From: Candidatus Microgenomates bacterium | Lineage (GTDB): Bacteria > Patescibacteriota > Microgenomatia > UBA8517 | NCBI GenBank assembly: GCA_049519355.1 | Contig: JBEKQV010000003.1 | Location: forward strand, 19,646 to 83,645 | Length of the DNA stretch: 64,000 bases | Direction of reading: 5' to 3' | Shown: in pieces, positions 1-64,000 of the stretch | Layout of the letters: every line of letters starts with the position of its first letter | How positions within the stretch are numbered: position 1 is the first letter of the stretch | Notes under the pieces: model-generated | What the model saw: only the letters and a program-made list of their open reading frames with translations | Databases searched by the model: none | What the model was told of the DNA's origin: nothing | Translations under genes and position numbers: made by a program

Positions 1-1172
1 TTCTGCCGATATTTTCCTCTCTGGTGAAAGCAGCATTGGTTATAATTAGTGTGGTTTTTTTAGGGAAAATTGCAGTTCCTTATTTTGTTCATAAACTTGC
101 AGGAACAAACTCACGCGAACTTCTTCTTTTGTCATCAATTGCAGCGGCTTTGGGTACAGCGGCTGTAACTTCATACTTTGGAATTTCACCTGCTCTTGGG
201 GCTTTTTTGGCGGGAGTGGTTATCTCTGAAAGTCAGGAAAATCATGCGGTTTTTGCGGAAATACGTCCCCTGAGGGACTTGTTTGTGGCTTTATTTTTTG
301 TAACATTGGGATTCCTGGTTAACCCTGCCGTAATTATATCAAAACTGTTTTTAATTGTAGCTTTGGCCTTGATTATCCTGGTTTTAAAGGCCGTTGTTGT
401 TTTTGGGGTAAGTACGGCATTTGGTTATAAGGGAAGGACTGCGATTTCCGAAAGCTTTGGTTTATCCCAGGTTGGCGAGTTTGCCTTTGTCATTTTTTCT
501 TCTGCAATGCTTTTAAAACTAATGAGTTCTCAGGAAACTTCCATTGGCATTTCCGTGACTTTATTGACGCTAATTATTTCTCCGATTCTTTATAACTGGG
601 CAACTCCGTTTTGGCAGAAAATGCGTACTATCACCTCCAAGTCAAAACTGCTTTCGGGACTGTTTCTTGCCGGGGAGAAGCGGCAGCAGGGAGACGCGGA
701 ATTTAGTGATCACATAATAATTTGCGGTTACGGAAGGGTGGGAAAATGGATTGGCAAGGCTTTCCAGGAATTCGGAATTCCATTTGTTGTAATTGATTAT
801 AACCAGAATATTGTCCGCGAGCTAAAAAACGAAAACACTCCGGTCTTGTACGGAGATCCTACCGAGCCGGAGATTCTTGAAGCCGCTGGAATCAGAAATT
901 CAAAAGCGGTAATTTTGGCAATTCCGGATAGAGTTGCTCAGGAAACTTTAATTGCTTATGTTCAGACAGTTGCCCCAAATACTAAAATAATTTCCAGGGC
1001 TCATCAAGATATTGATTGGGATAAGCTAAAAGGCTTAAGAGTTGATAAAGTTGTTCAACCTGAGTTTGAAGCGGCAATCGCAATTATCCGGAACGTTACC
1101 CAATCGATGGGCAAATCAAAAGAAGAAATATCTGCCGTAACAAAAAGTTTAAGATTGTCTCGTTCGCGTTAA
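1..1172 (+). CDS. Cation:proton antiporter (CPA2/KefB-like) with C-terminal TrkA-N/KTN domain. 5' end truncated by the window edge.
   Basis: The frame is open from the window start. Hydrophobic TM segments are followed by a Rossmann GxGxxG motif (IIICGYGRVGKWIGKAF) typical of KTN/TrkA_N regulatory domains of K+/H+ antiporters. Confidence 0.7.
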   Translation, partial: LPIFSSLVKAALVIISVVFLGKIAVPYFVHKLAGTNSRELLLLSSIAAALGTAAVTSYFGISPALGAFLAGVVISESQENHAVFAEIRPLRDLFVALFFVTLGFLVNPAVIISKLFLIVALALIILVLKAVVVFGVSTAFGYKGRTAISESFGLSQVGEFAFVIFSSAMLLKLMSSQETSIGISVTLLTLIISPILYNWATPFWQKMRTITSKSKLLSGLFLAGEKRQQGDAEFSDHIIICGYGRVGKWIGKAFQEFGIPFVVIDYNQNIVRELKNENTPVLYGDPTEPEILEAAGIRNSKAVILAIPDRVAQETLIAYVQTVAPNTKIISRAHQDIDWDKLKGLRVDKVVQPEFEAAIAIIRNVTQSMGKSKEEISAVTKSLRLSRSR

Positions 1173-1218
1173 ATTTCTTTGCCGCAACTTTCTTTTTTAA
1201 AGAAAGTGCGAAAGGTGT

Positions 1219-2148
1219 ATGAAATCTGCCCGAAGACGTGCGTTTATTGAACGAAAGAGAAAAAAGGGAAAATTCTTTGGAATTCTTGTCAAAGTTTTTA
1301 CCCCCGTTTTTTTGATTCTTGCGATCTTTGTCTTTATAAGGATCAGTACCCGCTATTGGAACGGACACGACAAAGTCAGCGTTGCATTCAGAGAGGCAAA
1401 TGGGGACGCGGCCATAACGGTAATGGATCCAAAGCTTGATGAAGTAACTACATTTACTATACCGGGCGATACGCAAGTTGAAGTAGCGCGGAATTTCGGG
1501 ACCTTCCGGATTAAAAATGTCTGGCAGCTCGGGATTGATCAAAAAGCCGGCGGAAGTTTGCTGCCGGAGACGATTAGAAATAATTTTCTTTTTCCGGTAT
1601 TTCTTTGGAGCGAGAGCAGTGCAGAAAGTTTAGGAACCGGAAACATGGGCGGAATTTTGCATTTTATTTTTCTTCCAAAAACAACAAATATTCCCTTTGG
1701 GGACAGACTTTCAATGGGAGTTTTTGCTTTTCGTATACAGGATCTTGGCAGAAGTGAGATAGATCTTGGCCAAAGTCAGTTTGTGACAAAGGAAACACTA
1801 AATGACGGGCAAATCGGTTATGTAATTAACGGCCCGATTTCTCAAAGATTAACTGTTTATTTTTCCGATAATGATATTGCGGATGAAAATCTTAGGGTCA
1901 ATATTGTTGATGCTACAGGGGCTCCAGGTGTTTCGGATAATGTCGGGGAAATTTTGGAGGTAATGGGAGGCAAGGTTGTATCGGTTGATAAGAAGTTAAG
2001 TGCCGAAAACTCGGACTGTAGTGTTACCGGAAACAACTCCGAGATTATCCGAAAAGTTTCAGATCTTTTTTCCTGCCGGGTCGTTAAAGGACAGACCGAT
2101 TTTGATCTTGAAATTCAGCTTGGGCAAAAGTTTGCCGCCAGGTTTTAA
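1219..2148 (+). CDS. Membrane-anchored LytR_C-domain protein (LCP/LytR cell-envelope related)
   Basis: N-terminal basic stretch plus TM helix. The C-terminal VNIVDATGAPGVSDNVGEILEVMGGKVVSV segment matches the LytR_C domain pattern. ATG at 1219. Confidence 0.45.
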   Translation: MKSARRRAFIERKRKKGKFFGILVKVFTPVFLILAIFVFIRISTRYWNGHDKVSVAFREANGDAAITVMDPKLDEVTTFTIPGDTQVEVARNFGTFRIKNVWQLGIDQKAGGSLLPETIRNNFLFPVFLWSESSAESLGTGNMGGILHFIFLPKTTNIPFGDRLSMGVFAFRIQDLGRSEIDLGQSQFVTKETLNDGQIGYVINGPISQRLTVYFSDNDIADENLRVNIVDATGAPGVSDNVGEILEVMGGKVVSVDKKLSAENSDCSVTGNNSEIIRKVSDLFSCRVVKGQTDFDLEIQLGQKFAARF

Positions 2149-2150
2149 AT

Positions 2151-2843
2151 TTACTCTGGAGTTTCTTCCGTAGCCTCGACGATGGGTGTATCTTTATGAA
2201 TCAGTTCTGGGGAAGTAAAGGCAACATAATCTATTTTTTCCGTTGGGAAAGAAGAAATATCCGGGGCTTTGGGGCCGCGTTCAATTTCTCTGATAAAAAC
2301 AGCGACCTCTTTCGGTTCAACTGATTTAATTAAGGTTTGGTATTTATTACCGGCCTTTATTAGATTTCTAAGCCTTGCGGCGATATCGTCGGGGAGGCTT
2401 CCGATGTGTTTCCCGTCAAGTGTGTTTATTGTAACTTTGTGGGGATAGGAAACTAGTTTTACTTCTTCCCCGGGATCGAGATTTGTAAAAACAGAACTAT
2501 CTCCCAAATTAAGGAGCGTTATAAGTCTGGTTTTTCCCGGCTCTTCCAGAAAAGATTCTGAAGAAGTAGGAGTAGAGAACTCACCACTGACTTTTTTTGC
2601 GGTTTTAAGTTTCTCAATAACTTTTAATGCTATCGGGTTAACCGCATCAATTTTTAAAACTTTTTTTGCCATTTCCCTTGCTTGGGAGATTTTTCCAAGT
2701 TCCGTGTAAGCTCGAGCAAGACGATTTAAGGCATCAACATCTTCGGAATTTTCCGAGAGTATTTCGAGATTAATTTTGACTGCCTCGGTCCAGTTTCCGG
2801 AGAGAGCTAAATTGATCGCAAGTTGGGCGGGAGAAGTATCCAT
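2151..2843 (-). CDS. TPR-like helical repeat protein
   Basis: N-terminal region has TPR-like helix-pair periodicity (ALNRLARAYTELGKISQAREMAKKVLKID). No catalytic motifs seen. Confidence 0.35.
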   Translation of the reverse strand: MDTSPAQLAINLALSGNWTEAVKINLEILSENSEDVDALNRLARAYTELGKISQAREMAKKVLKIDAVNPIALKVIEKLKTAKKVSGEFSTPTSSESFLEEPGKTRLITLLNLGDSSVFTNLDPGEEVKLVSYPHKVTINTLDGKHIGSLPDDIAARLRNLIKAGNKYQTLIKSVEPKEVAVFIREIERGPKAPDISSFPTEKIDYVAFTSPELIHKDTPIVEATEETPE

Positions 2844-2888
2844 GTATAAGTTAAGCTGTTATTGAGTATAGGGAGCGGGAGATTAATG

Positions 2889-3515
2889 TCAATAGGTTTT
2901 GAATAGGAGTTTTAGTGTAGATTTTGTCATAAGTATCAGGGTGAACCACATTATAGATAAGTCAGTAACGGCAGAGCCGTTTTCCACATAATTGCGGTCA
3001 AGTTTCATCCATTCCTTGAAAGAAAGCCTGTGTGATCCGTTTACAACCCAATTACTGGTTATACCGGGATTGACAAGTTCTCTAACTTTCTCTCCACGGT
3101 TAAGCTTTCGTGCCTCACCAATGGGGAATGGTCTCGGCCCAACGATACTCATTTCGCCCTTGAGGACGTTTATTATTTGGGGTAGTTCGTCAAAACCGGT
3201 TCTTGAAAGGGCCTTCCCAAATTTTGTAAACCTGGGATCATCTTTAATTTTAAAAACAGGTCCGTCAGCTTCGTTGAGTTTTTTGAGCAGGGATTGTTTT
3301 TGGGAAGCACTAGGCGTCATCGTCCTGAATTTGAATATTTTAAATATTTTTCCGTTTTTGCCAACACGGTTTTGAAGAAAAAAAATATCACCTTTCTCAG
3401 TGAGTTTAATTGCCAGTGATGTTAGAGACGCAATAGGAAGTGTAACAATGAGGATAATTATAGAAACCGAAACATCCAAAAACTTTTTTGCAAATGAGGT
3501 GTGATAATCATTCAT
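2889..3515 (-). CDS. Small PglC/WbaP-type initiating sugar phosphotransferase (polyprenyl-phosphate hexose-1-phosphate transferase)
   Basis: Single N-terminal TM helix followed by the hallmark bacterial sugar transferase motifs FKFRTM, DELPQ and GEMSIVGPRP. Length ~208 aa matches PglC-like monotopic PGTs. Confidence 0.85.
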   Translation of the reverse strand: MNDYHTSFAKKFLDVSVSIIILIVTLPIASLTSLAIKLTEKGDIFFLQNRVGKNGKIFKIFKFRTMTPSASQKQSLLKKLNEADGPVFKIKDDPRFTKFGKALSRTGFDELPQIINVLKGEMSIVGPRPFPIGEARKLNRGEKVRELVNPGITSNWVVNGSHRLSFKEWMKLDRNYVENGSAVTDLSIMWFTLILMTKSTLKLLFKTY

Positions 3516-3520
3516 TTAGG

Positions 3521-4510
3521 TCAGAATAAGTTGGCCCAGATAATCATTGCCTCTTTTAGTTTCTTGAAATATATTCCTTTCGGAAATTTAATTTTCTGAG
3601 CCAGTTCAATATAACATGATTTCGGGTTGTTTCCTTTCAAATTTAATTCCTCGACAGATTTCCATAGAATCTCATTAATTTTCATTCCTTTCAGCTCTTT
3701 TGTACGGTTATGTCCCGTGATTGAGGCTTTTTTGTGATTAACGAAAGGGGATCCATTGACAACACCGGTTTTCAGGTGATCCATTATTTTTTTTGAAAAT
3801 ATTCCGGCCCAAATGTCGTCGTATCTGTCATAACTCCATAGTTTTCCTTTGGGATCAGTTCCCATCATTGGGAAAAACATAATCGGTGTCACCTCCCGTT
3901 TAAACGCAAGGTTCATACTACACATCGGATAAAAAAGTCCAAATGGAATAAATTGGGTTAATGGTGGATAATTCTTCTCGTTCAAAATTTTTGGAAGTTT
4001 GATTTCTGTTTTTGCATCCAGGTCAAGTGCTCCGGACCATAGGCCGTGACTTACACTTACGGAATGAACATCTCTATTTTTGTAGGGGAAACCACGGGTG
4101 AACATCCATTTGGGGTTAGGATATGTTGCTTGCCAACCCACCGGTATTTTCCTTCTTAGATTCTCCAAGTGTTTTTTGACAAAATCTTTTTCGGCAGGGT
4201 AGCAGTCATCGTCAATCGTAATGATTACGTCCGCTCCGGCATTATAGGCTTCCCAGAAGCCAAAGGAACGAATTCCTGCATTTTTTCGGGAAAATATCCA
4301 CGATTTTTTACCAAATTCTTCTTCAATATCTTTGTGGGAGAAGACGGTAACTGAGGAAAACTTTAAATCTGGAATTTTGGCTTTTTTCTCCCACCGGTCT
4401 TCAACAATAATCAGGTGACAACCTGAAAATTCATTCTTCCATCTATTTAGAAATGACAAATTTCTTATTGTAGGAATAACAACGAATACTTTTATTCTTT
4501 CATTCTTCAT
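3521..4510 (-). CDS. GT75 family protein (reversibly glycosylated polypeptide / UDP-arabinopyranose mutase-like)
   Basis: VVIPTIRNLSFLNRWKNEF...HLIIVEDR and IITIDDDCYPAEKD align closely with plant RGP1 (IVIPTIRNLDFLEMWRPFF...HLIIVQDGD and IFTIDDDCFVAKD). The ORF-track start at 4531 is TTG; I use the internal ATG at 4510 (MKNERIKVF), which removes the overlap with the next gene. Confidence 0.7.
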   Translation of the reverse strand: MKNERIKVFVVIPTIRNLSFLNRWKNEFSGCHLIIVEDRWEKKAKIPDLKFSSVTVFSHKDIEEEFGKKSWIFSRKNAGIRSFGFWEAYNAGADVIITIDDDCYPAEKDFVKKHLENLRRKIPVGWQATYPNPKWMFTRGFPYKNRDVHSVSVSHGLWSGALDLDAKTEIKLPKILNEKNYPPLTQFIPFGLFYPMCSMNLAFKREVTPIMFFPMMGTDPKGKLWSYDRYDDIWAGIFSKKIMDHLKTGVVNGSPFVNHKKASITGHNRTKELKGMKINEILWKSVEELNLKGNNPKSCYIELAQKIKFPKGIYFKKLKEAMIIWANLF

Positions 4511-4522
4511 GGTATATATTCT

Positions 4523-5344
4523 ATGCACCAAGTTGGTAAACTTGATATAACACTTGCATTAGGCGAATTTATCATGACACGAATCGAAACACAACAATTT
4601 TTTGAGCTTCTCTGGGGGATGACCGAAAGAGAACTTCGGGCAAGGTATAAATATACTGTTTTCGGATTTTTGTGGATTGTATTGAACCCTGCATTTCAAA
4701 TGTTAATAATTGGTTTCATCTTCAGGTTTTTTATGAAAGAGCCAGTTCAGAATTATTACTATTTTCTTTTTATTGGACTTTTGATTTGGAATTTTTTCTC
4801 TTTATCTTTATCGAAAGCAACTCCCTCAATAGTTTTTGAAAGGACGCTTATAAAGAAAGCGAAGTTCTCGCGTTCGATTATCCCCCTGGCAATTGTTTTT
4901 TCTAATTTTGTTCATTTAATGGTCGCGATGGTTCTTCTTACCGTTCCGGTACTTTTTCTTAACACAATGACCATTACGAGTATTTTCTATATTTTAATCG
5001 CATTTGTTCTACTTCTTGTATTTACGTCGGGTATAAGCCTTCTTTGCGCAGCTTTAGATGTCAGATTTCGTGATGTTAATTTTTTTGTACAGGCATTTAT
5101 AATTTTTTGGTTTTATGCAACGCCGATAATATATCCATTATCAATTGTCCCTTATCAGTATTATTGGCTTTGGCGTTTTAATCCGATGACTGAGATGCTT
5201 CAATTTCTTCAGCACGGTTTCTTGGGGATGCCGCTTCCCGGAACGGCGATGATTATTATAAATACTATGCTAATAATAACCGTGGCGGCTGCGGGGATAT
5301 GGGTTTTCGGTAAAGAAAGTAAAAATTTTGACGATTGGGTATAA
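4523..5344 (+). CDS. ABC-2 type polysaccharide exporter permease (Wzm/TagG/KpsM-like)
   Basis: Six predicted TM segments and a conserved N-terminal ELLWGMTERELRARYKYTVFGFLW motif typical of Wzm/TagG. Immediately upstream of an ABC ATPase. Confidence 0.8.
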   Translation: MHQVGKLDITLALGEFIMTRIETQQFFELLWGMTERELRARYKYTVFGFLWIVLNPAFQMLIIGFIFRFFMKEPVQNYYYFLFIGLLIWNFFSLSLSKATPSIVFERTLIKKAKFSRSIIPLAIVFSNFVHLMVAMVLLTVPVLFLNTMTITSIFYILIAFVLLLVFTSGISLLCAALDVRFRDVNFFVQAFIIFWFYATPIIYPLSIVPYQYYWLWRFNPMTEMLQFLQHGFLGMPLPGTAMIIINTMLIITVAAAGIWVFGKESKNFDDWV

Positions 5345-5349
5345 ATAAT

Positions 5350-6060
5350 ATGAAAATAGATAAAGATTACGCTATTGAACTTTACGGAATTTCAAAAAAA
5401 TATACTATTCATCACGAAAAACCAACTCTTGTCGAGAAGTTTTTTAAGGGACGGGATGAAAAATTTTTGGCGCTTAATAATATTAATTTAAAAATAAATA
5501 GAGGAGAAAGTGTCGGAATAATCGGGGATAATGGTTCCGGCAAGACCACACTTCTAAAAATAATAGCCGGAATTACGGCTCCATCATCCGGTATTATAAA
5601 AGCCGGTGGCAGGGTTGTATCGATAATAGATCTCAATGCCGGTTTTCATGATGATTTGAGTGGGTTTCAGAATATATATCTGAATGGGATGTTTCTTGGC
5701 ATGACAAAAAAAGAAATTGATAGAAAATTAAGGGACATTATTATTTTTGCAGGAATCAGACAATTTATTGACGCGCCTCTTTTTACCTATTCTCAGGGGA
5801 TGAAATTACGTCTCGGTTTTTCCGTGGCCATACATAGCAATCCTGATATTTTACTTCTCGATGAGAATTTTTCTGTAGGAGATGAAAAATTCAAAAAAAA
5901 ATGCAGAGATATTATTAAAAAATTTAGAAAACAAAAGATGACATTATTAATCGCAAGTCACTGGAAACAGTTTATAGACCAAAACTGTGAACGGATAATC
6001 ACTTTAAAAAACGGAAAAATAATAAAAGATATCCATCCCGGTTTAAAGACAAAATCATGA
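5350..6060 (+). CDS. ABC transporter ATP-binding protein (Wzt/TagH/KpsT-like), short form without C-terminal carbohydrate-binding domain
   Basis: Walker A GDNGSGKTTLLKI, signature motif and Walker B LLLDE. The ORF-track start at 5335 is TTG; the ATG at 5350 follows the Wzm stop. Confidence 0.85.
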   Translation: MKIDKDYAIELYGISKKYTIHHEKPTLVEKFFKGRDEKFLALNNINLKINRGESVGIIGDNGSGKTTLLKIIAGITAPSSGIIKAGGRVVSIIDLNAGFHDDLSGFQNIYLNGMFLGMTKKEIDRKLRDIIIFAGIRQFIDAPLFTYSQGMKLRLGFSVAIHSNPDILLLDENFSVGDEKFKKKCRDIIKKFRKQKMTLLIASHWKQFIDQNCERIITLKNGKIIKDIHPGLKTKS

Positions 6061-6767
6061 AGGAGACAACTTTAAAAAAATTTCATTTGAGAAAGGCTTA
6101 TTCTATTTATCGAAACATAAAATGGTCCTTCTTCGACCACAGTTTAGTTAGAAAAGACATTGTTTATAGATTGATTAATCATTACGGAGGCGATTCAGGA
6201 CATAAGATAGAAACCCCCAGCGGCAATTTAGGTTTCGGGTTTATACATTATTGCATAATAAGGAATATCAGGCCGGCAAAAGTTTTATGTATAGGTTCAA
6301 GAATGGGTTTTGTTCCCGCGATATGTGCCTTAGCTTGTAAAGACAATCGATACGGTGTGGTGGAATTTGTTGATGCAGGGTTAGATGAGAGTGATAAGAA
6401 AAGCTGGTCGGGTATAGGTTTTTGGAAAAAAACGGATTTAAAGAAGCACTTCAATGTATCTAAGCTTAATAACTGGATTAATACTTACATAATGACATCA
6501 CAGTCTTTTGCGGATGCATACCCTAAGTGGAAATATGATTATATTTACATAGACGGTGACCATTCTTATGGTGGAGTAAAATTGGATTTCAAATTGTTTT
6601 GGCCGCGGCTTAATAAAAACGGGTTCATGGTGTTTCATGATGCAACAGTTAAAAATTGGGGATCTTTAAAAGGATTCGGTGTCTGGAAATTCCTTAAAGA
6701 AAATAAAAATAGACACAAAATAATTTTTCCTCTCAATGAATCCGGTCTGGCAATATTGCAAAAGTAA
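6057..6767 (+). CDS. Class I SAM-dependent methyltransferase, TylF/MycF-like (family 3 sugar O-methyltransferase; Methyltransf_24)
   Basis: SAM motif I VLCIGSRMGF and the YIDGDHSY motif characteristic of the TylF/MycF/CmcI family. Start ATGA overlaps the Wzt stop. Confidence 0.55.
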   Translation: MKETTLKKFHLRKAYSIYRNIKWSFFDHSLVRKDIVYRLINHYGGDSGHKIETPSGNLGFGFIHYCIIRNIRPAKVLCIGSRMGFVPAICALACKDNRYGVVEFVDAGLDESDKKSWSGIGFWKKTDLKKHFNVSKLNNWINTYIMTSQSFADAYPKWKYDYIYIDGDHSYGGVKLDFKLFWPRLNKNGFMVFHDATVKNWGSLKGFGVWKFLKENKNRHKIIFPLNESGLAILQK

Positions 6768-6776
6768 TGAATTAAA

Positions 6777-8027
6777 ATGTTCGGAATTAAAACTTTCATT
6801 CAAAAAAGAATTATTTACCCTTCGTATCTTTTTCCGGAAAAAAACGGTAAATTTCCGTCGAAGCCGGTTTCCCAAATAAAAATAAATTCCAGACTTTTTG
6901 CCTTAGAAAACAAACTAAAAGAACAAAGGAGTCTTTCGGGGTATGGCAATCTAATAACTTATCCGCGTCGAGATGCAATAAATGTTTGGAAAAGATTGAT
7001 TAACCTTAACCCCAACAATCTTGGTAATTGGTCTATTCGGGAAGTTGTTCCCGGACACGACGCGGCGGAAATTGAACGGGATTTAATTTTTAAAATGGTT
7101 GATCTTTATCATGGTGATAAGAAGAACCTTGAAGGATATGTAACCAGTGGAGGAACTGAAGCTAATATTTTTTCGGCTTGGGTCGGCTGCAAAAGTTTGC
7201 AAAAACGTGGTATCCAAAGACAACAAATGTGTTTAATAAAAACCAGCCTTACACATTATTCAGTCGGCAAAGCAGCAGATGTTGTAGGAGTACCAACCTA
7301 CGTAGTTGGTTTAGACGAGAAGGAGTGGTCCATGGACGTTAACGGTTTTGTTAAAAAGATCGAAAAGTTATCAAAAAGCGGTATGAAGGGTTTTCTCATT
7401 CCTTTGACACTGGGTTATACGGTTACGGGAACGGCGGACCCCTATGAAAGAATATGTATAGAGATCAAGAAACTTAAAGAACAATATGGAGTGGAGTTTT
7501 TTGTTTGGATGGATGCAGCCTTAAACGGGCTTATAGAACCATTTTTAAATAAAAAATTCAGCCCCTTTGAATTATCGGAAATTCAAATTTTTTTGACCGA
7601 TTTTCACAAATTTGGTTTTGTCCCGATTCCGTCCGGGGTAGTTTTATACCGGAGGAGACTACGAAATTTAATTGAAAAGCAAATTGACTATTTGGATGAA
7701 AAAGATAATACCTTGTTAGGATCGCGAAGCGGTATAGCTCCGGTTGCGTGTTGGACGATTATAAATACATTAGGCAAGAGTGGATTTAAGAAAATAATAA
7801 AACGTAATCTAAACAAGAAACAACAATTTATGAGTATATGCAAGAATAGACACCTTTCCATTATCAATAGTGAACGCAGTCTAAACTGTGGAATTATCTT
7901 AAAAGATATGGCTTTATTTGATAAGAAATTTTCAAATAAATACGGCCTTAACTTTAGGAAGATGAAGTTAATGTTTATATCAAAAAATTCTGAATATAAT
8001 ATTGCAAAAGCATTTTTTCTGAAGTAG
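6777..8027 (+). CDS. Group II PLP-dependent decarboxylase (MfnA / glutamate-decarboxylase-like)
   Basis: TSGGTEANIF matches the MfnA/GAD N-terminal motif. DFHKFGFVPIPSGVVLY matches the PLP-lysine region SGHKFGLAPLGCGWV of group II decarboxylases. Confidence 0.7.
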   Translation: MFGIKTFIQKRIIYPSYLFPEKNGKFPSKPVSQIKINSRLFALENKLKEQRSLSGYGNLITYPRRDAINVWKRLINLNPNNLGNWSIREVVPGHDAAEIERDLIFKMVDLYHGDKKNLEGYVTSGGTEANIFSAWVGCKSLQKRGIQRQQMCLIKTSLTHYSVGKAADVVGVPTYVVGLDEKEWSMDVNGFVKKIEKLSKSGMKGFLIPLTLGYTVTGTADPYERICIEIKKLKEQYGVEFFVWMDAALNGLIEPFLNKKFSPFELSEIQIFLTDFHKFGFVPIPSGVVLYRRRLRNLIEKQIDYLDEKDNTLLGSRSGIAPVACWTIINTLGKSGFKKIIKRNLNKKQQFMSICKNRHLSIINSERSLNCGIILKDMALFDKKFSNKYGLNFRKMKLMFISKNSEYNIAKAFFLK

Positions 8028-8059
8028 CTTAGCCATATTTCAAAAAGGCAATTATTATT

Positions 8060-8971
8060 ATGCTTATAACTTTCACAACGACTCAACCTAATATTCCCCT
8101 CAAAATCAAAGATTTAGAAAGAATCGGCAAGTTGGAAGTACTTAAAGGAGTTTATAATAAAAGTGCCAAAACAAAAGATATCCTTTCGAGAACAGAGATT
8201 TTACTTGCCAACCCTAAGTATTTTGGAGTTATTGACAGGAAGGTTATTAGTTTATTTAAAAATTTAAAATATCTTTTTTTAATGTCCTCGGGGTTTGACT
8301 GGGTGGATATCGATTATGCCAAATCCCGAAATATTATAGTTGGGGGAGCTAGGGGGACAACTTCTATAAGTGTTGCCGAACATGCTTGGGCTCTCGCTCT
8401 TACGTTGGCAAAATCTCTCCAAAATGTAACAACCAATTCCGCCGGAGTTATTAATACGCAGATTCATGGAAAAACAGTGGGGATATTTGGTTACGGATAC
8501 GTTGGAAAGGCAATAGCAAATATTGCACAAGGCTTCGGTGCCGAAGTTTGTTATACCTCAAGCCACAGATTAAAAGATTTGAGAAATAGACGATTTTTAA
8601 ATAAAGATGAACTATTAAGGAAATCCGACATAATATTTCTTTGTTTGCCATTAACAAAAGATACTAGAAATTATTTAAGTTCGGGTGAAATAGAATTATT
8701 AAAAAAGAATGCAATATTGATTAACACGGCAAGAGAAGATCTGGTAGAAAACAAACCGCTTTTTAAGGCATTGAAAACAGGTAGACTTTTTGGTTATGGG
8801 ATTGATACGGATAAACGAAATTCAACTTTCCTCAAAAAAAATAGGCAACTGCGCATTGTATCAACATTCCACGCGGCGTATCGGACCGCAGAAGCGCTTG
8901 AAGCAATATATTCCGATACTGCAAAAGATGTTGAAGCTTTTATAAAAGGGAAGCCGCTAAGTATTTTATAA
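8060..8971 (+). CDS. D-isomer-specific 2-hydroxyacid dehydrogenase (glycerate/phosphoglycerate dehydrogenase-like, no ACT domain)
   Basis: NAD-binding GKTVGIFGYGYVGKAIA...GAEV, catalytic Arg in ILINTARED and His in STFHAAYRT. Confidence 0.75.
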   Translation: MLITFTTTQPNIPLKIKDLERIGKLEVLKGVYNKSAKTKDILSRTEILLANPKYFGVIDRKVISLFKNLKYLFLMSSGFDWVDIDYAKSRNIIVGGARGTTSISVAEHAWALALTLAKSLQNVTTNSAGVINTQIHGKTVGIFGYGYVGKAIANIAQGFGAEVCYTSSHRLKDLRNRRFLNKDELLRKSDIIFLCLPLTKDTRNYLSSGEIELLKKNAILINTAREDLVENKPLFKALKTGRLFGYGIDTDKRNSTFLKKNRQLRIVSTFHAAYRTAEALEAIYSDTAKDVEAFIKGKPLSIL

Positions 8972-9683
8972 ATCTGGATCTCAGTAAATTTTCAAATCTC
9001 TTCAGATCGTGTATAAGAAGATTTATATTATTGTAGTTGAAATCACCAACATTATTTTTGCCCCAGTTATTTATAAAAATTGTTTTAAAACCGAGTTTAC
9101 CGGCAGGAACTATGTCCTGTTTTTCGGAGTCGCCGACATAAATTACATGGTCAGGAAGTATCCGGCCAAGGGATTTTAAAAGTAAATTAAAAGATTTTTT
9201 TGAGGGTTTAAGCTCGTCGAGGTCATTGGTGGTAATTATTTTGACGAAAACTTCCGACGGATTTTTTACTCCCAACTTATGAAGAGAGTTGAAAGTTTGT
9301 TGGATATCGGAATTTGTGAATAGAAAATTTTCCTTTGAACTTATTTTGAAATAGTTGGCCAATTTTAAGTTTTGACGAACGTATTTATCCTTTACGATTC
9401 CTTTTTCGATAGTAAACATAAGTTTTTTTGTATTTAAATTGCCGGTTTCCCGGATAATATCAATCCAATCCACCCCTTTTCTTTCGAGTTCAATAAAATT
9501 ATTTTTATTATTTTTGCTTTGCCTGACATAATACTGAATATATTTTTTACGAAGATGATTAATAAGCGAGGGATTAAAATACAAAGTACCGTCCAAATCC
9601 CAAACAATTATTTTTGCGTGCGAATAATCCTTCAGCAGCAAAAGCAAAGTTTTGTATCTTTTTAATTTTTTTGATAAAGTCAT
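8940..9683 (-). CDS. HAD-superfamily hydrolase (phosphatase)
   Basis: Motif I IIVWDLDGTL (DxDGT) and motif IV VIYVGDSEKQDIVPAGKLG. It is the lone minus-strand gene in a plus-strand run and overlaps the 3' end of the dehydrogenase gene by 32 bp. Confidence 0.65.
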   Translation of the reverse strand: MTLSKKLKRYKTLLLLLKDYSHAKIIVWDLDGTLYFNPSLINHLRKKYIQYYVRQSKNNKNNFIELERKGVDWIDIIRETGNLNTKKLMFTIEKGIVKDKYVRQNLKLANYFKISSKENFLFTNSDIQQTFNSLHKLGVKNPSEVFVKIITTNDLDELKPSKKSFNLLLKSLGRILPDHVIYVGDSEKQDIVPAGKLGFKTIFINNWGKNNVGDFNYNNINLLIHDLKRFENLLRSRFIKYLAASLL

Positions 9684-9802
9684 TTTTGCAAATCTGCCTA
9701 ATAATATTTGCTTCGCGGGAAATAAGCAAGAAAATGATTAATATAGAGATATAATGAGGTGGAAAATTTGCTCTCTCGGCGAGCATGCTAAATTATACAT
9801 AA

Positions 9803-10786
9803 ATGTCAGTGACTATAAAGCAAAAATTTAAAAAAATACTTGCCAGGCACTACGAAGATTTATCTGCAATAAAAAGCATTGAGACCTTTCTAAAGAAAAA
9901 AAGAGGCTATGTTATTCGTATGCCCAAGCCGGGATCAGACATAATACATTTGGTTTCAGGGGGAATGGATTCAATAACCACATGGGCGATTCTTATGGAA
10001 AAATATAAACTAAAGGTTCACCCCGTGGCTATAGAAACAGGCCAAGGTAAACACAAATCCGAACTAAGATCTCTTTCGTTTTATTCAAAAATGTTTAAGA
10101 AAAGATACCCCGATTTATACGTTGAGCCCTTTAAAATTACGTACCCCTCATCTCCTCCCGAGATAAAACAGATGCTAACGGTTGATTTAGAGAAAACCGT
10201 ACACCCGGATGTAATTAAAAAGTATTTTAATGCCAACAATAATACCGTTATATTAAAACGAAAATTTTTATATCCGGCATTTGTTGCCTTTCCAGCTGCA
10301 CGGGTTGCACTTTTCTTTGAAATGCAAAGGAATAAAAAAATCAGGGCTATTTCAACGGGAATTCTTCCGTCCGATGGTTATTACAATGAAAGCCAAACTT
10401 TGACAGCCTTACGTGGAGCCATGTTTGCTCTTTGTACATTTACTAATGATTACAATTGGCAGATATTCAGTTTGTGTTTTGAGAAAGAGATACACAGTCT
10501 TTATACAAAAGCCGATCTGGTTAAGTGGGCTTACGCAAACAATCTTCCGCTAGAAAACACATATAGCTGTCTGATGAACTTCGATAAAAACTGTGGGATT
10601 TGCGTCAATTGTCAGGTAAGAAAAAAAGCTTTTAAAAAAGCTGGCGTTAAGGATATCACTGAGTACGAAAGTGAAAGCATCTCCGTCCATAAGTTTATGA
10701 CACAAAAATTGGCAAAAACGCATAATCTGGTAAAATATAAACTTCTTCATAAAAAAAAGATAATTATTAAAGATTATACTCAATAA
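9803..10786 (+). CDS. QueC-like PP-loop ATP pyrophosphatase (ExsB/QueC/WbuX family; candidate sugar amidotransferase/amidoligase)
   Basis: PP-loop LVSGGMDS plus a C-terminal Zn-ribbon-like CLMNFDKNCGICVNCQVR, as in QueC. At 327 aa it is ~100 aa longer than QueC, with N- and C-terminal extensions. It sits in a glycan locus, not a queuosine locus. Confidence 0.6.
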   Translation: MSVTIKQKFKKILARHYEDLSAIKSIETFLKKKRGYVIRMPKPGSDIIHLVSGGMDSITTWAILMEKYKLKVHPVAIETGQGKHKSELRSLSFYSKMFKKRYPDLYVEPFKITYPSSPPEIKQMLTVDLEKTVHPDVIKKYFNANNNTVILKRKFLYPAFVAFPAARVALFFEMQRNKKIRAISTGILPSDGYYNESQTLTALRGAMFALCTFTNDYNWQIFSLCFEKEIHSLYTKADLVKWAYANNLPLENTYSCLMNFDKNCGICVNCQVRKKAFKKAGVKDITEYESESISVHKFMTQKLAKTHNLVKYKLLHKKKIIIKDYTQ

Positions 10787-10932
10787 AATATTGCGGCATT
10801 TTATGAAAGCGTACAGTTTACAATATGAATAAGAACTTAGGATATTTTACTGCTCTAGCTTTTTTTGACATAAACGGAAAAATTACGGCACGAGGGCTTG
10901 CATTTCAGAAGTTATTAGTTTATCCGTAAGTT

Positions 10933-11700
10933 ATGTCAAATTATTTTTTAAACATATTTGAAACCAGATTTAAAAAGTTATATGGCAATGGAATTTTCAA
11001 TTTAAACGACGATATATTGTCAAATGCTGAAGTATTGGATGCTATCGAAAAAATGCCTGATGACGGCACCAAGGAGATTGCTAAATTTGTTACGACCAGG
11101 TTTGGTTTAAACAAAAAAATAAAGAAAATAGTTATCTTGGGTTCCGGTAGCGGAAAATTAGGAACCCGACTGGCGGATTACTTTAAAAATTCAATAATTG
11201 TAGATATCGACAAAAGCAGTCCCGTTATAAAGAGATTAAAAAATATTTTTAATAGGGACAAATTAAGAATGCCAAAACTTGGTGACGCACGTAACATACC
11301 GCTTGAAAAGGGTAGCGTTGATTTAATAGTTGCCTATAGCACCCTGAGGTATATAAATGATAGACGCAAAGTAATAGAAAGTATCAATAAGATTTTAAAA
11401 TCTGGTGGCTATGCCGTAATTGTAGAGGCAAGAGCAATAGATGTGGTGGAGGATATTGAATCCACCCTGAAAAATAAAAGAATTGCTTTTACCCGTAATA
11501 CGGAAAATAATATTCTTTTTTCGAGAACAAGTTTTTTTTATTACCTGGTTCTGGAATCTTCTAAAAACAAGATTTTGAAAAACAGGATTGAAAAAGTTGA
11601 AAACAAGAACAATTCGAGTTTTTTGGAGGCGGCTTTGAAATGTGCAGGCAAGTATAAAGGCTCGCTTTATTATGTAAGCTGGCAAAAGAAAAATGGTTAA
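10933..11700 (+). CDS. Class I SAM-dependent methyltransferase (Methyltransf_11/25-like)
   Basis: Motif I VILGSGSGKLG, post-I acidic DID and motif II/III VDLIVAYSTLRYI...LKSGGYAVIVE. Confidence 0.7.
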   Translation: MSNYFLNIFETRFKKLYGNGIFNLNDDILSNAEVLDAIEKMPDDGTKEIAKFVTTRFGLNKKIKKIVILGSGSGKLGTRLADYFKNSIIVDIDKSSPVIKRLKNIFNRDKLRMPKLGDARNIPLEKGSVDLIVAYSTLRYINDRRKVIESINKILKSGGYAVIVEARAIDVVEDIESTLKNKRIAFTRNTENNILFSRTSFFYYLVLESSKNKILKNRIEKVENKNNSSFLEAALKCAGKYKGSLYYVSWQKKNG

Positions 11701-12799
11701 AGACTTTCACTTAAATTTTGTTGATATCGACAATAGGGAAGTAGAATCCGTTAGACGGGTGTTATTATCAAGGCACCTTGAACGGGGTTCTGTTACAAAA
11801 TTTGTTGAAAAAAAGTTAAAACATTTAATTAACGTTAAGAACGCAGTTTTAGTTAGTAATGCAACAGGAGCACTAATCGCTGGCCTAAAGGCATCGGGAA
11901 TAGGATTTGGAGATGAAGTTCTAACCACACCTTTTACATTCGCGGCCACAGTCAATGCGATTTCTTTAGTAGGAGCAGTTCCTGTTTATGTTGATATTGA
12001 CCCGGAGACTTTTAATCTGGACCCCGAAAAGATTGAAGAAAAAATATCCAGAAGGACGAAAGCAATATTGACTGTTGATCTTTTCGGACTTCCTTGCGAT
12101 TACGAAAAGATCGGCGTTATTGCCAAGAAACACAATTTGGTGGTTATTGCCGATTCGAGCCAAGCCTTCGGTTCTTTATTTAACAATAAGTACTTTTTTC
12201 CTAATGTAAGTTTGCAGGTTTTTTCATTCTTTATCTCGAAAGTTATAACTGCAGGGGAGGGAGGTTTGGCGATAACAAATAACAAGGAAATTGCCGATAA
12301 TTTCAATATATTTATCAACCATGGCCAGAAAAGAGGCAGTAAATATAAGTTCATTGCCTGTGGATGGAATTTCCGGCCAACCGATATCGAAGCGGCTATC
12401 ATTAAGAGCCAGTTGGGAAAATTAAACAGGATAATTTCAAAGAGGAAAAGGAACGCTAGATATCTTACGCAAAAACTTAAAAATACAAAAGGCCTTATTC
12501 TTCCCTCTGTTGGGATAAACCGGGAACATTCATTTTCCAGATATACGGTTAGGATTGGTAAAGATTTTAGGTCAACACGCGAACAAGTTATTAATTATTT
12601 GAGGAAAAATGGAGTTGAAACTGATGTTATCTATCCCAAACCTTTATATTTTTATAAACATTTATCTTTCGGGTTTGGCAAAGGAAGTTGTTTAGAATCC
12701 GAACGAGCTTCCCGTGAAGTTTTGACAATTCCTGTTCATCAAAATCTTACGAATAAGGATTTGGGCCACATTTGTAAATGCATTAAAGATAAAAGCTAG
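11693..12799 (+). CDS. DegT/DnrJ/EryC1/StrS-family PLP-dependent sugar aminotransferase
   Basis: N-terminal VLVSNATGALIAGLKA...GDEVLTTPFTFAATVNAI and the PLP-lysine region FSFFISKVITAGEGG. Start overlaps the preceding methyltransferase stop by 8 bp. Confidence 0.85.
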   Translation: MVKDFHLNFVDIDNREVESVRRVLLSRHLERGSVTKFVEKKLKHLINVKNAVLVSNATGALIAGLKASGIGFGDEVLTTPFTFAATVNAISLVGAVPVYVDIDPETFNLDPEKIEEKISRRTKAILTVDLFGLPCDYEKIGVIAKKHNLVVIADSSQAFGSLFNNKYFFPNVSLQVFSFFISKVITAGEGGLAITNNKEIADNFNIFINHGQKRGSKYKFIACGWNFRPTDIEAAIIKSQLGKLNRIISKRKRNARYLTQKLKNTKGLILPSVGINREHSFSRYTVRIGKDFRSTREQVINYLRKNGVETDVIYPKPLYFYKHLSFGFGKGSCLESERASREVLTIPVHQNLTNKDLGHICKCIKDKS

Positions 12800-12900
12800 T
12801 GAAATCGGGCGCCGGCTCCATTTTTGATACATCCGTCCGTGTTTGCCCGTAGATTGCATGCGAAATTGATTATATTTATAATGACGGATACCCGCGCGTG

Positions 12901-14004
12901 ATGTACAACAAAAAGACATTAATTCAGAAGTGCCCCATATTTTACAATTCGTTGTCTGTAACTAAATTTGACGGGTATTCATTTATATTTATTCACCACC
13001 TTACTCAAAGTAACGCTCCGTTTTTAGCGGCTTGGATAAAAAAGGTAAAAACAATTGGAGTTATTTCAATACCTTATTCGGAAGTAATGATGGTTAAAAA
13101 GAAGTTGGGCAGATTGGTTAAAGTATTTTCGCCAAAAAGCGTTGATCAAATTCCCAAATTGTTGTTGGAGCTTAGCCAAAGAAGTCCGAAGGAAAAAATT
13201 GTCCTTGTTGAAGTTGGCGGATATTCATCACTAGTTTCAGATAAGTTAAAAAATGTCGTTTTTGGAATTGAGGACACCTCACAAGGGCACTGGCTGCAAG
13301 TTAAAAACCACAATCTTAGGTATCCTGTTGTTAGTATTGCAGATACAAAAGCCAAAAGAATAGAAGATCGGTACGTAGGAGAGTCGATAGTAAGAACTAT
13401 CGATCACGTTTTAAAAAAGCATAATTCTGTTTTTGGAAACAAAGAGAAAATTTATTCGGTTTTGTCTTACGGAAGAATAGGCGAATCCGTTTGTCTTGCT
13501 CTGAGGGACAGAGGAGTGCGCCCTTACGTCTTTGACACAAATATTTTCAAAAGGGCCCTGGCTATCGCTGACGGATATTTGTCTTCGGAGCGAAGCAGGC
13601 TTCTTAGGATATCCGATGTAATAATAGGTTGTAGCGGTAGGCGAAGCATAACAAAAAACGATATTGGTCTACTTAAACCCGGAAGTTGTCTTTTTAGCGG
13701 TTCCTCCAAGCAAGTCGAATTTGAAGAGATTTTAAATTATATGGACCGCGACTCGGGCGATAACCAACTGAAAGTATTAGATTTCGGAAATAAAAAAAGT
13801 TGGATTGGATATTTTGGGCAACCGATCAACTTTTTAGATACCACAGATTCAGAGATGTTTGATGTACCGTTCGCCTTGCAGGTCGAGTGCTTCAACTACT
13901 GGAAATCAAGTAAGTTAGCGAATAAAGTTTACACTCTCCCGATGGTATATCAGCGAAAGATTCTGGATCTTTACGTTAAATTTAATAATCATAAACAGCT
14001 TTAG
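12901..14004 (+). CDS. Hypothetical NAD-binding Rossmann protein, distantly adenosylhomocysteinase-NAD-domain-like
   Basis: YGRIGESVCLALRDRGVRPYVFDTN...ALAIADGY...DVIIGCSGRRSIT resembles the SAHH NAD-binding domain pattern (GYGxVGKGxA...D...ALQA..G...DI.VT.TG). The first ORF-track codon is GTG; the ATG is at 12901. Confidence 0.3.
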   Translation: MYNKKTLIQKCPIFYNSLSVTKFDGYSFIFIHHLTQSNAPFLAAWIKKVKTIGVISIPYSEVMMVKKKLGRLVKVFSPKSVDQIPKLLLELSQRSPKEKIVLVEVGGYSSLVSDKLKNVVFGIEDTSQGHWLQVKNHNLRYPVVSIADTKAKRIEDRYVGESIVRTIDHVLKKHNSVFGNKEKIYSVLSYGRIGESVCLALRDRGVRPYVFDTNIFKRALAIADGYLSSERSRLLRISDVIIGCSGRRSITKNDIGLLKPGSCLFSGSSKQVEFEEILNYMDRDSGDNQLKVLDFGNKKSWIGYFGQPINFLDTTDSEMFDVPFALQVECFNYWKSSKLANKVYTLPMVYQRKILDLYVKFNNHKQL

Positions 14005-14006
14005 TT

Positions 14007-15395
14007 ATGTTTAAGAGTCAAAGAGTATTCAACAAAAAGATACAAATTTTTATATATATTGTCTATTTTACCTTTGCTTTTTTTGGTTTGAGGGAGATAT
14101 CAAATAAAACTGCCTATCAGCCAAATGAATATGATTATGTTGCTAGGGGAGCATACTTGGATTTATTTTCTCAGTACAACAACAAAAATTATCTATGGGA
14201 ATTGTACGATTCTTATGTTCAAGAAAAATTGCCTAGTTACATATACCAAATTTCATTAAAGGTCCAAAACGTACGCCCGATATTGGAAATTGACAACCTT
14301 AGCATAGCTCCGTCTTGGTGGTACGGAACTGGCAGCTGCCGCCCCCCTAATTATTCAGATATAAATTGTCAAACGATAACCTCAGGTAACTGGACGTGGT
14401 CTATAGACGGAGTTACGCCAAAAAAGGTCAGTCAAGAGATAAATGCCGGACTATTACCGTCACAGGCACCAACGGATTTGGTTTCGATTAATGCCGCGCG
14501 CAACGTTTCTTTAATATTTTCATTAGGATCTTTAATACTAATTTGCCTAATTGTGAACTATTTTTGGGGTTTCATTTCAAGTCTAATTGCGTCCAGTATT
14601 TTAATTTTTTCTCCTCTTTTTGAAACGTCGACGCTTAGGGCTCTTGGGGATACATTTCTTTTATTTTTTCTACTTTTATCCTTTTTTCTGACGGTGATTT
14701 GGTATAACAGGACAAAAAATCTGCGAATATCAAAAGCGGTGATGTTAAGTATTCCGATCGGTGTCAGCTTCGGTCTTGCTATGGCATCAAAATTAAATGG
14801 ATTTGTCAGTCTGATTTTCTTTTTTATATTATCGGTAATTTTATTTTACAAAATTCCAAAAATCAGGCTAAATTTATTTCTCTCTTTCATAACTGTTTCT
14901 GCGGTAATGCTTTCTGTTTTTGTAATTCTTAATCCCTTTGTTTGGAAAAATCCTATCGAAGGGACAGCTTTTATGGTTCAACACAGGTGGAATGAAACTT
15001 TATATTATCAGGTCCAGCCGGGTTTTAAACCGATTCTAACATTTGGAGAGCGTTTATATTTTCTATTGGCACGAACAATACTGCCGGGAGGAGACTATGT
15101 AATTCGAAATCATGGAACCCCTCTTGGTTTAATTTTGTTTTTGTTTGGCGGTTGGGGATTGTATTCCGATCTCAAATCCAAAAAAAATAAACTTAAAATT
15201 TTCGCAAAACTTATTCTGATTTATGGTCTGATGATGTGGATTGTAATGGGTATTTATTTGAAACTGGATTGGGATAGGTATTACTTACCATTTGTGCCCT
15301 TTGTTGTTATTGTTAGCTCCAGGGGGATTGTTAAAATTGTGGAATTTTTTAGGTGGTTTAAAAATAAATATCTGCAACGCGTCTTCCTAGAGTAA
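14007..15395 (+). CDS. Polytopic membrane protein, putative GT-C fold glycosyltransferase (ArnT/PMT_2-like)
   Basis: About 10 predicted TM helices. First extracytoplasmic loop has an NEYDYVARGAYLD motif resembling the DE..Y/ARE motif of ArnT/PMT GT-C enzymes. Confidence 0.45.
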   Translation: MFKSQRVFNKKIQIFIYIVYFTFAFFGLREISNKTAYQPNEYDYVARGAYLDLFSQYNNKNYLWELYDSYVQEKLPSYIYQISLKVQNVRPILEIDNLSIAPSWWYGTGSCRPPNYSDINCQTITSGNWTWSIDGVTPKKVSQEINAGLLPSQAPTDLVSINAARNVSLIFSLGSLILICLIVNYFWGFISSLIASSILIFSPLFETSTLRALGDTFLLFFLLLSFFLTVIWYNRTKNLRISKAVMLSIPIGVSFGLAMASKLNGFVSLIFFFILSVILFYKIPKIRLNLFLSFITVSAVMLSVFVILNPFVWKNPIEGTAFMVQHRWNETLYYQVQPGFKPILTFGERLYFLLARTILPGGDYVIRNHGTPLGLILFLFGGWGLYSDLKSKKNKLKIFAKLILIYGLMMWIVMGIYLKLDWDRYYLPFVPFVVIVSSRGIVKIVEFFRWFKNKYLQRVFLE

Positions 15396-16626
15396 CTGCG
15401 TAGTTTGTTTGACGGTCCCATGGATAAACTTGTTGTAAATTGGCAAGATAAACATTCTTAAGTGGGGTGACAAAAGGAAGGATCTTTCCGGAAAAGTTTA
15501 ATGTGACAACTGGTTGGGCGAACGGAACCTTAAATACCATTTTGTCGATAAGGTTGTCCTTAAAGTGCGGGTTAAGCATATTTAAATACGGCTCATACTC
15601 GTTTAGTAGGTCATCATCCGATAGCGAAAAATAGCGATGAGATGAACTTAGATAATTTCCTATGTATATTAAATGGTGATTATTGTAGTGTGACTTATCT
15701 ACAAAATTCGTATGTTCTACTACTGCTATAAATGGGTATTTTTTTTCGCACACGCTTAGCCAATAAACACCTGATGGGAAAAACGCTTTTTTGAGTTCAA
15801 TTATCATGGTTATTGCGCCAACTCCCTTAACGTCGAGCAGTTTTCGCTTATAGTCTTCAGGTAGTTGAGGAGACATTTTTGTAAAAGGCGCGTTTGGTAA
15901 AGTTATGATTAAACTGTCAAAGGAGTGTTCCCGGCTACTTGTATGTACAAGAACTTTGTTTTTTGGGATGTTAACAACTTTGATAACATTCGTATTATAG
16001 TGAATCAACCCACCCCTATCGATAATTTTTTCTGCTGTTTTGTTCGCTAAATTTTGGAATCCTCCTTCAGGATAGCCGAGACGGGCGGACCGGCTTTTAA
16101 TTCGAGCCCAGAACCAAGCCATGGAGATTTTCTTGGAGTTTTGGCCAAATTTAGAAATAAGGAGAGGCTTCCAAAATAGGTTGTAGGTGTGCCTGCCCAT
16201 CATTCTTGATAACCATTCTTCTGCCGAGACTTTCTCTAACGGCTTCCAGTTTGAAATAGATTTAAGATACCCGATAACAGCACCCATGCGGGATCGTTCA
16301 GATAAAGTTAGCTTCGGGAAACGTAGCAGTTTTAACGGTGAGTCAATTTGGAATATTTCCTTATCAATAAACCAAGATGTGTTGGGTAAAGAAAATGAAA
16401 ATTTTACGTTAACCTCATCGGCGAGTTTTTGTATATCCGTATCACCCGTAAAAATATGGTGGTAATGTTTTTCCAATGGCCAATTCCACCCCGCTTTTTT
16501 AAATCCGGTCGCCAAACCGCCGGGAAAGGATTCCTTTTCCAGTAGCGTAACTTTATGTCCTTTTTTTTGTAATTCTAAGGCTGCGCTGAGGCCGGTAAAA
16601 CCGGTTCCGATTATTCCTACATTCAT
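15358..16626 (-). CDS. FAD/NAD(P)-binding oxidoreductase (amine-oxidase / UDP-galactopyranose-mutase-like fold)
   Basis: N-terminal dinucleotide-binding MNVGIIGTGFTGLSAALEL...VTLLEK..FPGGL. A second in-frame ATG at 16626 avoids overlap with the upstream GT gene. The HHIF segment is loosely like the UGM GPHIFH motif. Confidence 0.55.
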   Translation of the reverse strand: MNVGIIGTGFTGLSAALELQKKGHKVTLLEKESFPGGLATGFKKAGWNWPLEKHYHHIFTGDTDIQKLADEVNVKFSFSLPNTSWFIDKEIFQIDSPLKLLRFPKLTLSERSRMGAVIGYLKSISNWKPLEKVSAEEWLSRMMGRHTYNLFWKPLLISKFGQNSKKISMAWFWARIKSRSARLGYPEGGFQNLANKTAEKIIDRGGLIHYNTNVIKVVNIPKNKVLVHTSSREHSFDSLIITLPNAPFTKMSPQLPEDYKRKLLDVKGVGAITMIIELKKAFFPSGVYWLSVCEKKYPFIAVVEHTNFVDKSHYNNHHLIYIGNYLSSSHRYFSLSDDDLLNEYEPYLNMLNPHFKDNLIDKMVFKVPFAQPVVTLNFSGKILPFVTPLKNVYLANLQQVYPWDRQTNYAVTLGRRVADIYF

Positions 16627-16630
16627 TTTT

Positions 16631-17788
16631 TTATAGTACATCTTTTTTTGGAGAGTTTATTTCCGGATTGCAGTATTTTAGAATCTCCTCGATCTTTCTT
16701 TGCCAGCTATTTTCTATAGCTAACCTTTTTTCTTGATGCTTGTATTTTTCTGGCCAAGGTTTGGATAAAAGATGCTTTATAGTTCTTTCCCAATCTTTGT
16801 AGTTGTTTTCTGTTTTAACGTAGTTGGGAAACTGTTTAAGTTCCTCGATGGGGGTAGAAATAACTGGTTTTCCTAGATAAAAATATTCAAAAAGTTTTGC
16901 AGGATAGCAATATTTATTAAAGTTTTGAGAAATATCATAGGGGATAATTCCGATGTCAAACTGTGAAATTATTTCGGGAATTTCTTCTTTTTTCCAACTT
17001 TCGCCCGCCGTTACATTTATTAGAGAAAGAATTTCTTTAATTTTTGGTTGGACTGTGGTGTCAGACTTGCCCCACTTTTGTATCGGACCCCAAATAACGA
17101 AATTCCATTTGGAATTATGTTTTATAAGTCGAAGTAATAAGTCAAAATTAAGTCTTTTGTTAACGCCTCCAACAAATCCAATAACTGGTTTTTTTAGTTT
17201 AAGGACAGTATGTTTATATTTCTTTTTTGCAAAATCTAAAATTCTAAACCCTTGAGGCACAAGTTTTACATTCTTTCTGAACTTCTGTAAATGGTTTTGA
17301 AGAATATGTGAATTGACAACTACCAAGTCAGCTTTTTTACAAAGCCACTGTTCATCATGCCCTCCAAAAAAATCGACACAATCATATAGAAGGAAATATT
17401 TTTTCCCAAAATATTTATAAATGGGGGAAAGATTTGGATCAAAGATCCAGAAAACTCTTTTTCTGCATTTTCTAAGGATGTAGACAATTTCGGTAAAAAA
17501 CCGCAAGAAAAGTAGGTTAGCGGAAAAATTTAATTTTTCAATAAATTTAAATCTGCGGAATGGGATAAAGTATATTGGGCGGACCAAGTAAATGTTCTTT
17601 GAATATTTACTTGTTTTTTTTGGAAAATCGTGGGCATGAATTTTTTCTTTTAAATATACAGTGTCTCCCCACAAATAACAGACGATAATGTTACCTTTTT
17701 TAGAGAGCTCGAAAGCTGTTTGATTTAAATAGTCTGTCGACCAATTCCAAGAGACATTAAACGGTATTACTATGATATTTTTTCTCAT
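16631..17788 (-). CDS. Glycosyltransferase, GT1/GT4-like (GT-B fold)
   Basis: C-terminal domain IGFVGGVNKRLNFDLL...FVIWGP and the EX7E-like AKLFEYFYLGKPVIST. Confidence 0.5.
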   Translation of the reverse strand: MRKNIIVIPFNVSWNWSTDYLNQTAFELSKKGNIIVCYLWGDTVYLKEKIHAHDFPKKTSKYSKNIYLVRPIYFIPFRRFKFIEKLNFSANLLFLRFFTEIVYILRKCRKRVFWIFDPNLSPIYKYFGKKYFLLYDCVDFFGGHDEQWLCKKADLVVVNSHILQNHLQKFRKNVKLVPQGFRILDFAKKKYKHTVLKLKKPVIGFVGGVNKRLNFDLLLRLIKHNSKWNFVIWGPIQKWGKSDTTVQPKIKEILSLINVTAGESWKKEEIPEIISQFDIGIIPYDISQNFNKYCYPAKLFEYFYLGKPVISTPIEELKQFPNYVKTENNYKDWERTIKHLLSKPWPEKYKHQEKRLAIENSWQRKIEEILKYCNPEINSPKKDVL

Positions 17789-17928
17789 TTTAAAGTTAAG
17801 TTTGCAAATCGTACCACTTTATACAATTAGGTGTAAAGATTTTCAAAATTTTTGGCATTTCAAGAAAACCATGCTTATATAGCATTTATATTGGATTATC
17901 TGTAAAATATAACCGCACAAAAATAGGT

Positions 17929-18081
17929 ATGGTTGAATCGATAAAACAACTTCTTTTATTGGTTAAGAACACAAAGAAAGACTGGTTAATTCCGGTTATT
18001 TTATTTTTTATTATCGTGGCTATGCTTATCATTGCTTCTCAAATTGTGCCAATACCATTCTTTATATATCCAATTGTATGA
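17929..18081 (+). CDS. Tiny membrane protein (50 aa), not in the ORF track
   Basis: ATG at 17929; translation MVESIKQLLLLVKNTKKDWLIPVILFFIIVAMLIIASQIVPIPFFIYPIV with one TM helix. Its stop overlaps the next start (ATGA). Such small ORFs commonly precede carbamoyltransferase genes. Confidence 0.4.
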   Translation: MVESIKQLLLLVKNTKKDWLIPVILFFIIVAMLIIASQIVPIPFFIYPIV

Positions 18082-18263
18082 AAAGATTAATCACAGCCAT
18101 AAATACTTTTATGATTCAAGTTATTTTGTTCTTCGTATATTTTGTAGCCATTGGAATCGCAGCCGCACTTTATAGACTACAGAAAGCAAGTTCAAAGAAT
18201 CACGGTTTATGGAATAAGAAAAATTTCCCAGCAAATCGAGATTATTTCCTGTCTCCTTATTGA
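18078..18263 (+). CDS. Small membrane protein (61 aa)
   Basis: One TM helix (VILFFVYFVAIGIAAALY). Translationally coupled between the 50-aa ORF and the carbamoyltransferase (stop at 18263, next ATG at 18265). Confidence 0.4.
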   Translation: MKRLITAINTFMIQVILFFVYFVAIGIAAALYRLQKASSKNHGLWNKKNFPANRDYFLSPY

Positions 18264-18264
18264 T

Positions 18265-19950
18265 ATGTATATTCTTGGAATCTCCGCGTTTTATCATGAT
18301 AGTGCAGCATCCTTACTAAAAGATGGAGTGGTAATAACTGCAGTAGAAGAGGAGAGGTTTACAAGAATTAAACATGACAATTCTTTTCCATACAAAGCCA
18401 TTGAATATTGTCTTGTTAGTAATAATCTATCTATTAAGGATATTAATTATGTGGCTTATTATGAAAAACCACTTTTGAAATTTGAGAGGATTTTGGAAAC
18501 TTTTGTTGAAACCTATCCTTTTTCATTATATCCGTTTATAAAAGCTATACCGGAATGGTTGGGTGAAAAGATAAAGGTTGGTGCAATTATAAAGAAGAAA
18601 CTTGGATATAAAGGTGAAATATATTATATTCCCCATCATTTATCTCACGCTTCTGCAGCATTCTTTACCTCTCCTTTCAAGAGAGCGGCGATATTAACTG
18701 TGGACGGGGTTGGAGATGTATCAACCACGGATATGTGGATGGGGGAGTTAGGTAAAATAACAAATGTTGGCGAAATTTTCTTCCCAAACTCTTTAGGACT
18801 TTTTTACTCTACATTAACTGCCTTTTTGGGTTTTAGAGTAAATAGTGATGAATACAAAGTGATGGGTCTCGGTGCTTACGGTAATCCTACCTATAAACAA
18901 AAACTAGCACGATTGATTAAAATTAATGACGATGGCAGTTTCGAATTAGATTTAAGCTATTTTGCATTTCGGGAATCTTTTCGGATGTGGAGCAGAAAAT
19001 TTGAATCAGAATTTGGAAGCCATCGAAATCCGGGGGAACCAATAACTCAGCGACATAAGGATATGGCTGCCAGTTTACAAGTAGTTACTGAGGACGTTTA
19101 TTTTGGAATTCTCAATAATTTGTATAAAAAAACGCATATCAAAAACTTATGTATAAGTGGAGGTGTTGCATTAAACTCTCTTGCAAACGGGAAGATTTAT
19201 AAAAATACTAAATTTAGAAATATTTACGATTTTGGACCCGCCGGGGACAGTGGAACTTCTCTTGGCGCGGCACTCTTTTTATATACAAGTGTTTTGAAAC
19301 ATCCAAGACCAAAAGCTGTCAAAACGCTTTGCTTAGGATCCGAATATGCCGAGAGTTATATAGAGCATGTTTTGGAAAAAAATGGTCTGAAGTATGAGAA
19401 AATTGACAACCAAAAGATGTTAATTGACAAAGTTGCGCATAACCTTAAAAAGAACGACGTAATCGGATGGTTTCAAGGAAGAATGGAGTTTGGCCCGAGG
19501 GCTTTAGGATCCCGATCCATTTTAGCAAACCCGAAATCTGCAGGCATGAAGGATGTTGTTAATAAAATTAAGAAACGCGAAAGCTTCCGTCCATTTGCGG
19601 CATCAGTGCTTCAGGAGAAAGTTCAAGAACTCTTTGATGTACCAGAAAAGAACCACAAGTCACCCTATATGAACTTTTGTTTTGAGGTAAAAGATGAAGC
19701 AAAAAGAAATATTGCGGCAATAGTTCATGAAGATGGTACATGCAGGATCCAAACGGTTTGTGAGGATAACGGCTTGTTTTATAAGTTAATAAAGCGATTC
19801 TATTTTCTAACTGGCATACCCTGCCTTTTAAATACAAGCTTTAATTTATCCGTTGAACCGATCGTTGAGAAACCGGAGCAGGCAATATATGATTTTACTA
19901 ATAGTTCTTTGGATGTGTTGGTGATAGGTAATTTTATTGTTACAAAGTGA
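18265..19950 (+). CDS. Carbamoyltransferase (NodU/CmcH/NovN family)
   Basis: N-terminal ILGISAFYHDSAASLLKDGVVITAVEEERFTRIKHD is the canonical Carbam_trans_N signature. ATG at 18265 (MYILGIS) rather than the upstream in-frame extension. Confidence 0.85.
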   Translation: MYILGISAFYHDSAASLLKDGVVITAVEEERFTRIKHDNSFPYKAIEYCLVSNNLSIKDINYVAYYEKPLLKFERILETFVETYPFSLYPFIKAIPEWLGEKIKVGAIIKKKLGYKGEIYYIPHHLSHASAAFFTSPFKRAAILTVDGVGDVSTTDMWMGELGKITNVGEIFFPNSLGLFYSTLTAFLGFRVNSDEYKVMGLGAYGNPTYKQKLARLIKINDDGSFELDLSYFAFRESFRMWSRKFESEFGSHRNPGEPITQRHKDMAASLQVVTEDVYFGILNNLYKKTHIKNLCISGGVALNSLANGKIYKNTKFRNIYDFGPAGDSGTSLGAALFLYTSVLKHPRPKAVKTLCLGSEYAESYIEHVLEKNGLKYEKIDNQKMLIDKVAHNLKKNDVIGWFQGRMEFGPRALGSRSILANPKSAGMKDVVNKIKKRESFRPFAASVLQEKVQELFDVPEKNHKSPYMNFCFEVKDEAKRNIAAIVHEDGTCRIQTVCEDNGLFYKLIKRFYFLTGIPCLLNTSFNLSVEPIVEKPEQAIYDFTNSSLDVLVIGNFIVTK

Positions 19951-19951
19951 T

Positions 19952-20947
19952 ATGAAATTAAACCGCAAAAAACTTGTAGGTATAATTACCGTCATTGAGA
20001 TTTTGGCGATTATAGGAATAGGCTTTTACATGTATAAACGGTGGGAGGCTGCAAAGTATGTTTTAAGTAAGGTGGTAGTTACGCCGATATCTAAAAACGT
20101 CCTACTTGATGAACCGACCTCTGAACTCAAATACTTTTATGAGTTGACGCCAAATAACAGTTGGAGCGATGAACCTTCGTGGTTGGGTTATAAAGCAGTA
20201 TATACGATTAATACAGATACGTTGAATGAACGTTACGATTATCAGTTGAAAAAACAGGACGGTGTTTTCCGGATTATAACTCTTGGAGACTCTTTTACTT
20301 TTGGGCAATATGTGAGTACGGCTGATAACTGGTCGGAGGTATTGGAAGACAGTTTAAACAGGTTGAACTGTAAAGGGATAAAAAAGTTTGAAGTAATTAA
20401 TTTAGGAGTACCAGGTTATGATGTTGAGTATATTGCACAAAGGTATGCAATAAGAGGGGAGAAGTATAACCCCGATTTAATTATTTGGCTCGAATCTGGC
20501 TCTGGTTTCAATCGGATTAATGAACTCCGTGTTCCCTATGAGCAGAAAATCGCCCAGACATTGACGCAACAGGAAATAGCTAACGCGCAAAAGCAGGGTG
20601 ATTACTGGTTAGCTTGGACTAAGGCAGATGGGGAAGTGTTTAAAAATTATACTGGTAGTCAGATAGCGGAAATTATTGGTAGGGCATGGCAAAAATTCTT
20701 TCTGTCGCGTGGAGATACGAAGGTTTTGGTTGCCACATTCCCCTACGTTACTACCGAACAACTGAAACAGTTGAATTTTTGGTTTCAGGGTCAGAAGAAT
20801 GTGTCAATATTTAACGATTTGCCCGATGTCCGTCTGTCAAATTTGCACGTAGCCGATGGCCATCCGAGTATAGAGGGTCATCAAATGATAGCGGAGAGCA
20901 TTCTAAATTACCTGAAGAATAGTTCTATTATTTCCTGCTCACCTTAA
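19952..20947 (+). CDS. SGNH/GDSL-family hydrolase, membrane anchored
   Basis: N-terminal TM helix, block I ITLGDSFTFG (GDS) and C-terminal DGHPSIEGH (DxxH catalytic dyad). The ORF-track start is TTG; the ATG is at 19952. Confidence 0.55.
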   Translation: MKLNRKKLVGIITVIEILAIIGIGFYMYKRWEAAKYVLSKVVVTPISKNVLLDEPTSELKYFYELTPNNSWSDEPSWLGYKAVYTINTDTLNERYDYQLKKQDGVFRIITLGDSFTFGQYVSTADNWSEVLEDSLNRLNCKGIKKFEVINLGVPGYDVEYIAQRYAIRGEKYNPDLIIWLESGSGFNRINELRVPYEQKIAQTLTQQEIANAQKQGDYWLAWTKADGEVFKNYTGSQIAEIIGRAWQKFFLSRGDTKVLVATFPYVTTEQLKQLNFWFQGQKNVSIFNDLPDVRLSNLHVADGHPSIEGHQMIAESILNYLKNSSIISCSP

Positions 20948-20951
20948 ATTT

Positions 20952-23900
20952 TTAATCAAGCTTAAATGATACATCAGTTGTAAAAGATGGGGATGTGACA
21001 TTGCATCTTATTGCCGGGCATTCTTCTGTCTTAATGATATTCCCGGTTGATGGATTAAACCACTGTATTTCTCCCTCACTTTTTGTGGATATTGTTAAAG
21101 TAAACGTTGTAGGGGTAAACGGGCTAGAATAGTGATAAAAATACCCCGCATTAATACTGTCTGAAATTAGTCCGTATCCTCTTACTCCAAATTTATCGAG
21201 TGCATATTGAACACTTTTTGAATCTAATGGAAATGATTGTGAGAAATTTTGGAGTATGCGGGTATATGACCGCTCTACATCTCCTAAATAAATATTTGCG
21301 TTTAAATTTTCCCCCACTTTTATGTTGGTGGAGTCGGATTGATTCCAAAACATAAGTATGCCTTGTTGAAAGAAAGCTGTCCATGCACGAATTCGCATAC
21401 GATCTGCAGACGTTTGATCGTCGTTGGATTGGTAATTGCCCTGCTCTGCAAAGACCACTGGCTTTGGATAATTTTCGAATTGTTGAATGTGCTGGACAGT
21501 CGTTAAATCGGACTGCGATATGTTTTCGGTTTCATACCAGTGTGGGGCGATAATGTCCGAATCTCCGTAGTTATAAGGTTCTGAGCTTATGCTTATTGGT
21601 CTGTTTTCATAGTCAAGTGACCTTATTTCATCGGTAAGAAGCGTTGAAGTTGAGTCGGGGACGATAACCTCGTTAGCCAATTCCCAAATGTCAACATATG
21701 CGCCATATCTTGCAAAAACATAACGTATGTAAGACGTAAGTAAATATTGGGTGGCGGGATCTTGTGAACCTTTGAAGGGTATATCAAATCCAAAAAGGGT
21801 TAACCATACGTGGATATCATTATTTCTTAAAGATTCGACAAGGGTATCTCCGATTTTACCCTGAAGAATTGAATATTCAGTTGGAAAACCGAATTCATTC
21901 CAAAGTCCCATAGATGAGTTCAGCAAACTCCAACGAAACATGTTGAACCCCGCGCCGGCCGGGCCGTATGCGGAAATGTAATCATTCAAAGAGTTAATTT
22001 TGTCGCTTCTAAAAGAATTTGTGTAGCCGAATCCGTTTGGATTGGCGAGTGGAGTGCTGTTTCCGATTGCCCAATCGTCTAGTGGGGTACCGTCGTAATT
22101 GAAATCAATCATCGTATCTCCTATGCCCAATCCGTTAAATATGGTTTTACCATCAGTTGTCAAACGTTTAGGATTTGTAAGATTTGTACGTAGGTAGAAA
22201 TTTGAGGTATCAGTTGTTGATGTCAATTCACCGGTTTTTGTTAAGGTTTTACCATGAGGCACCCAAATTATTTTCCACGTCCATTTTCCTTTAAGTGGAG
22301 GGTTGAAGCGGACTTTCCATATATTTTGATCGTAATAAAATCCCGGTATTTCAACCACTCTTCCTGATTCATGAGTAAATACTGCTGTTAAGTCCGCCTC
22401 CCGCCACGGATTTACAAAAGTTCCACTCGATTTTAACGTCAACTCAAAAACGTTAACACTTGCAATTTTTGTGAATGATTGGGAAACTTCAAATTGCTGA
22501 TCACCGGAAGTTAAATCCGGTAAGCCGGTATTATCATTGATCTTGTAAATTACGCCATCGGAAGTGGCAAAAAATATGTATTTGCCGCTTAGATACGGGT
22601 CTATGTTAGAACTTGTAGGGGCATTTGCAGAAAATTCCCAAGATGTTTTCCCTGTACCCCCGTTTATATAAAAAAGATCACCAGACTGATTGCTTACAAA
22701 ATAATCTGGTGTAAACGGGTTTAACCACCCAGGTATAAGTCCCGCTAACACGGGTTTAATAAGTGCTGGGCTATTAACAAAACCCAGGCTTGGTACTTCT
22801 GCTGATTTTTTCCCGGATGCAAGGGATAATGTGATAGCTTTTCCGTCTTGACTTGTCAGCATCGCTTTGGATTTCCAGAATGAGGGATAATTTAAACCTT
22901 GTCCGAGCTCGTCTGACTGCCAGATAATTGCTCCAGTTTTACCGTCTCTTCTAACAACCGTTCCGTCTTCATGCACCTCAAAATATGCAATTGGTCCTAT
23001 TGAAAACCAATTGTGAATATAGTTGTTTATATTGGCTAGGTATTGCAATATCGGGTTATCAGAGGTTGAGAAAGATGACATTACTGTTGTGGATGAAATC
23101 GGGGATCCGCTTGTAACTTCCCAGAGGATTTTACCGGTATATTTATCAAGGGCTATAGATTTGTTGGAATTTGTGGCTATAAAAAGATATTTGCCGTAAA
23201 GTTCAGGGCCGTTGGTCATAAGGTCACCAATATCGGTTTTCCATAAAATCTTGCCTGTATTTAGGCGAAGCGCATAAAGTGTTTTATCGCGGCTGGCAAC
23301 GTAAACAGTATTGTTTGCTACAGTTAAATCGCCGAAGTAATATATTCCCCAACCGTTAATTACGGAAGAGAGGGTATATAAAGGTTTTGGGGTAAATTTC
23401 CATAAGAGTTTTCCGTCGCTTAGTCTCAGAGCGCTTAATGAGCCGTCTTCGCTTGCAGCAAGGACGTAGTTTTTATAGATTGTAGCTTTTTGAAAAAAGT
23501 ACTGATTGTCTGTCGAAACCTGCCAAATCACTTTTTGATTTCCAATATTTATAAGCCAGACCTTATCGTCAGAAATTGCCAGGATGTTATTTCCGGATAT
23601 TGCTTGTGGTGTTACATTACCGTTTAGATCAAGAATTTGTGTTTTTCCTTGTATTGAGGTATTCGTGAAGTATAGTTTTTTATCATTCGTTCCAAAAATT
23701 AAAGTGTTATCCTTTTTAAACAGCTGACCTTGTATTTCACCATCAGCGACGAACGAGGACCATGTGTTTGAAGATCTTTCATGTATAAATAAAAATATAC
23801 CAAATAGGAGTAGACAAAATCCAAGAAGTGCAAGTATTTTATTATTGTACCTTTTGAAAAAGGTTGAGGTTTTGCGAGGCTTAGACATAAGGGTATTATA

Positions 23901-24974
23901 AACTGACAAGGTTTGCGTTGCCATTCTTTTCCAACTGAATTCTTTAGCTCTTTTTTTACCTCTGGTTATAAGTTTATTTCTTAAGGGTTGATCTGTGGTA
24001 ATTTTTAACATAGCGCTAAAGATTTCGCGGGTTGATGTGGGATTTATCAAGATGGCGGCGTTGCCAGCGACCTCTTTCGTGGCGCCATAGTTTGAAGTAA
24101 TGACGGGACAACCGCAATTCATTGCTTCCAAGATAGGAAGACCAAATCCTTCGTAAAGAGAGGGGTATAAAAAGCAAGTGGCTGATTGATACATTTTTTT
24201 TAATTCATTATCGTTGGGAGCTATTATTATTTTTATCCAATCAGATATTGAATAAATTTTAGCTTGTCGCAGAAAGTGCGCTGCCTCTTTTTTCGTTGAG
24301 ACTATTACTTTCAGTTTCTGTTTGTTTTTAAAATCTGGTGGAAATTGTGAATATGCGGAAAAAATGGTTTTTAAATTTTTTCTGGGAGAAAAATCGCCCA
24401 TGCATAAAAAGTACTTATTTTGAATTGCTTTACTTCCGGTGTCTGTAAAAATAGGGGAGACTGCTTCATGTATGACCCGTATATTTTTTCGCATTTTCCA
24501 TTTGCTTAGATATTTTTTCAAATCGCCCAGTGTATTTTTAGAAACAGAGATAAGAACTTTCGAATTTCGGAATAGAAAATATCTTGTTAACTCCGAATAA
24601 TATCTTTGTAGAAAATATTTAATACTTCTAAATGTAGGGTACACGGTTCCCAAATCCAGGTCATGTACCGTGGTAACTGTGTTTGGATATTTCCACAAAA
24701 TTGAGCCATATGGTTCGGTGTTGTGAAACACGTCTACCATTTCTTTTCGTACAGCAATCGGTAAAAAGAACTGACGTTTTAGTATTGGGAAATTTGGTAT
24801 CTTTACAGTTCTGAAATTCTTTTGATCGGGAATAACTATATTTTTTGATGCAAAAAGAATATATGTATTTATTTTATCTATAGAGGCGAGACCGTTTATA
24901 AGTTCTTCTACATAGCGTTTTGTCCCATGTTGATAAGGTCTTGTTAAAGCGTTTACATCTATACCTATTTTCAT
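20952..24974 (-). CDS. Multidomain 1340-aa protein: N-terminal GT4 glycosyltransferase, TM helix, PQQ-like beta-propeller repeats, C-terminal GH-A (GH5-like/DUF4038-like) glycoside hydrolase fold
   Basis: GT4 E-X7-E region YEGFGLPILEAMNCGCPVITS. Hydrophobic helix ILALLGFCLLLFGIFLFI. Repeated GK(I/L)LW(K/E) propeller blades. GH-A acid/base-like VDIWELANEV and nucleophile-like VVFAEQG motifs. Confidence 0.7.
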   Translation of the reverse strand: MKIGIDVNALTRPYQHGTKRYVEELINGLASIDKINTYILFASKNIVIPDQKNFRTVKIPNFPILKRQFFLPIAVRKEMVDVFHNTEPYGSILWKYPNTVTTVHDLDLGTVYPTFRSIKYFLQRYYSELTRYFLFRNSKVLISVSKNTLGDLKKYLSKWKMRKNIRVIHEAVSPIFTDTGSKAIQNKYFLCMGDFSPRKNLKTIFSAYSQFPPDFKNKQKLKVIVSTKKEAAHFLRQAKIYSISDWIKIIIAPNDNELKKMYQSATCFLYPSLYEGFGLPILEAMNCGCPVITSNYGATKEVAGNAAILINPTSTREIFSAMLKITTDQPLRNKLITRGKKRAKEFSWKRMATQTLSVYNTLMSKPRKTSTFFKRYNNKILALLGFCLLLFGIFLFIHERSSNTWSSFVADGEIQGQLFKKDNTLIFGTNDKKLYFTNTSIQGKTQILDLNGNVTPQAISGNNILAISDDKVWLINIGNQKVIWQVSTDNQYFFQKATIYKNYVLAASEDGSLSALRLSDGKLLWKFTPKPLYTLSSVINGWGIYYFGDLTVANNTVYVASRDKTLYALRLNTGKILWKTDIGDLMTNGPELYGKYLFIATNSNKSIALDKYTGKILWEVTSGSPISSTTVMSSFSTSDNPILQYLANINNYIHNWFSIGPIAYFEVHEDGTVVRRDGKTGAIIWQSDELGQGLNYPSFWKSKAMLTSQDGKAITLSLASGKKSAEVPSLGFVNSPALIKPVLAGLIPGWLNPFTPDYFVSNQSGDLFYINGGTGKTSWEFSANAPTSSNIDPYLSGKYIFFATSDGVIYKINDNTGLPDLTSGDQQFEVSQSFTKIASVNVFELTLKSSGTFVNPWREADLTAVFTHESGRVVEIPGFYYDQNIWKVRFNPPLKGKWTWKIIWVPHGKTLTKTGELTSTTDTSNFYLRTNLTNPKRLTTDGKTIFNGLGIGDTMIDFNYDGTPLDDWAIGNSTPLANPNGFGYTNSFRSDKINSLNDYISAYGPAGAGFNMFRWSLLNSSMGLWNEFGFPTEYSILQGKIGDTLVESLRNNDIHVWLTLFGFDIPFKGSQDPATQYLLTSYIRYVFARYGAYVDIWELANEVIVPDSTSTLLTDEIRSLDYENRPISISSEPYNYGDSDIIAPHWYETENISQSDLTTVQHIQQFENYPKPVVFAEQGNYQSNDDQTSADRMRIRAWTAFFQQGILMFWNQSDSTNIKVGENLNANIYLGDVERSYTRILQNFSQSFPLDSKSVQYALDKFGVRGYGLISDSINAGYFYHYSSPFTPTTFTLTISTKSEGEIQWFNPSTGNIIKTEECPAIRCNVTSPSFTTDVSFKLD

Positions 24975-26128
24975 AAATAAATATTCTTTATAACTTTTCC
25001 GAAAGAAGCTAAAGCCTGGGCTTCGGAAAATCTTTTAGCGAGTTTAATGGATCTCTTTCCCAATACTTTTCTGTTATTGGTCGGCATACTAAAAAATGTA
25101 TTTAGCTTAAGTAGGATTTCCTCCGGGGAATCGTTTTTAAGAATAAGGGTGCTGTCTAGTTTGCCGAGTAATTCCTTAAGATTTCCTACGGGTGTCCCAA
25201 TTACGGGAGTTCCTGAAGCAAGCGATTCTAAAACGACAAGCGGCGAATTTTCCAACTTTGACGGAAGTACTAATACATCTGAGTTTTTGTAGTATTGAAT
25301 TAAGTTGTGCTTCGGTGGATCTTTTTTAATTCTTGTGTTTTTTTTGACTCCAAGATGTTTGATTAGGGAAATCATCTTTCTTTCCATCCCCGGTTCGGCA
25401 CTTGAGGAAGGGTACACTACAAAGAGTAGAGCTTTTGAGTTTGTCTGAATAAATTTAGCGAAAGCTTTGATTAAATTGAGTACACCCTTATATTCAAACA
25501 GTCTTCCGGCATATAGAATTACGTGACGGCCCACCGGTACTTTGTTATTCCTGGAATAAAAACAATTGGTTACTATATTCTGAACTATATATATTTTTTT
25601 AGGATTTAGCAGTGGGTTATTGGTCAAAAGATATTGCTTTGCGTATAAGGACGGGACGATGACGGCATTTGAAAATGACCATGAGAATTTTTCAAAAAGT
25701 TTTGTAAAAATTTGTCGATAGTTATATTTTTGTATTCCGAGATCGGACACACTTCTTGTTCCGTGGAATGTAAATATCACCTTTGCATGTTTTCCTGAAA
25801 CGCTTATTGCCGACAACGCCGTTAGGTAATCGGCGCTCATAATAAAATTAATATTGTTTTGTTTAAGCGTTTGCTTTATTTGTTTTCGAACTTCTAAAAA
25901 ATTGTTGACGTTGTTTGGAAGAAAAGTAAACCTACCTTTTGAGTTAATTTTTTTTAGAAACGATTTTTCTCTGAAAAGCTTGAGATCCGGTTTAAATTTT
26001 TTCTTAAAGGCAATTAGATAAAAGTTGGATCCTGGGTTAGCTGCTTTAAATGCCTCATAAAGTCTTGTTAATGCCACCCATTCACCTCCTTCAGTCAGCT
26101 CGGCTAGAACAAGAAAATTATATTTCAT
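24971..26128 (-). CDS. GT4 glycosyltransferase (GT-B)
   Basis: PSKLENSPLVVLESLASGTPVIGTPVGNLKEL E-X7-E motif and typical N-terminal GT4 domain. Confidence 0.8.
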   Translation of the reverse strand: MKYNFLVLAELTEGGEWVALTRLYEAFKAANPGSNFYLIAFKKKFKPDLKLFREKSFLKKINSKGRFTFLPNNVNNFLEVRKQIKQTLKQNNINFIMSADYLTALSAISVSGKHAKVIFTFHGTRSVSDLGIQKYNYRQIFTKLFEKFSWSFSNAVIVPSLYAKQYLLTNNPLLNPKKIYIVQNIVTNCFYSRNNKVPVGRHVILYAGRLFEYKGVLNLIKAFAKFIQTNSKALLFVVYPSSSAEPGMERKMISLIKHLGVKKNTRIKKDPPKHNLIQYYKNSDVLVLPSKLENSPLVVLESLASGTPVIGTPVGNLKELLGKLDSTLILKNDSPEEILLKLNTFFSMPTNNRKVLGKRSIKLAKRFSEAQALASFGKVIKNIYL

Positions 26129-26152
26129 TGCGATATAATGCCCCTAGCATAA

Positions 26153-27676
26153 ATGAAGTCGGCAATTTTAACAAGTTTAAAAAGGCGAATTCTATCAAGT
26201 TCTGAAAACTATATTTTATTTGTTTTTTTTCTTGCGGACCTAACTTTTCTTATAAAAATTGTTGGCGGAAATGCATGGGTGACTATTTTTTTCTTTCTTC
26301 TTCTTATTGTATTGATTTGGATAAAAATACGTGACTGGGCGCTTAGTTCGTTACTTGTTACAATTTTCTCTTTTCAATTTTATCTACCGAATAAATATTA
26401 TCCCATTGAGGTTTTTAGACCATATGAACTGCAGCCGGGTTTTGGACCTTATTTTTTGAGTTACGGCATAAATTTGGAAAATATTTTTTTGTTAATTACG
26501 CTAATCCTGATTATCAGGAATCTAATTTTAAAAAAGTCGGTTTTTCCAAAAAAAAGTATAACTTACATTTTACCGGCGATATTTTCCGCGATATTGTTTT
26601 TTCTTATTTCTCTTTATTCCTCTCTTAGATTTTCGCCATATTCAAGTTTGTCAGTAACATGGCTTTTACAGGACATACAGTTGTTTTTAGTTGGTTTTTC
26701 GGTATTTTATGTATTTTTTAAAAAACGCAGTGATTTAAAATTGATTTCTCCTGTAATTCTTTCATCCATAGTTCTTCAATCAGCCGTTTCGATTATCCAA
26801 TTTGTAAAACAATCTTGGGCGGGTTTACCTATTGAGAGCTTTATTGTTGAAACGATTTATTACGGGTCTCCTGATGCTGTGCATTCGTATTTTCGTGTTG
26901 CCGGAACATTCGGACATCCGAATCAATTGGCATTAATTCTTTGCGCAATGCTTGTTTTAATTCTCCCGCAAGTTATAGGAGAGAGAAAACCTGTTTATAT
27001 ATTGGGGTCATTTATTACCGTTTTGGTAATTCTTTTGACCCAAAGCCGTTCGGGGTGGTTGGCTCTTTTTGTGGTTATTCTTCTTACGACAATCATTTAT
27101 AGAAATGAATTGTTAAAACCCGTTTCCAAACTGGCGATTAGACGAATAGCTGTCTCGATTACACTTGTGATTGCGGTGACGCTTGCGGTTGCTGTTCCCC
27201 GGATTGTTGCAAGTTTTAACGCGTTTTATCAAAATGCCGGTTTTCCTCTAAGAATTGAAATGGCTAAAGAAGCAATCTTGGCAATAGCTCAAAACCCTTG
27301 GCTGGGGTATGGGATGGGTACCAATGAACCGGTTTTGTTCAGGTTATTTCCAATGGGTTACATTTATTCATTTCCAGCACCCATTCATATGGCATATTTA
27401 CAAATGATTTTGGAGAGTGGTATTCTTGGATTTCTTTTCTTTATGTTTCCTTTTGTTTATATAATCAGGTGTATAATCAACCGGTTCTTGTTATACGGAG
27501 CTAAAAAAATAGCAAGGGCCAAAAATTATATTTTTATTACACTCGCGGGGATTTCAGCTTTTGGTTCTTTTTATCTTTTCCTCCCATATGAGGGATTCAG
27601 GGAGTTTGCATATCTGGGGATAATATTCGGTTATGGTATGATATGTCTCCAGCCATTTAAAGCTTTTCCAAAATGA
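26153..27676 (+). CDS. O-antigen ligase / Wzy-like polytopic membrane protein
   Basis: About 12 TM helices and the Wzy_C-type motif LTQSRSGWLALFVVILL in a periplasmic loop. Confidence 0.55.
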   Translation: MKSAILTSLKRRILSSSENYILFVFFLADLTFLIKIVGGNAWVTIFFFLLLIVLIWIKIRDWALSSLLVTIFSFQFYLPNKYYPIEVFRPYELQPGFGPYFLSYGINLENIFLLITLILIIRNLILKKSVFPKKSITYILPAIFSAILFFLISLYSSLRFSPYSSLSVTWLLQDIQLFLVGFSVFYVFFKKRSDLKLISPVILSSIVLQSAVSIIQFVKQSWAGLPIESFIVETIYYGSPDAVHSYFRVAGTFGHPNQLALILCAMLVLILPQVIGERKPVYILGSFITVLVILLTQSRSGWLALFVVILLTTIIYRNELLKPVSKLAIRRIAVSITLVIAVTLAVAVPRIVASFNAFYQNAGFPLRIEMAKEAILAIAQNPWLGYGMGTNEPVLFRLFPMGYIYSFPAPIHMAYLQMILESGILGFLFFMFPFVYIIRCIINRFLLYGAKKIARAKNYIFITLAGISAFGSFYLFLPYEGFREFAYLGIIFGYGMICLQPFKAFPK

Positions 27677-28506
27677 AACACATAACTATCTTTAAGAGAA
27701 AAGTGACGTATTTTGATTTTATTTTGGGAGGCGTATTTATAATAGTAATGCTTGGGGTTTTCCTGTTTTTATATAGAAAAAACGAATACGTAAATATCCG
27801 TGTAAAAGTAACGGATCAGGATGTTCTTTACGCATCTACCGATCCAAAAAGCTGGTATGCTAACCGATTTGAAGTGGGGGATATTGAATTGGACGAACTT
27901 GGGAGGACGATAAGCCAGATAACCGGCGTTGAAACTTTTAATATGAGTCCGGATACAAAAGCTGTTTATCTGGACATTAAGATTAAAGCGGTTTATGACA
28001 GACGTACAAAATTGTATTCGGCGCGGGGAATCAATCTAACTTTTGGAAACACGATCAGATTTAATTTTTCTAACGCCTCTTTTTATGCATTGATTACAGA
28101 ATCGCCTGGCACATTAAATCAAAAAGATCTAACGGTTGAGGAAAAGGAAATAACCGTTTTGGAACGGGGGCCTGCTTTAAACTCTTCAGCCGATTCGATT
28201 GAACCCGAAGTTTTGGAAAAGATTAAAAAGGGAGATGAGATTACCGATTCAAACGGAGATACCTTGGCGGAGGTCGAAAACGTGGTCCTTAGGCCCGGCC
28301 AACGGGTTGTACAAAACGCTGCTGGAAACCTTCTTCTCAGATATGACCCTTACTACAAGGATGCAATAATTACACTTAAAATACGGGTTGAAAAATATAA
28401 AGGAGATGAATTTGTTTTTGATAATGTTCCTTTAAAGCTCGGTTCCTATTTACCGTTAAATTTCACTTATGAAAGTATCTGGCCTGTTATAACGGATATT
28501 AAATAA
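27673..28506 (+). CDS. Hypothetical membrane-anchored protein
   Basis: N-terminal TM helix, no recognisable catalytic motifs. Embedded in the GT locus and start-stop coupled to the preceding gene. Confidence 0.3.
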   Translation: MKHITIFKRKVTYFDFILGGVFIIVMLGVFLFLYRKNEYVNIRVKVTDQDVLYASTDPKSWYANRFEVGDIELDELGRTISQITGVETFNMSPDTKAVYLDIKIKAVYDRRTKLYSARGINLTFGNTIRFNFSNASFYALITESPGTLNQKDLTVEEKEITVLERGPALNSSADSIEPEVLEKIKKGDEITDSNGDTLAEVENVVLRPGQRVVQNAAGNLLLRYDPYYKDAIITLKIRVEKYKGDEFVFDNVPLKLGSYLPLNFTYESIWPVITDIK

Positions 28507-29637
28507 CTCTTCCAGAATTTTAATATACTTTGTGAGGATTTTTTCTTGGAGAAAGTCGGCCGCCCTAATTTTTGCCATGTTAGAGTAATGTTTGCGCTTC
28601 GTTCCGTCGCTTAGAAGTTTAACAATCGCTTCAGCTAGGGCGTTAGAGTTGCCGACGGGGACTAAGATACCGTATTTATTCTTGCCAATAATTTCAGAGG
28701 GCCCGTAATTGCAGTTTGAAGCAACTACCGGGATTCCTCCTGCCATTGCTTCCAAGATAGAAAGGGGAAGTCCTTCCCATTTTGTTGAAAGAACAAAAAC
28801 TTTTGAGCTGTCCAGTAGTTTTGTCGGATTTTGCACCCAACCGAAAAACTTAACTCTCTGGGATATACCGAGTTTTTCGGCTAGGGACTTTAACTGATTT
28901 TTTAAAGGACCATCCCCAACTAACCACAATTCCGAATTGGGTATTTTATTTGCAACAATTTTAAACGCCCTAAGAAGCGTCACGTGGTCTTTTTGCACAT
29001 CCAATCTGGCTGTTGAAATAACAATTTCTTTCCCGCGGGTTTCAACTGCCGTTCTCTTTTCAAAGTAGCGTGCAGGTAATATTTCTCCGATTGAGGTAGG
29101 GATTTTCCTCAATTTTAAGTCTCTGGAAAGGTCGCGCGACATTTTTTTTGCGACTGTCACAACAGCATCTGACTTATTCAGAAAAAGTGCCAAAGAATAT
29201 TTTACGGGTTTGCGTAAGTACTTACCCAGTCTGATGTTTATCACCTTTGTCAGGTTGTTGTGGATAACACTTATTGTTTTATATTTGAGATTGAACAGAG
29301 ACCTAACTGCTTCTGAAATTAGGATTGAATGCGGGTCTGAAGAAAGTACAATATCTGGCTTAAAATTTTGAACCGCTTTCTTGAACCACATTCCTTCTCT
29401 GATAAACATCTGTATATTTTTCCGGTTAAGACTGTATTTATCGGGAATTTCCCGTTTTTGTGAGAAAAACGAATATTCTCGGATATTGATAGTTCTAAAT
29501 AAGGGTTTTTCCAGAACAAGGACCTTCATAATTAGTTGACCCGGCTTAAACATTTTCTTTAGACCAAGGAGGCCTTCCGCATACGTTCCGGTTCCTCCGT
29601 CAACACTTCTTTGAAGAACTAATAGTTTTAACTTCAT
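28456..29637 (-). CDS. GT4 glycosyltransferase (GT-B)
   Basis: WEGLPLSILEAMAGGIPVVASNCNYGPSEII E-X7-E motif. Confidence 0.8.
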   Translation of the reverse strand: MKLKLLVLQRSVDGGTGTYAEGLLGLKKMFKPGQLIMKVLVLEKPLFRTINIREYSFFSQKREIPDKYSLNRKNIQMFIREGMWFKKAVQNFKPDIVLSSDPHSILISEAVRSLFNLKYKTISVIHNNLTKVINIRLGKYLRKPVKYSLALFLNKSDAVVTVAKKMSRDLSRDLKLRKIPTSIGEILPARYFEKRTAVETRGKEIVISTARLDVQKDHVTLLRAFKIVANKIPNSELWLVGDGPLKNQLKSLAEKLGISQRVKFFGWVQNPTKLLDSSKVFVLSTKWEGLPLSILEAMAGGIPVVASNCNYGPSEIIGKNKYGILVPVGNSNALAEAIVKLLSDGTKRKHYSNMAKIRAADFLQEKILTKYIKILEELFNIRYNRPDTFISEI

Positions 29638-30308
29638 TGACGGATTATATAATGTCCTTCCACTTCACTGTGTAAGTAACCGACCGGCTTGGGAATATTA
29701 AGTCTAATACTGTCGTTGCGGTATGCTTCACACAAAATATTTGCCCAGCCCTTGGTGAATTTCAGACAGTAATTCATTTCGCGGCTTACATCATCCGATT
29801 TGCCGACAGAAAAATAATAATTAATAAGCTCTGCATGAAACTCAGGGAATTCGGGATTATTATAGATGGCCTTGCTAAGTAGAGTAGGGGTTAACTCAGG
29901 GTGACCATTATTGTATGCGATTAAGGCTAAATTGTAATAAATTCGGCCCAGTCCCTGATCTTCGTTGTTTTTTAGATCACTGGCAGTAAGGCTCCCGAGA
30001 TAGTTTGTAAAAAGAATTTTAAGACTGTCATCGTTGGGAATTGTGAGGGCTTTGTCAAAATCTGCTGGAAGAAGATTACGGTATGGATCATATTCTCCAT
30101 ATATATTTATCCGCGATGCCAAAGACAACTCAGTCATTGCCTTTTCGAAGTTTCCGTTTTTGGCGTCGGATATTGTGTTTTCGATAAAATATTTATTTAA
30201 GAATATTGAGCTTTGTGAAGCGGGATCCGATAAATAATTGACGATTTCGGACACAAAAAAAAGGAGGGTAATACCCAGGATAATAAGGAATATTTTCATT
30301 TTAGTCAT
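29634..30308 (-). CDS. Hypothetical signal-anchored protein with helical (TPR-like) repeats
   Basis: N-terminal TM/signal MKIFLIILGITLLFFV. The rest is helical-repeat-like with no catalytic motif. Confidence 0.3.
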   Translation of the reverse strand: MTKMKIFLIILGITLLFFVSEIVNYLSDPASQSSIFLNKYFIENTISDAKNGNFEKAMTELSLASRINIYGEYDPYRNLLPADFDKALTIPNDDSLKILFTNYLGSLTASDLKNNEDQGLGRIYYNLALIAYNNGHPELTPTLLSKAIYNNPEFPEFHAELINYYFSVGKSDDVSREMNYCLKFTKGWANILCEAYRNDSIRLNIPKPVGYLHSEVEGHYIIRQ

Positions 30309-30333
30309 TCCAGCTATACTATACTTTAGTTAA

Positions 30334-31395
30334 ATGAGAATCCAATCGCGAATACATCCTTGGGACCACTTCTTTCTTGTCAGCACATTCATAATTTTAA
30401 TATTAATTGGAATCGGAATCGATACAAGTTTTATTTTGGTCCTGGTATTATTGAATGTTTTGGCTGCCCTTATTTATAAATATATAAATATTGGGAAAAT
30501 AGAAATTCCCAAAAACTACTTTCTTTACGTGATCTTTTTGTTGGTTTTGCTGGTTCATACTCGGCTTTTCCATGGCAATATCCTTTTTCTCCAGCTTTTG
30601 TCTATAGGCGGCTTATTGTGGCTTGAGGTTTATAATTTCAGAAGATTATTTGCGAAATATTTTGCTCCGATATTAATTACTCTGGGAATGCTGATGAGCG
30701 GAATATATATTTATTCTCTTAGATTTCCGGTAAATTTGCCCAATTTGTTGGCTTTATTCAAAGCGCCTCCAGATTTAGCCAGGCATGTTGTTATCGGTGA
30801 TCTCTGGGCCGTAATTTTGGTGGCAGTTTTTTATTTATTTTTTAGAAAGAAATCGTATTTTTACTTACCCCTTATTGGTTTGGGGCTGTACTTCCTGGCA
30901 ATTTCATATTCCCGCTCGGCGCTTCTTGCACTCGCTGTCGGGATTTTCTATATTTTTCAAAAGTCGGTAAACCGGAAAAAACTTAAGAATATAATTTTGG
31001 TTTTGTTTGTTATTATTACGGCTCTTTTTGTTTATTTCGCTACTGTAAAAAGTCTTTTGTTCTCACGCGTATACTTTTTTCAGGCAATAATCGGATTTTT
31101 CCGTTTTCCACTTGGAACGGGGATTGGTAACTTTACTTATTTGACCAACTTGGCGGATTTGGTGCATGATTTACCCCTCGAGGTATTTTCGGGGATGGGA
31201 ATTTTTTCGGTGGTTTTTCTGGTCTGGCTTTACAAGATTTTGAAGCAAATGTTAACGGTTAAGAAAATTAACGTAGAAGCGGTAGCTATATTTCTGGCGA
31301 TTTTAATTGATTTTTGTTTTTATACAACCTATACGATCCCTATATTTATCGGGATATGGTTCCTAAGTCTGGCGCTTACAGAAAATACCACCTAG
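30334..31395 (+). CDS. Second O-antigen ligase / Wzy-like polytopic membrane protein
   Basis: Multiple TM helices and ISYSRSALLALAVGIFY, similar to the Wzy_C motif in 26153..27676. Confidence 0.5.
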   Translation: MRIQSRIHPWDHFFLVSTFIILILIGIGIDTSFILVLVLLNVLAALIYKYINIGKIEIPKNYFLYVIFLLVLLVHTRLFHGNILFLQLLSIGGLLWLEVYNFRRLFAKYFAPILITLGMLMSGIYIYSLRFPVNLPNLLALFKAPPDLARHVVIGDLWAVILVAVFYLFFRKKSYFYLPLIGLGLYFLAISYSRSALLALAVGIFYIFQKSVNRKKLKNIILVLFVIITALFVYFATVKSLLFSRVYFFQAIIGFFRFPLGTGIGNFTYLTNLADLVHDLPLEVFSGMGIFSVVFLVWLYKILKQMLTVKKINVEAVAIFLAILIDFCFYTTYTIPIFIGIWFLSLALTENTT

Positions 31396-31404
31396 AGTGG
31401 GGGA

Positions 31405-31971
31405 CTAAGGATTAACTTTTAAAGGAATGATTTTTTCGGAGATTCCTTGCTCACCTTGGGTAGAAAGACCAAAAGTTATGTTAAAATCTCCGGCTTCTGT
31501 AGGAATACCCCCGATTGTACAAGTTACGTAAGAGTTTTTGGCTGCTATTTGTGAAATATCAGGGCTATTAAATACGGTTTGACATGAGGTTATTTGCAAA
31601 CCCTGAGGATATCCTGATATCAAACTGCCCGAAAGTTGTACATTGAGATTATAAATTGCACCAGATATTGTTGTCTCGTATTGTTGATTAACTGTTGCGG
31701 TTTGGAGTTGCGATGTGTACACAAAAGGGCCGTTATCACTAAGATTATTATTACTTTGAGGTACCGCGACCGGGGTTGGGTTATTTTGGCTCGTTGTGTT
31801 TTGATTTATAGCAGGTTTGCCGGTTCCGGTTCCTTTAATTTGGGTCAACAAGTAAAACGACACCAAAATCAGGACAATGACTAGAATGCCTAATAAAATA
31901 TATAGCCATTTTCTGTTGTTCCCGTTGCCGCTTTCTGTCGTATTCATTGGAGTGGGGTAGGTGTTTTCCAT
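31405..31971 (-). CDS. Hypothetical secreted/signal-anchored protein
   Basis: N-terminal Asn-rich segment then TM helix WLYILLGILVIVLILVSFYLL. Extracellular domain without recognisable motifs. Confidence 0.3.
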   Translation of the reverse strand: MENTYPTPMNTTESGNGNNRKWLYILLGILVIVLILVSFYLLTQIKGTGTGKPAINQNTTSQNNPTPVAVPQSNNNLSDNGPFVYTSQLQTATVNQQYETTISGAIYNLNVQLSGSLISGYPQGLQITSCQTVFNSPDISQIAAKNSYVTCTIGGIPTEAGDFNITFGLSTQGEQGISEKIIPLKVNP

Positions 31972-32056
31972 AACTTCCTACTAATAATATAGCACAACCA
32001 CATCTTTTTCTACCCAGCTTGCGCTACGTGCTTTAGGTTTGTATTATAAGAGTATA

Positions 32057-33439
32057 ATGTCTGGTGTTATGACCAAGGAGGAAGAGTCGGTTACTATCCA
32101 ACCAATCAGGAGGATGGACGCCTTCGGCTTTGTGCCTGATATAATTCTTGAGCTTCCGGCACCGGAGAAAAAGGTGTCTGCCGCTATTGATAAAGAAGCC
32201 GGTAAATTGTCCCGAGCCATCGATCCCAACCCTGTTTTAATGTATCTGGTTCTAGAATCTAACCCCACACTTAGGGGATTGATGGAATCCGTAGGGAAAG
32301 TAGACCGTCCTCCAGAGTTTCAAAATCTGGACTTAATGAGTCCCAAAGATCGTGCTCAAAATGCGGCCTTTGCTTTAGGAACAATACGTGCAGCGGTAAA
32401 CTCAACTGCAAACACGGATTTTAAAAAAGAGCTAGAAGCGGTTGATAAAGAAATAACAGCAGGAACCGGAGCCGTAGTTTCCGGAACGAATATTGAAACT
32501 CACAAAAAAGGATCGGGTTTTATGAATAGAGCTCTTCGTAAATTACCCATAAAAGTTTTGGGTTTGACTACCATTGCAGCTTTTCTGGCAGGATGTGCCG
32601 GAACCGCGGTAGCATCAAAGACCCATGAACCTGGAGGAACGAGTACACAAACTAGTGAAGTTTCATTAACCCCAACGGGTGTTGCGACAACTCCGGCCCC
32701 CAGTGAAACGCCAACTAATACATCTACTCCACCTTCTACGGAAACTTCAACTGCGACAGAAGTACCATTTGAACAACTGGTTTTGCAAACAAACCCGGAA
32801 AATTTTGCTAATTATACTGAAATTACACTCGACGATATTCAATCCGGCCGCGCAAGTTATTGGGAACATCAAGCTTATACAAAAGGCGAGCTTAAACAAT
32901 TTGGGCCAGATGTAAACTTCACGCCAATAATTTCATCCGAATATGACAATAGTGACTTGGGTGGGGGAAAATTTGATGAAGCAGTGCCAAACCCTGACGC
33001 TCTCAAGGGAACACCAGAACTTTTTACAATGATACCTGAAACATTTTATGTTATGAAAACTGACAAAGGTGATATGTGGGTTATGGGTATGGCTGTTTTA
33101 AACCAAGATAATTCCGTTTCTTTTATGCATCTCCTGTTCGATCCTAAAGTTTGGAATGGATCGGATGTAATGAAGCAGCAGTATTTAAATGTTGCTAAAG
33201 GCACGAGAATGGTAAGTATTTATTACCGCCCAACTAATTGCGATAAGGCTCCCTCAACATGGATAGCTTTTCATCCAATTTATGGTAGCTACGATCTTTC
33301 TAGGACTTGCCCTGTGTATCAGAGTCAAGATAATCATGAAAGTATAGATAATGCGCTTGACTCCTGGGCTTCATCAGGACAAGTATCCTCTGATATGGAA
33401 AAAGACCTCTTCATTGCGGGGTGGGCTTTTCAGCCATAA
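32057..33439 (+). CDS. Hypothetical Thr/Pro-linker protein with an internal lipoprotein-like signal (possible true start at 32522)
   Basis: The long ORF has an internal MNRALRKLPIKVLGLTTIAAFLAGC lipobox-like signal preceded by AAAGGA. Upstream 160 codons are open but lack convincing start context (TTG at 32039; ATG at 32057/32069). Confidence 0.35.
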   Translation: MSGVMTKEEESVTIQPIRRMDAFGFVPDIILELPAPEKKVSAAIDKEAGKLSRAIDPNPVLMYLVLESNPTLRGLMESVGKVDRPPEFQNLDLMSPKDRAQNAAFALGTIRAAVNSTANTDFKKELEAVDKEITAGTGAVVSGTNIETHKKGSGFMNRALRKLPIKVLGLTTIAAFLAGCAGTAVASKTHEPGGTSTQTSEVSLTPTGVATTPAPSETPTNTSTPPSTETSTATEVPFEQLVLQTNPENFANYTEITLDDIQSGRASYWEHQAYTKGELKQFGPDVNFTPIISSEYDNSDLGGGKFDEAVPNPDALKGTPELFTMIPETFYVMKTDKGDMWVMGMAVLNQDNSVSFMHLLFDPKVWNGSDVMKQQYLNVAKGTRMVSIYYRPTNCDKAPSTWIAFHPIYGSYDLSRTCPVYQSQDNHESIDNALDSWASSGQVSSDMEKDLFIAGWAFQP

Positions 33440-33472
33440 AAATTTGCTTCAAAAAGTGCTAATATTTAGCTG

Positions 33473-35665
33473 ATGACCACTGCCAAAAATATACTAAAAT
33501 CATTCAATCTGGTAAGATCTTCAGTAATTTTTCTGGTAGTTATTTGTTTATTTGTACTTTATAGCCTGAGCAGTTCATCTTTAGTTTATAGTTGCGGTCC
33601 TCTTCATTGCAGTCAAGGATCTCAATGCTCCAGCTGTTGCACCGGTAAAGCAAGCTGTACTTATGCTTGCAATACTAATACAGGAAATTGTTCCTGGAGT
33701 GTCGGTAACGCATGCACGAGTTGGTGTGCTTGTGGTGCGTGCAGTGGTGGTTATTGCGGGGAATTTTGCTGTGACGGTGTACATAACGCTGACTATCGAA
33801 TTCTGACATGTTGTGTACCGAAATGGGGTAATTGCAGTGTTTCTTGTGGCGGGGGAACGGAAAGCGATGGTTGCGGGCACTCCAGAGGGTGTAATCCTCA
33901 ACCATGTTGTACTGCTCCCTCCACCCCTACCGTGACTCAAGTTTCAACGAATAACTGGACGGTAACCTGGACAAAAGGAGCCTCGGGTAAAAACCAGGCG
34001 ATTTATATCGGAACGGATGAAACCGCTGTTTCAAAAAGTTGTCCTAATGGCACGGGAGAGGGGACGGGTTGTGTAGTCAAGAACGAAAGTTTGGATCCAA
34101 ACGCCCAGAGTTACAGTGTAACCGGTTTAGCGGCGGGGACATTTTACTATTTTATGTTGAAAGAGTCCTGTGGCAGTGCCTCCGCAGTTACCTCTTTGCT
34201 TACCTCTTGTGATTTATCTCCAAGTAGTTTGACGCTTAATTTTGGACAAACAGCTACAGTTTATACAAACGTTGTTTCCTCTCCAAACATTACAGAGGTT
34301 GACTATTCCGTTTCTACAGTAAAGCAGACGGTAGATCCGAATTGTGGTCAGTATTCAGATGCCCACAGTTGTTCGCAAAACACTCACTGTAATTGGGTAA
34401 CAACAGGTGGATCATGTTCAGGACCTCAGAATTGTACGAACTACATGGATTCAACTTCATGCCAGAATCCGCCCGCAATTTGTTCGGGTACAACCGGGAC
34501 GTGCATCGGCGGGGGAACGTGCAGTTCCCAGCGGACTTCGGTTTCCTGCACTAGTGTTAAAGGTTGTAATTGGGAAATAATGGACTGTGGTGTTTATCGG
34601 GGAAGTCAGGCAACATGTATTCAACATCAATCATGTCAATGGTTAGCCAATTATTGTCAATGGCACGCCACAAGTGATTGTGAGGGAAACCCATATTCGG
34701 TTCAGGTACCTGGTGCTGTCAGTGTTAGTCCGACTGCCGACCGATCATATGCTTATCAAACCACAGCAACAGGGGTAAGAGTCGATCCTAGCGGTTCAAA
34801 CACAATCACGAGCTATGTTTATAACGGGGTTACTCCTATTTGTTCCAGTGTTATACACGTAAGCGTTTTACCGCCCAACGCTTGGTGGCAAGTCAAAGAC
34901 GGAGACGTAATAACAAACGGAGATCTAAAAGCTAGCCTTCCTGATTATGGGAATCCATTATTTGATGTTGCCGGCGGAGGAGGCTTTCCGGGGGTTCCAA
35001 GTTATGGTGGTTCGACAGATTTGACTGCTGCAAATGTATCTTCAAAAAGTTGGTTAGTAAATTCAGATTATTCTTCGACCAAACTTTATAATTCGACTTT
35101 CTTTTTGAACGCTATTCCCCCCGACGTAAAAATAAATAATCTTGGTTCAACGTTCGATCAAATAGCATTTAATAATGCAACCGCTGATTCGGACGGCTAT
35201 GTTTGGTTTGAGTACGACGGTTCTCAAAACGGGGGGCTCGACTTGACTATACCTTCGAATTTGGATTTCGGAAGCAATAAAGTGGTTTTGCTTGTGAAAA
35301 ACGCAGATCTTGATATTAGCGGAGATATTAATTATACCGACGGGCAGGGATTTTTCCTTGGAGTTACGACGGGAAATATCGTTGTTGATCCTTCTGTCGG
35401 GGGTGGGGGAGCACCCAACCTCGAGGGGGTTTATGTTGCTGATGGGGAGTTTGTCACGGGAACAACAGGCGCCCAGGACGATTCTCAACTTTGGATTCGA
35501 GGTAGTGTCGCCGCATATGGGGGTTTCAATTTGGAAAGAGACCTTGGCCCTGATCTTAACGGAACGACTCCATCCGAACTTTTTGAATATGCTCCCGAGG
35601 TGGACTTGATGTTTCCAGCCAAACTCGGGGGATACATTATTAACTGGAGAGAAGCGGCTCCATAG
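33473..35665 (+). CDS. Secreted Cys-rich surface protein with TSP1-like repeat, FN3-like domain and Cys-rich modules
   Basis: Signal-anchor, then a Cys-dense region including KWGNCSVSCGGGTESDGCG (W-x2-CS-x-SCGGG, as in thrombospondin type-1 repeats). An FN3-like segment follows (WTVTWTKG...YSVTGLAAGTFYYF), then further CxxxC-rich repeats. Confidence 0.5.
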   Translation: MTTAKNILKSFNLVRSSVIFLVVICLFVLYSLSSSSLVYSCGPLHCSQGSQCSSCCTGKASCTYACNTNTGNCSWSVGNACTSWCACGACSGGYCGEFCCDGVHNADYRILTCCVPKWGNCSVSCGGGTESDGCGHSRGCNPQPCCTAPSTPTVTQVSTNNWTVTWTKGASGKNQAIYIGTDETAVSKSCPNGTGEGTGCVVKNESLDPNAQSYSVTGLAAGTFYYFMLKESCGSASAVTSLLTSCDLSPSSLTLNFGQTATVYTNVVSSPNITEVDYSVSTVKQTVDPNCGQYSDAHSCSQNTHCNWVTTGGSCSGPQNCTNYMDSTSCQNPPAICSGTTGTCIGGGTCSSQRTSVSCTSVKGCNWEIMDCGVYRGSQATCIQHQSCQWLANYCQWHATSDCEGNPYSVQVPGAVSVSPTADRSYAYQTTATGVRVDPSGSNTITSYVYNGVTPICSSVIHVSVLPPNAWWQVKDGDVITNGDLKASLPDYGNPLFDVAGGGGFPGVPSYGGSTDLTAANVSSKSWLVNSDYSSTKLYNSTFFLNAIPPDVKINNLGSTFDQIAFNNATADSDGYVWFEYDGSQNGGLDLTIPSNLDFGSNKVVLLVKNADLDISGDINYTDGQGFFLGVTTGNIVVDPSVGGGGAPNLEGVYVADGEFVTGTTGAQDDSQLWIRGSVAAYGGFNLERDLGPDLNGTTPSELFEYAPEVDLMFPAKLGGYIINWREAAP

Positions 35666-36455
35666 AATCAAGAAATTTTGCTAAAACTTTAACTTCATTG
35701 TTATTCAATTGGGAGAAGGATTTATTTAGAATTTCATCCGGTAGGCCAATGGCCCTTACTTTTCTCCGTGCCTCATTTTTGGTAATATTTTTGTCGAAAA
35801 CTTTCATCAAAACATTTTTAATCATGCCGCCGTACTTTTGGGATAGAATTAATTTTTGATTTACGGAGATTTGGGCTTTTGGCGAGAATTTCAAGATAAT
35901 TGAATCAGTTCCGGGTACAGGCCAAAAAGCTTCTTTGGTAACTTCGGCAATTTTGGATATATTAAAAAAAGCGTTGCAGACGAAGGACAATTCACTATAA
36001 TTAGGATCTTCAGGGTTTTTTAGTTGAGATTGAATTCCAAATTTCTTTCCGACCATTAGAATCATTTTAATTTTCGGAAAGCGTACGATTTTATTAATGA
36101 ACGGCTCCGTGATGTGGTAGGGGAGATTGGATACAATCCAGACGTTTTTACCGGATTCCTTTTTGATAACTCCGTCGAGAATTCCCGATAACGCATCGCC
36201 GAAAAGGACCTCGACATTATTATGCTTTTTAGCCAGTTCTTCCAGAGGTTTTTCAAACCTTTTATCAATTTCTGTTGCTATTACCTTTTTGGCATTTTGC
36301 GATAAAACTTCGGTTAAACGCCCCGTTCCTGCACCGATTTCAATAACTGTCGAATCCTTTTCAACAGTCCGAGACAAGATATTTAGGACTGAGTTATCGC
36401 TAATAAAATGCTGGCCCAAAAGCGGGTTCGGTTTGAAATTTTTGTCAGTTTTCAT
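35640..36455 (-). CDS. ksgA: 16S rRNA (adenine1518/1519-N6)-dimethyltransferase KsgA/RsmA
   Basis: LLGQHFISD, SAM motif VIEIGAGTGRLT and the NLPY motif (VSNLPYHITEP). The ORF-track N-terminal 165-aa extension is rejected; the start is the internal ATG at 36455 (MKTDKNFKPNPLLGQHF). Confidence 0.85.
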   Translation of the reverse strand: MKTDKNFKPNPLLGQHFISDNSVLNILSRTVEKDSTVIEIGAGTGRLTEVLSQNAKKVIATEIDKRFEKPLEELAKKHNNVEVLFGDALSGILDGVIKKESGKNVWIVSNLPYHITEPFINKIVRFPKIKMILMVGKKFGIQSQLKNPEDPNYSELSFVCNAFFNISKIAEVTKEAFWPVPGTDSIILKFSPKAQISVNQKLILSQKYGGMIKNVLMKVFDKNITKNEARRKVRAIGLPDEILNKSFSQLNNNEVKVLAKFLDSMEPLLSS

Positions 36456-36489
36456 TCCACCAGTATAGTCTATTTTGCAGCCAAAATTC

Positions 36490-36498
36490 TGATATAAT
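36490..36498 (+). promoter_or_regulatory. Extended -10 promoter element (TGaTATAAT) 8 nt upstream of the yebC ATG; possible leaderless transcript
   Basis: tgatataat at 36490..36498, ATG at 36507, and no SD sequence in between. Confidence 0.35.
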
Positions 36499-36506
36499 AC
36501 AAATCG

Positions 36507-37247
36507 ATGAGCGGACATTCTCACTACGCCACAATCAAAAGACAGAAGGCTACTAATGATGCGGCCAAAGGAAATCTTTTTTCCAAAATGGCCAGGGCAA
36601 TCATGATTGCCGCCAAGGGCGGACCGGATCCCGATATGAACTTCAGGCTCCGCTTTGAAATAGATAAAGCGAGGGCTATAAGCATGCCCAAAGAAAATAT
36701 CGAAAGAGCAATTGCTAAAGCAACTACCGAGGCAGCAAACCTTGAGGAAATTACCTATGAAGGTTTCGGACCGGGTGGAATATCCGTAATGGTAGAGGTA
36801 ATGAGTGATAATAAAAATAGAACCGCCCAGGAAATAAAAAATGTTTTTGAGCGGGGTGGGGGTACACTTGCCGGACCTAATGCTGTTGCATTTAACTTTG
36901 AGAGTAGGGGCTTTATGCTTGTCAAAAAGGCCGCCGATGCCGATGCACAAATGCTTTCATTGATCGATTCGGGGGCAGACGATATTCAAGAGTCGGACGG
37001 GGAGCTTGAGGTCTATGTTGCTCCAGGTATGTTGGCTCAAATTCACAAGAAAATTACGGAAAGCGGTTTTGAAGTTACAAGCGCCGAACTAATCATGAAA
37101 CCCAAGATTTTTCAGGAGATTACCGACCCGGCAACTGCAGGAAAGGCTATCAAATTTATTGAGGAGATTGAAAGTCACGATGATGTTCAGAACGTTTTTA
37201 CAAATTTAGATATTCCGGATAGTGTGATGCAAAAAATTCCTGCTTAA
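36507..37247 (+). CDS. yebC: YebC/PmpR-family transcriptional regulator
   Basis: MSGHSHYATIKRQKATNDAAKGNLFSKMARAIMIAAKGGPDPDMNFRLRFEIDKAR is the highly conserved YebC/TACO1 N-terminus. Confidence 0.9.
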   Translation: MSGHSHYATIKRQKATNDAAKGNLFSKMARAIMIAAKGGPDPDMNFRLRFEIDKARAISMPKENIERAIAKATTEAANLEEITYEGFGPGGISVMVEVMSDNKNRTAQEIKNVFERGGGTLAGPNAVAFNFESRGFMLVKKAADADAQMLSLIDSGADDIQESDGELEVYVAPGMLAQIHKKITESGFEVTSAELIMKPKIFQEITDPATAGKAIKFIEEIESHDDVQNVFTNLDIPDSVMQKIPA

Positions 37248-37248
37248 A

Positions 37249-38019
37249 ATGACCAAACGCCGCCGTTTCGTTATAATTTCAATACTCCTTTCGCTAGGTT
37301 TTATAGGTATTCAGTTTTTAACCGATCAGAACAGATTCTGGGCAATTGGGGGATTAGGAATTGTAACGGCAATTCTTTTTTATTGGGCGCTTTTTGAAAC
37401 AATCGGAAAGAACATGACTGTCTTGACTTTGGTTCTTCCCGTAATTTTTACATTGGGTGTAGGAGTTTTCTGGTTTCTTCTCCCCGCCAATATTTTTGCC
37501 CGGATCCCGGTCGTCATTTTTTATGCCATCGGAATTTATATTTTATGTCTGACTGCAAATATTTATTCCGTTGCATCAGTTCGGACGATTGCTCTTCTTA
37601 GGGCGGCTAGGGGAGTTGGTTTTGTACTCACACTACTCACTTCTTTTCTTGTTTACGACGCGTTGTTGTCACTAAGAACGGAGATTTATATTCTCATTCC
37701 TTTGGTTCTTGCTATCTCCTTTCCTTTATATCTTCAGGGTTTCTGGACTACTTTACTTGAACCTAATTTATCGAGGGATTTGCTGGTTCTTTCCGGATGC
37801 GCATCCTTAATTACTGCTGAAGCCGTGGCGACTTTATATTTTTGGCCGGTAACAGTAACAGTGGGTTCGCTTTTTCTGACGGTCAGTTTCTATATGCTTT
37901 TGGGCCTCGGGCAGGCAAAAATTGACGGCAGGCTTTTTGCCTCAACGGTTAGGGAACACCTTACTGTGGGAGGCCTGGTTTTTATTGCCATGTTCGTGGC
38001 TACTCACTGGGGCGTTTAG
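37249..38019 (+). CDS. Hypothetical polytopic membrane protein
   Basis: About 7 predicted TM helices, no motifs. Start-stop coupled to yebC. Confidence 0.4.
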   Translation: MTKRRRFVIISILLSLGFIGIQFLTDQNRFWAIGGLGIVTAILFYWALFETIGKNMTVLTLVLPVIFTLGVGVFWFLLPANIFARIPVVIFYAIGIYILCLTANIYSVASVRTIALLRAARGVGFVLTLLTSFLVYDALLSLRTEIYILIPLVLAISFPLYLQGFWTTLLEPNLSRDLLVLSGCASLITAEAVATLYFWPVTVTVGSLFLTVSFYMLLGLGQAKIDGRLFASTVREHLTVGGLVFIAMFVATHWGV

Positions 38020-38116
38020 CTTCAAAATATTAAATAATAAGTTAATATACAGAAAAATTTATGAGATGCCCAGGCAGGGGAGGAGGGTGGTACATACCCG
38101 TAATTATAGGGTAGTG

Positions 38117-38139
38117 TCCGTGCCTAGGCACGATTTTTT
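38117..38139 (+). terminator. Rho-independent terminator-like hairpin downstream of the membrane-protein gene
   Basis: Perfect palindrome cgtgcctaggcacg (38119..38132) followed by a ttttttc run. Confidence 0.4.
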
Positions 38140-38826
38140 CACGAAAATTATAGGGTGTTTTCACGATTTGCGACATAGGAATCAAGACGAAGAAAAACCG
38201 AACACAAAATTTACAGAGGATATGTATAGTTTGATATAGTTGTCAATCTTGAAGAGATGATTATTATGGCTCTTCCCAAGCGTGTGTGGATAACTAATTA
38301 GTGACACATGTAGTTAAGACAGCGCCCTACGAGAGAAGGGGTCTCCCGGAACCTTGAGGTAATGTGGACATCGATGAACCCCCCTAGAAGCATAAGTGGT
38401 AATGTGGACACAGAAGTCCCTGGGGAAGCTATTTATACTAGGTCGCACAATGTAACTTTTGCGACGCAAACCAAAGCTGGTGCCGGAGTGTAGTGTTTTT
38501 ATTAATCTCTTACGGACGCCATGGTTTTTATTTTTTATGGCAAGTTATTTTTATTTAATTACCCCTTTTTAGATATACGTCGAAAATTGTCCTTCCGAAC
38601 AAACACCGTAACGAATTTTTCGCTTATTTCGCCACTTCCCCGCTTTTCATTAAATGTTTAGGAAAATCAAGAATTTAAGGTAATTATTTTTATTCCGTAT
38701 TTTCGGCTTAAAGGAAGACGACCTCTTATATGTCTTTTTATTTAGACAGGCCTTAAAATCGATTTGGTGAAGCCACTTTTTGAGTTGATTTTACTGTGCT
38801 ATAGAGATTAGACTTAGCTTATACAA

Positions 38827-39051
38827 ATGGAGATAAACGAAAGCGTTGAATCTGTTGAACCGTCAGAAGGAATATCTTTGTCCGACAAATTACAAAACAT
38901 TGCATTAAAAGTGCATGTCGATAAAGATATGCTGATTGCAACCACAGCGGTCGTAGTGGCAGTTGCAGTAGGAATAAACGCGCACCTAAGTCTTTTATGG
39001 CTTCAGCAAGGTATCAGTATATTTGAGGATAGACTTAAAGGAAACCACTAG
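38827..39051 (+). CDS. Hypothetical small protein (74 aa)
   Basis: ATG start, acidic N-terminus, one hydrophobic stretch (TTAVVVAVAVGINAHL). No homology recognised. Confidence 0.25.
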   Translation: MEINESVESVEPSEGISLSDKLQNIALKVHVDKDMLIATTAVVVAVAVGINAHLSLLWLQQGISIFEDRLKGNH

Positions 39052-39099
39052 CCCGTATTAACTTAATGTCGTACAATATTGCTCTTGTCCCCAAATATT

Positions 39100-39987
39100 A
39101 TGTCGATAGAAAATAAATACCTTCAGACTGTTCGATCAATATATCGTGGTATAACTTCTCCGAAAGATGATCATCTTAAAGAGATTGTCGGTATGCGTAC
39201 ACCCAGAGAAGAATGTACAAGATTTAATCCCCCACCCGAGCGACTCTTACCGGAAATTGTGAAAGTACTCGAATCGAGAAAAGATATTAGTTTGTCTAAT
39301 CTTAAGTCAGATTTGGGAATAAAGAGATCGGATGTAATGACTCTTTTTGCAAGTTTTATCGATCACCATAAGATTGAGCGTGTTAAAGTTTTTTCGCCGT
39401 ATACGGAAGGCGCCGTCGCAGTTATTAATGGGGTTATGGAAAAGCAATTGCCGGTTACAATACCCGAACAATTTGGTATGGCTCTAGGCCGTTCAGAAGG
39501 TAATATCAGTTTAGCCGTAATATACCTTTCATTGGCAACCAGAATGATGGCAAGGAATTCAGATTCCCGGATTTTCCCTATTAGTTTTAGTGATAACGCC
39601 ATATTTTTATGGAAAAATAAAGTTGCACCGTTCGGTTGGGTAGAAAATGATTCCGATGAGGATCCGGCCGGTGACACATATCATCTTTGGCTTGCGGCGC
39701 TTGCCGGAATCAGTCGGGAAGAAAAATCCGATCCGGGACCAATTAATAAAGCAAAACAATTTGTGTGTGACAATACTTATCCTCATGTAGCCGGGGTAAC
39801 TCAAATTTTAAGACACGAATTTTTCTTTGGTATTCAGGGTTTGGTTGGGCATAAGACGGATGATAGTGAATTGCAAGATAAGATTGAATGGCCCACCCAC
39901 GGAGTAGTTGATAGGGTTGGTTATAATCTCGGACGCTACACGGTAAATTTTTATGAGTCGCACAATCATATTGACAACCCTCTCTAG
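39100..39987 (+). CDS. Hypothetical protein (295 aa) of unknown function, upstream of the recombinase
   Basis: The ORF-track start at 39079 is TTG; the ATG is at 39100 (MSIENKYLQ). No recognisable motifs. Confidence 0.35.
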   Translation: MSIENKYLQTVRSIYRGITSPKDDHLKEIVGMRTPREECTRFNPPPERLLPEIVKVLESRKDISLSNLKSDLGIKRSDVMTLFASFIDHHKIERVKVFSPYTEGAVAVINGVMEKQLPVTIPEQFGMALGRSEGNISLAVIYLSLATRMMARNSDSRIFPISFSDNAIFLWKNKVAPFGWVENDSDEDPAGDTYHLWLAALAGISREEKSDPGPINKAKQFVCDNTYPHVAGVTQILRHEFFFGIQGLVGHKTDDSELQDKIEWPTHGVVDRVGYNLGRYTVNFYESHNHIDNPL

Positions 39988-40016
39988 CCGAGCTACATTG
40001 AATTAATTAACATTTA

Positions 40017-40970
40017 ATGCCTGCGCCCACAACTAATCATTCCGAGATAGCCCAAAAGGCTAACGAGTTTTTAGAATATCTTCAAGTTGAGCGTGGTGCC
40101 TCTCCCCTAACGATTCGAAATTACCGGCATTATTTGACGAGATTTATGAATTGGATGGAATCGCAAGGAATCCGTGAGGATCTAAAAGATATTAACCCCG
40201 ATGTTGTCAGGAGTTTCAGAGTTTATCTTTCCAATCTTCCCGGAGAAAATAAGGCGCAGATGGCGAGGCGGACTCAGGGCTATCACGTTATTGCCATGAG
40301 GAGCTTTCTCAAGTGGCTAATCAAAAACGATTATTCGGTTATGGCGCCTGACAAAATCGAACTGCCGAAAGTTGAGGAAAGGCAGGTTAAGTTTTTAAAC
40401 GGCGAACAGGTGGACAGACTCCTAAATGCACCGAGTTTATCGACAATTCAGGGTAAAAGGGATAAAGCAATTCTGGAAGTTCTTTTTTCAACAGGGCTTC
40501 GTGTTTCGGAGTTAACTAAACTTAACCGCGACACAATTGATCTTGACCGTCGGGAGTTTGGAATAATCGGAAAAGGTGGAAAAGCCCGGGTTGTATTTCT
40601 ATCCCAAAGGGCGGCCGACTGGCTGATTAAATATATTAATGGACGCGATGATCACTTTAAACCACTCTTTATTCACCACAAGGGTATTGCCGGTCCGGGT
40701 ACGCCTGATGAAAAAATGCGTCTTACTCCCCGATCGGTTCAAAGAATGGTGAAAAAGTATTCCCATAAAATGAAACTACCGGTTGAAGTGACTCCCCACG
40801 TAATGCGCCATAGTTTTGCAACGGACTTGCTTATGGCCGGGGCGGATATTCGGTCGGTTCAAGAAATGTTGGGACATAAAAACATCTCTACAACCCAAAT
40901 CTACACTCATGTTACAAACAAGCAATTAAGAGATGTCCATGAAGCATTCCATGGAAAAGGAGGAAACTAA
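40017..40970 (+). CDS. Tyrosine site-specific recombinase, XerC/XerD type
   Basis: N-terminal SAM-like core-binding domain. C-terminal catalytic R...HxxR...Y: GLRVSEL, HVMRHSFATDLLMAGADIRSVQEMLGHKNISTTQIYTHV. Confidence 0.85.
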   Translation: MPAPTTNHSEIAQKANEFLEYLQVERGASPLTIRNYRHYLTRFMNWMESQGIREDLKDINPDVVRSFRVYLSNLPGENKAQMARRTQGYHVIAMRSFLKWLIKNDYSVMAPDKIELPKVEERQVKFLNGEQVDRLLNAPSLSTIQGKRDKAILEVLFSTGLRVSELTKLNRDTIDLDRREFGIIGKGGKARVVFLSQRAADWLIKYINGRDDHFKPLFIHHKGIAGPGTPDEKMRLTPRSVQRMVKKYSHKMKLPVEVTPHVMRHSFATDLLMAGADIRSVQEMLGHKNISTTQIYTHVTNKQLRDVHEAFHGKGGN

Positions 40971-42028
40971 TCTTCAATTTTTTCCCAGGGAAATCCTGGC
41001 CGGCCGAAGTGACCGTATGAAGCGGTAGCTTGGTAAATCGGATTTCTTAAACCAAGTCTTTGAATAATAGCAAGCGGCCTGAAGTCATAATTTTTAGTAA
41101 CATACTTCGACATATCTTTTCCTTTTTCATCCGTTGCCGTAAGCATTAATGGTTCAGCTTTTCCAATTGCATAAGCAACCGAGACCAAACAGCTTTTTGC
41201 TAAGCCTTTTGCTACAATATTTTTGGCGACAAACCTGCACATATAGGCGCCACTTCTATCAACCTTTGTCGGGTCTTTTCCGGAGAAGCACCCACCTCCG
41301 TGCGGAATAAGCCCGCCGTAAGTATCAACCATAATTTTTCTTCCGGTTAAACCAGTATCGGCAACAAATCCACCAACCTCAAATTTCCCCGTCGGATTAA
41401 CCAAAATATCAATCCCCTTTATATTCCCCACTACTTTTTTAATTAATTTATCGGCAATTTCGCGTCTGATGGTTTCAATGGGAATCCCCTTTTTGTGCTG
41501 GGCCGAAACCAAGACGGTTTTAATTTTTCCGTTTTGCATAGTTATCTGGGCTTTGCCGTCGGGAAGAAGCCAACTAATTTTTTTGCTTCTTCTTAAATCT
41601 TCCAATCCTTTGGTAAGTTTGTGAACCATAGCCACCGCTTTAGGTAGATATTCCGGGGTTTCGTTAGTGGCAAAGCCGTACATTATTCCCTGATCGCCCG
41701 CCCCCCCGGTATCAACCCCCATGGCAATGTCGGGAGATTGTTTAACAATATTTGTGATAATACGCAGTTTATCGGTATGTCCGATATCTCTATAAACTTT
41801 TCTGGCAATTTTGGCGGCATCGAACTTTGCATGGGTTGTAACTTCCCCGCCGATAACAAAAAGGCCATGAGCTCCAAAACTTTCTATGGCAACCCTGGAT
41901 TTTGGGTCTTGAGTCAAACACGCGTCAAGAATTGCATCCGAGACCTGGTCGCAAATTTTATCGGGATGTCCGCTGGTTACGGATTCAACTGTATAATTTT
42001 TGAAGGAATTTGAAAAAATATTACTCAT
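40967..42028 (-). CDS. metK: S-adenosylmethionine synthetase
   Basis: ESVTSGHPDKICDQVSDAILDA, GGGAFSGKD and the other MetK signature blocks. The ORF-track start is GTG; the ATG at 42028 (MSNIFS) matches the usual MetK N-terminus spacing. Confidence 0.9.
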   Translation of the reverse strand: MSNIFSNSFKNYTVESVTSGHPDKICDQVSDAILDACLTQDPKSRVAIESFGAHGLFVIGGEVTTHAKFDAAKIARKVYRDIGHTDKLRIITNIVKQSPDIAMGVDTGGAGDQGIMYGFATNETPEYLPKAVAMVHKLTKGLEDLRRSKKISWLLPDGKAQITMQNGKIKTVLVSAQHKKGIPIETIRREIADKLIKKVVGNIKGIDILVNPTGKFEVGGFVADTGLTGRKIMVDTYGGLIPHGGGCFSGKDPTKVDRSGAYMCRFVAKNIVAKGLAKSCLVSVAYAIGKAEPLMLTATDEKGKDMSKYVTKNYDFRPLAIIQRLGLRNPIYQATASYGHFGRPGFPWEKIED

Positions 42029-42114
42029 ATCGTTTGTCAGCTTTAGCACCTTTCCTGAACTTTTACTTCAGGGGGCTGTTGGCGGATCATTAGGCTGACT
42101 CCCTCCCCGCGCTC

Positions 42115-42693
42115 TTGATACTAAAACCTATTTTAAACGCAATAGGACCTGAGTCAATAGGAATTTGCTATAATAATTCCGTGGTAACGATAATTCTTCC
42201 CGGAGCATCAGTGCAGAATAAGGAATGGCTGGAAGAAACGGCAAAGAAAATTAACGTTGATGGTGAAATCAGGCCGATTTATTGGGATCACTGGACAGAC
42301 CCTTCAAAAGAATTTAACAAGGAAGAGAAAGCAAGACTGATTAATGATATTGTCGGAATGAGAGTAGTCGATATTGTCGCCAAATCAATCGGAACTCTGG
42401 TTGCAGCTTACATGATTCAGAAAGCTCCCGAAAAGATCCATAAAATAGTTTTTAACGGTATTTGCCTAAACGATTTGAACGAGGATGAAAAGGAAGTAAT
42501 TAAATCCGCTCTAAAACTGATTTCCCCTGAAAATATTATGTGTTATCAGAATGAAGAAGATCCCCATGGGAGCTTTGATCAGGCGAAAAAGTTTTTGTCC
42601 GAAGTTAGTCCGGATATAAAAATAATTTCAAAGGAGAGAGGTGATCACGAATATCCATACTTTGAAGAGTTCCACAATTTTCTTCTGGAGTAA
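42115..42693 (+). CDS. Hypothetical small alpha/beta-hydrolase-like protein (start uncertain)
   Basis: AKSIGT nucleophile-elbow-like motif and C-terminal GDHEYPYF. TTG at 42115; an in-frame GTG at 42181 is an alternative start. Confidence 0.3.
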   Translation: MILKPILNAIGPESIGICYNNSVVTIILPGASVQNKEWLEETAKKINVDGEIRPIYWDHWTDPSKEFNKEEKARLINDIVGMRVVDIVAKSIGTLVAAYMIQKAPEKIHKIVFNGICLNDLNEDEKEVIKSALKLISPENIMCYQNEEDPHGSFDQAKKFLSEVSPDIKIISKERGDHEYPYFEEFHNFLLE

Positions 42694-43452
42694 TTATCTA
42701 ATCTCGTAGGATAGCGAAATTGTTACGTCTATTTCCGTTGTCCCGGGCTGAACGCTCGGAGGTGTAACCGATTTTTGTGTAACTCCCCCGCCGGAAACTG
42801 GAAAGGCAAGGGGCTGAATATTGGAAGGAGTTTCTTCGGATACATTAATTATTTTTCCAAGTGAAATTCCTGCTGCTTTTGCAAGGCCTTCGGCATCAGT
42901 TTTTGCCTGGCTGACAGCCTGTTCGCGTGCGGTCTGAAGCGCCTGGTTCTTGGCTGTCTCGCTTAAGTCAAAACTTACTCCGCTTATATTATTCGCTCCG
43001 TAACTCGTTGCCGTTGCCAGGAGGTCGTTAATTTTAGTGAAATCACGGATGGTGACTTCATAATTTGTCGAAACGTCGTAACCCGTTATCCTTTGAGTCG
43101 GGGTCGTATAGTCGTATTGTGGATTAACTGAGTAAGAAGTTGTCTGAATGTCGGCTGCCGCAATCCCCAACTTTTTTATCTGGTTTACGAGGTCTTGGGA
43201 CTTTTGGTTTACGGAATTTTGAACGGTTTTCAAATCGGTTCCCGTTTGCTCAATTCCGAAGTCTATTTTGGCAATATCTGGGGTAACAATTATCTTTCCA
43301 GTTCCCTGAACAACAAACGGTTGACCGACTGTTTGTGTACTTGTTGAGAAATTAATCGATGGTCCATATTTGGCAAAGATAAAAAGAAGGATGAAGAATG
43401 AAAGCATTAAGACTAATGCATGACCAAAGGGGTCGTGAAGTTTATTTTCCAT
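42694..43452 (-). CDS. SIMPL-domain (DUF541 / BP26-like) periplasmic protein
   Basis: N-terminal signal-anchor, then GTGKIIVTPDIAKIDFGIEQTGTDLKTVQNSVNQKSQDLVNQIKKLGIAAADIQTTSYSVNPQYDY, typical of SIMPL/BP26. Confidence 0.65.
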   Translation of the reverse strand: MENKLHDPFGHALVLMLSFFILLFIFAKYGPSINFSTSTQTVGQPFVVQGTGKIIVTPDIAKIDFGIEQTGTDLKTVQNSVNQKSQDLVNQIKKLGIAAADIQTTSYSVNPQYDYTTPTQRITGYDVSTNYEVTIRDFTKINDLLATATSYGANNISGVSFDLSETAKNQALQTAREQAVSQAKTDAEGLAKAAGISLGKIINVSEETPSNIQPLAFPVSGGGVTQKSVTPPSVQPGTTEIDVTISLSYEIR

Positions 43453-43461
43453 TACTATTTA

Positions 43462-46110
43462 TTATACTCCCTCTTCCTCTTCTTCCCCGCCTTTTTCAAG
43501 TACGGCGGCTGCGGCAACAGAATCGGCCTTATCGGCAAAGCGCATAAGAATAACACCTTGAGTAGCACGACCAAGCTGGGGAATATTTTTAAGCGGAAGC
43601 TTAATTACTTGTCCCATCTTGCTGGTAATAATCACTTGGTCAAAACTTTGGGTGACCATAATTGCTGTTTTAAGATTTCCGGTTTTCGGGCTGACGACGG
43701 AAGCCTTAACGCCCTTACCGGCGCGTTTTTGTACAGGGAAAAGATGAATCGGGGTGCGCTTTCCCAAGCCCTTTTCCGCAATTGTCAAAATATCCCTGAA
43801 CACTTTCTTTCTTTTATCGGCGGGAATCGTTTCTTTGCCCGGGAAAACCTCCATATCTATAAGTTCGTCACCCTTTTCCAGTTTTATTCCCGTAACTCCC
43901 GTGGTGGCACGTCCCATCGGTCTGACATTCGCTTCAGGGAATCTTATCGATTTTGCATTCCTGGTTAAAAGAATAATATGATCATTTCCTGTTGTCGGAT
44001 GGACAGAAACGAGCTCGTCACCTGTCCTAAGCTTTATGGCGATTAATCCCGAAGCTCTCAAATTGTCAAATTCGGAAATGGATGTCTTTTTTATTACACC
44101 AGTCATGGTTGCCATAATCAGGTGTTTTACTCCGGATTCTTTGGACAAAGGAAGCATGCTTCGTATTTCTTCCCCTTGTTCAAGATTCAAAAGATTTACG
44201 AGTGCCTGACCTTTTGCCTGGCGGGAGCTCTCCGGGATTTCCCAGGCTTTGAGTCCGAAAACACGGCCTTTATTGGTGAAGAATAAAATTGTATCGTGTG
44301 TTGTGGCGTCAATCAAATGTTCAATTTCGTCTTCTTCTTTTGTAGCCATTCCGATGACACCCTTGCCTCCCCTTCTCTGGGCCCTATAGGCGCCGGCCGA
44401 AAGCCGTTTAATGTATCCCGTTTTGGTAACAGTTATTAAGGTTTCCTCTTTGGCGACCAAGTCTTCTTCACTGAACTCTCCTATGGCGTGTTTATAAATT
44501 TTTGTTCTACGGGCATCGCCGTATTTTTCTTTCAACTCTGCAAGTTCTTTAACAATAATTTCCAGAACTTTTTGGGGATCTCTCAAAATTGCGGTTAGAT
44601 CATCAATAATTTTCTTAATTTCTTGATATTCTTTTTCAATTTTTTCGCGCTCCAGTGCAGCAAGACGCCGTAATTGCATATCCAAAATTGCGGTTGCCTG
44701 AATATCACTTAAGCCGAATTTTCGGATTAAGTTGGACTTGGCATCTTCCTGGGTTTTACTTTCCCTGATGGTTTTTATTACGGCATCAAGGTTATCAAGA
44801 GCAATTTTAAGTCCTTCCAAAATGTGGGCTCTCTTTTTGGCTTCGGTAAGATCAAAAATAGTTCTTCGGGTAACAACTCGTTGTCTATGTTTAACATACT
44901 CAACTAAAATCGTTTTTAGATTCAAGGTGTGAGGAGTACCGTCGACTAGGGCAACAAAGTTTGCGGGGAAACTGCTTTGAAGTTTGGTATGTTTGAAAAT
45001 ATTGTTAAGGACCGCTTTTGGTTTTGCGTCGCGCTTAAGATCAACAACAACTCTCATTCCGTCTTTATCGCTTTCATCCCGGAGGTCGGCAATTCCCACA
45101 ATCCTTTTATCCCTGACAAGTTCGGCGATTTTGGCGACAAGTTCGGCCTTATTTACTTGGTATGGAAGTTCGGTTATTACAATTTGCTGTTTGCCTTTGG
45201 CGCCTTCGGTAATTTCCGCAATACCTCGGACTACTATTCGGCCCCGCCCGGTTGCATAAACTTCATTCATGGAAGCGGCATCATAAATTGCTCCTCCGGT
45301 TGGGAAATCAGGCCCAGGAATAAATTTAATAAGATCTTCAATCGTGGTGTCACTTTCAAAACTGATTTCACTGGGTGTTACTTCCTCTTGAGTCAAAGCC
45401 TTTTCGGCACCGCTTGCGACGAGATTGATTTTTTTGATTATAAAATCGGTGTGAGTTTCCTGATTTTTGGTTTCGGGAGTTTCAGGTTGAGTCCTAATTA
45501 CATGACCTTTATTAATGACTTCAACTATTGCATCAACGACTTCCGTTAAGTTGTGAGGAGGAATTTTGGTGGCCATTCCGACCGCAATCCCTTCGGAACC
45601 CATTAAAAGCAAATTGGGAAGAAGCGCCGGTAGATAGACAGGTTCTTTAAGAGTCGCGTCGAAATTGTCTATGAAATCGACCGTTTCCTTTTCGATATCG
45701 GTTAAGACAAAGTCGGCAATTTTGGCAAGTTTCACTTCGGTATAACGCATAGCTGCTGGCGGATCCCCATCAACTGAGCCAAAGTTACCTTGACCATGAA
45801 CAAGCGGGTAACGCATGGAGAAATCCTGCGCCAAACGAACCATTGCATCATAAACCGCCATGTCTCCGTGCGGATGGTATTTTCCTAAAACCTCTCCGAC
45901 AACTTTAGCGGATTTCGTGGTTCCCGATTGTGAATAATGAAGCCCCATAAGGTGCATTGCGTAAAGAATGCGTCTGTGAACAGGTTTCATTCCGTCACGT
46001 ACATCCGGAAGTGCCCGGGCAACGATAACGCTCATTGCGTAATCAAGATATGAAGTTGAGAGTTCGGAAGTTATTTCAGTTGATAGTAATTTACCGATTT
46101 CTGTAGACAT
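43462..46110 (-). CDS. gyrA: DNA gyrase subunit A
   Basis: N-terminal [29 protein letters not shown], active-site Tyr region, C-terminal beta-pinwheel repeats and an acidic tail. Contains a lineage-specific insertion (~aa 200-260). Confidence 0.9.
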
Positions 46111-46218
46111 AAAATGAGGCTAATTCAGCCTCAACACATTTTACCCTCTTGGAAACCAAGAAGCAATGGCTATTGAGGAAGGACTTGACATTCCATTTCA
46201 CAAGATTGAATATTAGTT

Positions 46219-46941
46219 ATGGATTCATCATTAGCTGCCAAAAAGAAAAGTCTGACCACACTTATATTGGTTATAGGACTATTAGTAATAGCTGGCGGAA
46301 CAATAATTTTAAGTAAGACCGGACTATCTTTCATTTTTCAAAACAAGGCTGCTGCTCCGCCTACAACTGCTACGGGTTTACTTCAAACAATGAATACGTC
46401 GAATTGTAGAACAATAGTTCCTAAGCAGTTTGCGGTTGCTCCCTATGTGCTTGAGGGAAATTTTCTTTATCTAACACCGGCCAAACCGGCTCCTACTCCC
46501 AATTCTTTACCAAAGACAAGTTTTATCGGTATAGCTGAGGCAGCTTCTCTTCCGACACCGGTTACAAAACCGATGCCAATCTCGGTTCCTGTCAGGACCC
46601 CAGTTCCTGTTAAGACCTCGGTTCCAACACCAACTCCGATGCCGACTCCGAATTATAGTTACCTCCGTAATTGTCTGCCGGTTTACGCAAATAATTCTAT
46701 GGTTTCGGGTTTGATCGGTAGAATGGTTATTGTTACAGGGCCTTTTGATAATGGCTCTATCTACGCTTCAAGCATTAGATTAGTTGCTACTCCGTCTCCC
46801 AGGACTCCTCCTCCCCCGACTCCTATACCTAATCCAAAAAAGACTCCTGTGATAGTAATTGGAACGCCGATCCCGGTTCCTTATCACCCAACTCCAACTC
46901 CGATTCGCGCGACACCAAACACAAGGGCTTATAATTATTAA
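46219..46941 (+). CDS. Secreted Pro/Thr-rich hypothetical protein
   Basis: N-terminal TM/signal LTTLILVIGLLVIAGGTIIL. Low-complexity PTP-rich regions. Confidence 0.3.
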   Translation: MDSSLAAKKKSLTTLILVIGLLVIAGGTIILSKTGLSFIFQNKAAAPPTTATGLLQTMNTSNCRTIVPKQFAVAPYVLEGNFLYLTPAKPAPTPNSLPKTSFIGIAEAASLPTPVTKPMPISVPVRTPVPVKTSVPTPTPMPTPNYSYLRNCLPVYANNSMVSGLIGRMVIVTGPFDNGSIYASSIRLVATPSPRTPPPPTPIPNPKKTPVIVIGTPIPVPYHPTPTPIRATPNTRAYNY

Positions 46942-46967
46942 AAGTTAAAGCTTACTAAAAAGAAGTT

Positions 46968-47270
46968 TTACTCTTCCTTGGGGGTTTGGTCGTTTGAAGA
47001 TGTTTGCTCTTCGGCTTTAGGTGGCTCTTCCGATTTAGTTTCGTTTGTTGGAGGAGAATTTTTGCCTTTCTTGGCAGCTAAATAAATTATGTAAGCGACA
47101 ACCAAAACTACTACAATGATTCCCAAGTCGATTTTCTTATGTGTCATTATCCAGTTTTGTGGAACGGGGGTTGGAACCGGTGTTGCAGCAATTGTAGGAA
47201 TTGCGCTGGGTGTTGGGCTTAGGGAAGGTGATGCTTTAGTTGTTGCTGCCAAAACCGTAAAAGTTGTCAT
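46968..47270 (-). CDS. Small Pro/Thr-rich membrane-anchored protein
   Basis: ATG start. TPVPTPVP low-complexity region, one TM helix followed by a KKGK tail, acidic C-terminus. Confidence 0.25.
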   Translation of the reverse strand: MTTFTVLAATTKASPSLSPTPSAIPTIAATPVPTPVPQNWIMTHKKIDLGIIVVVLVVAYIIYLAAKKGKNSPPTNETKSEEPPKAEEQTSSNDQTPKEE

Positions 47271-47321
47271 TTAATTTAGAACTAACTAGGATTATACATG
47301 CGAAGATGAGTCTGTCAAGTT

Positions 47322-47909
47322 TTATGTCGGTTTGGCTTTGATTACCGCTCTTTCGCTGTCAAAGAGTCCCCAGCAGGTATAAATTGTAAGTTCCGATGTA
47401 TTTGTCGGGGAAACCAAGTCTACCCTATCCGGACCGACGAAGAATTTTTGATCGGCAATGTAATTATAAATTTTCCCGCTTTTGGTTTTGACAATTATCT
47501 TTTGTCCGAGACTTAAATACGGGAGGCTGCCGAAGATTGCTTTTTTGTTATGTCCGTAAATAACGGTGTTTCCCTCACCTCCCGGAGCTACCGATGTATC
47601 AAGAAAAGTTGCGGTCGAATCTGAGATTTGCCAAACGCCGTCTTTGATTTGTCCCTGCTCGACTTTCAAGTCAACATTGATTGAAGGAATGATGATTTCG
47701 ACGGGGATATCAATATTTTGCGTTGCATTGGCTGCCGCTTCCGGAACTTTTGAAAAAGAAAGAATCCTGACTCTGTAATAATTAATTGCCCCAAAAGAAA
47801 AAATTACAAGCCCTATAAAAATCAATAGAAGTGAGGAGCCGTTATTTTGAAGAAACTTTCCTAACCTTTTTGAAACTTTTGATACCTTTGAATGTGAATA
47901 TTCCACCAA
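47322..47909 (-). CDS. Sortase (cysteine transpeptidase)
   Basis: N-terminal membrane anchor, catalytic His region VIYGHNK and the TLxTC-type motif ELTIYTCWG. The start codon in the track is TTG. Confidence 0.75.
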   Translation of the reverse strand: MVEYSHSKVSKVSKRLGKFLQNNGSSLLLIFIGLVIFSFGAINYYRVRILSFSKVPEAAANATQNIDIPVEIIIPSINVDLKVEQGQIKDGVWQISDSTATFLDTSVAPGGEGNTVIYGHNKKAIFGSLPYLSLGQKIIVKTKSGKIYNYIADQKFFVGPDRVDLVSPTNTSELTIYTCWGLFDSERAVIKAKPT

Positions 47910-48528
47910 TACCCATTATAGCTTGATAGAAAGTCAGATCAAAGCTTCCCGTGCCTGCCATTGTTGAGGCGCCTAAAACTTGTCCTTGGGGAGGAGTTGG
48001 GTGGGTGCTGCAATCGTGAACGGCACATCCTAATCCGTCGCCACCATCGTTGCCGCCACTACTATTATTGTCAGTCGGAACCGGTGTTACGGTTGCCTCT
48101 GGTGTGGCTATCGGGCTTTCTGAGGGCACAGGAGTTGCTGTCGGGCACTGGTGGTCTTCATTGGGTATGCAAGGTGTAGACGTAGGAGTTGGGGTTATGG
48201 TTGGCGTTGGCGAAGGACTTTGACAATCTTTGTCGCCGTGGTCTTCGTCATGATCGTAATCCTTTTTATCACATGGATCGTGTGTTGGGGTTGGTGTAGG
48301 TGTTGGAGTTGGGGTAGATTTATGGCAATCTTTATCATCCCAGTTATTGCCATAGCCATGATTATCACAGGGCTTTTGGGTGGGAGTTGGTGTAGGTGTG
48401 GGAGTGCTATGGTGGTCATTATCGTGAGCAAACGCAGAAGTTAGAGTTTTGCTCAGAAGTATAGAAACAACTCCTGTAACGATTATTAAGCCTAGAAGCG
48501 AAGCTTTTCCTGCATCAAATTTAATCAT
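47842..48528 (-). CDS. Secreted Thr-Pro-repeat / Cys-pair protein with a C-terminal sorting-signal-like tail
   Basis: Signal peptide. Three (TP)n-C-x12-16-C units rich in His/Asp. C-terminal MAGTG followed by hydrophobic AIMGIGGIFTF and basic KGIKSFKKVRKVSSK resembles an LAxTG-type sortase signal. 3' end overlaps the sortase ORF. Confidence 0.45.
   Translation of the reverse strand: MIKFDAGKASLLGLIIVTGVVSILLSKTLTSAFAHDNDHHSTPTPTPTPTQKPCDNHGYGNNWDDKDCHKSTPTPTPTPTPTHDPCDKKDYDHDEDHGDKDCQSPSPTPTITPTPTSTPCIPNEDHQCPTATPVPSESPIATPEATVTPVPTDNNSSGGNDGGDGLGCAVHDCSTHPTPPQGQVLGASTMAGTGSFDLTFYQAIMGIGGIFTFKGIKSFKKVRKVSSK
48168..48423 (-). repeat. Tandem low-complexity (ACN-CCN)n repeats encoding TPTPTP linkers
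   Basis: Three runs of Thr-Pro codons separating Cys-pair modules. Spurious antisense ORFs (48151..48444 and 48195..48431) arise from this repetitiveness. Confidence 0.5.
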
Positions 48529-48579
48529 ATTTTTGAGCAGGTAGAGGCAGTCTATCAGCGTTTTCTCAGGTTGTCAAAT

Positions 48580-50232
48580 CTAACCTAAGAACCTCTTCCA
48601 GAAGATCACGGCGGTCGCGACGACCACAAGGAGTCCTCCTGCAAATGCCGTCCTTCTCTTTTTGAAGAATCCTATTAATGTTGGAGAAACGAGCGGTTGG
48701 CCTTGCAGCCTTCTTCTGGCGATGACTATCAGCAAATATGTAAGTGTGAGTGACGGAAATATAAAGGCATTAAAATTTTTTACATTTATAGGTGTATTTT
48801 GGGTGCTGAGGCCTAAGACTGCGGGGGAACCGCCCGAACCCTGACTGATTGTGCTACCGATAACGGGAGGTGTAATAAATCCTCCGGCGCCTGCGGGTAA
48901 TTCTACCAGGAAATCGGACTGGGCGAGGTTTGAGGTCGAAGAATCCCCCGATTCGGATTTTCCCGTCGCTGAGGCCTCAAAAATATATTTTCCGGCAACG
49001 GAATCTTTGGGAATTGTCACATTAAAACTGATTTTTACTTTACCGCTTGGTTTAATATCCCCCACCTGCCAGGAAAGAGGCGCAATAATTTTTCCGTCCG
49101 GATCTTTGATGCCGCCGTTGACAACTAAGCTGCGGGCAAATACCGAACTATTATTGTGTACGGTAATGGTTGCCCAAAAAGTATCACCTGGATAAATGAA
49201 TGCTCCCACACTATCCCAAATATCCGTTTCCAGACTTGGAGTTTGGGTATTTGGACCGGGATCGGCGGGCAGTATTACATTTGTGGTGTCGGTACCCGTA
49301 TCGCCGTTTGAGGAGTCCTGTGTGTCGGTTGTTGAACCGGTGGCACTTGCCAGAAGGTCGGTACCGATAGGCGCCGAATCTGAAACATGTCCGGCCAAAT
49401 TAAATGTTTGAGTTTGCCCAGGGTTAAGATTTCCTAAATTCCAAAAAGTGTTAATTGGACCATCCGGAATCACAAGACCCGGAAAGTTAAAGTTAAGATT
49501 AACTCCATTTGCAATTGCGTGTCCCGCATTTGTAATCGTGACGGTATAGTTTTCGGCTCCTCCCGGATAAACGGTATCTTGGTTATCAGTTACCGAGACT
49601 CGGAGTTCAGGATAGGCTGCAATTATATTTCCGCCCCAGTTGCCCAAAATATTAATAATTCCAAAGAAGAATCCTCCTCCAACGCCTGTGAGGTTAGCCA
49701 GAGTAAAGTTATTTGCCAAAGATACGGCATTGCCGGTTAGTAAACTCAGGTTTTTTCCTGTTTGCGAATTGCCGCCGGTATTGGCATTTGAAGATACGTT
49801 GGTAGTGACGGTTGCTTCCTGATTGGAAGTTACGTTGGTTGTTCCCTCTCCCCCCGTAGTTCCCGGGTTTCCGTATTCCGTGGTAAGGTTATAAGTTCCC
49901 GGATCAAAAGTTTGGCTACTTCCCGGTGTACTCCAATTTATAAGACTTCCGGTCCAGTTTCCCGAATAATTTATAATCAGAAAACCTAAACCGTTGCCGA
50001 TTTCTACGACGTTTGCGACTGTTCCGGAACTTGCGGACGAAACGGAATTGCCCGTTGTGATAGTTGTACTTCCTCCGGTTTGATAATTACCTCCCGTGCT
50101 GGCTGTACTTGTGGTTGTTGATGAAACCTCCGCAATTTGGTTCGAATTTACGTTGACATTTCCTGAAGATTCTGTCGGGAGAGAGAGCTGAGTTCCGTTT
50201 GGGAGGATTATATTTCCGTTCCAATCGGCCAA
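48580..50232 (-). CDS. Large repetitive cell-surface protein (DUF11-like beta-sandwich repeats), possibly 5'-truncated
   Basis: Gly/Thr/Asn-rich repeats (NPGQTQTFNLAGHV) and C-terminal hydrophobic segments with an ARRR tail. The first codon is TTG and the N-terminus has no signal peptide. The 5' end abuts the IS200-like element. Confidence 0.45.
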   Translation of the reverse strand: MADWNGNIILPNGTQLSLPTESSGNVNVNSNQIAEVSSTTTSTASTGGNYQTGGSTTITTGNSVSSASSGTVANVVEIGNGLGFLIINYSGNWTGSLINWSTPGSSQTFDPGTYNLTTEYGNPGTTGGEGTTNVTSNQEATVTTNVSSNANTGGNSQTGKNLSLLTGNAVSLANNFTLANLTGVGGGFFFGIINILGNWGGNIIAAYPELRVSVTDNQDTVYPGGAENYTVTITNAGHAIANGVNLNFNFPGLVIPDGPINTFWNLGNLNPGQTQTFNLAGHVSDSAPIGTDLLASATGSTTDTQDSSNGDTGTDTTNVILPADPGPNTQTPSLETDIWDSVGAFIYPGDTFWATITVHNNSSVFARSLVVNGGIKDPDGKIIAPLSWQVGDIKPSGKVKISFNVTIPKDSVAGKYIFEASATGKSESGDSSTSNLAQSDFLVELPAGAGGFITPPVIGSTISQGSGGSPAVLGLSTQNTPINVKNFNAFIFPSLTLTYLLIVIARRRLQGQPLVSPTLIGFFKKRRTAFAGGLLVVVATAVIFWKRFLG

Positions 50233-50239
50233 TATATTT

Positions 50240-50760
50240 ATAATGTCTTAAGCGGCTATCCACCGCGTTATCAACGCGGGGCAGCAAAGCTCTTTGACGA
50301 TTAATCACTAAATGCGTAGACTGAAGGCATGAAATGCCTGAAGTCTACAGCTCATACTAGGTACGATCTAAGATATCACTTTGTCTTTCTCCCGCATTAC
50401 AGAAAGCGAGTACTGACAGGCAAAGTGGCAAGAAGTATTGAGGGAATGATTAGGTTTGCATCTCAAATCAATGATTGGGAAATATACGAGCTTGCTGTAA
50501 TGCAAGATCACGTACATTTATACCTTGGGGCAAGCCCAAAATGGAGCCCATCCCAGATTATGAAAATAGTTAAAGGTGGGACAAGCAAAAAAATTACAAA
50601 AATGTATCCAAATCTCGATGAAATATACTGGGGCTCCAACTTTTGGGCCGTTGGTTATATGGTTAAATCAGTTGGTGAGGCGACAGACAAAGTGATATCT
50701 GACTACGTTAGAAAACAGAAAGGAGAAATCCTTACGAAAACAACGGACTTTTAGTCCGTT
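50240..50760 (+). mobile_element. IS200/IS605-family insertion sequence (tnpA only); boundaries approximate
   Basis: Y1 HuH transposase gene, preceded by two subterminal hairpins (50263..50279 ccgcgtt-atc-aacgcgg; 50316..50348 gtagac...gtctac). The tnpA ATG sits in the second hairpin's loop, as in IS200. Confidence 0.6.
50329..50754 (+). CDS. tnpA: IS200/IS605 family transposase TnpA (Y1 HuH)
   Basis: YDLRYHFVFLPHYRK, HuH motif HVHLYL, and the catalytic Tyr region near the C-terminus. Length 141 aa. Confidence 0.85.
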   Translation: MKCLKSTAHTRYDLRYHFVFLPHYRKRVLTGKVARSIEGMIRFASQINDWEIYELAVMQDHVHLYLGASPKWSPSQIMKIVKGGTSKKITKMYPNLDEIYWGSNFWAVGYMVKSVGEATDKVISDYVRKQKGEILTKTTDF

Positions 50761-50790
50761 GAAGTTTATTTGCTCCAAGAGGAACATAAC

Positions 50791-50994
50791 ATGAGTTTTC
50801 AACAAGATATAGCCAAAATTTTTAAAGAAGCCAGAGAAAAAGCCGGTCTTACTCAGGCTGAAGTAGCAAAAAAGGCAGGAATTCATGCTAATTATTATGC
50901 CCGCGTTGAAAGAGCAGATCCAGCGGCTAGTGGGGTTATCCTAAATAAGATAGCAAAAGCGTTAGGACTTAAAATTAAACTGCCTCTCGAGTAA
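50791..50994 (+). CDS. XRE-family helix-turn-helix DNA-binding protein (67 aa)
   Basis: KAGLTQAEVAKKAGIHANYYARVERADPAASGVILNKIAKALG is a classic HTH_XRE. ATG at 50791 preceded by AAGAGGA; the ORF-track start is TTG. Confidence 0.6.
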   Translation: MSFQQDIAKIFKEAREKAGLTQAEVAKKAGIHANYYARVERADPAASGVILNKIAKALGLKIKLPLE

Positions 50995-51172
50995 ACAGAT
51001 TTTCGCTTCTGAATCTATCTTTTAGTTCAATTTTTTCGTATAATAAGCTTCGGAAAACCCAGTGTGTTTTGGTTGAAAGAGATTGTTTTCTAGCTCTTTT
51101 TGATCTTGGTACGCAAGCATGAGGTTGTGAATCCAAGGCAGAAAAAGTTCGACCAGAAATGCACCCTGGGCA

Positions 51173-52498
51173 CTACTCTTTGTGTTTTTCTTCCCTTCCG
51201 TAGAACTTAATTCTGTCCCCCTTGAAGTGAAGAGGAATACTTTTCAAAGGACCATTTCTATGCTTGGCGATATCAAGCATCATGTTTTCGGAGTTATCAT
51301 CATCTTCTCGCCAAAGAAACATAACCACGTCAGCATCTTGTTCAATTGATCCCGAATCCCGGAGGTCCGAAAGTTGGGGCTTTTTACCACCTCTGGTTTC
51401 AACCGCACGGGATAGCTGTGATATTCCAAGTACAGGAATCTTGAGTTCGCGCGCAAGGTTTTTAAGCCCCTGGGAAATTTCCGAGACTTCCTGGACCCTG
51501 TTTTCCAAATTCCGGCTCCTCGCCAACTGCAAATAATCGACAACAAGAAGATCCAATCCGTTCTCAACCTGAAGTCTCCTGGCTTTTGTTCTCATTTCAA
51601 GAATCGAAAGGGCCGGAGTATCGTCGATAAACAATGGCGCTTCAGCAAGTTCTCCCATAGCATTACTTAACTTTGTAAAATCCTCCTCGGAAAGTTTGCC
51701 AGTTTTAAGCTTCCAGGCATCGATGTCCGCTTGCGAAACCAAGAGTCTGTCTACAAGTTCTTCCCGGCTCATCTCAAGCGAGAAAAATCCAACCGGCCGC
51801 TTAAGCTCTACAGCAACATATTGGCAAATATTCATAGCAAGCGAAGTCTTTCCGACTCCCGGACGGGCCGCCAAAACAATGAGGTTGCTTTTCTGCATTC
51901 CGGCAAGGGCGTCATCGAGGTCGGGAAACCCGGTGGCAACGCCGCGGATACCTTCCCCGCTTTTATGAAGTTCATCAAGCCTATCAAAGCTTTCGGCAAG
52001 AGTATCCCTGACCGAAGTAAAGGCTTTAGTCAAACTCTTCTGGCTAAGTGAAAATATTTCCCTTTCGGCTTCATCCAGCACCTCGGTTGCCCCCATCCCT
52101 TCATCCATCGAAATTTCAACCAACCGGGTGGCCGCACTCATTAAGGCACGTTTTGTTGCGGTATCTTTTACAATCCGGCCATAGTGTTCAACATGCGCGG
52201 CGGTAGGAACTTTATTAGCCAAATCCGCCAGAAATGAAGATGACCCGACCGACTTAAGTGACTTTCTTTTCTTAAGCCTTTCCGTAACAGTGAGGACATC
52301 AATAGGAAGCCTTTCTTCATATAAAGTCAGACAAGCTTCATAAACCTCTTTCAGCCGCTCGTCATAAAAATTTTCTGGAAGTAAAAACTCTGCAACAGCG
52401 ATAACCGCATCCTTATCAATAAGCATTGCCCCAATTACGCTTTCTTCGGCTTCTTGCGAGTGAGGCGGAACCCTAGCTTGATTCGGTTGTGCTGCCAT
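51173..52498 (-). CDS. dnaB: Replicative DNA helicase
   Basis: N-terminal PHSQEAEESVIGAMLID, Walker A LAARPGVGKTSLAMN, RecA-like C-terminal domain. Confidence 0.9.
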   Translation of the reverse strand: MAAQPNQARVPPHSQEAEESVIGAMLIDKDAVIAVAEFLLPENFYDERLKEVYEACLTLYEERLPIDVLTVTERLKKRKSLKSVGSSSFLADLANKVPTAAHVEHYGRIVKDTATKRALMSAATRLVEISMDEGMGATEVLDEAEREIFSLSQKSLTKAFTSVRDTLAESFDRLDELHKSGEGIRGVATGFPDLDDALAGMQKSNLIVLAARPGVGKTSLAMNICQYVAVELKRPVGFFSLEMSREELVDRLLVSQADIDAWKLKTGKLSEEDFTKLSNAMGELAEAPLFIDDTPALSILEMRTKARRLQVENGLDLLVVDYLQLARSRNLENRVQEVSEISQGLKNLARELKIPVLGISQLSRAVETRGGKKPQLSDLRDSGSIEQDADVVMFLWREDDDNSENMMLDIAKHRNGPLKSIPLHFKGDRIKFYGREEKHKE

Positions 52499-52543
52499 AT
52501 TTATTACTTATATAGACTTCCCCGGGCAGCGTGTAAAGAAGGA

Positions 52544-53197
52544 CTATTTTTTCTCCAGGACAATTACCTTTGTGCTTTGATCTTCCAAAATATCTTCGCG
52601 CCTCAACGTAAATTTCGGTAGATTCTCAACTGTCATACCGATTTCTTTCAAAAATGTATCGAGCGGTTCAACACCGGAAAAAGCCTGAGCATTCATTTCG
52701 GCAGTTTTATAATGCATCGGGATAATAAAATACGGATCAATCTTCCCCACAACCTCAACCGCCTCTTTTGGTCCGATTGTGAACTTTCCGCCGACCGGAA
52801 CCATAAGAACATCAACTGAACCTATCTGATTGACCAGATCGTCACTAAGTGTATGGCCGAGATCCCCAAGATGTGCAACTCTAAGTCCTTCCGATTCGAT
52901 TATGTAAATAGTGTTCTTGCCTCTTTCCGCTCCTTCTTTAGCATCGTGAAACGACGGATAACCAATTATTGAAACTCCCATTATCTCGTACTCGCCCGGA
53001 CCCTCGACAACTTTTTTAACACCCGCAACTTTATCAACTGCGTTATGATCACGGTGAGCATGAGAAACTGTTACTATTTCGCCTTCCACTCCGGAATATT
53101 TGAGACCGACCATTTGAGGATCAAAAGGATCTGTAATAACCGTCGCGGTTTTTGTTTTAATTTTAAAAGAAGAGTGTCCTAAATAAGTAATATCCAT
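52544..53197 (-). CDS. MBL-fold metal-dependent hydrolase (UPF0173-like)
   Basis: MDITYLGHSSFKIKT...DPF and the HxHxDH motif VSHAHRDHNAV. Confidence 0.75.
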   Translation of the reverse strand: MDITYLGHSSFKIKTKTATVITDPFDPQMVGLKYSGVEGEIVTVSHAHRDHNAVDKVAGVKKVVEGPGEYEIMGVSIIGYPSFHDAKEGAERGKNTIYIIESEGLRVAHLGDLGHTLSDDLVNQIGSVDVLMVPVGGKFTIGPKEAVEVVGKIDPYFIIPMHYKTAEMNAQAFSGVEPLDTFLKEIGMTVENLPKFTLRREDILEDQSTKVIVLEKK

Positions 53198-53255
53198 TAC
53201 TCATGCACTCTATCAAATTGACAAAAATTTGGCAATAACGTATATTGACGGCTGC

Positions 53256-54269
53256 ATGAGAAAAGAAGTTTATTGGGCTATCGCAATTGGAATTTTATTT
53301 GGACTTGCGGTGGCGTTCGGCGCATGGCGCATTAATTACTCATTAAAATCAAAAACTCCGGCTCCAACTCCAACACCCGGCATTCAAAACACCAACACGT
53401 CCTCAATCACGCTTGATAAACCCGAAAATAATGACGTCGTAACCGTAACTCCACTAACCGTTACCGGAATTACAAAACCTCTTAGCTGGGTTACCGTTTC
53501 CGGAGAAAAGGGAGATTACATTACCCAAAGTGATGAAACAGGAGTTTTTTCGCAAGATGTTGATTTGACACCTGGTGCAAATCAAATTAAAGTCACTTCT
53601 TTGGACTCTCAGGGAAATGAGTCTTCTCAAAAAGTATTGGTTGTTTATTCGGCATCCTTTCAACTAACCCCAAGTTCATCCCCCGTTCCGACAAGCGCAA
53701 CAAGCGAATCCGAGATAAATCAGGAAGTAGCTCAGCAAGTTGCCGAGGCATCAAAAAACCCCAAAGCTTACATCGGAACCGTTACCGATATCGCCGATTC
53801 CACAATACAAATAAAATCAACCGACAGCCAGATACAACAAATATCAATTAGTGCCCCCGGCATCGGTGTCGTAAATCTTAAAGGAACAAATAATAATCAG
53901 ATAAAACTAACTGACATCGCCATTGGAGATTTTATCATCGCGATGGGATATGTTAATTCAAACTCCGTTCTTGATGCACAACGTATCCTGGTTACAGACC
54001 CCCTGGCTCAAGCCCAAATCAACGCGTCCGTAGCCGAGGTTGCAGGCATTTCTAAAAAAACCATAACCGTAACCGATATTAAAAGCGGTACTCAAAGTAC
54101 GCTTACTCCCGACAAAAATACGGATATCGAGTCGTATACCAATGGGAAGGAAAGAGGCTTAAAGATTGCCTCGATAAATCAAAACGACTTGGTAATTATT
54201 GTTCTTGATCAATCGGGTACTCCCGTAATCCTCCGTTCCGTTTTTGACATCGGCGCCTCACAAGGTTAA
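53256..54269 (+). CDS. Signal-anchored hypothetical protein with Ig-like/beta-rich extracellular region
   Basis: ATG at 53256 gives MRKEVYWAIAIGILFGLAVAFGAW (TM), then a PTPTP linker and beta-rich sequence. The ORF-track start is TTG. Confidence 0.3.
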   Translation: MRKEVYWAIAIGILFGLAVAFGAWRINYSLKSKTPAPTPTPGIQNTNTSSITLDKPENNDVVTVTPLTVTGITKPLSWVTVSGEKGDYITQSDETGVFSQDVDLTPGANQIKVTSLDSQGNESSQKVLVVYSASFQLTPSSSPVPTSATSESEINQEVAQQVAEASKNPKAYIGTVTDIADSTIQIKSTDSQIQQISISAPGIGVVNLKGTNNNQIKLTDIAIGDFIIAMGYVNSNSVLDAQRILVTDPLAQAQINASVAEVAGISKKTITVTDIKSGTQSTLTPDKNTDIESYTNGKERGLKIASINQNDLVIIVLDQSGTPVILRSVFDIGASQG

Positions 54270-54274
54270 GCGAC

Positions 54275-54302
54275 TTGACAGGCCGAAATATCGGCATATA
54301 AT
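54275..54302 (+). promoter_or_regulatory. Sigma70-like promoter (TTGACA - 16 bp - TATAAT)
   Basis: ttgaca at 54275..54280 and tataat at 54297..54302, both consensus hexamers. Confidence 0.4.
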
Positions 54303-54319
54303 ACCTTTTGTTAGTCCAG

Positions 54320-54374
54320 CCTCTCGTTCCTTGCTCACCTATATTGGGTGAGCAACGACCGGGAGGTTTTTTTG
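54320..54374 (+). terminator. Strong intrinsic-terminator-like hairpin plus U7 (terminator of the upstream gene and/or leader attenuator or small RNA)
   Basis: Inner stem ttgctcacc / ggtgagcaa (9 bp). Outer stem cctctcgttcc / cgaccgggagg (~9 of 11 pairs). Followed by ttttttt at 54367..54374. It lies between the promoter at 54275 and the hisS-like ATG at 54399. Confidence 0.45.
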
Positions 54375-54398
54375 TTTGCGAAATGTTAGAATATTGCT

Positions 54399-55310
54399 AT
54401 GTCAGCTAAGGGTCCGGTTACACCAAAAGGCTTCGGCGACATTATGCCGGAGGAAGCTCTGAAGCGGCGTGTTATGATAAACGCCATTGTTCCCGTGCTT
54501 GAAAAATACGGGTTTAAACCTCTCGAAACTCCTACCGTTGAGTTCGCCGAGACTCTCCTTGGAAAATACGGCGAAGAAGAGAAACTCGTTTACCAATTTG
54601 AAGATAAAGGCGGAAGAAAGTTGGCCTTAAGATACGACCTAACCGTTCCCCTGGCCCGATTCGTAGCCAATAATTTAGGGCTTTTAAAACCGACATTTTC
54701 CCGCTACCAAGTTGGACAATGCTTCCGTGCCGAGAATCCTCAAAAAGGCAGACGGCGTGAGTTTACACAGTTTGATTTCGATACGGTTGGTTCGGATAGT
54801 GTTGGTGAGGATATTCGCGTAATTTCGGCCGCAATTGAAGGAGCCCGTGCAATTGGTTTGAAAGATGCAGTTATGCAAATAAACGACAGAGGGCTTTTTG
54901 ACAAAATCGGTTTTTCTAAAGAAGCAATAACTGCCATAGATAAAATCGATAGAATTGGTAAAAATGCAGTTATCGAGCTTCTCAAAACTATTGATCTGAA
55001 GGAAGCTGAAAGCAAGTTTGAAAAGTTGGAAATGGCCAAGGAAACAGATAGACTCTCACAAATCTTTATGGAGTTGGCAGCCAGGGGTTTTAAAAAGGGT
55101 GAAGATTTTACTTTTGATCCTTACTTAGCCCGTGGACTAAATTACTACACCTCGACAATTTTCGAATTGAAACTTGATAAAACTCCGGGTGGGCTTTCGG
55201 TTGGCGGCGGTGGAAGATATGATGATTTGATCGGAATGTTTGCAGGCAAACCTATCCCCGCTGTAGGATTTTCATTTGGAATTGACCGAATTATCGATCT
55301 TATACCCTAG
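54399..55310 (+). CDS. Histidyl-tRNA synthetase-like class II catalytic domain protein lacking the anticodon-binding domain (HisZ-like / HisRS paralog)
   Basis: Motif 1 LRYDLTVPLARFVA, motif 2 CFRAENPQKGRRREFTQFDFD and motif 3 GGGRYDDL are all present. The protein ends ~30 aa after motif 3 (303 aa versus ~420 for HisRS). Confidence 0.7.
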   Translation: MSAKGPVTPKGFGDIMPEEALKRRVMINAIVPVLEKYGFKPLETPTVEFAETLLGKYGEEEKLVYQFEDKGGRKLALRYDLTVPLARFVANNLGLLKPTFSRYQVGQCFRAENPQKGRRREFTQFDFDTVGSDSVGEDIRVISAAIEGARAIGLKDAVMQINDRGLFDKIGFSKEAITAIDKIDRIGKNAVIELLKTIDLKEAESKFEKLEMAKETDRLSQIFMELAARGFKKGEDFTFDPYLARGLNYYTSTIFELKLDKTPGGLSVGGGGRYDDLIGMFAGKPIPAVGFSFGIDRIIDLIP

Positions 55311-55312
55311 TT

Positions 55313-56236
55313 ATGAATCCTGCCAGAAAGCGTGCCTATCTTGAACTAATTTTGGTTGCCGCAATTTGGGGTATTGCCTCCGCCGTAATAAAATTCGGCC
55401 TTCGGGAGCTCACTCCATTTCTATTTCTGACTTACAGATTTTTTCTGACAATCTTAATCTTGCTGCCTTTTTATCTTTTTTCCAAAAACAAAAGTTTCGG
55501 CGGAATAAAAAAACTTCCTCTCATTCTTTTAATCTCGGTTTTGACAACGACCCTAAACCTTGGCCTCCTCTTTCTGGGTACTAATTTGACTACTGCCCTT
55601 GATCAATCAATAATCGCCGCCTCTTCCCCGATTCTTGTAATATTCGGCGGCTGGTTAATTCTCCACGAACACGTAACCAAGCGTGAACAGTTGGGAATTC
55701 TAATTACGATTCTCGGCACAATAATTATCACAATCCAACCACTCTTGCATACAACCAGCGAAATGGGAAACCTATTGGGAAATTTATTGGTTTTCGGCTC
55801 AAACTTTGCCTGGGTCGGCTACGCCCTTCTGGCCAAGAAAGCTCTGAGAGAGGGCATCTCACCTTTTAACTTGACCTTTGTTTCTTTTATTGTGGGTTTC
55901 ATCACCTGCCTACCCTTGGCTTTTTTGGAAGTCAAAAACTTTAATCTTATAGCACCAATTGTAAAAATTACCCTCTCGGCCCATTTGGCTGTCTTATATA
56001 TGGCGGCTTTGTCCGGAGGGCTGGCATACTATCTTTACACCAAGGCTCAAAAGACTATCGAAACCTCGGAAGCCTCACTTTTTATATATTTGCAGCCGAT
56101 TTTTACTGCACCCGTGGCCTTCTTCTGGCTGGGTGAGAAATTTACCTGGGTATTTATCCTGGGATCGGTAATAGTTGCCGCAGGTGTTATTCTTGCCGAA
56201 TGGAAGAAAAAAAGGTATAATTCTTCCTCAGTATAA
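55313..56236 (+). CDS. EamA/DMT-family transporter
   Basis: Ten TM helices in two EamA repeats. N-terminal [21 protein letters not shown]. Confidence 0.8.
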
Positions 56237-56243
56237 GAAACAT

Positions 56244-56552
56244 ATGAAAGCTAAAATCCATCCTACATGGTTCCCGGAAGCGAAGGTTATTTGTGCCTGT
56301 GGAAATACATTCACGACAGGGGCAACCGTGCCGGAAATTCATGTTGAAATTTGCTACAACTGCCATCCTTTTTATACAGGCACAATGAAATTTGTTGACA
56401 CTGCCGGACGCGTTGATGCCTTTAAGGCTAAAATGGCCGGCGCCGTAAAACATATCAGCAAAACCGAAAAAAGGAGAGCCAAAAAGCTTAAGAAACTTGC
56501 AGAAGAGGCAGCTCGTCCGGAGTCGCTTGCTGAGCTCAGAAAGCAAGTTTAA
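56244..56552 (+). CDS. rpmE: 50S ribosomal protein L31 with a basic C-terminal extension
   Basis: [23 protein letters not shown]...[10 protein letters not shown] is the canonical L31 zinc-ribbon signature. ATG at 56244; the upstream in-frame ORF-track extension is rejected. Confidence 0.85.
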
Positions 56553-56562
56553 TTAACCGTTC

Positions 56563-57255
56563 ATGGAACCTCAAACTGCATACTTGGAAATAAGAGGTGC
56601 GACAGGTGGCGATGAAGCCAAACTTTGGGGACAGGATCTTCTCCGCATGTACATCCGCTTTGTTCAGAAAAAAGGCTGGAAAGTGCTCCAAGTGGCCGAT
56701 TCGGTAATAAAAATAACGGGCCCCGGAGTCTTTGACAGTCTTAAAAATGAATCGGGAGTTCATAGAGTCCAGCGCGTGCCGGTAACTGAAAAACGCGGTA
56801 GAATCCACACCTCCACAGCCACGGTTGTTGTTCTTCCCGAAATTAAGGAAAACGAAATCCAAATTAGTCCAAATGACCTTGAGTGGAGTTTCACCAGAGC
56901 TGGAGGTCATGGAGGTCAAAATGTAAACAAAGTTTCGACTGCAGTCAGACTAATTCATAAACCAACCGGTACCGTTGTAGAAGCCCGCGAGGAACGTTTC
57001 CAGGAGCAAAACCGCCAGATAGCCCTTTCGCTACTTAGATCCAAGCTTTGGGAAAAACAGGAAGAGGAAAAAATGCAGACAGTTGCAGGCTACAGAAGCG
57101 TAATCGGGCACGGAATGAGAGCCGAAAAGATACGCACTTACAACTTCCCGCAGGACAGGGTTACCGACCACCGGATAGGCAAAAGCTGGGGCAAGCTGGA
57201 AACAATAATGGATGGGAATTTAGACCGTGTTATAGAGCTTACCAAGAACATTTAA
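56563..57255 (+). CDS. prfA: Class-I peptide chain release factor, RF1-type (PVT motif), lacking N-terminal domain 1
   Basis: GGQ motif [12 protein letters not shown] and codon-recognition tripeptide PVT (RF1 PxT type). The protein begins at the equivalent of E. coli RF1 residue ~105 ([12 protein letters not shown]). There is no room upstream for domain 1, since rpmE ends at 56552. Confidence 0.75.
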
Positions 57256-57363
57256 CCCTCAAAGAATTGACTTTTGACTCCAAATTTGTTACTATAGGGC
57301 AGATTCAAATTGCTGGAATCACAACTTTTTATTCTGTTCACACTAACCTAAGGAGGCGGTGTA

Positions 57364-57795
57364 ATGAGAAGGCTGATCGGTTTGCTCGTTATCACGGTAC
57401 TTGGTTTATTTTCAACGGGGTGTGCTACGGTGAAGCAGGACATAAAAACAGACGAGGCGCTCAACCATGTCATTATTACCATGGATCCTTGCCCCGCCGG
57501 CTCGGGCCTGAAAGGCATCTGCATTCACAGACACACAGCGGAAAGTCTGGTCCTGAACTCTGGAGATTTAATCGGACTTACTGCTACGGGTTTCCCCTAC
57601 GCAGTCATTTCCGGACCATCAGGATCGGATTTCGGTTTCTTGAGAGACCAAGGCAATACGGCCGTAGTTTCGTCTGACGGTAAGCTCGTTCTTACTCACA
57701 AAGATGGAATTGAGTCCGTCAGCTTCTGGGTTACCAAATGCCCGGAAGATTGTCCGATCATCGTGGACATAGACAACTACGGTCCATCGAAGTGA
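57364..57795 (+). CDS. Putative lipoprotein (143 aa)
   Basis: Strong SD AAGGAGG 7 nt upstream of the ATG. Signal peptide with lipobox-like LFSTGC. The overlapping out-of-frame ORF 57048..57677 is rejected. Confidence 0.5.
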   Translation: MRRLIGLLVITVLGLFSTGCATVKQDIKTDEALNHVIITMDPCPAGSGLKGICIHRHTAESLVLNSGDLIGLTATGFPYAVISGPSGSDFGFLRDQGNTAVVSSDGKLVLTHKDGIESVSFWVTKCPEDCPIIVDIDNYGPSK

Positions 57796-57801
57796 GAAAC
57801 A

Positions 57802-57858
57802 GGGCGTACCTGGCATGCAATTATTTTTTATTTTTGCAATTATCCGCCAGGTACGCCC
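57802..57858. terminator. Bidirectional terminator-like perfect 13-bp inverted repeat between convergent genes
   Basis: gggcgtacctggc (57802..57814) and gccaggtacgccc (57846..57858), separated by a 31-nt AT-rich spacer. It sits between the lipoprotein gene (+) and htrA (-). Confidence 0.4.
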
Positions 57859-57885
57859 AGCTCCACCCACTTTTTGCTTCAAAAT

Positions 57886-59034
57886 TTATTGAGGAGATTC
57901 CGAAAGAGTAACTTTAATAGTAACAGTTTGACCGTTTCTCCAAACCGTAAGCGTTAGAGTATCTCCGGGTTTTTTTGCCGAAATTATTGTCCCTAAGCCA
58001 CCCGAGGAATCATTAATCGAATTTCCGTCAACTTTGTAAATAACGTCCCCTACTTCTATCCCCGCCTTTTCCGCCGGAGACCCCGAAACTACACTAACCA
58101 CATCCGCTCCCTGCGGAACCGAATTCAAAAGTGCAATTTGTTGAGTCAGCATTTGATACTCAACTCCCAAGTAGGCTTTAACAGGAAACTTCCCTGTTGC
58201 AGCGTAAGAGGCCACATCGGACTTAACAGTATTAATCGGAATGGAAAAGCCGATATTTTGTGCGCCTTGGGCAACAGCAACATTAATTCCTATAACCTGG
58301 CCTGCGGAATTAAGAAGAGGGCCACCAGAATTACCCGGGTTAATCGCGGCATCAGTCTGGATTACATTATCAAGCTGCTCAACATAACCTTGAAACTCAT
58401 CCCCTGCCGAAATTCCCCTCCCGAGTCCCGAAATAACCCCAGTTGTAACCGTATTTCTAAACTGCCCCAAAGCTGTACCTATGGCAATTACATATTGCCC
58501 TACTTGTAAATTCGACGAGTCGCCAAGCTGAACCGGTGTAAGCCCTGTAGCGTCAATCTTTATAACGGCAATGTCATTATTCGGATCCCTGCTAATTTGT
58601 TTTGCATCGTAAGTTTTTCCATCCGAAGTTGAGACTTTATATGTAAGAGTCGTATCGGCCACTACATGTTTATTGGTCACAATAAGTCCGTCGGAAGAAA
58701 CCACAAATCCGCTTCCGATATCAGACACGGTTCCACCCTGGGTCCCCTGAGTAAAACCGCCAAAAGGAGAAAATTGAATCACCTGTTGAGCAGGCGTCTG
58801 GGCCGAAACGGTAACCACAGAAGGACCGACATTTTTTACAACATCTATTACGTCACTTTGTTCATTGACAACCTTCTCCTGAAGAATTGTATTTGCTCTC
58901 GGGAAGAACTTATCAAGAGGTGCAAAACCATAAAGCCGATCAAGAGTCGCGCCGGAAAGTAAAACCGCAACAAGAAAAACCAAAACTGCAACTGCTATAG
59001 CCAACTTTTTCAAATTGACCTTTGCCTTCTTCAT
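57886..59034 (-). CDS. htrA: HtrA/DegP-family trypsin-like serine protease with C-terminal PDZ domain
   Basis: N-terminal TM anchor. Catalytic His (LIVTNKHVV), Asp and Ser (GNSGGPLLN). C-terminal PDZ (GAEKAGIEVGDVI). Confidence 0.85.
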   Translation of the reverse strand: MKKAKVNLKKLAIAVAVLVFLVAVLLSGATLDRLYGFAPLDKFFPRANTILQEKVVNEQSDVIDVVKNVGPSVVTVSAQTPAQQVIQFSPFGGFTQGTQGGTVSDIGSGFVVSSDGLIVTNKHVVADTTLTYKVSTSDGKTYDAKQISRDPNNDIAVIKIDATGLTPVQLGDSSNLQVGQYVIAIGTALGQFRNTVTTGVISGLGRGISAGDEFQGYVEQLDNVIQTDAAINPGNSGGPLLNSAGQVIGINVAVAQGAQNIGFSIPINTVKSDVASYAATGKFPVKAYLGVEYQMLTQQIALLNSVPQGADVVSVVSGSPAEKAGIEVGDVIYKVDGNSINDSSGGLGTIISAKKPGDTLTLTVWRNGQTVTIKVTLSESPQ

Positions 59035-59069
59035 ATTAATATATTTACTTCAGCTCTCTGAAAATTTAC

Positions 59070-60305
59070 TTAAAATGTATTTATTGCTCCCTGGAGCTGG
59101 GTATCGGTTGTATCCGTGTCCTTTGGAACAATTGTAACGTCGGGTGTCAAACCTACTCCGTGTACCCAAGTTCCGTCAGGTGTCAGCCACTTGGCGGTAG
59201 TAACATGCAGGCCGCTTCCTCCTGTAATATCAATCGGTTCCTGAATTGTACCCTTACCAAAACTTTTTTGGCCGATTAGTTTTATTCCCCTGTCATCACG
59301 GAGTGCTCCCGATAAAATTTCTGAAGCCGAAGCGCTTCCGCCATTTATCAGAACTACAACTTTATAATTCAAAAGTCTGGGAGCTCTATCTGAATTATAA
59401 TCCTGCTTACTTCCGTCACCGTTTTGCTGAATAACAACTGTCGCACCCGAAGAAACAAAGTCGGAGGCAATATCAACCGCCGATTGTAAATATCCACCGG
59501 GGTTATTTCTAAGGTCAACGATAATTCCTTGGACGTTTTGTTTGGCCAGAATTTGTGTTACCGCTTTATTCCACTCATCACTGGAAGTCGAATCAAAAGT
59601 AGAAATTCTAACATCAGCAATATTTGAATTCTTGCCCACCCATGAAAGTGTGACGGACGGGACAATAAGTTTGGCCCGCGTTAAAGAAACCACAATCGGA
59701 TTAGGGTCGCCATCGCGCATGATGGTTAAAGTCACAACAGTCCCCGCCGTTCCGCGGATATCATCAACTGCCGTCGAAAGATCCATGGTTTGAGAATCAA
59801 CGTTAATTCCTTTTTGGGTATCTGTAATGTGAACAATATAATCTCCTGGTTTAATTCCCGCTTTTTCGGCAGGAGAATCAGGCAGAGGTGCAATAACGGC
59901 AAGACGGGTATCCTTATAGCCAATTTCAATTCCCACCCCTTCAAAAGAGCCGCTTAGGTCGTCATTAACAATTTTATTTTGATCCGGCGGCAAATACATT
60001 GTGTATGGGTCCCCTACGGCAGCAACCATTCCCTGGATAGCACCATAAATCATCTTGGAAGGAACAAGTTTAGATTTGTCGTAATACTTGGCACTTAACG
60101 TGTCCCAAACCTGCCAAAAAAGCGAGAAGTCTACTTTTTGATCTTCCGGAGGAACCTGACGGGAAAAACTTATTTGAAGACTTTTGGTTACCCCCGCTTT
60201 ATAACCCTGAACTCCTAGAAAGTATCCGCCTGTAAAAATTGCGGCTACGACGATCACTCCTAAAATCAAATTCCGCACTTTGCCAAAACTCAATTTAATA
60301 CGCAT
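59070..60305 (-). CDS. ctp: C-terminal processing peptidase (S41 family) with PDZ domain
   Basis: PDZ PAEKAGIKPGDYI. S41 catalytic region GIIVDLRNNPGGYL and GGSASASEILSGALRD...KSFGKGTIQ. The ATG at 60305 is used; the ORF-track start is TTG. Confidence 0.85.
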   Translation of the reverse strand: MRIKLSFGKVRNLILGVIVVAAIFTGGYFLGVQGYKAGVTKSLQISFSRQVPPEDQKVDFSLFWQVWDTLSAKYYDKSKLVPSKMIYGAIQGMVAAVGDPYTMYLPPDQNKIVNDDLSGSFEGVGIEIGYKDTRLAVIAPLPDSPAEKAGIKPGDYIVHITDTQKGINVDSQTMDLSTAVDDIRGTAGTVVTLTIMRDGDPNPIVVSLTRAKLIVPSVTLSWVGKNSNIADVRISTFDSTSSDEWNKAVTQILAKQNVQGIIVDLRNNPGGYLQSAVDIASDFVSSGATVVIQQNGDGSKQDYNSDRAPRLLNYKVVVLINGGSASASEILSGALRDDRGIKLIGQKSFGKGTIQEPIDITGGSGLHVTTAKWLTPDGTWVHGVGLTPDVTIVPKDTDTTDTQLQGAINTF

Positions 60306-60344
60306 ATGAAAGATGATACTCAGTGAAAACGGTATACTCAAGCG

Positions 60345-60605
60345 TTAATTTAACGACGGGATGTAAGGAAGAAGGCCAAGGTGCCTTGCACGCTTTATCG
60401 CTTGAGACAACCTTCTTTGGTGTTTGGAACAAATTCCGGTTCTATCCTTACCCAAAACTTTGGCTCTGTCGCTCATATATCTTGACAGTGTCTCAACATC
60501 TTTATAATCCGGCTCGGTTCCGTTTTTATCAAACGGACAATTTACCGGTACCGGCTGTTCCTTAACCACCCTTCGTCTTTTTTTATTGTCTTTTTTCTTT
60601 GCCAT
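60345..60605 (-). CDS. rpsR: 30S ribosomal protein S18
   Basis: Conserved C-terminal ICSKHQRRLSQAIKRARHLGLLPY. Confidence 0.9.
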   Translation of the reverse strand: MAKKKDNKKRRRVVKEQPVPVNCPFDKNGTEPDYKDVETLSRYMSDRAKVLGKDRTGICSKHQRRLSQAIKRARHLGLLPYIPSLN

Positions 60606-60608
60606 TTT

Positions 60609-61112
60609 TTAAAAGGGTATATCTTCCTCACTTGGCTCTTCCGCTTTTTCCTCTTTTTCCTCTTCTTTTTTCTCTTCAGTCTTCTTTACCTTCTTTGCCG
60701 GTTTTTCGGCAACTTCCTCCGGCGAAACTTGCGGCTCGGTTCCAACTTCAGGAATTTCAATTCCCCCTTCGGATTGATCTTTCTTATCAAGAATCACCAT
60801 ATCGTTTATTACAACTTCAGTACGCTGTTTTTGGGTTCCGTCCTGCCCTTGCCAGCTTCGGGTCTGAAGTCTGCCTTCCACATAAACTTTTCTGCCTTTC
60901 TTCAAAAGTTGGGCACAAATCTCAGCAAGTTTATTCCAGGCAACAACGTTATGAAACTCCACATCTTCCTTTTTCTCACCGCTTTCGGTGGTCCAACTTC
61001 TATTTGTGGCGACACCAAAAGTACAGACTGCCGTTCCTTGTGGTGTGTAGCGCATCTCAGGATCTCTTGTGAGATTCCCTATAAGCATTACTTTGTTTAA
61101 ACTCCGTGCCAT
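60609..61112 (-). CDS. ssb: Single-stranded DNA-binding protein
   Basis: OB-fold N-terminus LNKVMLIGNLTRDPEMRYTPQG, acidic tail ending DIPF. Confidence 0.9.
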   Translation of the reverse strand: MARSLNKVMLIGNLTRDPEMRYTPQGTAVCTFGVATNRSWTTESGEKKEDVEFHNVVAWNKLAEICAQLLKKGRKVYVEGRLQTRSWQGQDGTQKQRTEVVINDMVILDKKDQSEGGIEIPEVGTEPQVSPEEVAEKPAKKVKKTEEKKEEEKEEKAEEPSEEDIPF

Positions 61113-61399
61113 TATTTGTCTTTTCTAATTAAAAGAAATCTTATCAAATCAGGATCGGTTCTGAGCTTATCATTCAAGGCCTTTACTCCGGCCGGGTCGA
61201 GTTCAATCTCAAAATAAAGGTAAAGCCCTGTGTCACTTTTGCCGATTTTATAAGCCAATTCCTTTACTCCCCACTCTTTAGTCTCTGTAACTACTCCCTT
61301 GAAAAGTTTCAAAACTTTGTCCAAATTTTCGGTCACTTTTTTCTTCTTGGCGGCTCCGGCTTTGCCATCCAGAACCAAGGTCAATTCGTATTTATTCAT
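61112..61399 (-). CDS. rpsF: 30S ribosomal protein S6
   Basis: MNKYELTLVLD... is a typical S6 N-terminus. The internal ATG at 61399 is used; the upstream extension is rejected. Part of the conserved rpsF-ssb-rpsR operon. Confidence 0.85.
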   Translation of the reverse strand: MNKYELTLVLDGKAGAAKKKKVTENLDKVLKLFKGVVTETKEWGVKELAYKIGKSDTGLYLYFEIELDPAGVKALNDKLRTDPDLIRFLLIRKDK

Positions 61400-61415
61400 A
61401 TCAGGGGAAATTATA

Positions 61416-62519
61416 TCAGCTTCCAATCTTGAACTCAACCACATCCCCGTCTCTCATTATGTAGTCACGGCCCTCAGACCTAACTTTGCCGAGCTCGCGG
61501 CAGGCTTTCCAACCGCCTGCCATAATGAACTCCTCAAAGTCAACAACGTCAGCCATAATAAAATTTTTGATAAAGTCGGTATGGATTACTCCGGCGGCTT
61601 CCTGGGCATTAATTCCCTTTTTGATAGTCCAAGCCCTGACTTCCTTCTCCCCTGCCGTAAGGAATGTAATCAGTCCCAGGGTCGCAAAAGCTTTTTGGAT
61701 TAATCTTTCTAAACCCGATTTTTTAATTCCCAGATCCTGCATATAAACTTTTTGGTCCTCTTCCGACAGTTCAGAAAGCTCGGACTCGGTTTTGGCACAA
61801 ATGGCCACAATTTGGTTTTTTTCGACCTTAAACTCTTCCGCATATTTGCTTTCCAGAAAGTCAGCGTCCTTAAGGGTACTTTCATCAACATTCAAAACGA
61901 CCAGAATCGGTTTACTGGTGAGAAGACTCAAACTTTTTGCAATTTTCTCTTCCTCCTCCGTTAATCCCGCCTCCCTGGCAGGAATCCCTTTTTGCAAAGC
62001 GTCTTTTAGTTTAATCACCACAGCCCACCATTTAATTAAATCCTTATCGGGAGTATTACCCGGATCTTTTTGCTTTTCCAAAGTTTGGAAATCGGCAAGA
62101 GCCAGTTCAGTTTCTACAACTTCAAAATCGGTTTTTGGATCCGTTACTCCTTGCTTAACAATATCGGGGTCGGTAAAAGCTCTGACAACATGACAAACCG
62201 CAGAAGTTTCGCGTATGTGAGAGAGGAATTTATTTCCGAGACCCTCGCCTTTGCTCGCCCCGGCAATTAGACCCGCAATATCTACAAACTCAACCGTTGC
62301 GGGAACTTCGGGTGGAAGACTTGTCATATTTTCGGCTTTTTTTGTCACCTCAGCAAGTTTTTTTAACCTTTCGTCAGGTACCGGCACAACTCCGATATTC
62401 GGCTCAATTGTGGCAAAGGGAAAGTTTGCCACATACGCCTGCTGCTTTTTCAGAAGTGCATTAAAAAGCGTTGACTTGCCTACGTTTGGTAAACCCACGA
62501 TTCCGACAGATAAACCCAT
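61416..62519 (-). CDS. ychF: Ribosome-binding ATPase YchF (Obg-family GTPase)
   Basis: G1 GIVGLPNVGKSTLFNAL, the YchF-specific region and a TGS domain at the C-terminus. Confidence 0.9.
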   Translation of the reverse strand: MGLSVGIVGLPNVGKSTLFNALLKKQQAYVANFPFATIEPNIGVVPVPDERLKKLAEVTKKAENMTSLPPEVPATVEFVDIAGLIAGASKGEGLGNKFLSHIRETSAVCHVVRAFTDPDIVKQGVTDPKTDFEVVETELALADFQTLEKQKDPGNTPDKDLIKWWAVVIKLKDALQKGIPAREAGLTEEEEKIAKSLSLLTSKPILVVLNVDESTLKDADFLESKYAEEFKVEKNQIVAICAKTESELSELSEEDQKVYMQDLGIKKSGLERLIQKAFATLGLITFLTAGEKEVRAWTIKKGINAQEAAGVIHTDFIKNFIMADVVDFEEFIMAGGWKACRELGKVRSEGRDYIMRDGDVVEFKIGS

Positions 62520-62588
62520 GAAGCTATTTTAACATTTTGCTTTCAATAAAACATTGAACTGGTGTGGATGTATAATCGGAATAAATAA

Positions 62589-63242
62589 ATGAACAAAATT
62601 AAACTGGCTACCTTATCTTCGTTGCAAAACTTATCACCAACATTTGCAACACTTTTACAACAGTTACAAATAATAAACCCTCAGTGGGTTTTGCTAGTAA
62701 GCTTCGGTGCGGGATTACTGGGAGTTTTCAGGGATCTGGCTGATGAGCGGGGTGTGGAATTGCTTGAATTCATAAAGCAATATAAAAGTGAGTTCTCGAA
62801 ATCTGTAATTTCAACGCCAGAATTTAAAGATGCTTTTGTCAACGTCTGGGAAATGCAAATACGGGAAAGTTCTAGCAGTAAAAGAAAAAGACTTCGGAAC
62901 TTTCTTTTAAATTTGGGGCGCGGTAAAACAATTGAATCTGACTTGCACACCAAAATATATACTATAGTTGAACAGATGACCGATGATGAAGCGAAAGTTT
63001 TTGGAATAATAATTCGAAACTCAAATCCAGAAAGTTTCAAGCAAATGAACTTAAATCCAACGGGCATAAATGAACTAAAAGGTTATCCTGAATACAATTT
63101 AATAGATATATGCAACTCTCTTAACGCATATCGGCTAATAACGATTCGGGACAATGCCACGATAGGATCTATGGTTTCAATTCAACAAATTACTCCTTTT
63201 GGGGAACTTTTTTATAATTTTGTTTGTAACGAAGGTTGCTAA
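62589..63242 (+). CDS. Hypothetical protein (217 aa)
   Basis: ATG start, one N-terminal hydrophobic segment, no recognisable motifs. Confidence 0.3.
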   Translation: MNKIKLATLSSLQNLSPTFATLLQQLQIINPQWVLLVSFGAGLLGVFRDLADERGVELLEFIKQYKSEFSKSVISTPEFKDAFVNVWEMQIRESSSSKRKRLRNFLLNLGRGKTIESDLHTKIYTIVEQMTDDEAKVFGIIIRNSNPESFKQMNLNPTGINELKGYPEYNLIDICNSLNAYRLITIRDNATIGSMVSIQQITPFGELFYNFVCNEGC

Positions 63243-63250
63243 AGTCAATA

Positions 63251-63706
63251 TTAATTTTGTTGAATTAATAATTGAGTTTTTTCAGCTTTCAATTGTTGAT
63301 CTTGATTTAGAAGGTTCTCTAGCATATTAGCAAGATCGGTCATACCAACCAGGCATGAGGTAGTTTTACAATTCTGGCCCTGTTGCATAGAACTTGATAT
63401 TTTTTGTTCCGCTTGAGAGTTTGTTACTAACTGCTGATCAATTTCATTAATCCTGTTTTGAATTGCTGGATTCGGTGTTGATGTTGCCTTATAAACTACC
63501 TTAATAGTAGGTTTTGGACTAGGTGTGGGGGTAACCTCAGGAGTTTGGGTAGGAGAAATAGCGGTTGGAGTTGGTGTTGGCTTAAATATACTTATACCGA
63601 AGACAAAGCCTTGATTGCTAATTAGGTTAGCAAAAAGCAACACAATAACTATTATCAGAAGTATTTGAGTCAGATGCTTCTTTACAAACTTCAACGTCTT
63701 TTTCAT
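63251..63706 (-). CDS. Hypothetical signal-anchored Pro/Thr-rich protein with C-terminal coiled-coil
   Basis: TM helix ILLIIVIVLLFANLI, PTPTPT linker, Q-rich helical C-terminus. Confidence 0.3.
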   Translation of the reverse strand: MKKTLKFVKKHLTQILLIIVIVLLFANLISNQGFVFGISIFKPTPTPTAISPTQTPEVTPTPSPKPTIKVVYKATSTPNPAIQNRINEIDQQLVTNSQAEQKISSSMQQGQNCKTTSCLVGMTDLANMLENLLNQDQQLKAEKTQLLIQQN

Positions 63707-64000
63707 CTCATTTTACATAGTTTACCACTATATCGCCTACTTAAATCATCTACGAAGACTGTTTACGGCAACTATACAGAAATAACATCTATTCATTTCT
63801 CATATTCTAGGATTCATAGCCGCTTTTTTAGCATATATAGTAGGAGTTTTTCTCTCAGAATAATCACATTTCTTCCTTGACATCTTTTCACGGATATCTT
63901 ATAAATAATTAAGGTTACGAATTTGTAACACTCGTTAATCTGATCTGTAGAGGGGGTGATTTAAATGAAAGATGAACAGATGATGGGAAAGCACCACGGA

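Follow-up and report, generated by a model that had tools for sequence, protein, structure and literature searches.

A candidate single-recombinase Xer/dif module at the putative replication terminus of a Microgenomates/Woesebacteria-type chromosome

The longest non-coding stretch of the window (that is, of the whole 64-kb stretch of DNA analysed here) is found at 38020-38826 and is a conserved region of the core chromosome of this candidate-phyla-radiation (CPR) bacterium. Most likely it holds a dif site, at which the product of the neighbouring xer gene separates joined sister chromosomes. We give a probability of roughly 60% to the reading that gap and recombinase together form a single-recombinase Xer/dif dimer-resolution module at the replication terminus of a Microgenomates/Woesebacteria-type (CPR) chromosome. 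The evidence comes from conservation, the architecture of the site, the co-variation of its arms, its linkage to xer, the polarity of short words, a terminus-type skew signature and the intact catalytic set of the Xer. The original prediction had mentioned a Xer/dif-associated region in passing, as an alternative to an integrated plasmid- or phage-like module, and it is this alternative that the evidence favours.

The gap and the genes around it

The gap measures 807 bp, against 418 bp for the runner-up, so that its description as the largest of the window stands. The features of the locus are the following:

38020-38826, no strand: conserved non-coding region from the DUF5656 gene to the variable gene slot (alignments with relatives)
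38077-38087, + strand: invariant GGGGAGGAGGG, a block of purines and a polar G-rich word directed toward the candidate site
38097-38111, no strand: palindrome CCCGTAATTATAGGG (relatives' form CCTATAATTATAGG), conserved, unique in the window
38136-38174, + strand: two copies of TTTTCACGA, 22 bp apart, then TTGCGAC (sequence comparison)
38232-38242, + strand: invariant TGATATAGTTG, like an extended -10 promoter element
38285-38293, - strand: perfect DnaA-box consensus TTATCCACA (TGTGGATAA on the + strand), single copy
38294-38421, no strand: variable segment carrying a lineage-specific pair of 13-mers (alignments with relatives)
38422-38429, + strand: GGGGAAGC (relatives' form GGGAGAAGC), last + strand polar word before the candidate site
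38440-38467, no strand: candidate dif core of 28 bp, AGGTCGCACAA / TGTAAC / TTTTGCGACGC (conservation, arm co-variation, polarity switch)
38493-38590, no strand: T-run and A+T-rich variable spacer (alignment, composition)
38595-38641, no strand: conserved blocks CCGAACAAACACCGTAA (38595-38611) and CCACTTCCCC (38632-38641) (alignment with relatives)
38695-38706, + strand: small hairpin CCG-N6-CGG (alignment with relatives)
38715-38739, + strand: hairpin followed by a T-run, terminator-like (alignment with relatives)
38756-38765, + strand: palindrome AAATCGATTT (alignment with relatives)
38827-39051, + strand: 74-aa ORF, apparently a small membrane protein, in the variable gene slot
39068-39077, + strand: left-arm copy GTCGTACAAT, 22 nt upstream of the start codon (ATG) of the 295-aa gene
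39100-39987, + strand: gene of a 295-aa protein, variable cargo, at this locus in three lineages only
39957-39999, + strand: left-arm copy GTCGCACAAT (39957-39966) abutting a sigma-70-like xer promoter (sequence comparison)
40017-40970, + strand: Xer-type tyrosine recombinase, 317 aa (Pfam, NCBIfam, alignment to XerD)

The gene order YebC, DUF5656, a gap of ~750 bp, the variable slot, xer, metK and gyrA is common to ~30 distinct sequences of Microgenomates/Woesebacteria type (L012, L018, L034 and L037 were discarded as chance matches of the DNA pattern scans). The gap appears at the equivalent place in these sequences, and within it invariant blocks alternate with variable spacers. Each of the conserved blocks is unique to the locus within the window. 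Both TTTTCACGA copies are kept in 30/30 sequences, and the TTGCGAC that follows the pair is similar to the right arm of the candidate site. The DnaA-box 9-mer, present where the original prediction had placed it, is likewise invariant in 30/30 distinct related sequences; DnaA boxes with at most one mismatch number 20 in the window, against 17.6 expected, without clustering in the gap. The contig coordinates of near-complete relatives, which come without known origin positions, were uninformative.

The variable parts of the gap are of a different nature. The two 13-mers GGTAATGTGGACA (38358-38370 and 38398-38410) do have the predicted spacing of 40 bp, but they are missing from every relative because the segment in which they are located is the only variable one of the gap, which speaks against their reading as iteron-like repeats. 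In two relatives (L008 and L039) this segment carries an insertion of ~500 bp, which in L008 is a LAGLIDADG endonuclease gene; prompted by this insert, GATATAGT was considered as the S element of a group I intron and rejected (no room for P3/P8, no Rfam match). The A+T-rich tract at 38500-38560 was also correctly described (75% A+T, against 60% for the window). As for the repeated TGTGGAYA, a local cluster is real, with 3/5 copies falling within 126 bp; the total in the window, 5 copies against 2.7 expected, is within chance, being reached by 15/100 shuffles.

The xer product is the only tyrosine recombinase of the 64-kb window and has the Pfam Phage_integrase domain together with a SAM-like N-terminal domain. 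In an alignment to XerD (1a0p) the catalytic Arg, Lys, His-x-x-Arg, His and Tyr are all conserved, and its identity is 80-91% over more than 120 protein clusters. Its best matches in NCBIfam are XerC, XerD and XerA. The first two score alike and place it outside both the XerC (258.8, cut-off 335.15) and the XerD equivalog (256.6, cut-off 329.6), and the sole equivalog passed was XerA_Arch (234.8, cut-off 220). Its promoter consists of TTGACA (39971-39976), 17 nt and TACATT (39994-39999), and the arrangement of GTCGCACAAT plus promoter is found upstream of xer in every relative with sequence reaching that far.

Between gap and xer the gene content changes among lineages, and most relatives have a 260-aa NT5C-like gene in the slot instead of the 74-aa ORF. 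The 74-aa and 295-aa proteins had been described as lacking recognisable homology, and indeed neither has a match in Pfam, NCBIfam or PHROG. The model of the 295-aa protein is confident (pLDDT 90.8) and all-alpha; compared with the PDB and BFVD it gave no fold match and no Rep, which speaks against the initiator-like role once proposed for it. Phage and plasmid records contained no match for the DNA of the locus or for this protein. The two genes are variable cargo between the candidate dif and xer, outside the proposed machinery.

The candidate dif site and the switch in word polarity

The candidate dif has 11-bp inverted arms, complementary at 8/11 positions and ending in AA/TT toward the centre, which is asymmetric and 6 bp long. 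It is located 1.55 kb upstream of xer and occurs once in the window and once in each relative locus examined. In 27/27 sufficiently long sequences it stands at an equal offset and always in an intergenic position, with 25 standard sites and two alternative palindromes. As an inverted repeat it is ordinary, 137 sites of the window being of the 11-6-11 type with at least 8/11 positions complementary. It is identical to the dif of Escherichia coli at 16/28 positions (single-test P = 3e-4), a likeness that we rejected as a discriminator because 89 chance positions of the window score as high.

The arms co-vary, with 79.8% of cells pairing and an observed covariation that was reached by 0/500 shuffles. 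Arm changes run from C-G to T-G and T-A, the outer triplets change jointly (TAG with CTA), and one lineage type has a wholly different palindrome at this position. In one of the two relatives with alternative palindromes (L031) the replacement comes together with an extra Xer paralog, and the resident Xer is divergent, at 45% identity, with a His-x-x-Arg motif that begins with Lys instead of His; the other (L022) has an alternative palindrome but an ordinary N-terminal half of Xer (79.6% identity). The left-arm copies beside xer persist where the full site is replaced, so that copies and full site may bind different proteins.

The polarity of short words was scanned with all 1,024 pentamers at all split points. 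The strongest switch was that of GGGGA at 38.5 kb, with 110 copies pointing toward the candidate site and 24 away from it (z = 7.4). Its cumulative maximum is at 38422, which is also the last + strand copy; the - strand copies start at 38637, in the block CCACTTCCCC (GGGGAAGTGG as read on that strand), the first of the polar words directed back at the candidate site. The candidate site is bracketed by the switch. The polarity is independent of gene strand, since the minus-strand genes to the left of the site have 16 copies on the + and 6 on the - strand, and the plus-strand genes to the right have 2 on the + and 12 on the -. In 25 relatives pooled, the counts were 204 (+) and 49 (-) on the left and 51 (+) and 192 (-) on the right. 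The related words GGGRA, counted within 600 bp of the site, have 86 copies on the + strand against 13 on the - strand to its left, and 5 against 67 to its right. This strand switch of GGGGA, in the window and in the relatives, is a terminus/dif signature. The GC skew to the left of the site is positive for genes of both strands and to the right weakly negative; the cumulative slope breaks at ~41 kb, where gene orientation also converges, and the plain cumulative G-C maximum lies beyond the candidate dif, 12 kb to its right, at 51.1 kb. Skew and word polarity run from + to - across the locus, and therefore the forks converge here rather than diverge.

By analogy with XerS/difSL, XerH/difH and XerA/dif, this single Xer would supply all four subunits that bind the arms in the two sister copies of the site, and strand exchange at the borders of the centre would turn a chromosome dimer into monomers. 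The GGGGA words converging from both sides could orient a DNA translocase to the site, as KOPS do for FtsK. From these parallels we infer that Xer would bind and recombine at 38440-38467 and that a translocase may take part; the DnaA box, the TTTTCACGA pair and the palindromes may have roles of their own in the module.

Other readings of the gap

The alternative that survives best, unlikely as we consider it, is that the gap is a complex promoter/operator region for the downstream genes, including xer, with the real dif elsewhere nearby. The palindromes, the TTTTCACGA pair, the DnaA box and the GTCGCACAAT copies would then be sites for transcription factors. Along these lines, GTCGCACAAT abuts the -35 box of xer in all relatives in an operator-like manner (spacing of 1 or 4 nt), all blocks are unique to the locus within the window, and the left-arm copies stay where the full palindrome is swapped. 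DnaA-regulated promoters typically carry a single perfect DnaA box, as is the case here. However, 750 bp of conserved control DNA would be very long for a compact CPR genome, and the fine-scale polarity switch coincides with the palindrome. No other conserved 11-6-11 site was present in the flanks of the relatives examined, and recombinase core sites are built in just this way, with AA/TT bordering an asymmetric 6-bp centre.

It is doubtful, too, that the gap holds one or several unannotated genes for + strand non-coding RNAs, with the palindrome as a conserved RNA hairpin. One such transcript might start at the TGATATAGT element and run ~260 nt as far as the T-run at 38497; another, of ~490 nt, might have the terminator-like hairpin 38715-38739 at its end. 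The invariant block TGATATAGTTG, which resembles an extended -10 element and may be a promoter element, agrees with this, as do the T-runs that follow 38493 and the hairpin at 38715-38736. The stem of the site tolerates C-G to U-G changes (5 distinct site sequences), there is a pyrimidine/purine hairpin rich in U-G pairs, and RNAalifold gave -32.0 on the + strand against -27.2 on the -. Against it, no Rfam family was detected in the window at gathering thresholds and only noise in the gap at E up to 10, in keeping with the original statement that no known ncRNA could be matched to the gap. ARAGORN found no tRNA or tmRNA, and no RNase P, tmRNA, SRP or 6S motif was convincing by eye. The folding z-scores are near zero (+1.45 and +1.28 for the window on the two strands; averages of -0.66 on the + and -0.86 on the - strand for 18 homologues), those of sub-segments are ~0 except for the palindrome itself, and by this measure the hairpins picked by eye in the variable 40-nt segment are at chance level. 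For the 3'-most third of the gap RNAalifold predicted no + strand structure, the 'stem' has a mismatch at arm position 9/20 in 21/22 distinct sites, and among the conserved blocks several are either DNA palindromes without a loop or phased direct repeats. A gene for an RNA would also leave the switch in word polarity unexplained. A structured RNA in the gap is not supported; in single-sequence folds, z-scores and RNAalifold alike, nothing but the palindrome was conspicuous.

That the gap is the chromosomal replication origin, with the DnaA box and an A+T-rich unwinding element, is highly improbable. The DnaA box is perfect and invariant, there are an A+T-rich tract and phased repeats, and gyrA and dnaB are within 13 kb, but the box is one and not a cluster, skew and word polarity are those of converging forks, gene orientation converges at ~41 kb, and dnaA and dnaN are absent from the window.

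Least probable of all, and practically dismissed, is the integrated plasmid- or phage-like element with iterons, initiator-like protein and integrase that the original prediction had put first: the local TGTGGAYA cluster, the A+T-rich tract, the orphan genes beside a tyrosine recombinase and the differences among lineages between gap and xer would suit it, but the flanks and the highly conserved xer are syntenic core genes in ~30 distinct relatives, an outcome that the original prediction had itself named as refuting it, the 13-mers are lineage-specific, similarity to phages or plasmids and a Rep-like fold are lacking, no full att repeats flank the locus, no compositional break or GC shift was found there, and the variation is confined to the cargo genes.

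Nor does the locus belong with the integrons, as the Xer scored 124.5 with the integron-integrase model (cut-off 265), and attC sites were rejected because the downstream half-site copies have no inverse-core partner. An invertible promoter, suggested by inverted TGCGAC/GTCGCA copies, was rejected because their orientation is identical in all lineages.

Relation to known Xer systems

According to one description, a dif adjoining xer may be a hallmark of single-recombinase systems (PMC5357621). The Xer/dif module proposed here resembles XerS/difSL of streptococci and lactococci and XerH/difH of Helicobacter and Campylobacter in having one Xer, similar inverted arms, a terminus location and a dif genetically linked to xer (PMC5357621, PMC1914069). 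It differs in several respects. Its Xer has the normal XerC/D length (317 aa, against ~355 aa for XerS and XerH) and scores 142 bits with the XerS model (cut-off 267); the centre has 6 bp, whereas that of difSL has 11; the sequence of the site is unrelated to difSL and difH; and the site is 0.7-1.6 kb from xer with a variable slot between, whereas those of XerS and XerH are immediately adjacent. The archaeal XerA/dif system is alike in its single recombinase, in line with the XerA_Arch assignment, and in its 28-bp 11-6-11 dif with near-palindromic arms and conserved flanks, which was identified in silico through conservation by criteria also applied here (PMC2958812). Its host is archaeal and its dif is reported away from xerA (PMC2958812), whereas here the host is bacterial and the two are linked.

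Escherichia coli XerCD/dif with KOPS-guided FtsK shares the 11-6-11 layout, the 16/28 identity and G-rich polar words that switch strand, but has two recombinases and the octamer GGGNAGGG, where we see one recombinase and the pentamer GGGGA; no FtsK gene was seen in the 64-kb window. In the plasmid sites cer and psi the core has, on one side, a few hundred bp of conserved DNA that looks protein-binding. This likeness is an analogy only, as here the site is chromosomal, the flanks are conserved on both sides and no PepA, ArgR or ArcA sites were recognised. No known Xer system accounts for the invariant flanks of ~700 bp, including the perfect DnaA box, and the Xer/dif reading likewise leaves them without explanation.

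Variable genes beside dif are known from IMEX, the dif modules of Acinetobacter and dif-targeting insertion sequences (PMC10132070, PMC12907356). As in these, the variable genes here are bounded by partial one-arm copies, and selfish nuclease genes occur in relatives; unlike there, the downstream copies are half-sites only, and no full-site pair flanks any insert. A speculative and, taken as a whole, quite improbable extension would make the left-arm GTCGCACAAT copies the junctions of Xer-mediated insertions of promoterless cassettes at a pseudo-dif beside the xer promoter, i.e., an integron- or IMEX-like capture slot on core dimer-resolution machinery, with the DnaA box and the blocks as a nucleoprotein 'terminus organiser' coupling dif/Xer activity to the replication cycle. 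If the capture slot were true, the housekeeping Xer of these CPR bacteria would do more than resolve dimers.

In the searchable literature we found no description of a dif site or terminus marker of CPR bacteria. A conserved and recognisable Xer/dif module would be a landmark for closing and orienting their genomes, and would serve growth-rate estimates based on origin-to-terminus coverage. The module would also add to the known diversity a bacterial single-recombinase system with an archaeal XerA-like enzyme; no Xer system known so far explains the variable gene slot that separates dif from xer.

A candidate dif site and the neighboring Xer recombinase

We read the locus, with a probability of roughly 0.6, as a single-recombinase Xer/dif module located at the replication terminus, the 28-bp palindrome at 38440-38467 being the dif core. 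A Xer/dif-associated region was one of the two alternatives offered in the original prediction, and the conserved 11-6-11 site, the profile of the recombinase and a strand switch of the word GGGGA all speak in its favor. The elements referred to are listed below.

Features of the locus (window positions)
38020-38826: non-coding gap
38285-38293: DnaA-box 9-mer, TGTGGATAA
38358 and 38398: 13-mer, GGTAATGTGGACA
38440-38467: palindrome, 11-bp arms AGGTCGCACAA and TTTTGCGACGC (8/11 positions complementary) around an asymmetric 6-bp center, TGTAAC
38500-38560: AT-rich tract, 75% A+T (60% window-wide)
38715-38739: terminator-like hairpin
39068-39077: copy of the palindrome's left arm (GTCGYACAAT), just ahead of the 295-aa gene
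39100-39987: 295-aa ORF
39957-39999: left-arm copy (GTCGYACAAT) together with the sigma-70-like promoter of xer, whose -35 box it abuts
40017-40970 (+ strand): xer, tyrosine recombinase of 317 aa

All of the sequence features originally described could be located as claimed, including the DnaA box, the two 13-mers, the AT-rich tract and, downstream of the gap, the two ORFs of 74 and 295 aa with the tyrosine recombinase after them. The gap itself is the largest non-coding stretch of the window (807 bp without a plausible gene, the runner-up having 418 bp). The TGTGGAYA repeats do form an unusual local cluster of three, two of them contributed by the 13-mer pair, but their total in the window (5 versus 2.7 expected) is not above chance. 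Neither are the DnaA boxes with one mismatch (20 versus 17.6 expected).

Homologous loci were sought with a DNA pattern combining two of the blocks that are invariant in the gap; it retrieved five genome contigs (labeled Woesebacteria, Microgenomates or Patescibacteria, and one mislabeled Gammaproteobacteria) and about 25 metagenome contigs. Four matches were due to chance and were dropped, and three further loci were added through Xer homologues. A palindrome was found at the same offset in all of the sequences long enough to contain it (27/27). The inner arm ends are AA and TT, and the center occurs either as TGTAAC (or TGTAAT) or as a second allele, TAATAC. Variation of the arms is coordinated: at one pair, 15 distinct sites have C-G, 5 have T-G and 2 have T-A, and the outer triplets change jointly (e.g., TAG with CTA). 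Pairing holds in 79.8% of cells, and the observed covariation was reached by 0/500 shuffles. In two relatives (L022 and L031) a different palindrome occupies the same place, AAACCGAGTATAA and TTACACTCGGTTT around TAACCC, again with a 6-bp center and AA/TT borders. In L031 this replacement coincides with an extra Xer paralog; the two diverged Xer copies of L031 (1420-3383 past the anchor, on the - strand at 2646-4609 of the locus) are 32% and 45% identical to the Xer of the window, and the resident one (45%) has Lys instead of the first His of His-x-x-Arg. The Xer of L022 is ordinary in its N-terminal half, all that the sequence covers, despite the alternative palindrome.

No second tyrosine recombinase is encoded in the window. 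The one downstream of the gap shows the domain pair typical of Xer and conserves all the aligned XerD catalytic positions. Its NCBIfam scores for XerC (258.8) and XerD (256.6) are equal and both under the cut-offs, and XerA_Arch is the sole model passed (234.8 versus a cut-off of 220). The profile is that of a single-recombinase system, whose dif site would be expected to have arms that resemble each other. For XerS and XerH, which are such systems, the linkage of dif and xer has been described as possibly a hallmark (PMC5357621). Archaeal dif sites were predicted in silico (PMC2958812) by the criteria applied here to 38440-38467, namely conservation, an intergenic position, an inverted repeat of 11-6-11 architecture and flanks that are conserved as well. 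Our literature search found no published description of dif for this phylum. In L005 (3831-6044), as well as in L011, L033 and L039, the Xer recombinase is 737-738 aa long, and precomputed Pfam matches place an intein in that of L005, including a LAGLIDADG_3 endonuclease domain.

Half-sites corresponding to the left arm (GTCGCACAAT) appear also outside the palindrome. The xer-adjacent copy is present in every relative with sequence that far, at a variable distance from the -35 box, and is retained where the full site was swapped. The copies might act as half-sites of an operator for Xer; that they are junctions from Xer-mediated insertion of cargo genes is a weakly supported alternative.

Conserved blocks of the gap

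Alignments with the relatives resolved the gap into invariant blocks alternating with variable spacers. Two copies of TTTTCACG, GATAYAGTT and the DnaA box are common to 30/30 distinct sequences, and the conserved blocks include TTTTCACGA, present as a pair, CCTATAATTATAGG and the palindrome AAATCGATTT; none of the blocks was found outside the gap within the 64-kb window. For the palindromes, the DnaA box and the paired TTTTCACGA, our guess is a role as accessory or architectural binding sites, like the accessory sequences of cer/psi. In the block at 38756-38775 and its counterparts in the relatives, AAATCGATTT is followed by seven bases that for the most part read either TTGGTGA or TACACGA, two alleles which differ at four adjacent positions; a few single-lineage intermediates also occur, and no compensating partner for the allele change was found. 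In L008 the variable segment between the DnaA box and the dif-like site, where the window has its 13-mers, is replaced by a free-standing gene for a 165-aa LAGLIDADG_1 endonuclease, which terminates a few bases ahead of the left arm. L039 has an insert of equal size.

A minor alternative is that the gap encodes an RNA, as might be suggested by the likeness of one invariant block to an extended -10 element and by the T-runs and the hairpin at 38715-38739. Rfam, however, gave no match with its gathering thresholds, nor when E values as high as 10 were admitted. The folding energies of the gap were not better than those of shuffled sequences (z = +1.45 and +1.28 for the two strands; mean z of 18 homologues -0.66 and -0.86), with the palindrome alone significant among the sub-segments (-2.7), and the RNAalifold helices were weak, with unconvincing covariation. 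Furthermore, 21 of the 22 distinct sites have a mismatch at arm position 9/20, a pattern more in keeping with protein-binding arms that are unequal by design than with a helix of RNA. An RNA encoded by the gap would be compatible with dif. Elsewhere, a SAM riboswitch-like leader lies upstream of metK (42024-42124, - strand; 39.7 bits, E = 1e-7). It was missed by the default scan because its score is just below the Rfam gathering threshold (44.4); the same element in L002 passes (48.2 bits). The GTG start of metK assigned by the ORF finder (42049) overlaps this leader, and the true start therefore has to be further in.

Gene content and synteny of the locus

Close homologues of the 295-aa protein number only five. 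On their contigs YebC and DUF5656 are followed by a gap of ~800 bp, then by one or two genes, and these by Xer, MetK, SIMPL and GyrA. The flanking genes and xer keep their position in all of the recovered loci (Xer identity 80-91% over >120 protein clusters), and only the genes between gap and xer differ.

Genes between the gap and xer
Most lineages: 260-aa NT5C-like gene
Two lineages: 260-aa NT5C-like gene and 285-aa homologue of the 295-aa protein
Window: 74-aa ORF and 295-aa ORF
L030: 96-aa GIY-YIG nuclease, the sole gene
Remaining lineages: assorted orphan genes

The integrated plasmid- or phage-like module with iterons, the other alternative originally proposed, was rejected, given this core synteny in the relatives, which the original prediction itself had named as a refutation, the lack of a compositional break at the locus in the window, the lack of matches of the locus DNA and the 295-aa protein to phage or plasmid records, and the absence of the 13-mers, located in the single freely varying segment of the gap, from every relative.

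Nothing points either to the 295-aa protein being the initiator-like protein initially envisaged. It belongs to an unnamed family (P0001-P0274, about 250 clusters at 50% identity), and in some members a methyltransferase domain, FkbM or class I, is fused to it. Its AlphaFold model (70-sequence alignment; pLDDT 90.8, pTM 0.90) is all-alpha, and Foldseek matched it to nothing in PDB (best E = 0.55) and to no viral model (BFVD). The near-invariant residues of the family (Q124, R148, R152, D155, D188, GD-YH-W 191-197, R238, H267 and D271) include a set of polar ones that suggests an enzyme.

L010 (CAZYCE010000005.1) was deposited as an "uncultured Gammaproteobacteria" MAG, yet has the CPR-type YebC-DUF5656-gap-xer locus, and the contig is probably mis-binned. 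Just upstream of ksgA/yebC, the window encodes a cysteine-rich protein of 730 aa (33473-35665), probably secreted, whose match is a weak fn3 only.

Strand polarity around the site

Gene orientation converges near 41 kb, and GC skew is positive across the left 41 kb. Separated by gene strand, the skew agrees to the left of the site (+0.115 and +0.057) and is weaker to the right (+0.021 and -0.057). The plain cumulative G-C changes slope at ~41 kb and peaks only at 51.1 kb, 12 kb to the right of the site; between 47 and 51 kb the skew is locally positive although the genes are on the minus strand.

We have scanned all 1,024 pentamers over every split point in 500-bp steps, with a single clear optimum, GGGGA at 38.5 kb (110 toward the split, 24 away; z = 7.4). 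This is the most strand-polar pentamer in the window (1-64000), irrespective of gene strand: left of the site its (+)/(-) counts are 44/8 in plus-strand genes and 16/6 in minus-strand genes, and right of it 2/12 and 7/30. The cumulative strand difference is maximal at 38422, the last GGGGA on the plus strand, and the first on the minus strand is at 38637, so that the palindrome is bracketed. Pooling 25 distinct relatives, whose loci are homologous and hence not independent samples, gave 204/49 to the left and 51/192 to the right; GGGRA words within 600 bp of the site, with the same non-independence of homologous loci, gave 86/13 and 5/67. The sign of the skew and of the word signals is that of converging forks, i.e., a terminus and not an origin. 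In the Xer/dif module proposed here, Xer would bind and catalyze at 38440-38467 and the polar words would guide a translocase, making GGGGA a candidate KOPS-like orienting word for the clade.

Follow-up and report, generated by a model that had tools for sequence, protein, structure and literature searches.

[quoted passage not shown] In the reading considered probable, this domain-less gene is the hisS of the organism and is transcribed from a leaderless-type promoter of its own, and the upstream promoter, the hairpin and the U7 tract are a remnant of a His T-box riboswitch without its sensor. The coordinates of all features are collected in Table 1.

Table 1. Features of the hisS locus in the window and sequence motifs of the encoded protein.
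Feature	Position	Strand	Basis or remark
Membrane-anchored protein with bacterial Ig-like domain	53229-54269	+	Pfam Glucodextran_B/Big_6
Sigma-70 promoter TTGACA-16-TATAAT	54275-54302	+	12/12 consensus match
Pyrimidine-rich short segment at the 5' end of the predicted ~65-nt RNA	54303-54317	+	alignment A4
Long hairpin, putative orphan T-box terminator; 5' strand CCUCUCGUUCCUUG	54318-54368	+	folding, homology to L083
U7 tract of the predicted intrinsic terminator	54367-54373	+	direct reading; 25 nt before the ATG at 54399
Extended -10 element TGtTAGAAT	54384-54392	+	6 nt upstream of the ATG; predicted hisS promoter
hisS, catalytic and insertion domains, no anticodon-binding domain	54399-55310	+	303-aa ORF
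Motif 2	residues 109-128		FRAENPQKGRRREFTQFDFD
Histidine-binding motif LARGLNYYT	residues 243-251		
GGGGRYD	residues 269-275		
Motif 3 GFSFGIDR	residues 290-297		
EamA-family transporter gene	55313-56236	+	Pfam EamA; starts 2 nt past the hisS stop codon

The stop codon of the Ig-like-domain gene lies 5 nt before the -35 hexamer, and a gene of this kind was also located upstream of hisS in L083, L093 and L109 (54-56% identity) and in 32 of 81 loci. Within the 10 kb scanned, this promoter ranked first. A 12/12 match is expected by chance about 0.02 times in 64 kb on both strands (estimate), and the window promoter aligned with the promoter of a His T-box leader in L083, a related metagenome locus.

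Folding of the hairpin predicted 22 pairs, of which 20 belong to the conserved core taken for the model, two internal mismatches and an MFE of -35.3 kcal/mol (z = -5.25), and none of 200 shuffled sequences folded as well. The stem-loop is stable and GC-rich and is directly followed by the U-tract, as in a predicted intrinsic terminator; a simple terminator scan missed it because of the internal mismatches. The hairpin was the sole match of model R1 in the window. Its lower stem was identical in L002, L003, L004, L006 and 12 metagenome loci found with a search pattern that required the lower-stem sequence, whereas the upper stem covaried, with six pairs changed on both sides. The T-run was kept in 16 of the 17 hairpin copies. 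No tRNA or tRNA-like element was detected in the window by ARAGORN, and Rfam at gathering thresholds gave only tRNAs in the window and 13 related loci. The SRP RNA, Y RNA, group II intron domain V, a sarcin-ricin antisense element and a HisRS minihelix substrate were all considered for the hairpin and dropped, as there was no Rfam support, the loop was variable and homology to a T-box explained the conserved strand.

This homology came from L083, in which a Big-domain gene, a leader and hisS follow each other in the same order as in the window. RF00230 aligned over positions 4280-4503 of L083 (E = 4e-6), with the 5' strand of the hairpin corresponding to the 3' strand of the antiterminator. 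The match scored 34 bits, far below the Rfam gathering score of 93; the T-box call rests on it and on the manual reading of the specifier. In its 5' half, the alignment extends into the promoter and is for this reason unreliable. The predicted L083 antiterminator consists of 6 bp, a 7-nt UGGGACC bulge and a further 7 bp. Its T-box UGGG matches C73-C-C-A of tRNA-His, and the specifier loop carries the His codon CAC. A specifier hairpin with the loop AGUCACG was found in 15 loci on 11 different covarying stems, and such His T-box leaders precede hisS, hisG, tRNA-His and peptidase genes. RNAalifold of eight sensor domains gave a weak consensus (-6.4 kcal/mol), which is why the individually covarying hairpins are relied on here and a full T-box fold is not claimed. 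An E-value Rfam scan of 48 kb missed the T-boxes and only the focused scan of L083 exposed the alignment. No report of T-boxes in CPR bacteria was found in the literature searched; the leaders described here would mean that T-box riboswitches exist in these bacteria in a form below the Rfam threshold.

In alignment A4, the window sequence equals L083 minus about 155 columns, which fall between the pyrimidine-rich segment and the hairpin; the window hairpin and the L083 terminator share an identical lower stem and are near-identical overall. Neither the AGYCACG specifier hairpin nor the AAAUCCGUUA motif, both present in 15 related loci, was found in the window, the T-box sequence GGATGGGACCGCGG had no match there beyond chance level, and Rfam returned no T-box match at E <= 10 on positions 54100-54450. 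With neither a Stem I/specifier nor a T-box sequence in the window, its leader would be unable to sense tRNA. By homology, the hairpin is the leftover terminator of a putative His T-box riboswitch whose ~165-nt sensor was deleted, and a terminator helix with a 5' strand doubling as the antiterminator 3' strand is represented here through homology to part of a T-box only. In the L083 arrangement, the promoter would be followed by the ~165-nt tRNA-His sensor and by the same hairpin, whose 5' strand may alternatively pair with the T-box sequence to form the antiterminator. With both sensor and T-box sequence deleted in the window, nothing would compete with the terminator. Transcripts from the strong promoter as well as readthrough from upstream would stop at 54373, giving a ~65-nt RNA and insulating the hisS promoter, and the control of hisS by tRNA-His charging would be lost at this locus. 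Such a route of riboswitch decay, in which the sensor is lost and the promoter and terminator persist, would mimic a small-RNA gene or a mini-attenuator.

The hisS gene appears to have its own extended -10 promoter, predicted to give a leaderless mRNA. A TANNNT sequence was located 4-10 nt (mostly 6 nt) before the start codon in 68 of the 81 orthologous loci and was TG-extended in 40 of these 68; in shuffled controls the corresponding values were 26% and 1.5%. An SD-like motif was found in only nine of the 81 loci, and the leaderless-type promoter was also present in loci without any hairpin. From the extended -10 element, transcription would begin at the A of the ATG. With a promoter of this kind between the hairpin and the ATG, the hairpin would not be the leader of the main hisS transcript.

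These results bear on the original prediction, which had been made from the letters of this DNA. Its perfect promoter and its long hairpin with U7 25 nt before the ATG (54318-54373) were both found as described, the folding and covariation analysis it had called for gave a strong fold with a conserved lower and a covarying upper stem, and its view that the leader is too short for a working T-box was right. It had further proposed either a short attenuator or leader, or a ~65-nt RNA; the sequence does encode a promoter and a terminator for an RNA of this size, but the part in which the unit serves as the leader would not apply to the main hisS transcript. The T-box origin of the hairpin and the proximal promoter for a presumed leaderless hisS transcript had escaped it.

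The promoter-terminator unit was further compared among 15 sensor-less copies from different organisms. The 12/12 promoter was kept in 12 of these, and the mean pairwise identity was 0.93 in the hexamers versus 0.43 in the spacers, which suggests that the orphan unit is still under selection. A perfect promoter would not be expected of a pure relic and hints at a function beyond the relic explanation. A second sensor-less copy, which precedes an M20 peptidase gene (L111), hints likewise at a function that this explanation leaves out.

One such function would be that of a leader retained by hisS, with the promoter and hairpin acting as a constitutive or factor-dependent attenuator that lets a set fraction of transcripts read through. 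This appears unlikely, even though the purifying selection on the hexamers would fit it, the unit always lies directly upstream of a gene (hisS or M20 peptidase) and the intact ancestor worked exactly so. The hairpin, at -33 to -35 kcal/mol and with U7 behind it, has no competing sequence left, the readthrough mRNA would be devoid of an SD sequence, and a conserved leaderless-type promoter belongs to hisS itself even where the hairpin is missing.

The chances are poorer still that the T-box terminator evolved into a functional small RNA of ~65 nt that acts in trans. Its own consensus promoter with conserved hexamers, the strong terminator, the invariant lower stem combined with a covarying upper stem and the occurrence of the unit in two gene contexts would all be in keeping with a small-RNA gene. 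However, the invariance of the lower stem is explained by its descent from the antiterminator and partly by the search pattern, and in the L001-type copies decay affects the U-run as well as the lower stem. The sole single-stranded parts of such an RNA, a 5' tail of 8-20 nt and the loop, are variable, and no target was identified.

The reading of the hairpin as a T-box remnant concerns a gene whose product has the features of a true HisRS, a class IIa synthetase. In the Pfam search, tRNA-synt_His (PF13393) was the only domain matched in the 303-aa protein and PF03129 (HGTP_anticodon) gave no match. Residues 8-302 aligned with positions 2-312 of the 406 positions of the NCBIfam hisS profile TIGR00442, with a score of 290.3 bits, which is above the curated equivalog cut-off of 286.75 despite the absence of about 95 profile positions. 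Class II motifs 1-3 and the HisRS-specific histidine-binding motifs (of the LARGLDYYTG and GGRYD type) were all present. In an alignment of 79 orthologs, 88 positions, including those of motif 2, LARGLxYYT, GGRYD and motif 3, were at least 97% conserved, and from this conservation the truncated HisRS is judged to be under strong purifying selection. The protein could be aligned to the human and Elizabethkingia HisRS, and its best PDB matches by sequence were true HisRS (6nhi, 3e-52; human, 9e-45). In a fold search with an AlphaFold model, which had a pLDDT of only 65 and was used only to confirm HisRS structures as the top matches, HisRS occupied ranks 1-48 and the first HisZ rank 49. At 100% identity, the sequence matches an NCBI protein of a Microgenomates MAG that bears the name histidine--tRNA ligase.

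A HisZ-like regulatory protein or another non-translational paralog of HisRS, with a separate full-length HisRS charging the tRNA, is very improbable as an alternative. The protein has a HisZ-like length and no anticodon-binding domain, and the NCBI record of one cluster member (P0110) bears the name 'ATP phosphoribosyltransferase regulatory subunit'. In two Daviesbacteria loci, L039 and L066, hisG lies under a His T-box 0.1-0.6 kb upstream of the truncated hisS. The analysis, moreover, spans 64 kb of a contig of ~870 kb, and a distant second hisS would make the gene 'a' and not 'the' HisRS. Against a paralog, the best HisZ model (TIGR00443) reached 160 bits with a cut-off of 271.65 and the other 20 HisZ models stayed far below their cut-offs, whereas the hisS cut-off was passed and the catalytic residues were conserved. 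No hisG was found in the window, 78 of 80 related loci lacked it as well, and the HisG of L039 is of the long form with a HisG_C domain, which has no need of HisZ. The gene is also a positional ortholog of full-length hisS, and free homologs of the anticodon-binding domain were only fragments of full-length genes. The loss of the domain accounts for the alternate labelling of these genes as HisRS and HisZ.

The truncation is not confined to the window. Among the 78 GTDB species loci whose gene is complete, 76 encode 286-321 aa, and the domain loss is therefore a trait of the lineage and no artefact of assembly. The same end point (…GFSFGIDRIIDLI) was shared by 76 of the 78 complete species-level genes, among them those of five closed chromosomes (CP011214.1, CP066686.1, CP066693.1, CP066688.1 and OY970314.1). 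As far as these sequences indicate, the domain-less HisRS is typical of most Microgenomates (Woese-, Curtiss-, Davies- and Gottesmanbacteria). The truncated gene occupies the housekeeping hisS locus: in the deeper relatives L061 and L119, full-length hisS lies in the same hisS-EamA-L31-RF block, and EamA is the neighbor of hisS in 61 of 81 loci. Nothing relevant on a HisRS without the anticodon-binding domain in CPR bacteria was found in the literature searched.

The start of EamA immediately behind the hisS stop codon leaves no room for an anticodon-binding domain. None was found downstream of hisS in any frame, and tblastn of three Microgenomates anticodon-binding domains against the whole window gave no match. 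One apparently full-length close relative, P0074 (394 aa, 77% identity), was rejected as such, since its contig matched a truncated-type contig at 99.65% identity as far as codon ~298 (motif 3) and was unrelated beyond, which points to recombination or to a chimeric assembly. When the anticodon-binding domain of P0074 was searched against the database, only six short proteins were retrieved, and the search revealed no Microgenomates homolog of the domain other than fragments of full-length genes. A split gene was rejected too, as the sole short protein on a long contig was a piece of a broken full-length hisS. An artefact by frameshift, misassembly or gene splitting, for which P0074 and the short 'stand-alone' domain proteins might have spoken, is with these findings already refuted in practice, its residual probability being negligible.

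For the protein, the original prediction was right about the retained motifs 1-3 and GGGRYD block, about the missing anticodon-binding domain and, in the frameshift check it had proposed, about the absence of this domain from other frames. It had placed the stop ~30 aa after motif 3, but the protein ends 6 residues past the motif-3 arginine, and its view of a HisZ-like or carrier-ligase paralog instead of a canonical HisRS is not supported by the profile scores, the intact motifs and the hisS synteny. A hisG, which it had deemed unexpected, is indeed absent from the window; this expectation fails for the two Daviesbacteria loci.

The tRNA-His genes of L025 and L007 encode G-1, C73 and a GUG anticodon, and the truncated gene in L083 lies directly behind the His T-box. 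A full-length archaeal/eukaryotic-type ancestor would have lost its C-terminal anticodon-binding domain, and the remaining catalytic core may still charge tRNA-His through the acceptor-end determinants G-1 and C73. A broader proposal, to which slightly less than an even chance is given, is that in most Microgenomates a catalytic-domain-only enzyme is the sole HisRS and reads tRNA-His via G-1/C73 alone, and that these bacteria harbor an unrecognised, divergent His T-box family with the specifier in a terminal loop, some members of which precede a tRNA-His gene and which decays to still-selected promoter-terminator units in the role of a small RNA or of a fixed attenuator. Should no other HisRS exist beside the truncated enzyme, a whole lineage would demonstrate in nature that HisRS can dispense with its anticodon-binding domain. 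Such a case would be relevant to the identity rules of tRNA-His, to models of minimal or ancestral class II synthetases and to patterns of genome reduction in CPR bacteria.

T-box riboswitches of the RF00230 family are transcriptional tRNA-sensing leaders of amino-acid genes and of genes for aminoacyl-tRNA synthetases, e.g., those of Bacillus glyQS, tyrS and hisS. L083 and the other intact relatives resemble them in a CAC loop matching the anticodon of tRNA-His, in a bulge UGGGACC matching C73-CCA, in an antiterminator and a terminator that share a strand and are followed by a U-run, and in the regulated genes, which are hisS, hisG and other His-related genes. They differ in that the specifier of the Microgenomates leaders is located in a terminal hairpin loop and not in an internal loop of Stem I, a CCGUUA (F-box-like) motif is found 5' of the specifier, a second short terminator is present in several members and the family is very divergent, as the low Rfam score indicates. 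Actinobacterial ileS T-boxes with an 'ultrashort' Stem I were reportedly described by Sherwood et al. in 2015, and structures of Mycobacterium ileS T-box-tRNA complexes are said to date from 2019. Both these and the Microgenomates leaders are compact in design and present the specifier at the terminal loop of a short hairpin. The actinobacterial elements control translation by sequestering the SD sequence, whereas the Microgenomates leaders end in an intrinsic terminator.

Among the proteins, HisZ has the fold of the HisRS catalytic domain without the anticodon-binding domain and a similar length. HisZ proteins typically lose catalytic residues, in contrast to the window protein, whose catalytic motifs are intact and which falls short of the HisZ models; its gene lies in a window without hisG and is a syntenic ortholog of full-length hisS. 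An engineered E. coli HisRS of residues 1-320, attributed to Augustine and Francklyn (Biochemistry, 1997), reportedly retained reduced adenylation and aminoacylation activity, by which a HisRS without the anticodon-binding domain could in principle charge its tRNA via G-1/C73. It has the same content as the window protein, i.e., the catalytic core and the insertion domain with an end just past motif 3, but it is artificial and of the bacterial type, whereas the window protein is natural, lineage-wide and of the predicted archaeal/eukaryotic type. A natural aminoacyl-tRNA synthetase that lost its anticodon-binding domain is CysRS* of Desulfobacterales, which relies on acceptor-stem recognition (PMC5389517). 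CysRS* is, however, a class I enzyme and a specialised second copy beside a normal CysRS, whereas the truncated HisRS is encoded at the housekeeping locus.

The protein encoded by hisS matched the NCBIfam hisS equivalog TIGR00442 (residues 8–302 aligned to profile positions 2–312 of 406) with 290.3 bits, narrowly passing the curated cut-off of 286.75, and the best HisZ model, at 160 bits, fell short of its own cut-off of 271.65. Across 79 orthologs, 88 positions showed at least 97% conservation, including motif 2, LARGLxYYT, GGRYD and motif 3, a pattern that, judged by these residues, marks an active enzyme and not HisZ. The top PDB sequence matches and the top fold matches were eukaryotic, archaeal and Bacteroidota HisRS, with the first HisZ at rank 49 of the fold matches (pLDDT of the query model only 65). 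The hisS-EamA-L31-RF block was conserved, the EamA transporter gene adjoining hisS in 61 of 81 loci, and the same slot was held by a full-length hisS in two related loci (L061 and L119), so the truncated gene is the positional ortholog of canonical hisS. On these scores, motifs and synteny, the original reading as a HisZ-like or carrier-ligase paralog was not supported; the 303-aa protein is HisRS by every sequence test, the missing anticodon-binding domain excepted. The tRNA-His genes of two relatives (L025 and L007) encoded G-1, C73 and a GUG anticodon. For HisRS, the principal determinants are G-1 and C73, which its catalytic domain recognizes.

Features of the hisS locus and other elements in the window
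Feature	Position	Strand	Description
IS200/IS605-type Y1 transposase gene (PF01797), then small HTH protein gene	50329-50994		
Hairpin within the transposase/HTH stretch	50741-50761		perfect, 9 bp
Big-domain gene promoter TTGACA-17-TATATT	53218-53260		11/12, near-consensus; overlaps annotated TTG start
Promoter TTGACA-16-TATAAT	54275-54302	+	12/12 match
Hairpin	54318-54368	+	MFE -35.3 kcal/mol, z -5.25
T7 run	54367-54373	+	directly past hairpin; end 25 nt before ATG
Extended -10 TGtTAGAAT	54384-54392	+	between U-run and ATG; ends 6 nt before start codon
hisS	54399-55310	+	ORF, 303 aa; Pfam match to HisRS catalytic family PF13393 only
L31	~56247-56552		adjoins RF; C-terminal Lys/Glu-rich extension, ~30 aa
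RF gene	56563-57255	+	230 aa

The 303-aa ORF without an anticodon-binding domain, its promoter and the hairpin with T7 had been correctly predicted, barring small details: the C-terminus (…GFSFGIDRIIDLIP) lay 6 residues past the motif-3 arginine and not ~30 aa after motif 3. The possibility that the domain was encoded immediately downstream was not borne out, as tblastn with three Microgenomates anticodon-binding domains detected none in the 64-kb window and EamA started 2 nt past the hisS stop codon. Neither hisG nor a second hisS, both proposed for checking, was found within the scope of this window (tblastn queries: two HisG proteins and the 303-aa protein itself).

An NCBI entry 100% identical to the protein, named histidine--tRNA ligase, came from a Candidatus Microgenomates MAG, and nearly all of the best 120 database relatives were 277–310 aa long. 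When one genome of each GTDB species was scanned, 80 loci were obtained from Woese-, Curtiss-, Davies-, Gottesmanbacteria and other Microgenomates, five being closed chromosomes. In two of them hisS ran off the contig end; 76 of the 78 complete genes coded for 286–321 aa, the two full-length exceptions being L061 (407 aa) and L080 (402 aa). All short forms shared one end point directly past motif 3, which excluded a frameshift or assembly error. The comparison indicates that loss of the anticodon-binding domain is a trait of the lineage. The database protein P0074 (394 aa), alone among the close HisRS relatives of the window protein in appearing "full-length", was not good evidence for a close full-length relative: its contig (L120 4001-5185) was 99.65% identical over 3146 nt to the truncated-type contig L093 up to codon ~298 (motif 3) and unrelated beyond. 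P0074 would have arisen either by natural recombination that re-attached an anticodon-binding domain or by chimeric assembly of the metagenome. No free-standing anticodon-binding domain was found, the search with the P0074 domain giving only pieces of broken full-length genes.

The lower stem of the leader hairpin (CCUCUCGUUCC…GACCGGGAGG) was identical in four related loci (L002, L003, L004 and L006) and in 12 metagenome contigs, the invariance in the metagenome set being imposed by the search pattern, and the upper stem covaried across copies; the conservation that the original prediction had put up for checking was thus confirmed. A covariance model from these copies detected diverged ones in 12 further loci, and inspection of their flanks uncovered, upstream of the hairpin, an element of ~165 nt. 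Besides a TTGACA/TATAAT promoter of its own, this element had three conserved parts: a CCGUUA motif, a small hairpin with the loop AGUCACG containing the His codon CAC (15 loci, 11 different stem sequences) and the sequence AAGGAUGGGACCGCGGGAG. The Rfam T-box model aligned end to end with L083, a locus sharing the gene order of the window (Big-domain gene, leader, hisS, EamA, L31, RF), at 34.2 bits (E = 4e-6), far under the gathering score of 93; here AAGGAUGGGACCGCGGGAG corresponded to the T-box sequence and the 5' strand of the hairpin to the 3' strand of the antiterminator. The predicted L083 fold contained a classical antiterminator (6 bp, 7-nt bulge UGGGACC, 7 bp; -15.3 kcal/mol) competing with a -34 kcal/mol terminator, and UGGG of the bulge was complementary to the C73-C-C-A end of tRNA-His. 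Such His T-box leaders preceded hisS (L083; L061 via a small ORF), hisG (L039, L066), the tRNA-His gene itself (L025, L007) and peptidase or other genes.

Aligned with the L083 leader, the window equalled L083 minus the sensor, with the promoter, a short 5' segment, the hairpin, the U-run and the proximal -10 kept. By sequence and predicted fold, the regulatory element descends from a transcriptional T-box and operates in the manner of one. Neither the specifier hairpin nor the T-box sequence was found anywhere in the window, so the window hairpin is, on this comparison, a T-box terminator without its T-box, a remnant and not a T-box member. The short leader or small RNA originally proposed is thereby refined to an orphan T-box terminator plus a separate predicted leaderless promoter.

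Several leaders in relatives had further peculiarities. A tRNA-His(GUG) gene with encoded G-1 started 0–2 nt past the terminator U-run in L025 (4257-4399) and L007 (4080-4233), where readthrough of the riboswitch appears to be the only source of transcripts of its own tRNA ligand. In the Daviesbacteria loci L039 (4095-6903) and L066 (343-2524), the leader was followed by hisG (in L039 the long form with HisG_C) and a truncated hisS; a scan of downstream ORFs (EamA, L31, RF, methyltransferase) identified no further gene of histidine biosynthesis. In L066 (497-631), L025, L052, L039, L007, L011 and L008, the T-box sequence itself formed a short hairpin with U6-8 after it (GGGACC-GCGGGA-GGUCC-UUUUUU) and the long terminator lay 20–110 nt farther on, so that two terminator-like elements succeed one another and the antiterminator loop is very large. 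A rearranged variant (L001 5777-5995; also L005, L009, L010, L012, L021 and L114) had the order promoter, long hairpin with a decayed U-run and drifting lower stem, specifier-hairpin domain, GNRA-loop terminator (GGGAACC-GAAA-GGUUCC-U7) and hisS, with no T-box sequence; L114 carried a second promoter between hairpin and specifier domain.

A TANNNT hexamer ended 4–10 nt (mostly 6 nt) before the hisS start codon in 68 of 81 orthologous loci, 40 of them with the TG extension (26% and 1.5%, respectively, in shuffled upstream sequences), and an SD-like motif occurred in only nine of 81. It appears that hisS has its own promoter giving a leaderless mRNA, and these conserved signals would place the hairpin outside the main hisS transcript. 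For the membrane-anchored Big-domain gene (bacterial Ig-like domain) upstream of hisS, the real start is probably an ATG ~10 nt past the -10 element, which suggests that this genome may have many leaderless genes.

The locus in the window comprised hisS, a consensus promoter, a second promoter-like element and a strong terminator with nothing to oppose it, and the gene upstream of 54275 had no terminator of its own. Transcription from 54275-54302 would stop at ~54373, yielding a ~65-nt RNA, and readthrough from the upstream gene would stop there too; hisS would be expressed constitutively from the proximal promoter, control by tRNA-His charging having presumably been lost at this locus. The orphan promoter is, by its conservation, clearly under selection, since 12 of 15 sensor-less copies (promoter, hairpin and U-run) had 12/12 hexamers and identity was 0.93 in hexamers versus 0.43 in spacers. 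This selection and the recurrence of the sensor-less design before an M20 peptidase gene in L111 make a fixed attenuator or a functional small RNA possible; however, a conserved single-stranded segment, a target and a competing structure were all looked for and none was found. The hairpin of this window is most likely a relic. The L111 unit (203-1382) comprised promoter, T-box-type hairpin, U6, an extended -10 near the ATG and the M20-family gene; similar peptidase genes occurred in the intact His T-box operons of L007 and L011.

In the window RF, the PCRF profile match began only at position 100, so the N-terminal domain 1 seems to be missing, an apparent further domain loss in the hisS gene block. 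The RF of the closest relative, L001, had the same form (231 aa), and those of Daviesbacteria had 296–313 aa. Over the whole window (1-64000), neither a tRNA gene nor an Rfam family reaching the gathering threshold was detected.

A search of the accessible literature library revealed no paper describing T-boxes, or a HisRS devoid of the anticodon-binding domain, for CPR bacteria, such absence being no proof of novelty. An engineered E. coli HisRS catalytic fragment reportedly retains some activity; it likewise lacks the anticodon-binding domain, but is artificial, whereas the window protein is natural. Relative to the Rfam T-box, the intact Microgenomates leaders would be a divergent variant with the specifier in a terminal loop. 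Among actinobacterial T-boxes, an ultrashort Stem I type exists; the Microgenomates leaders resemble it in the terminal-loop specifier but differ in carrying an intrinsic terminator. [quoted passage not shown]
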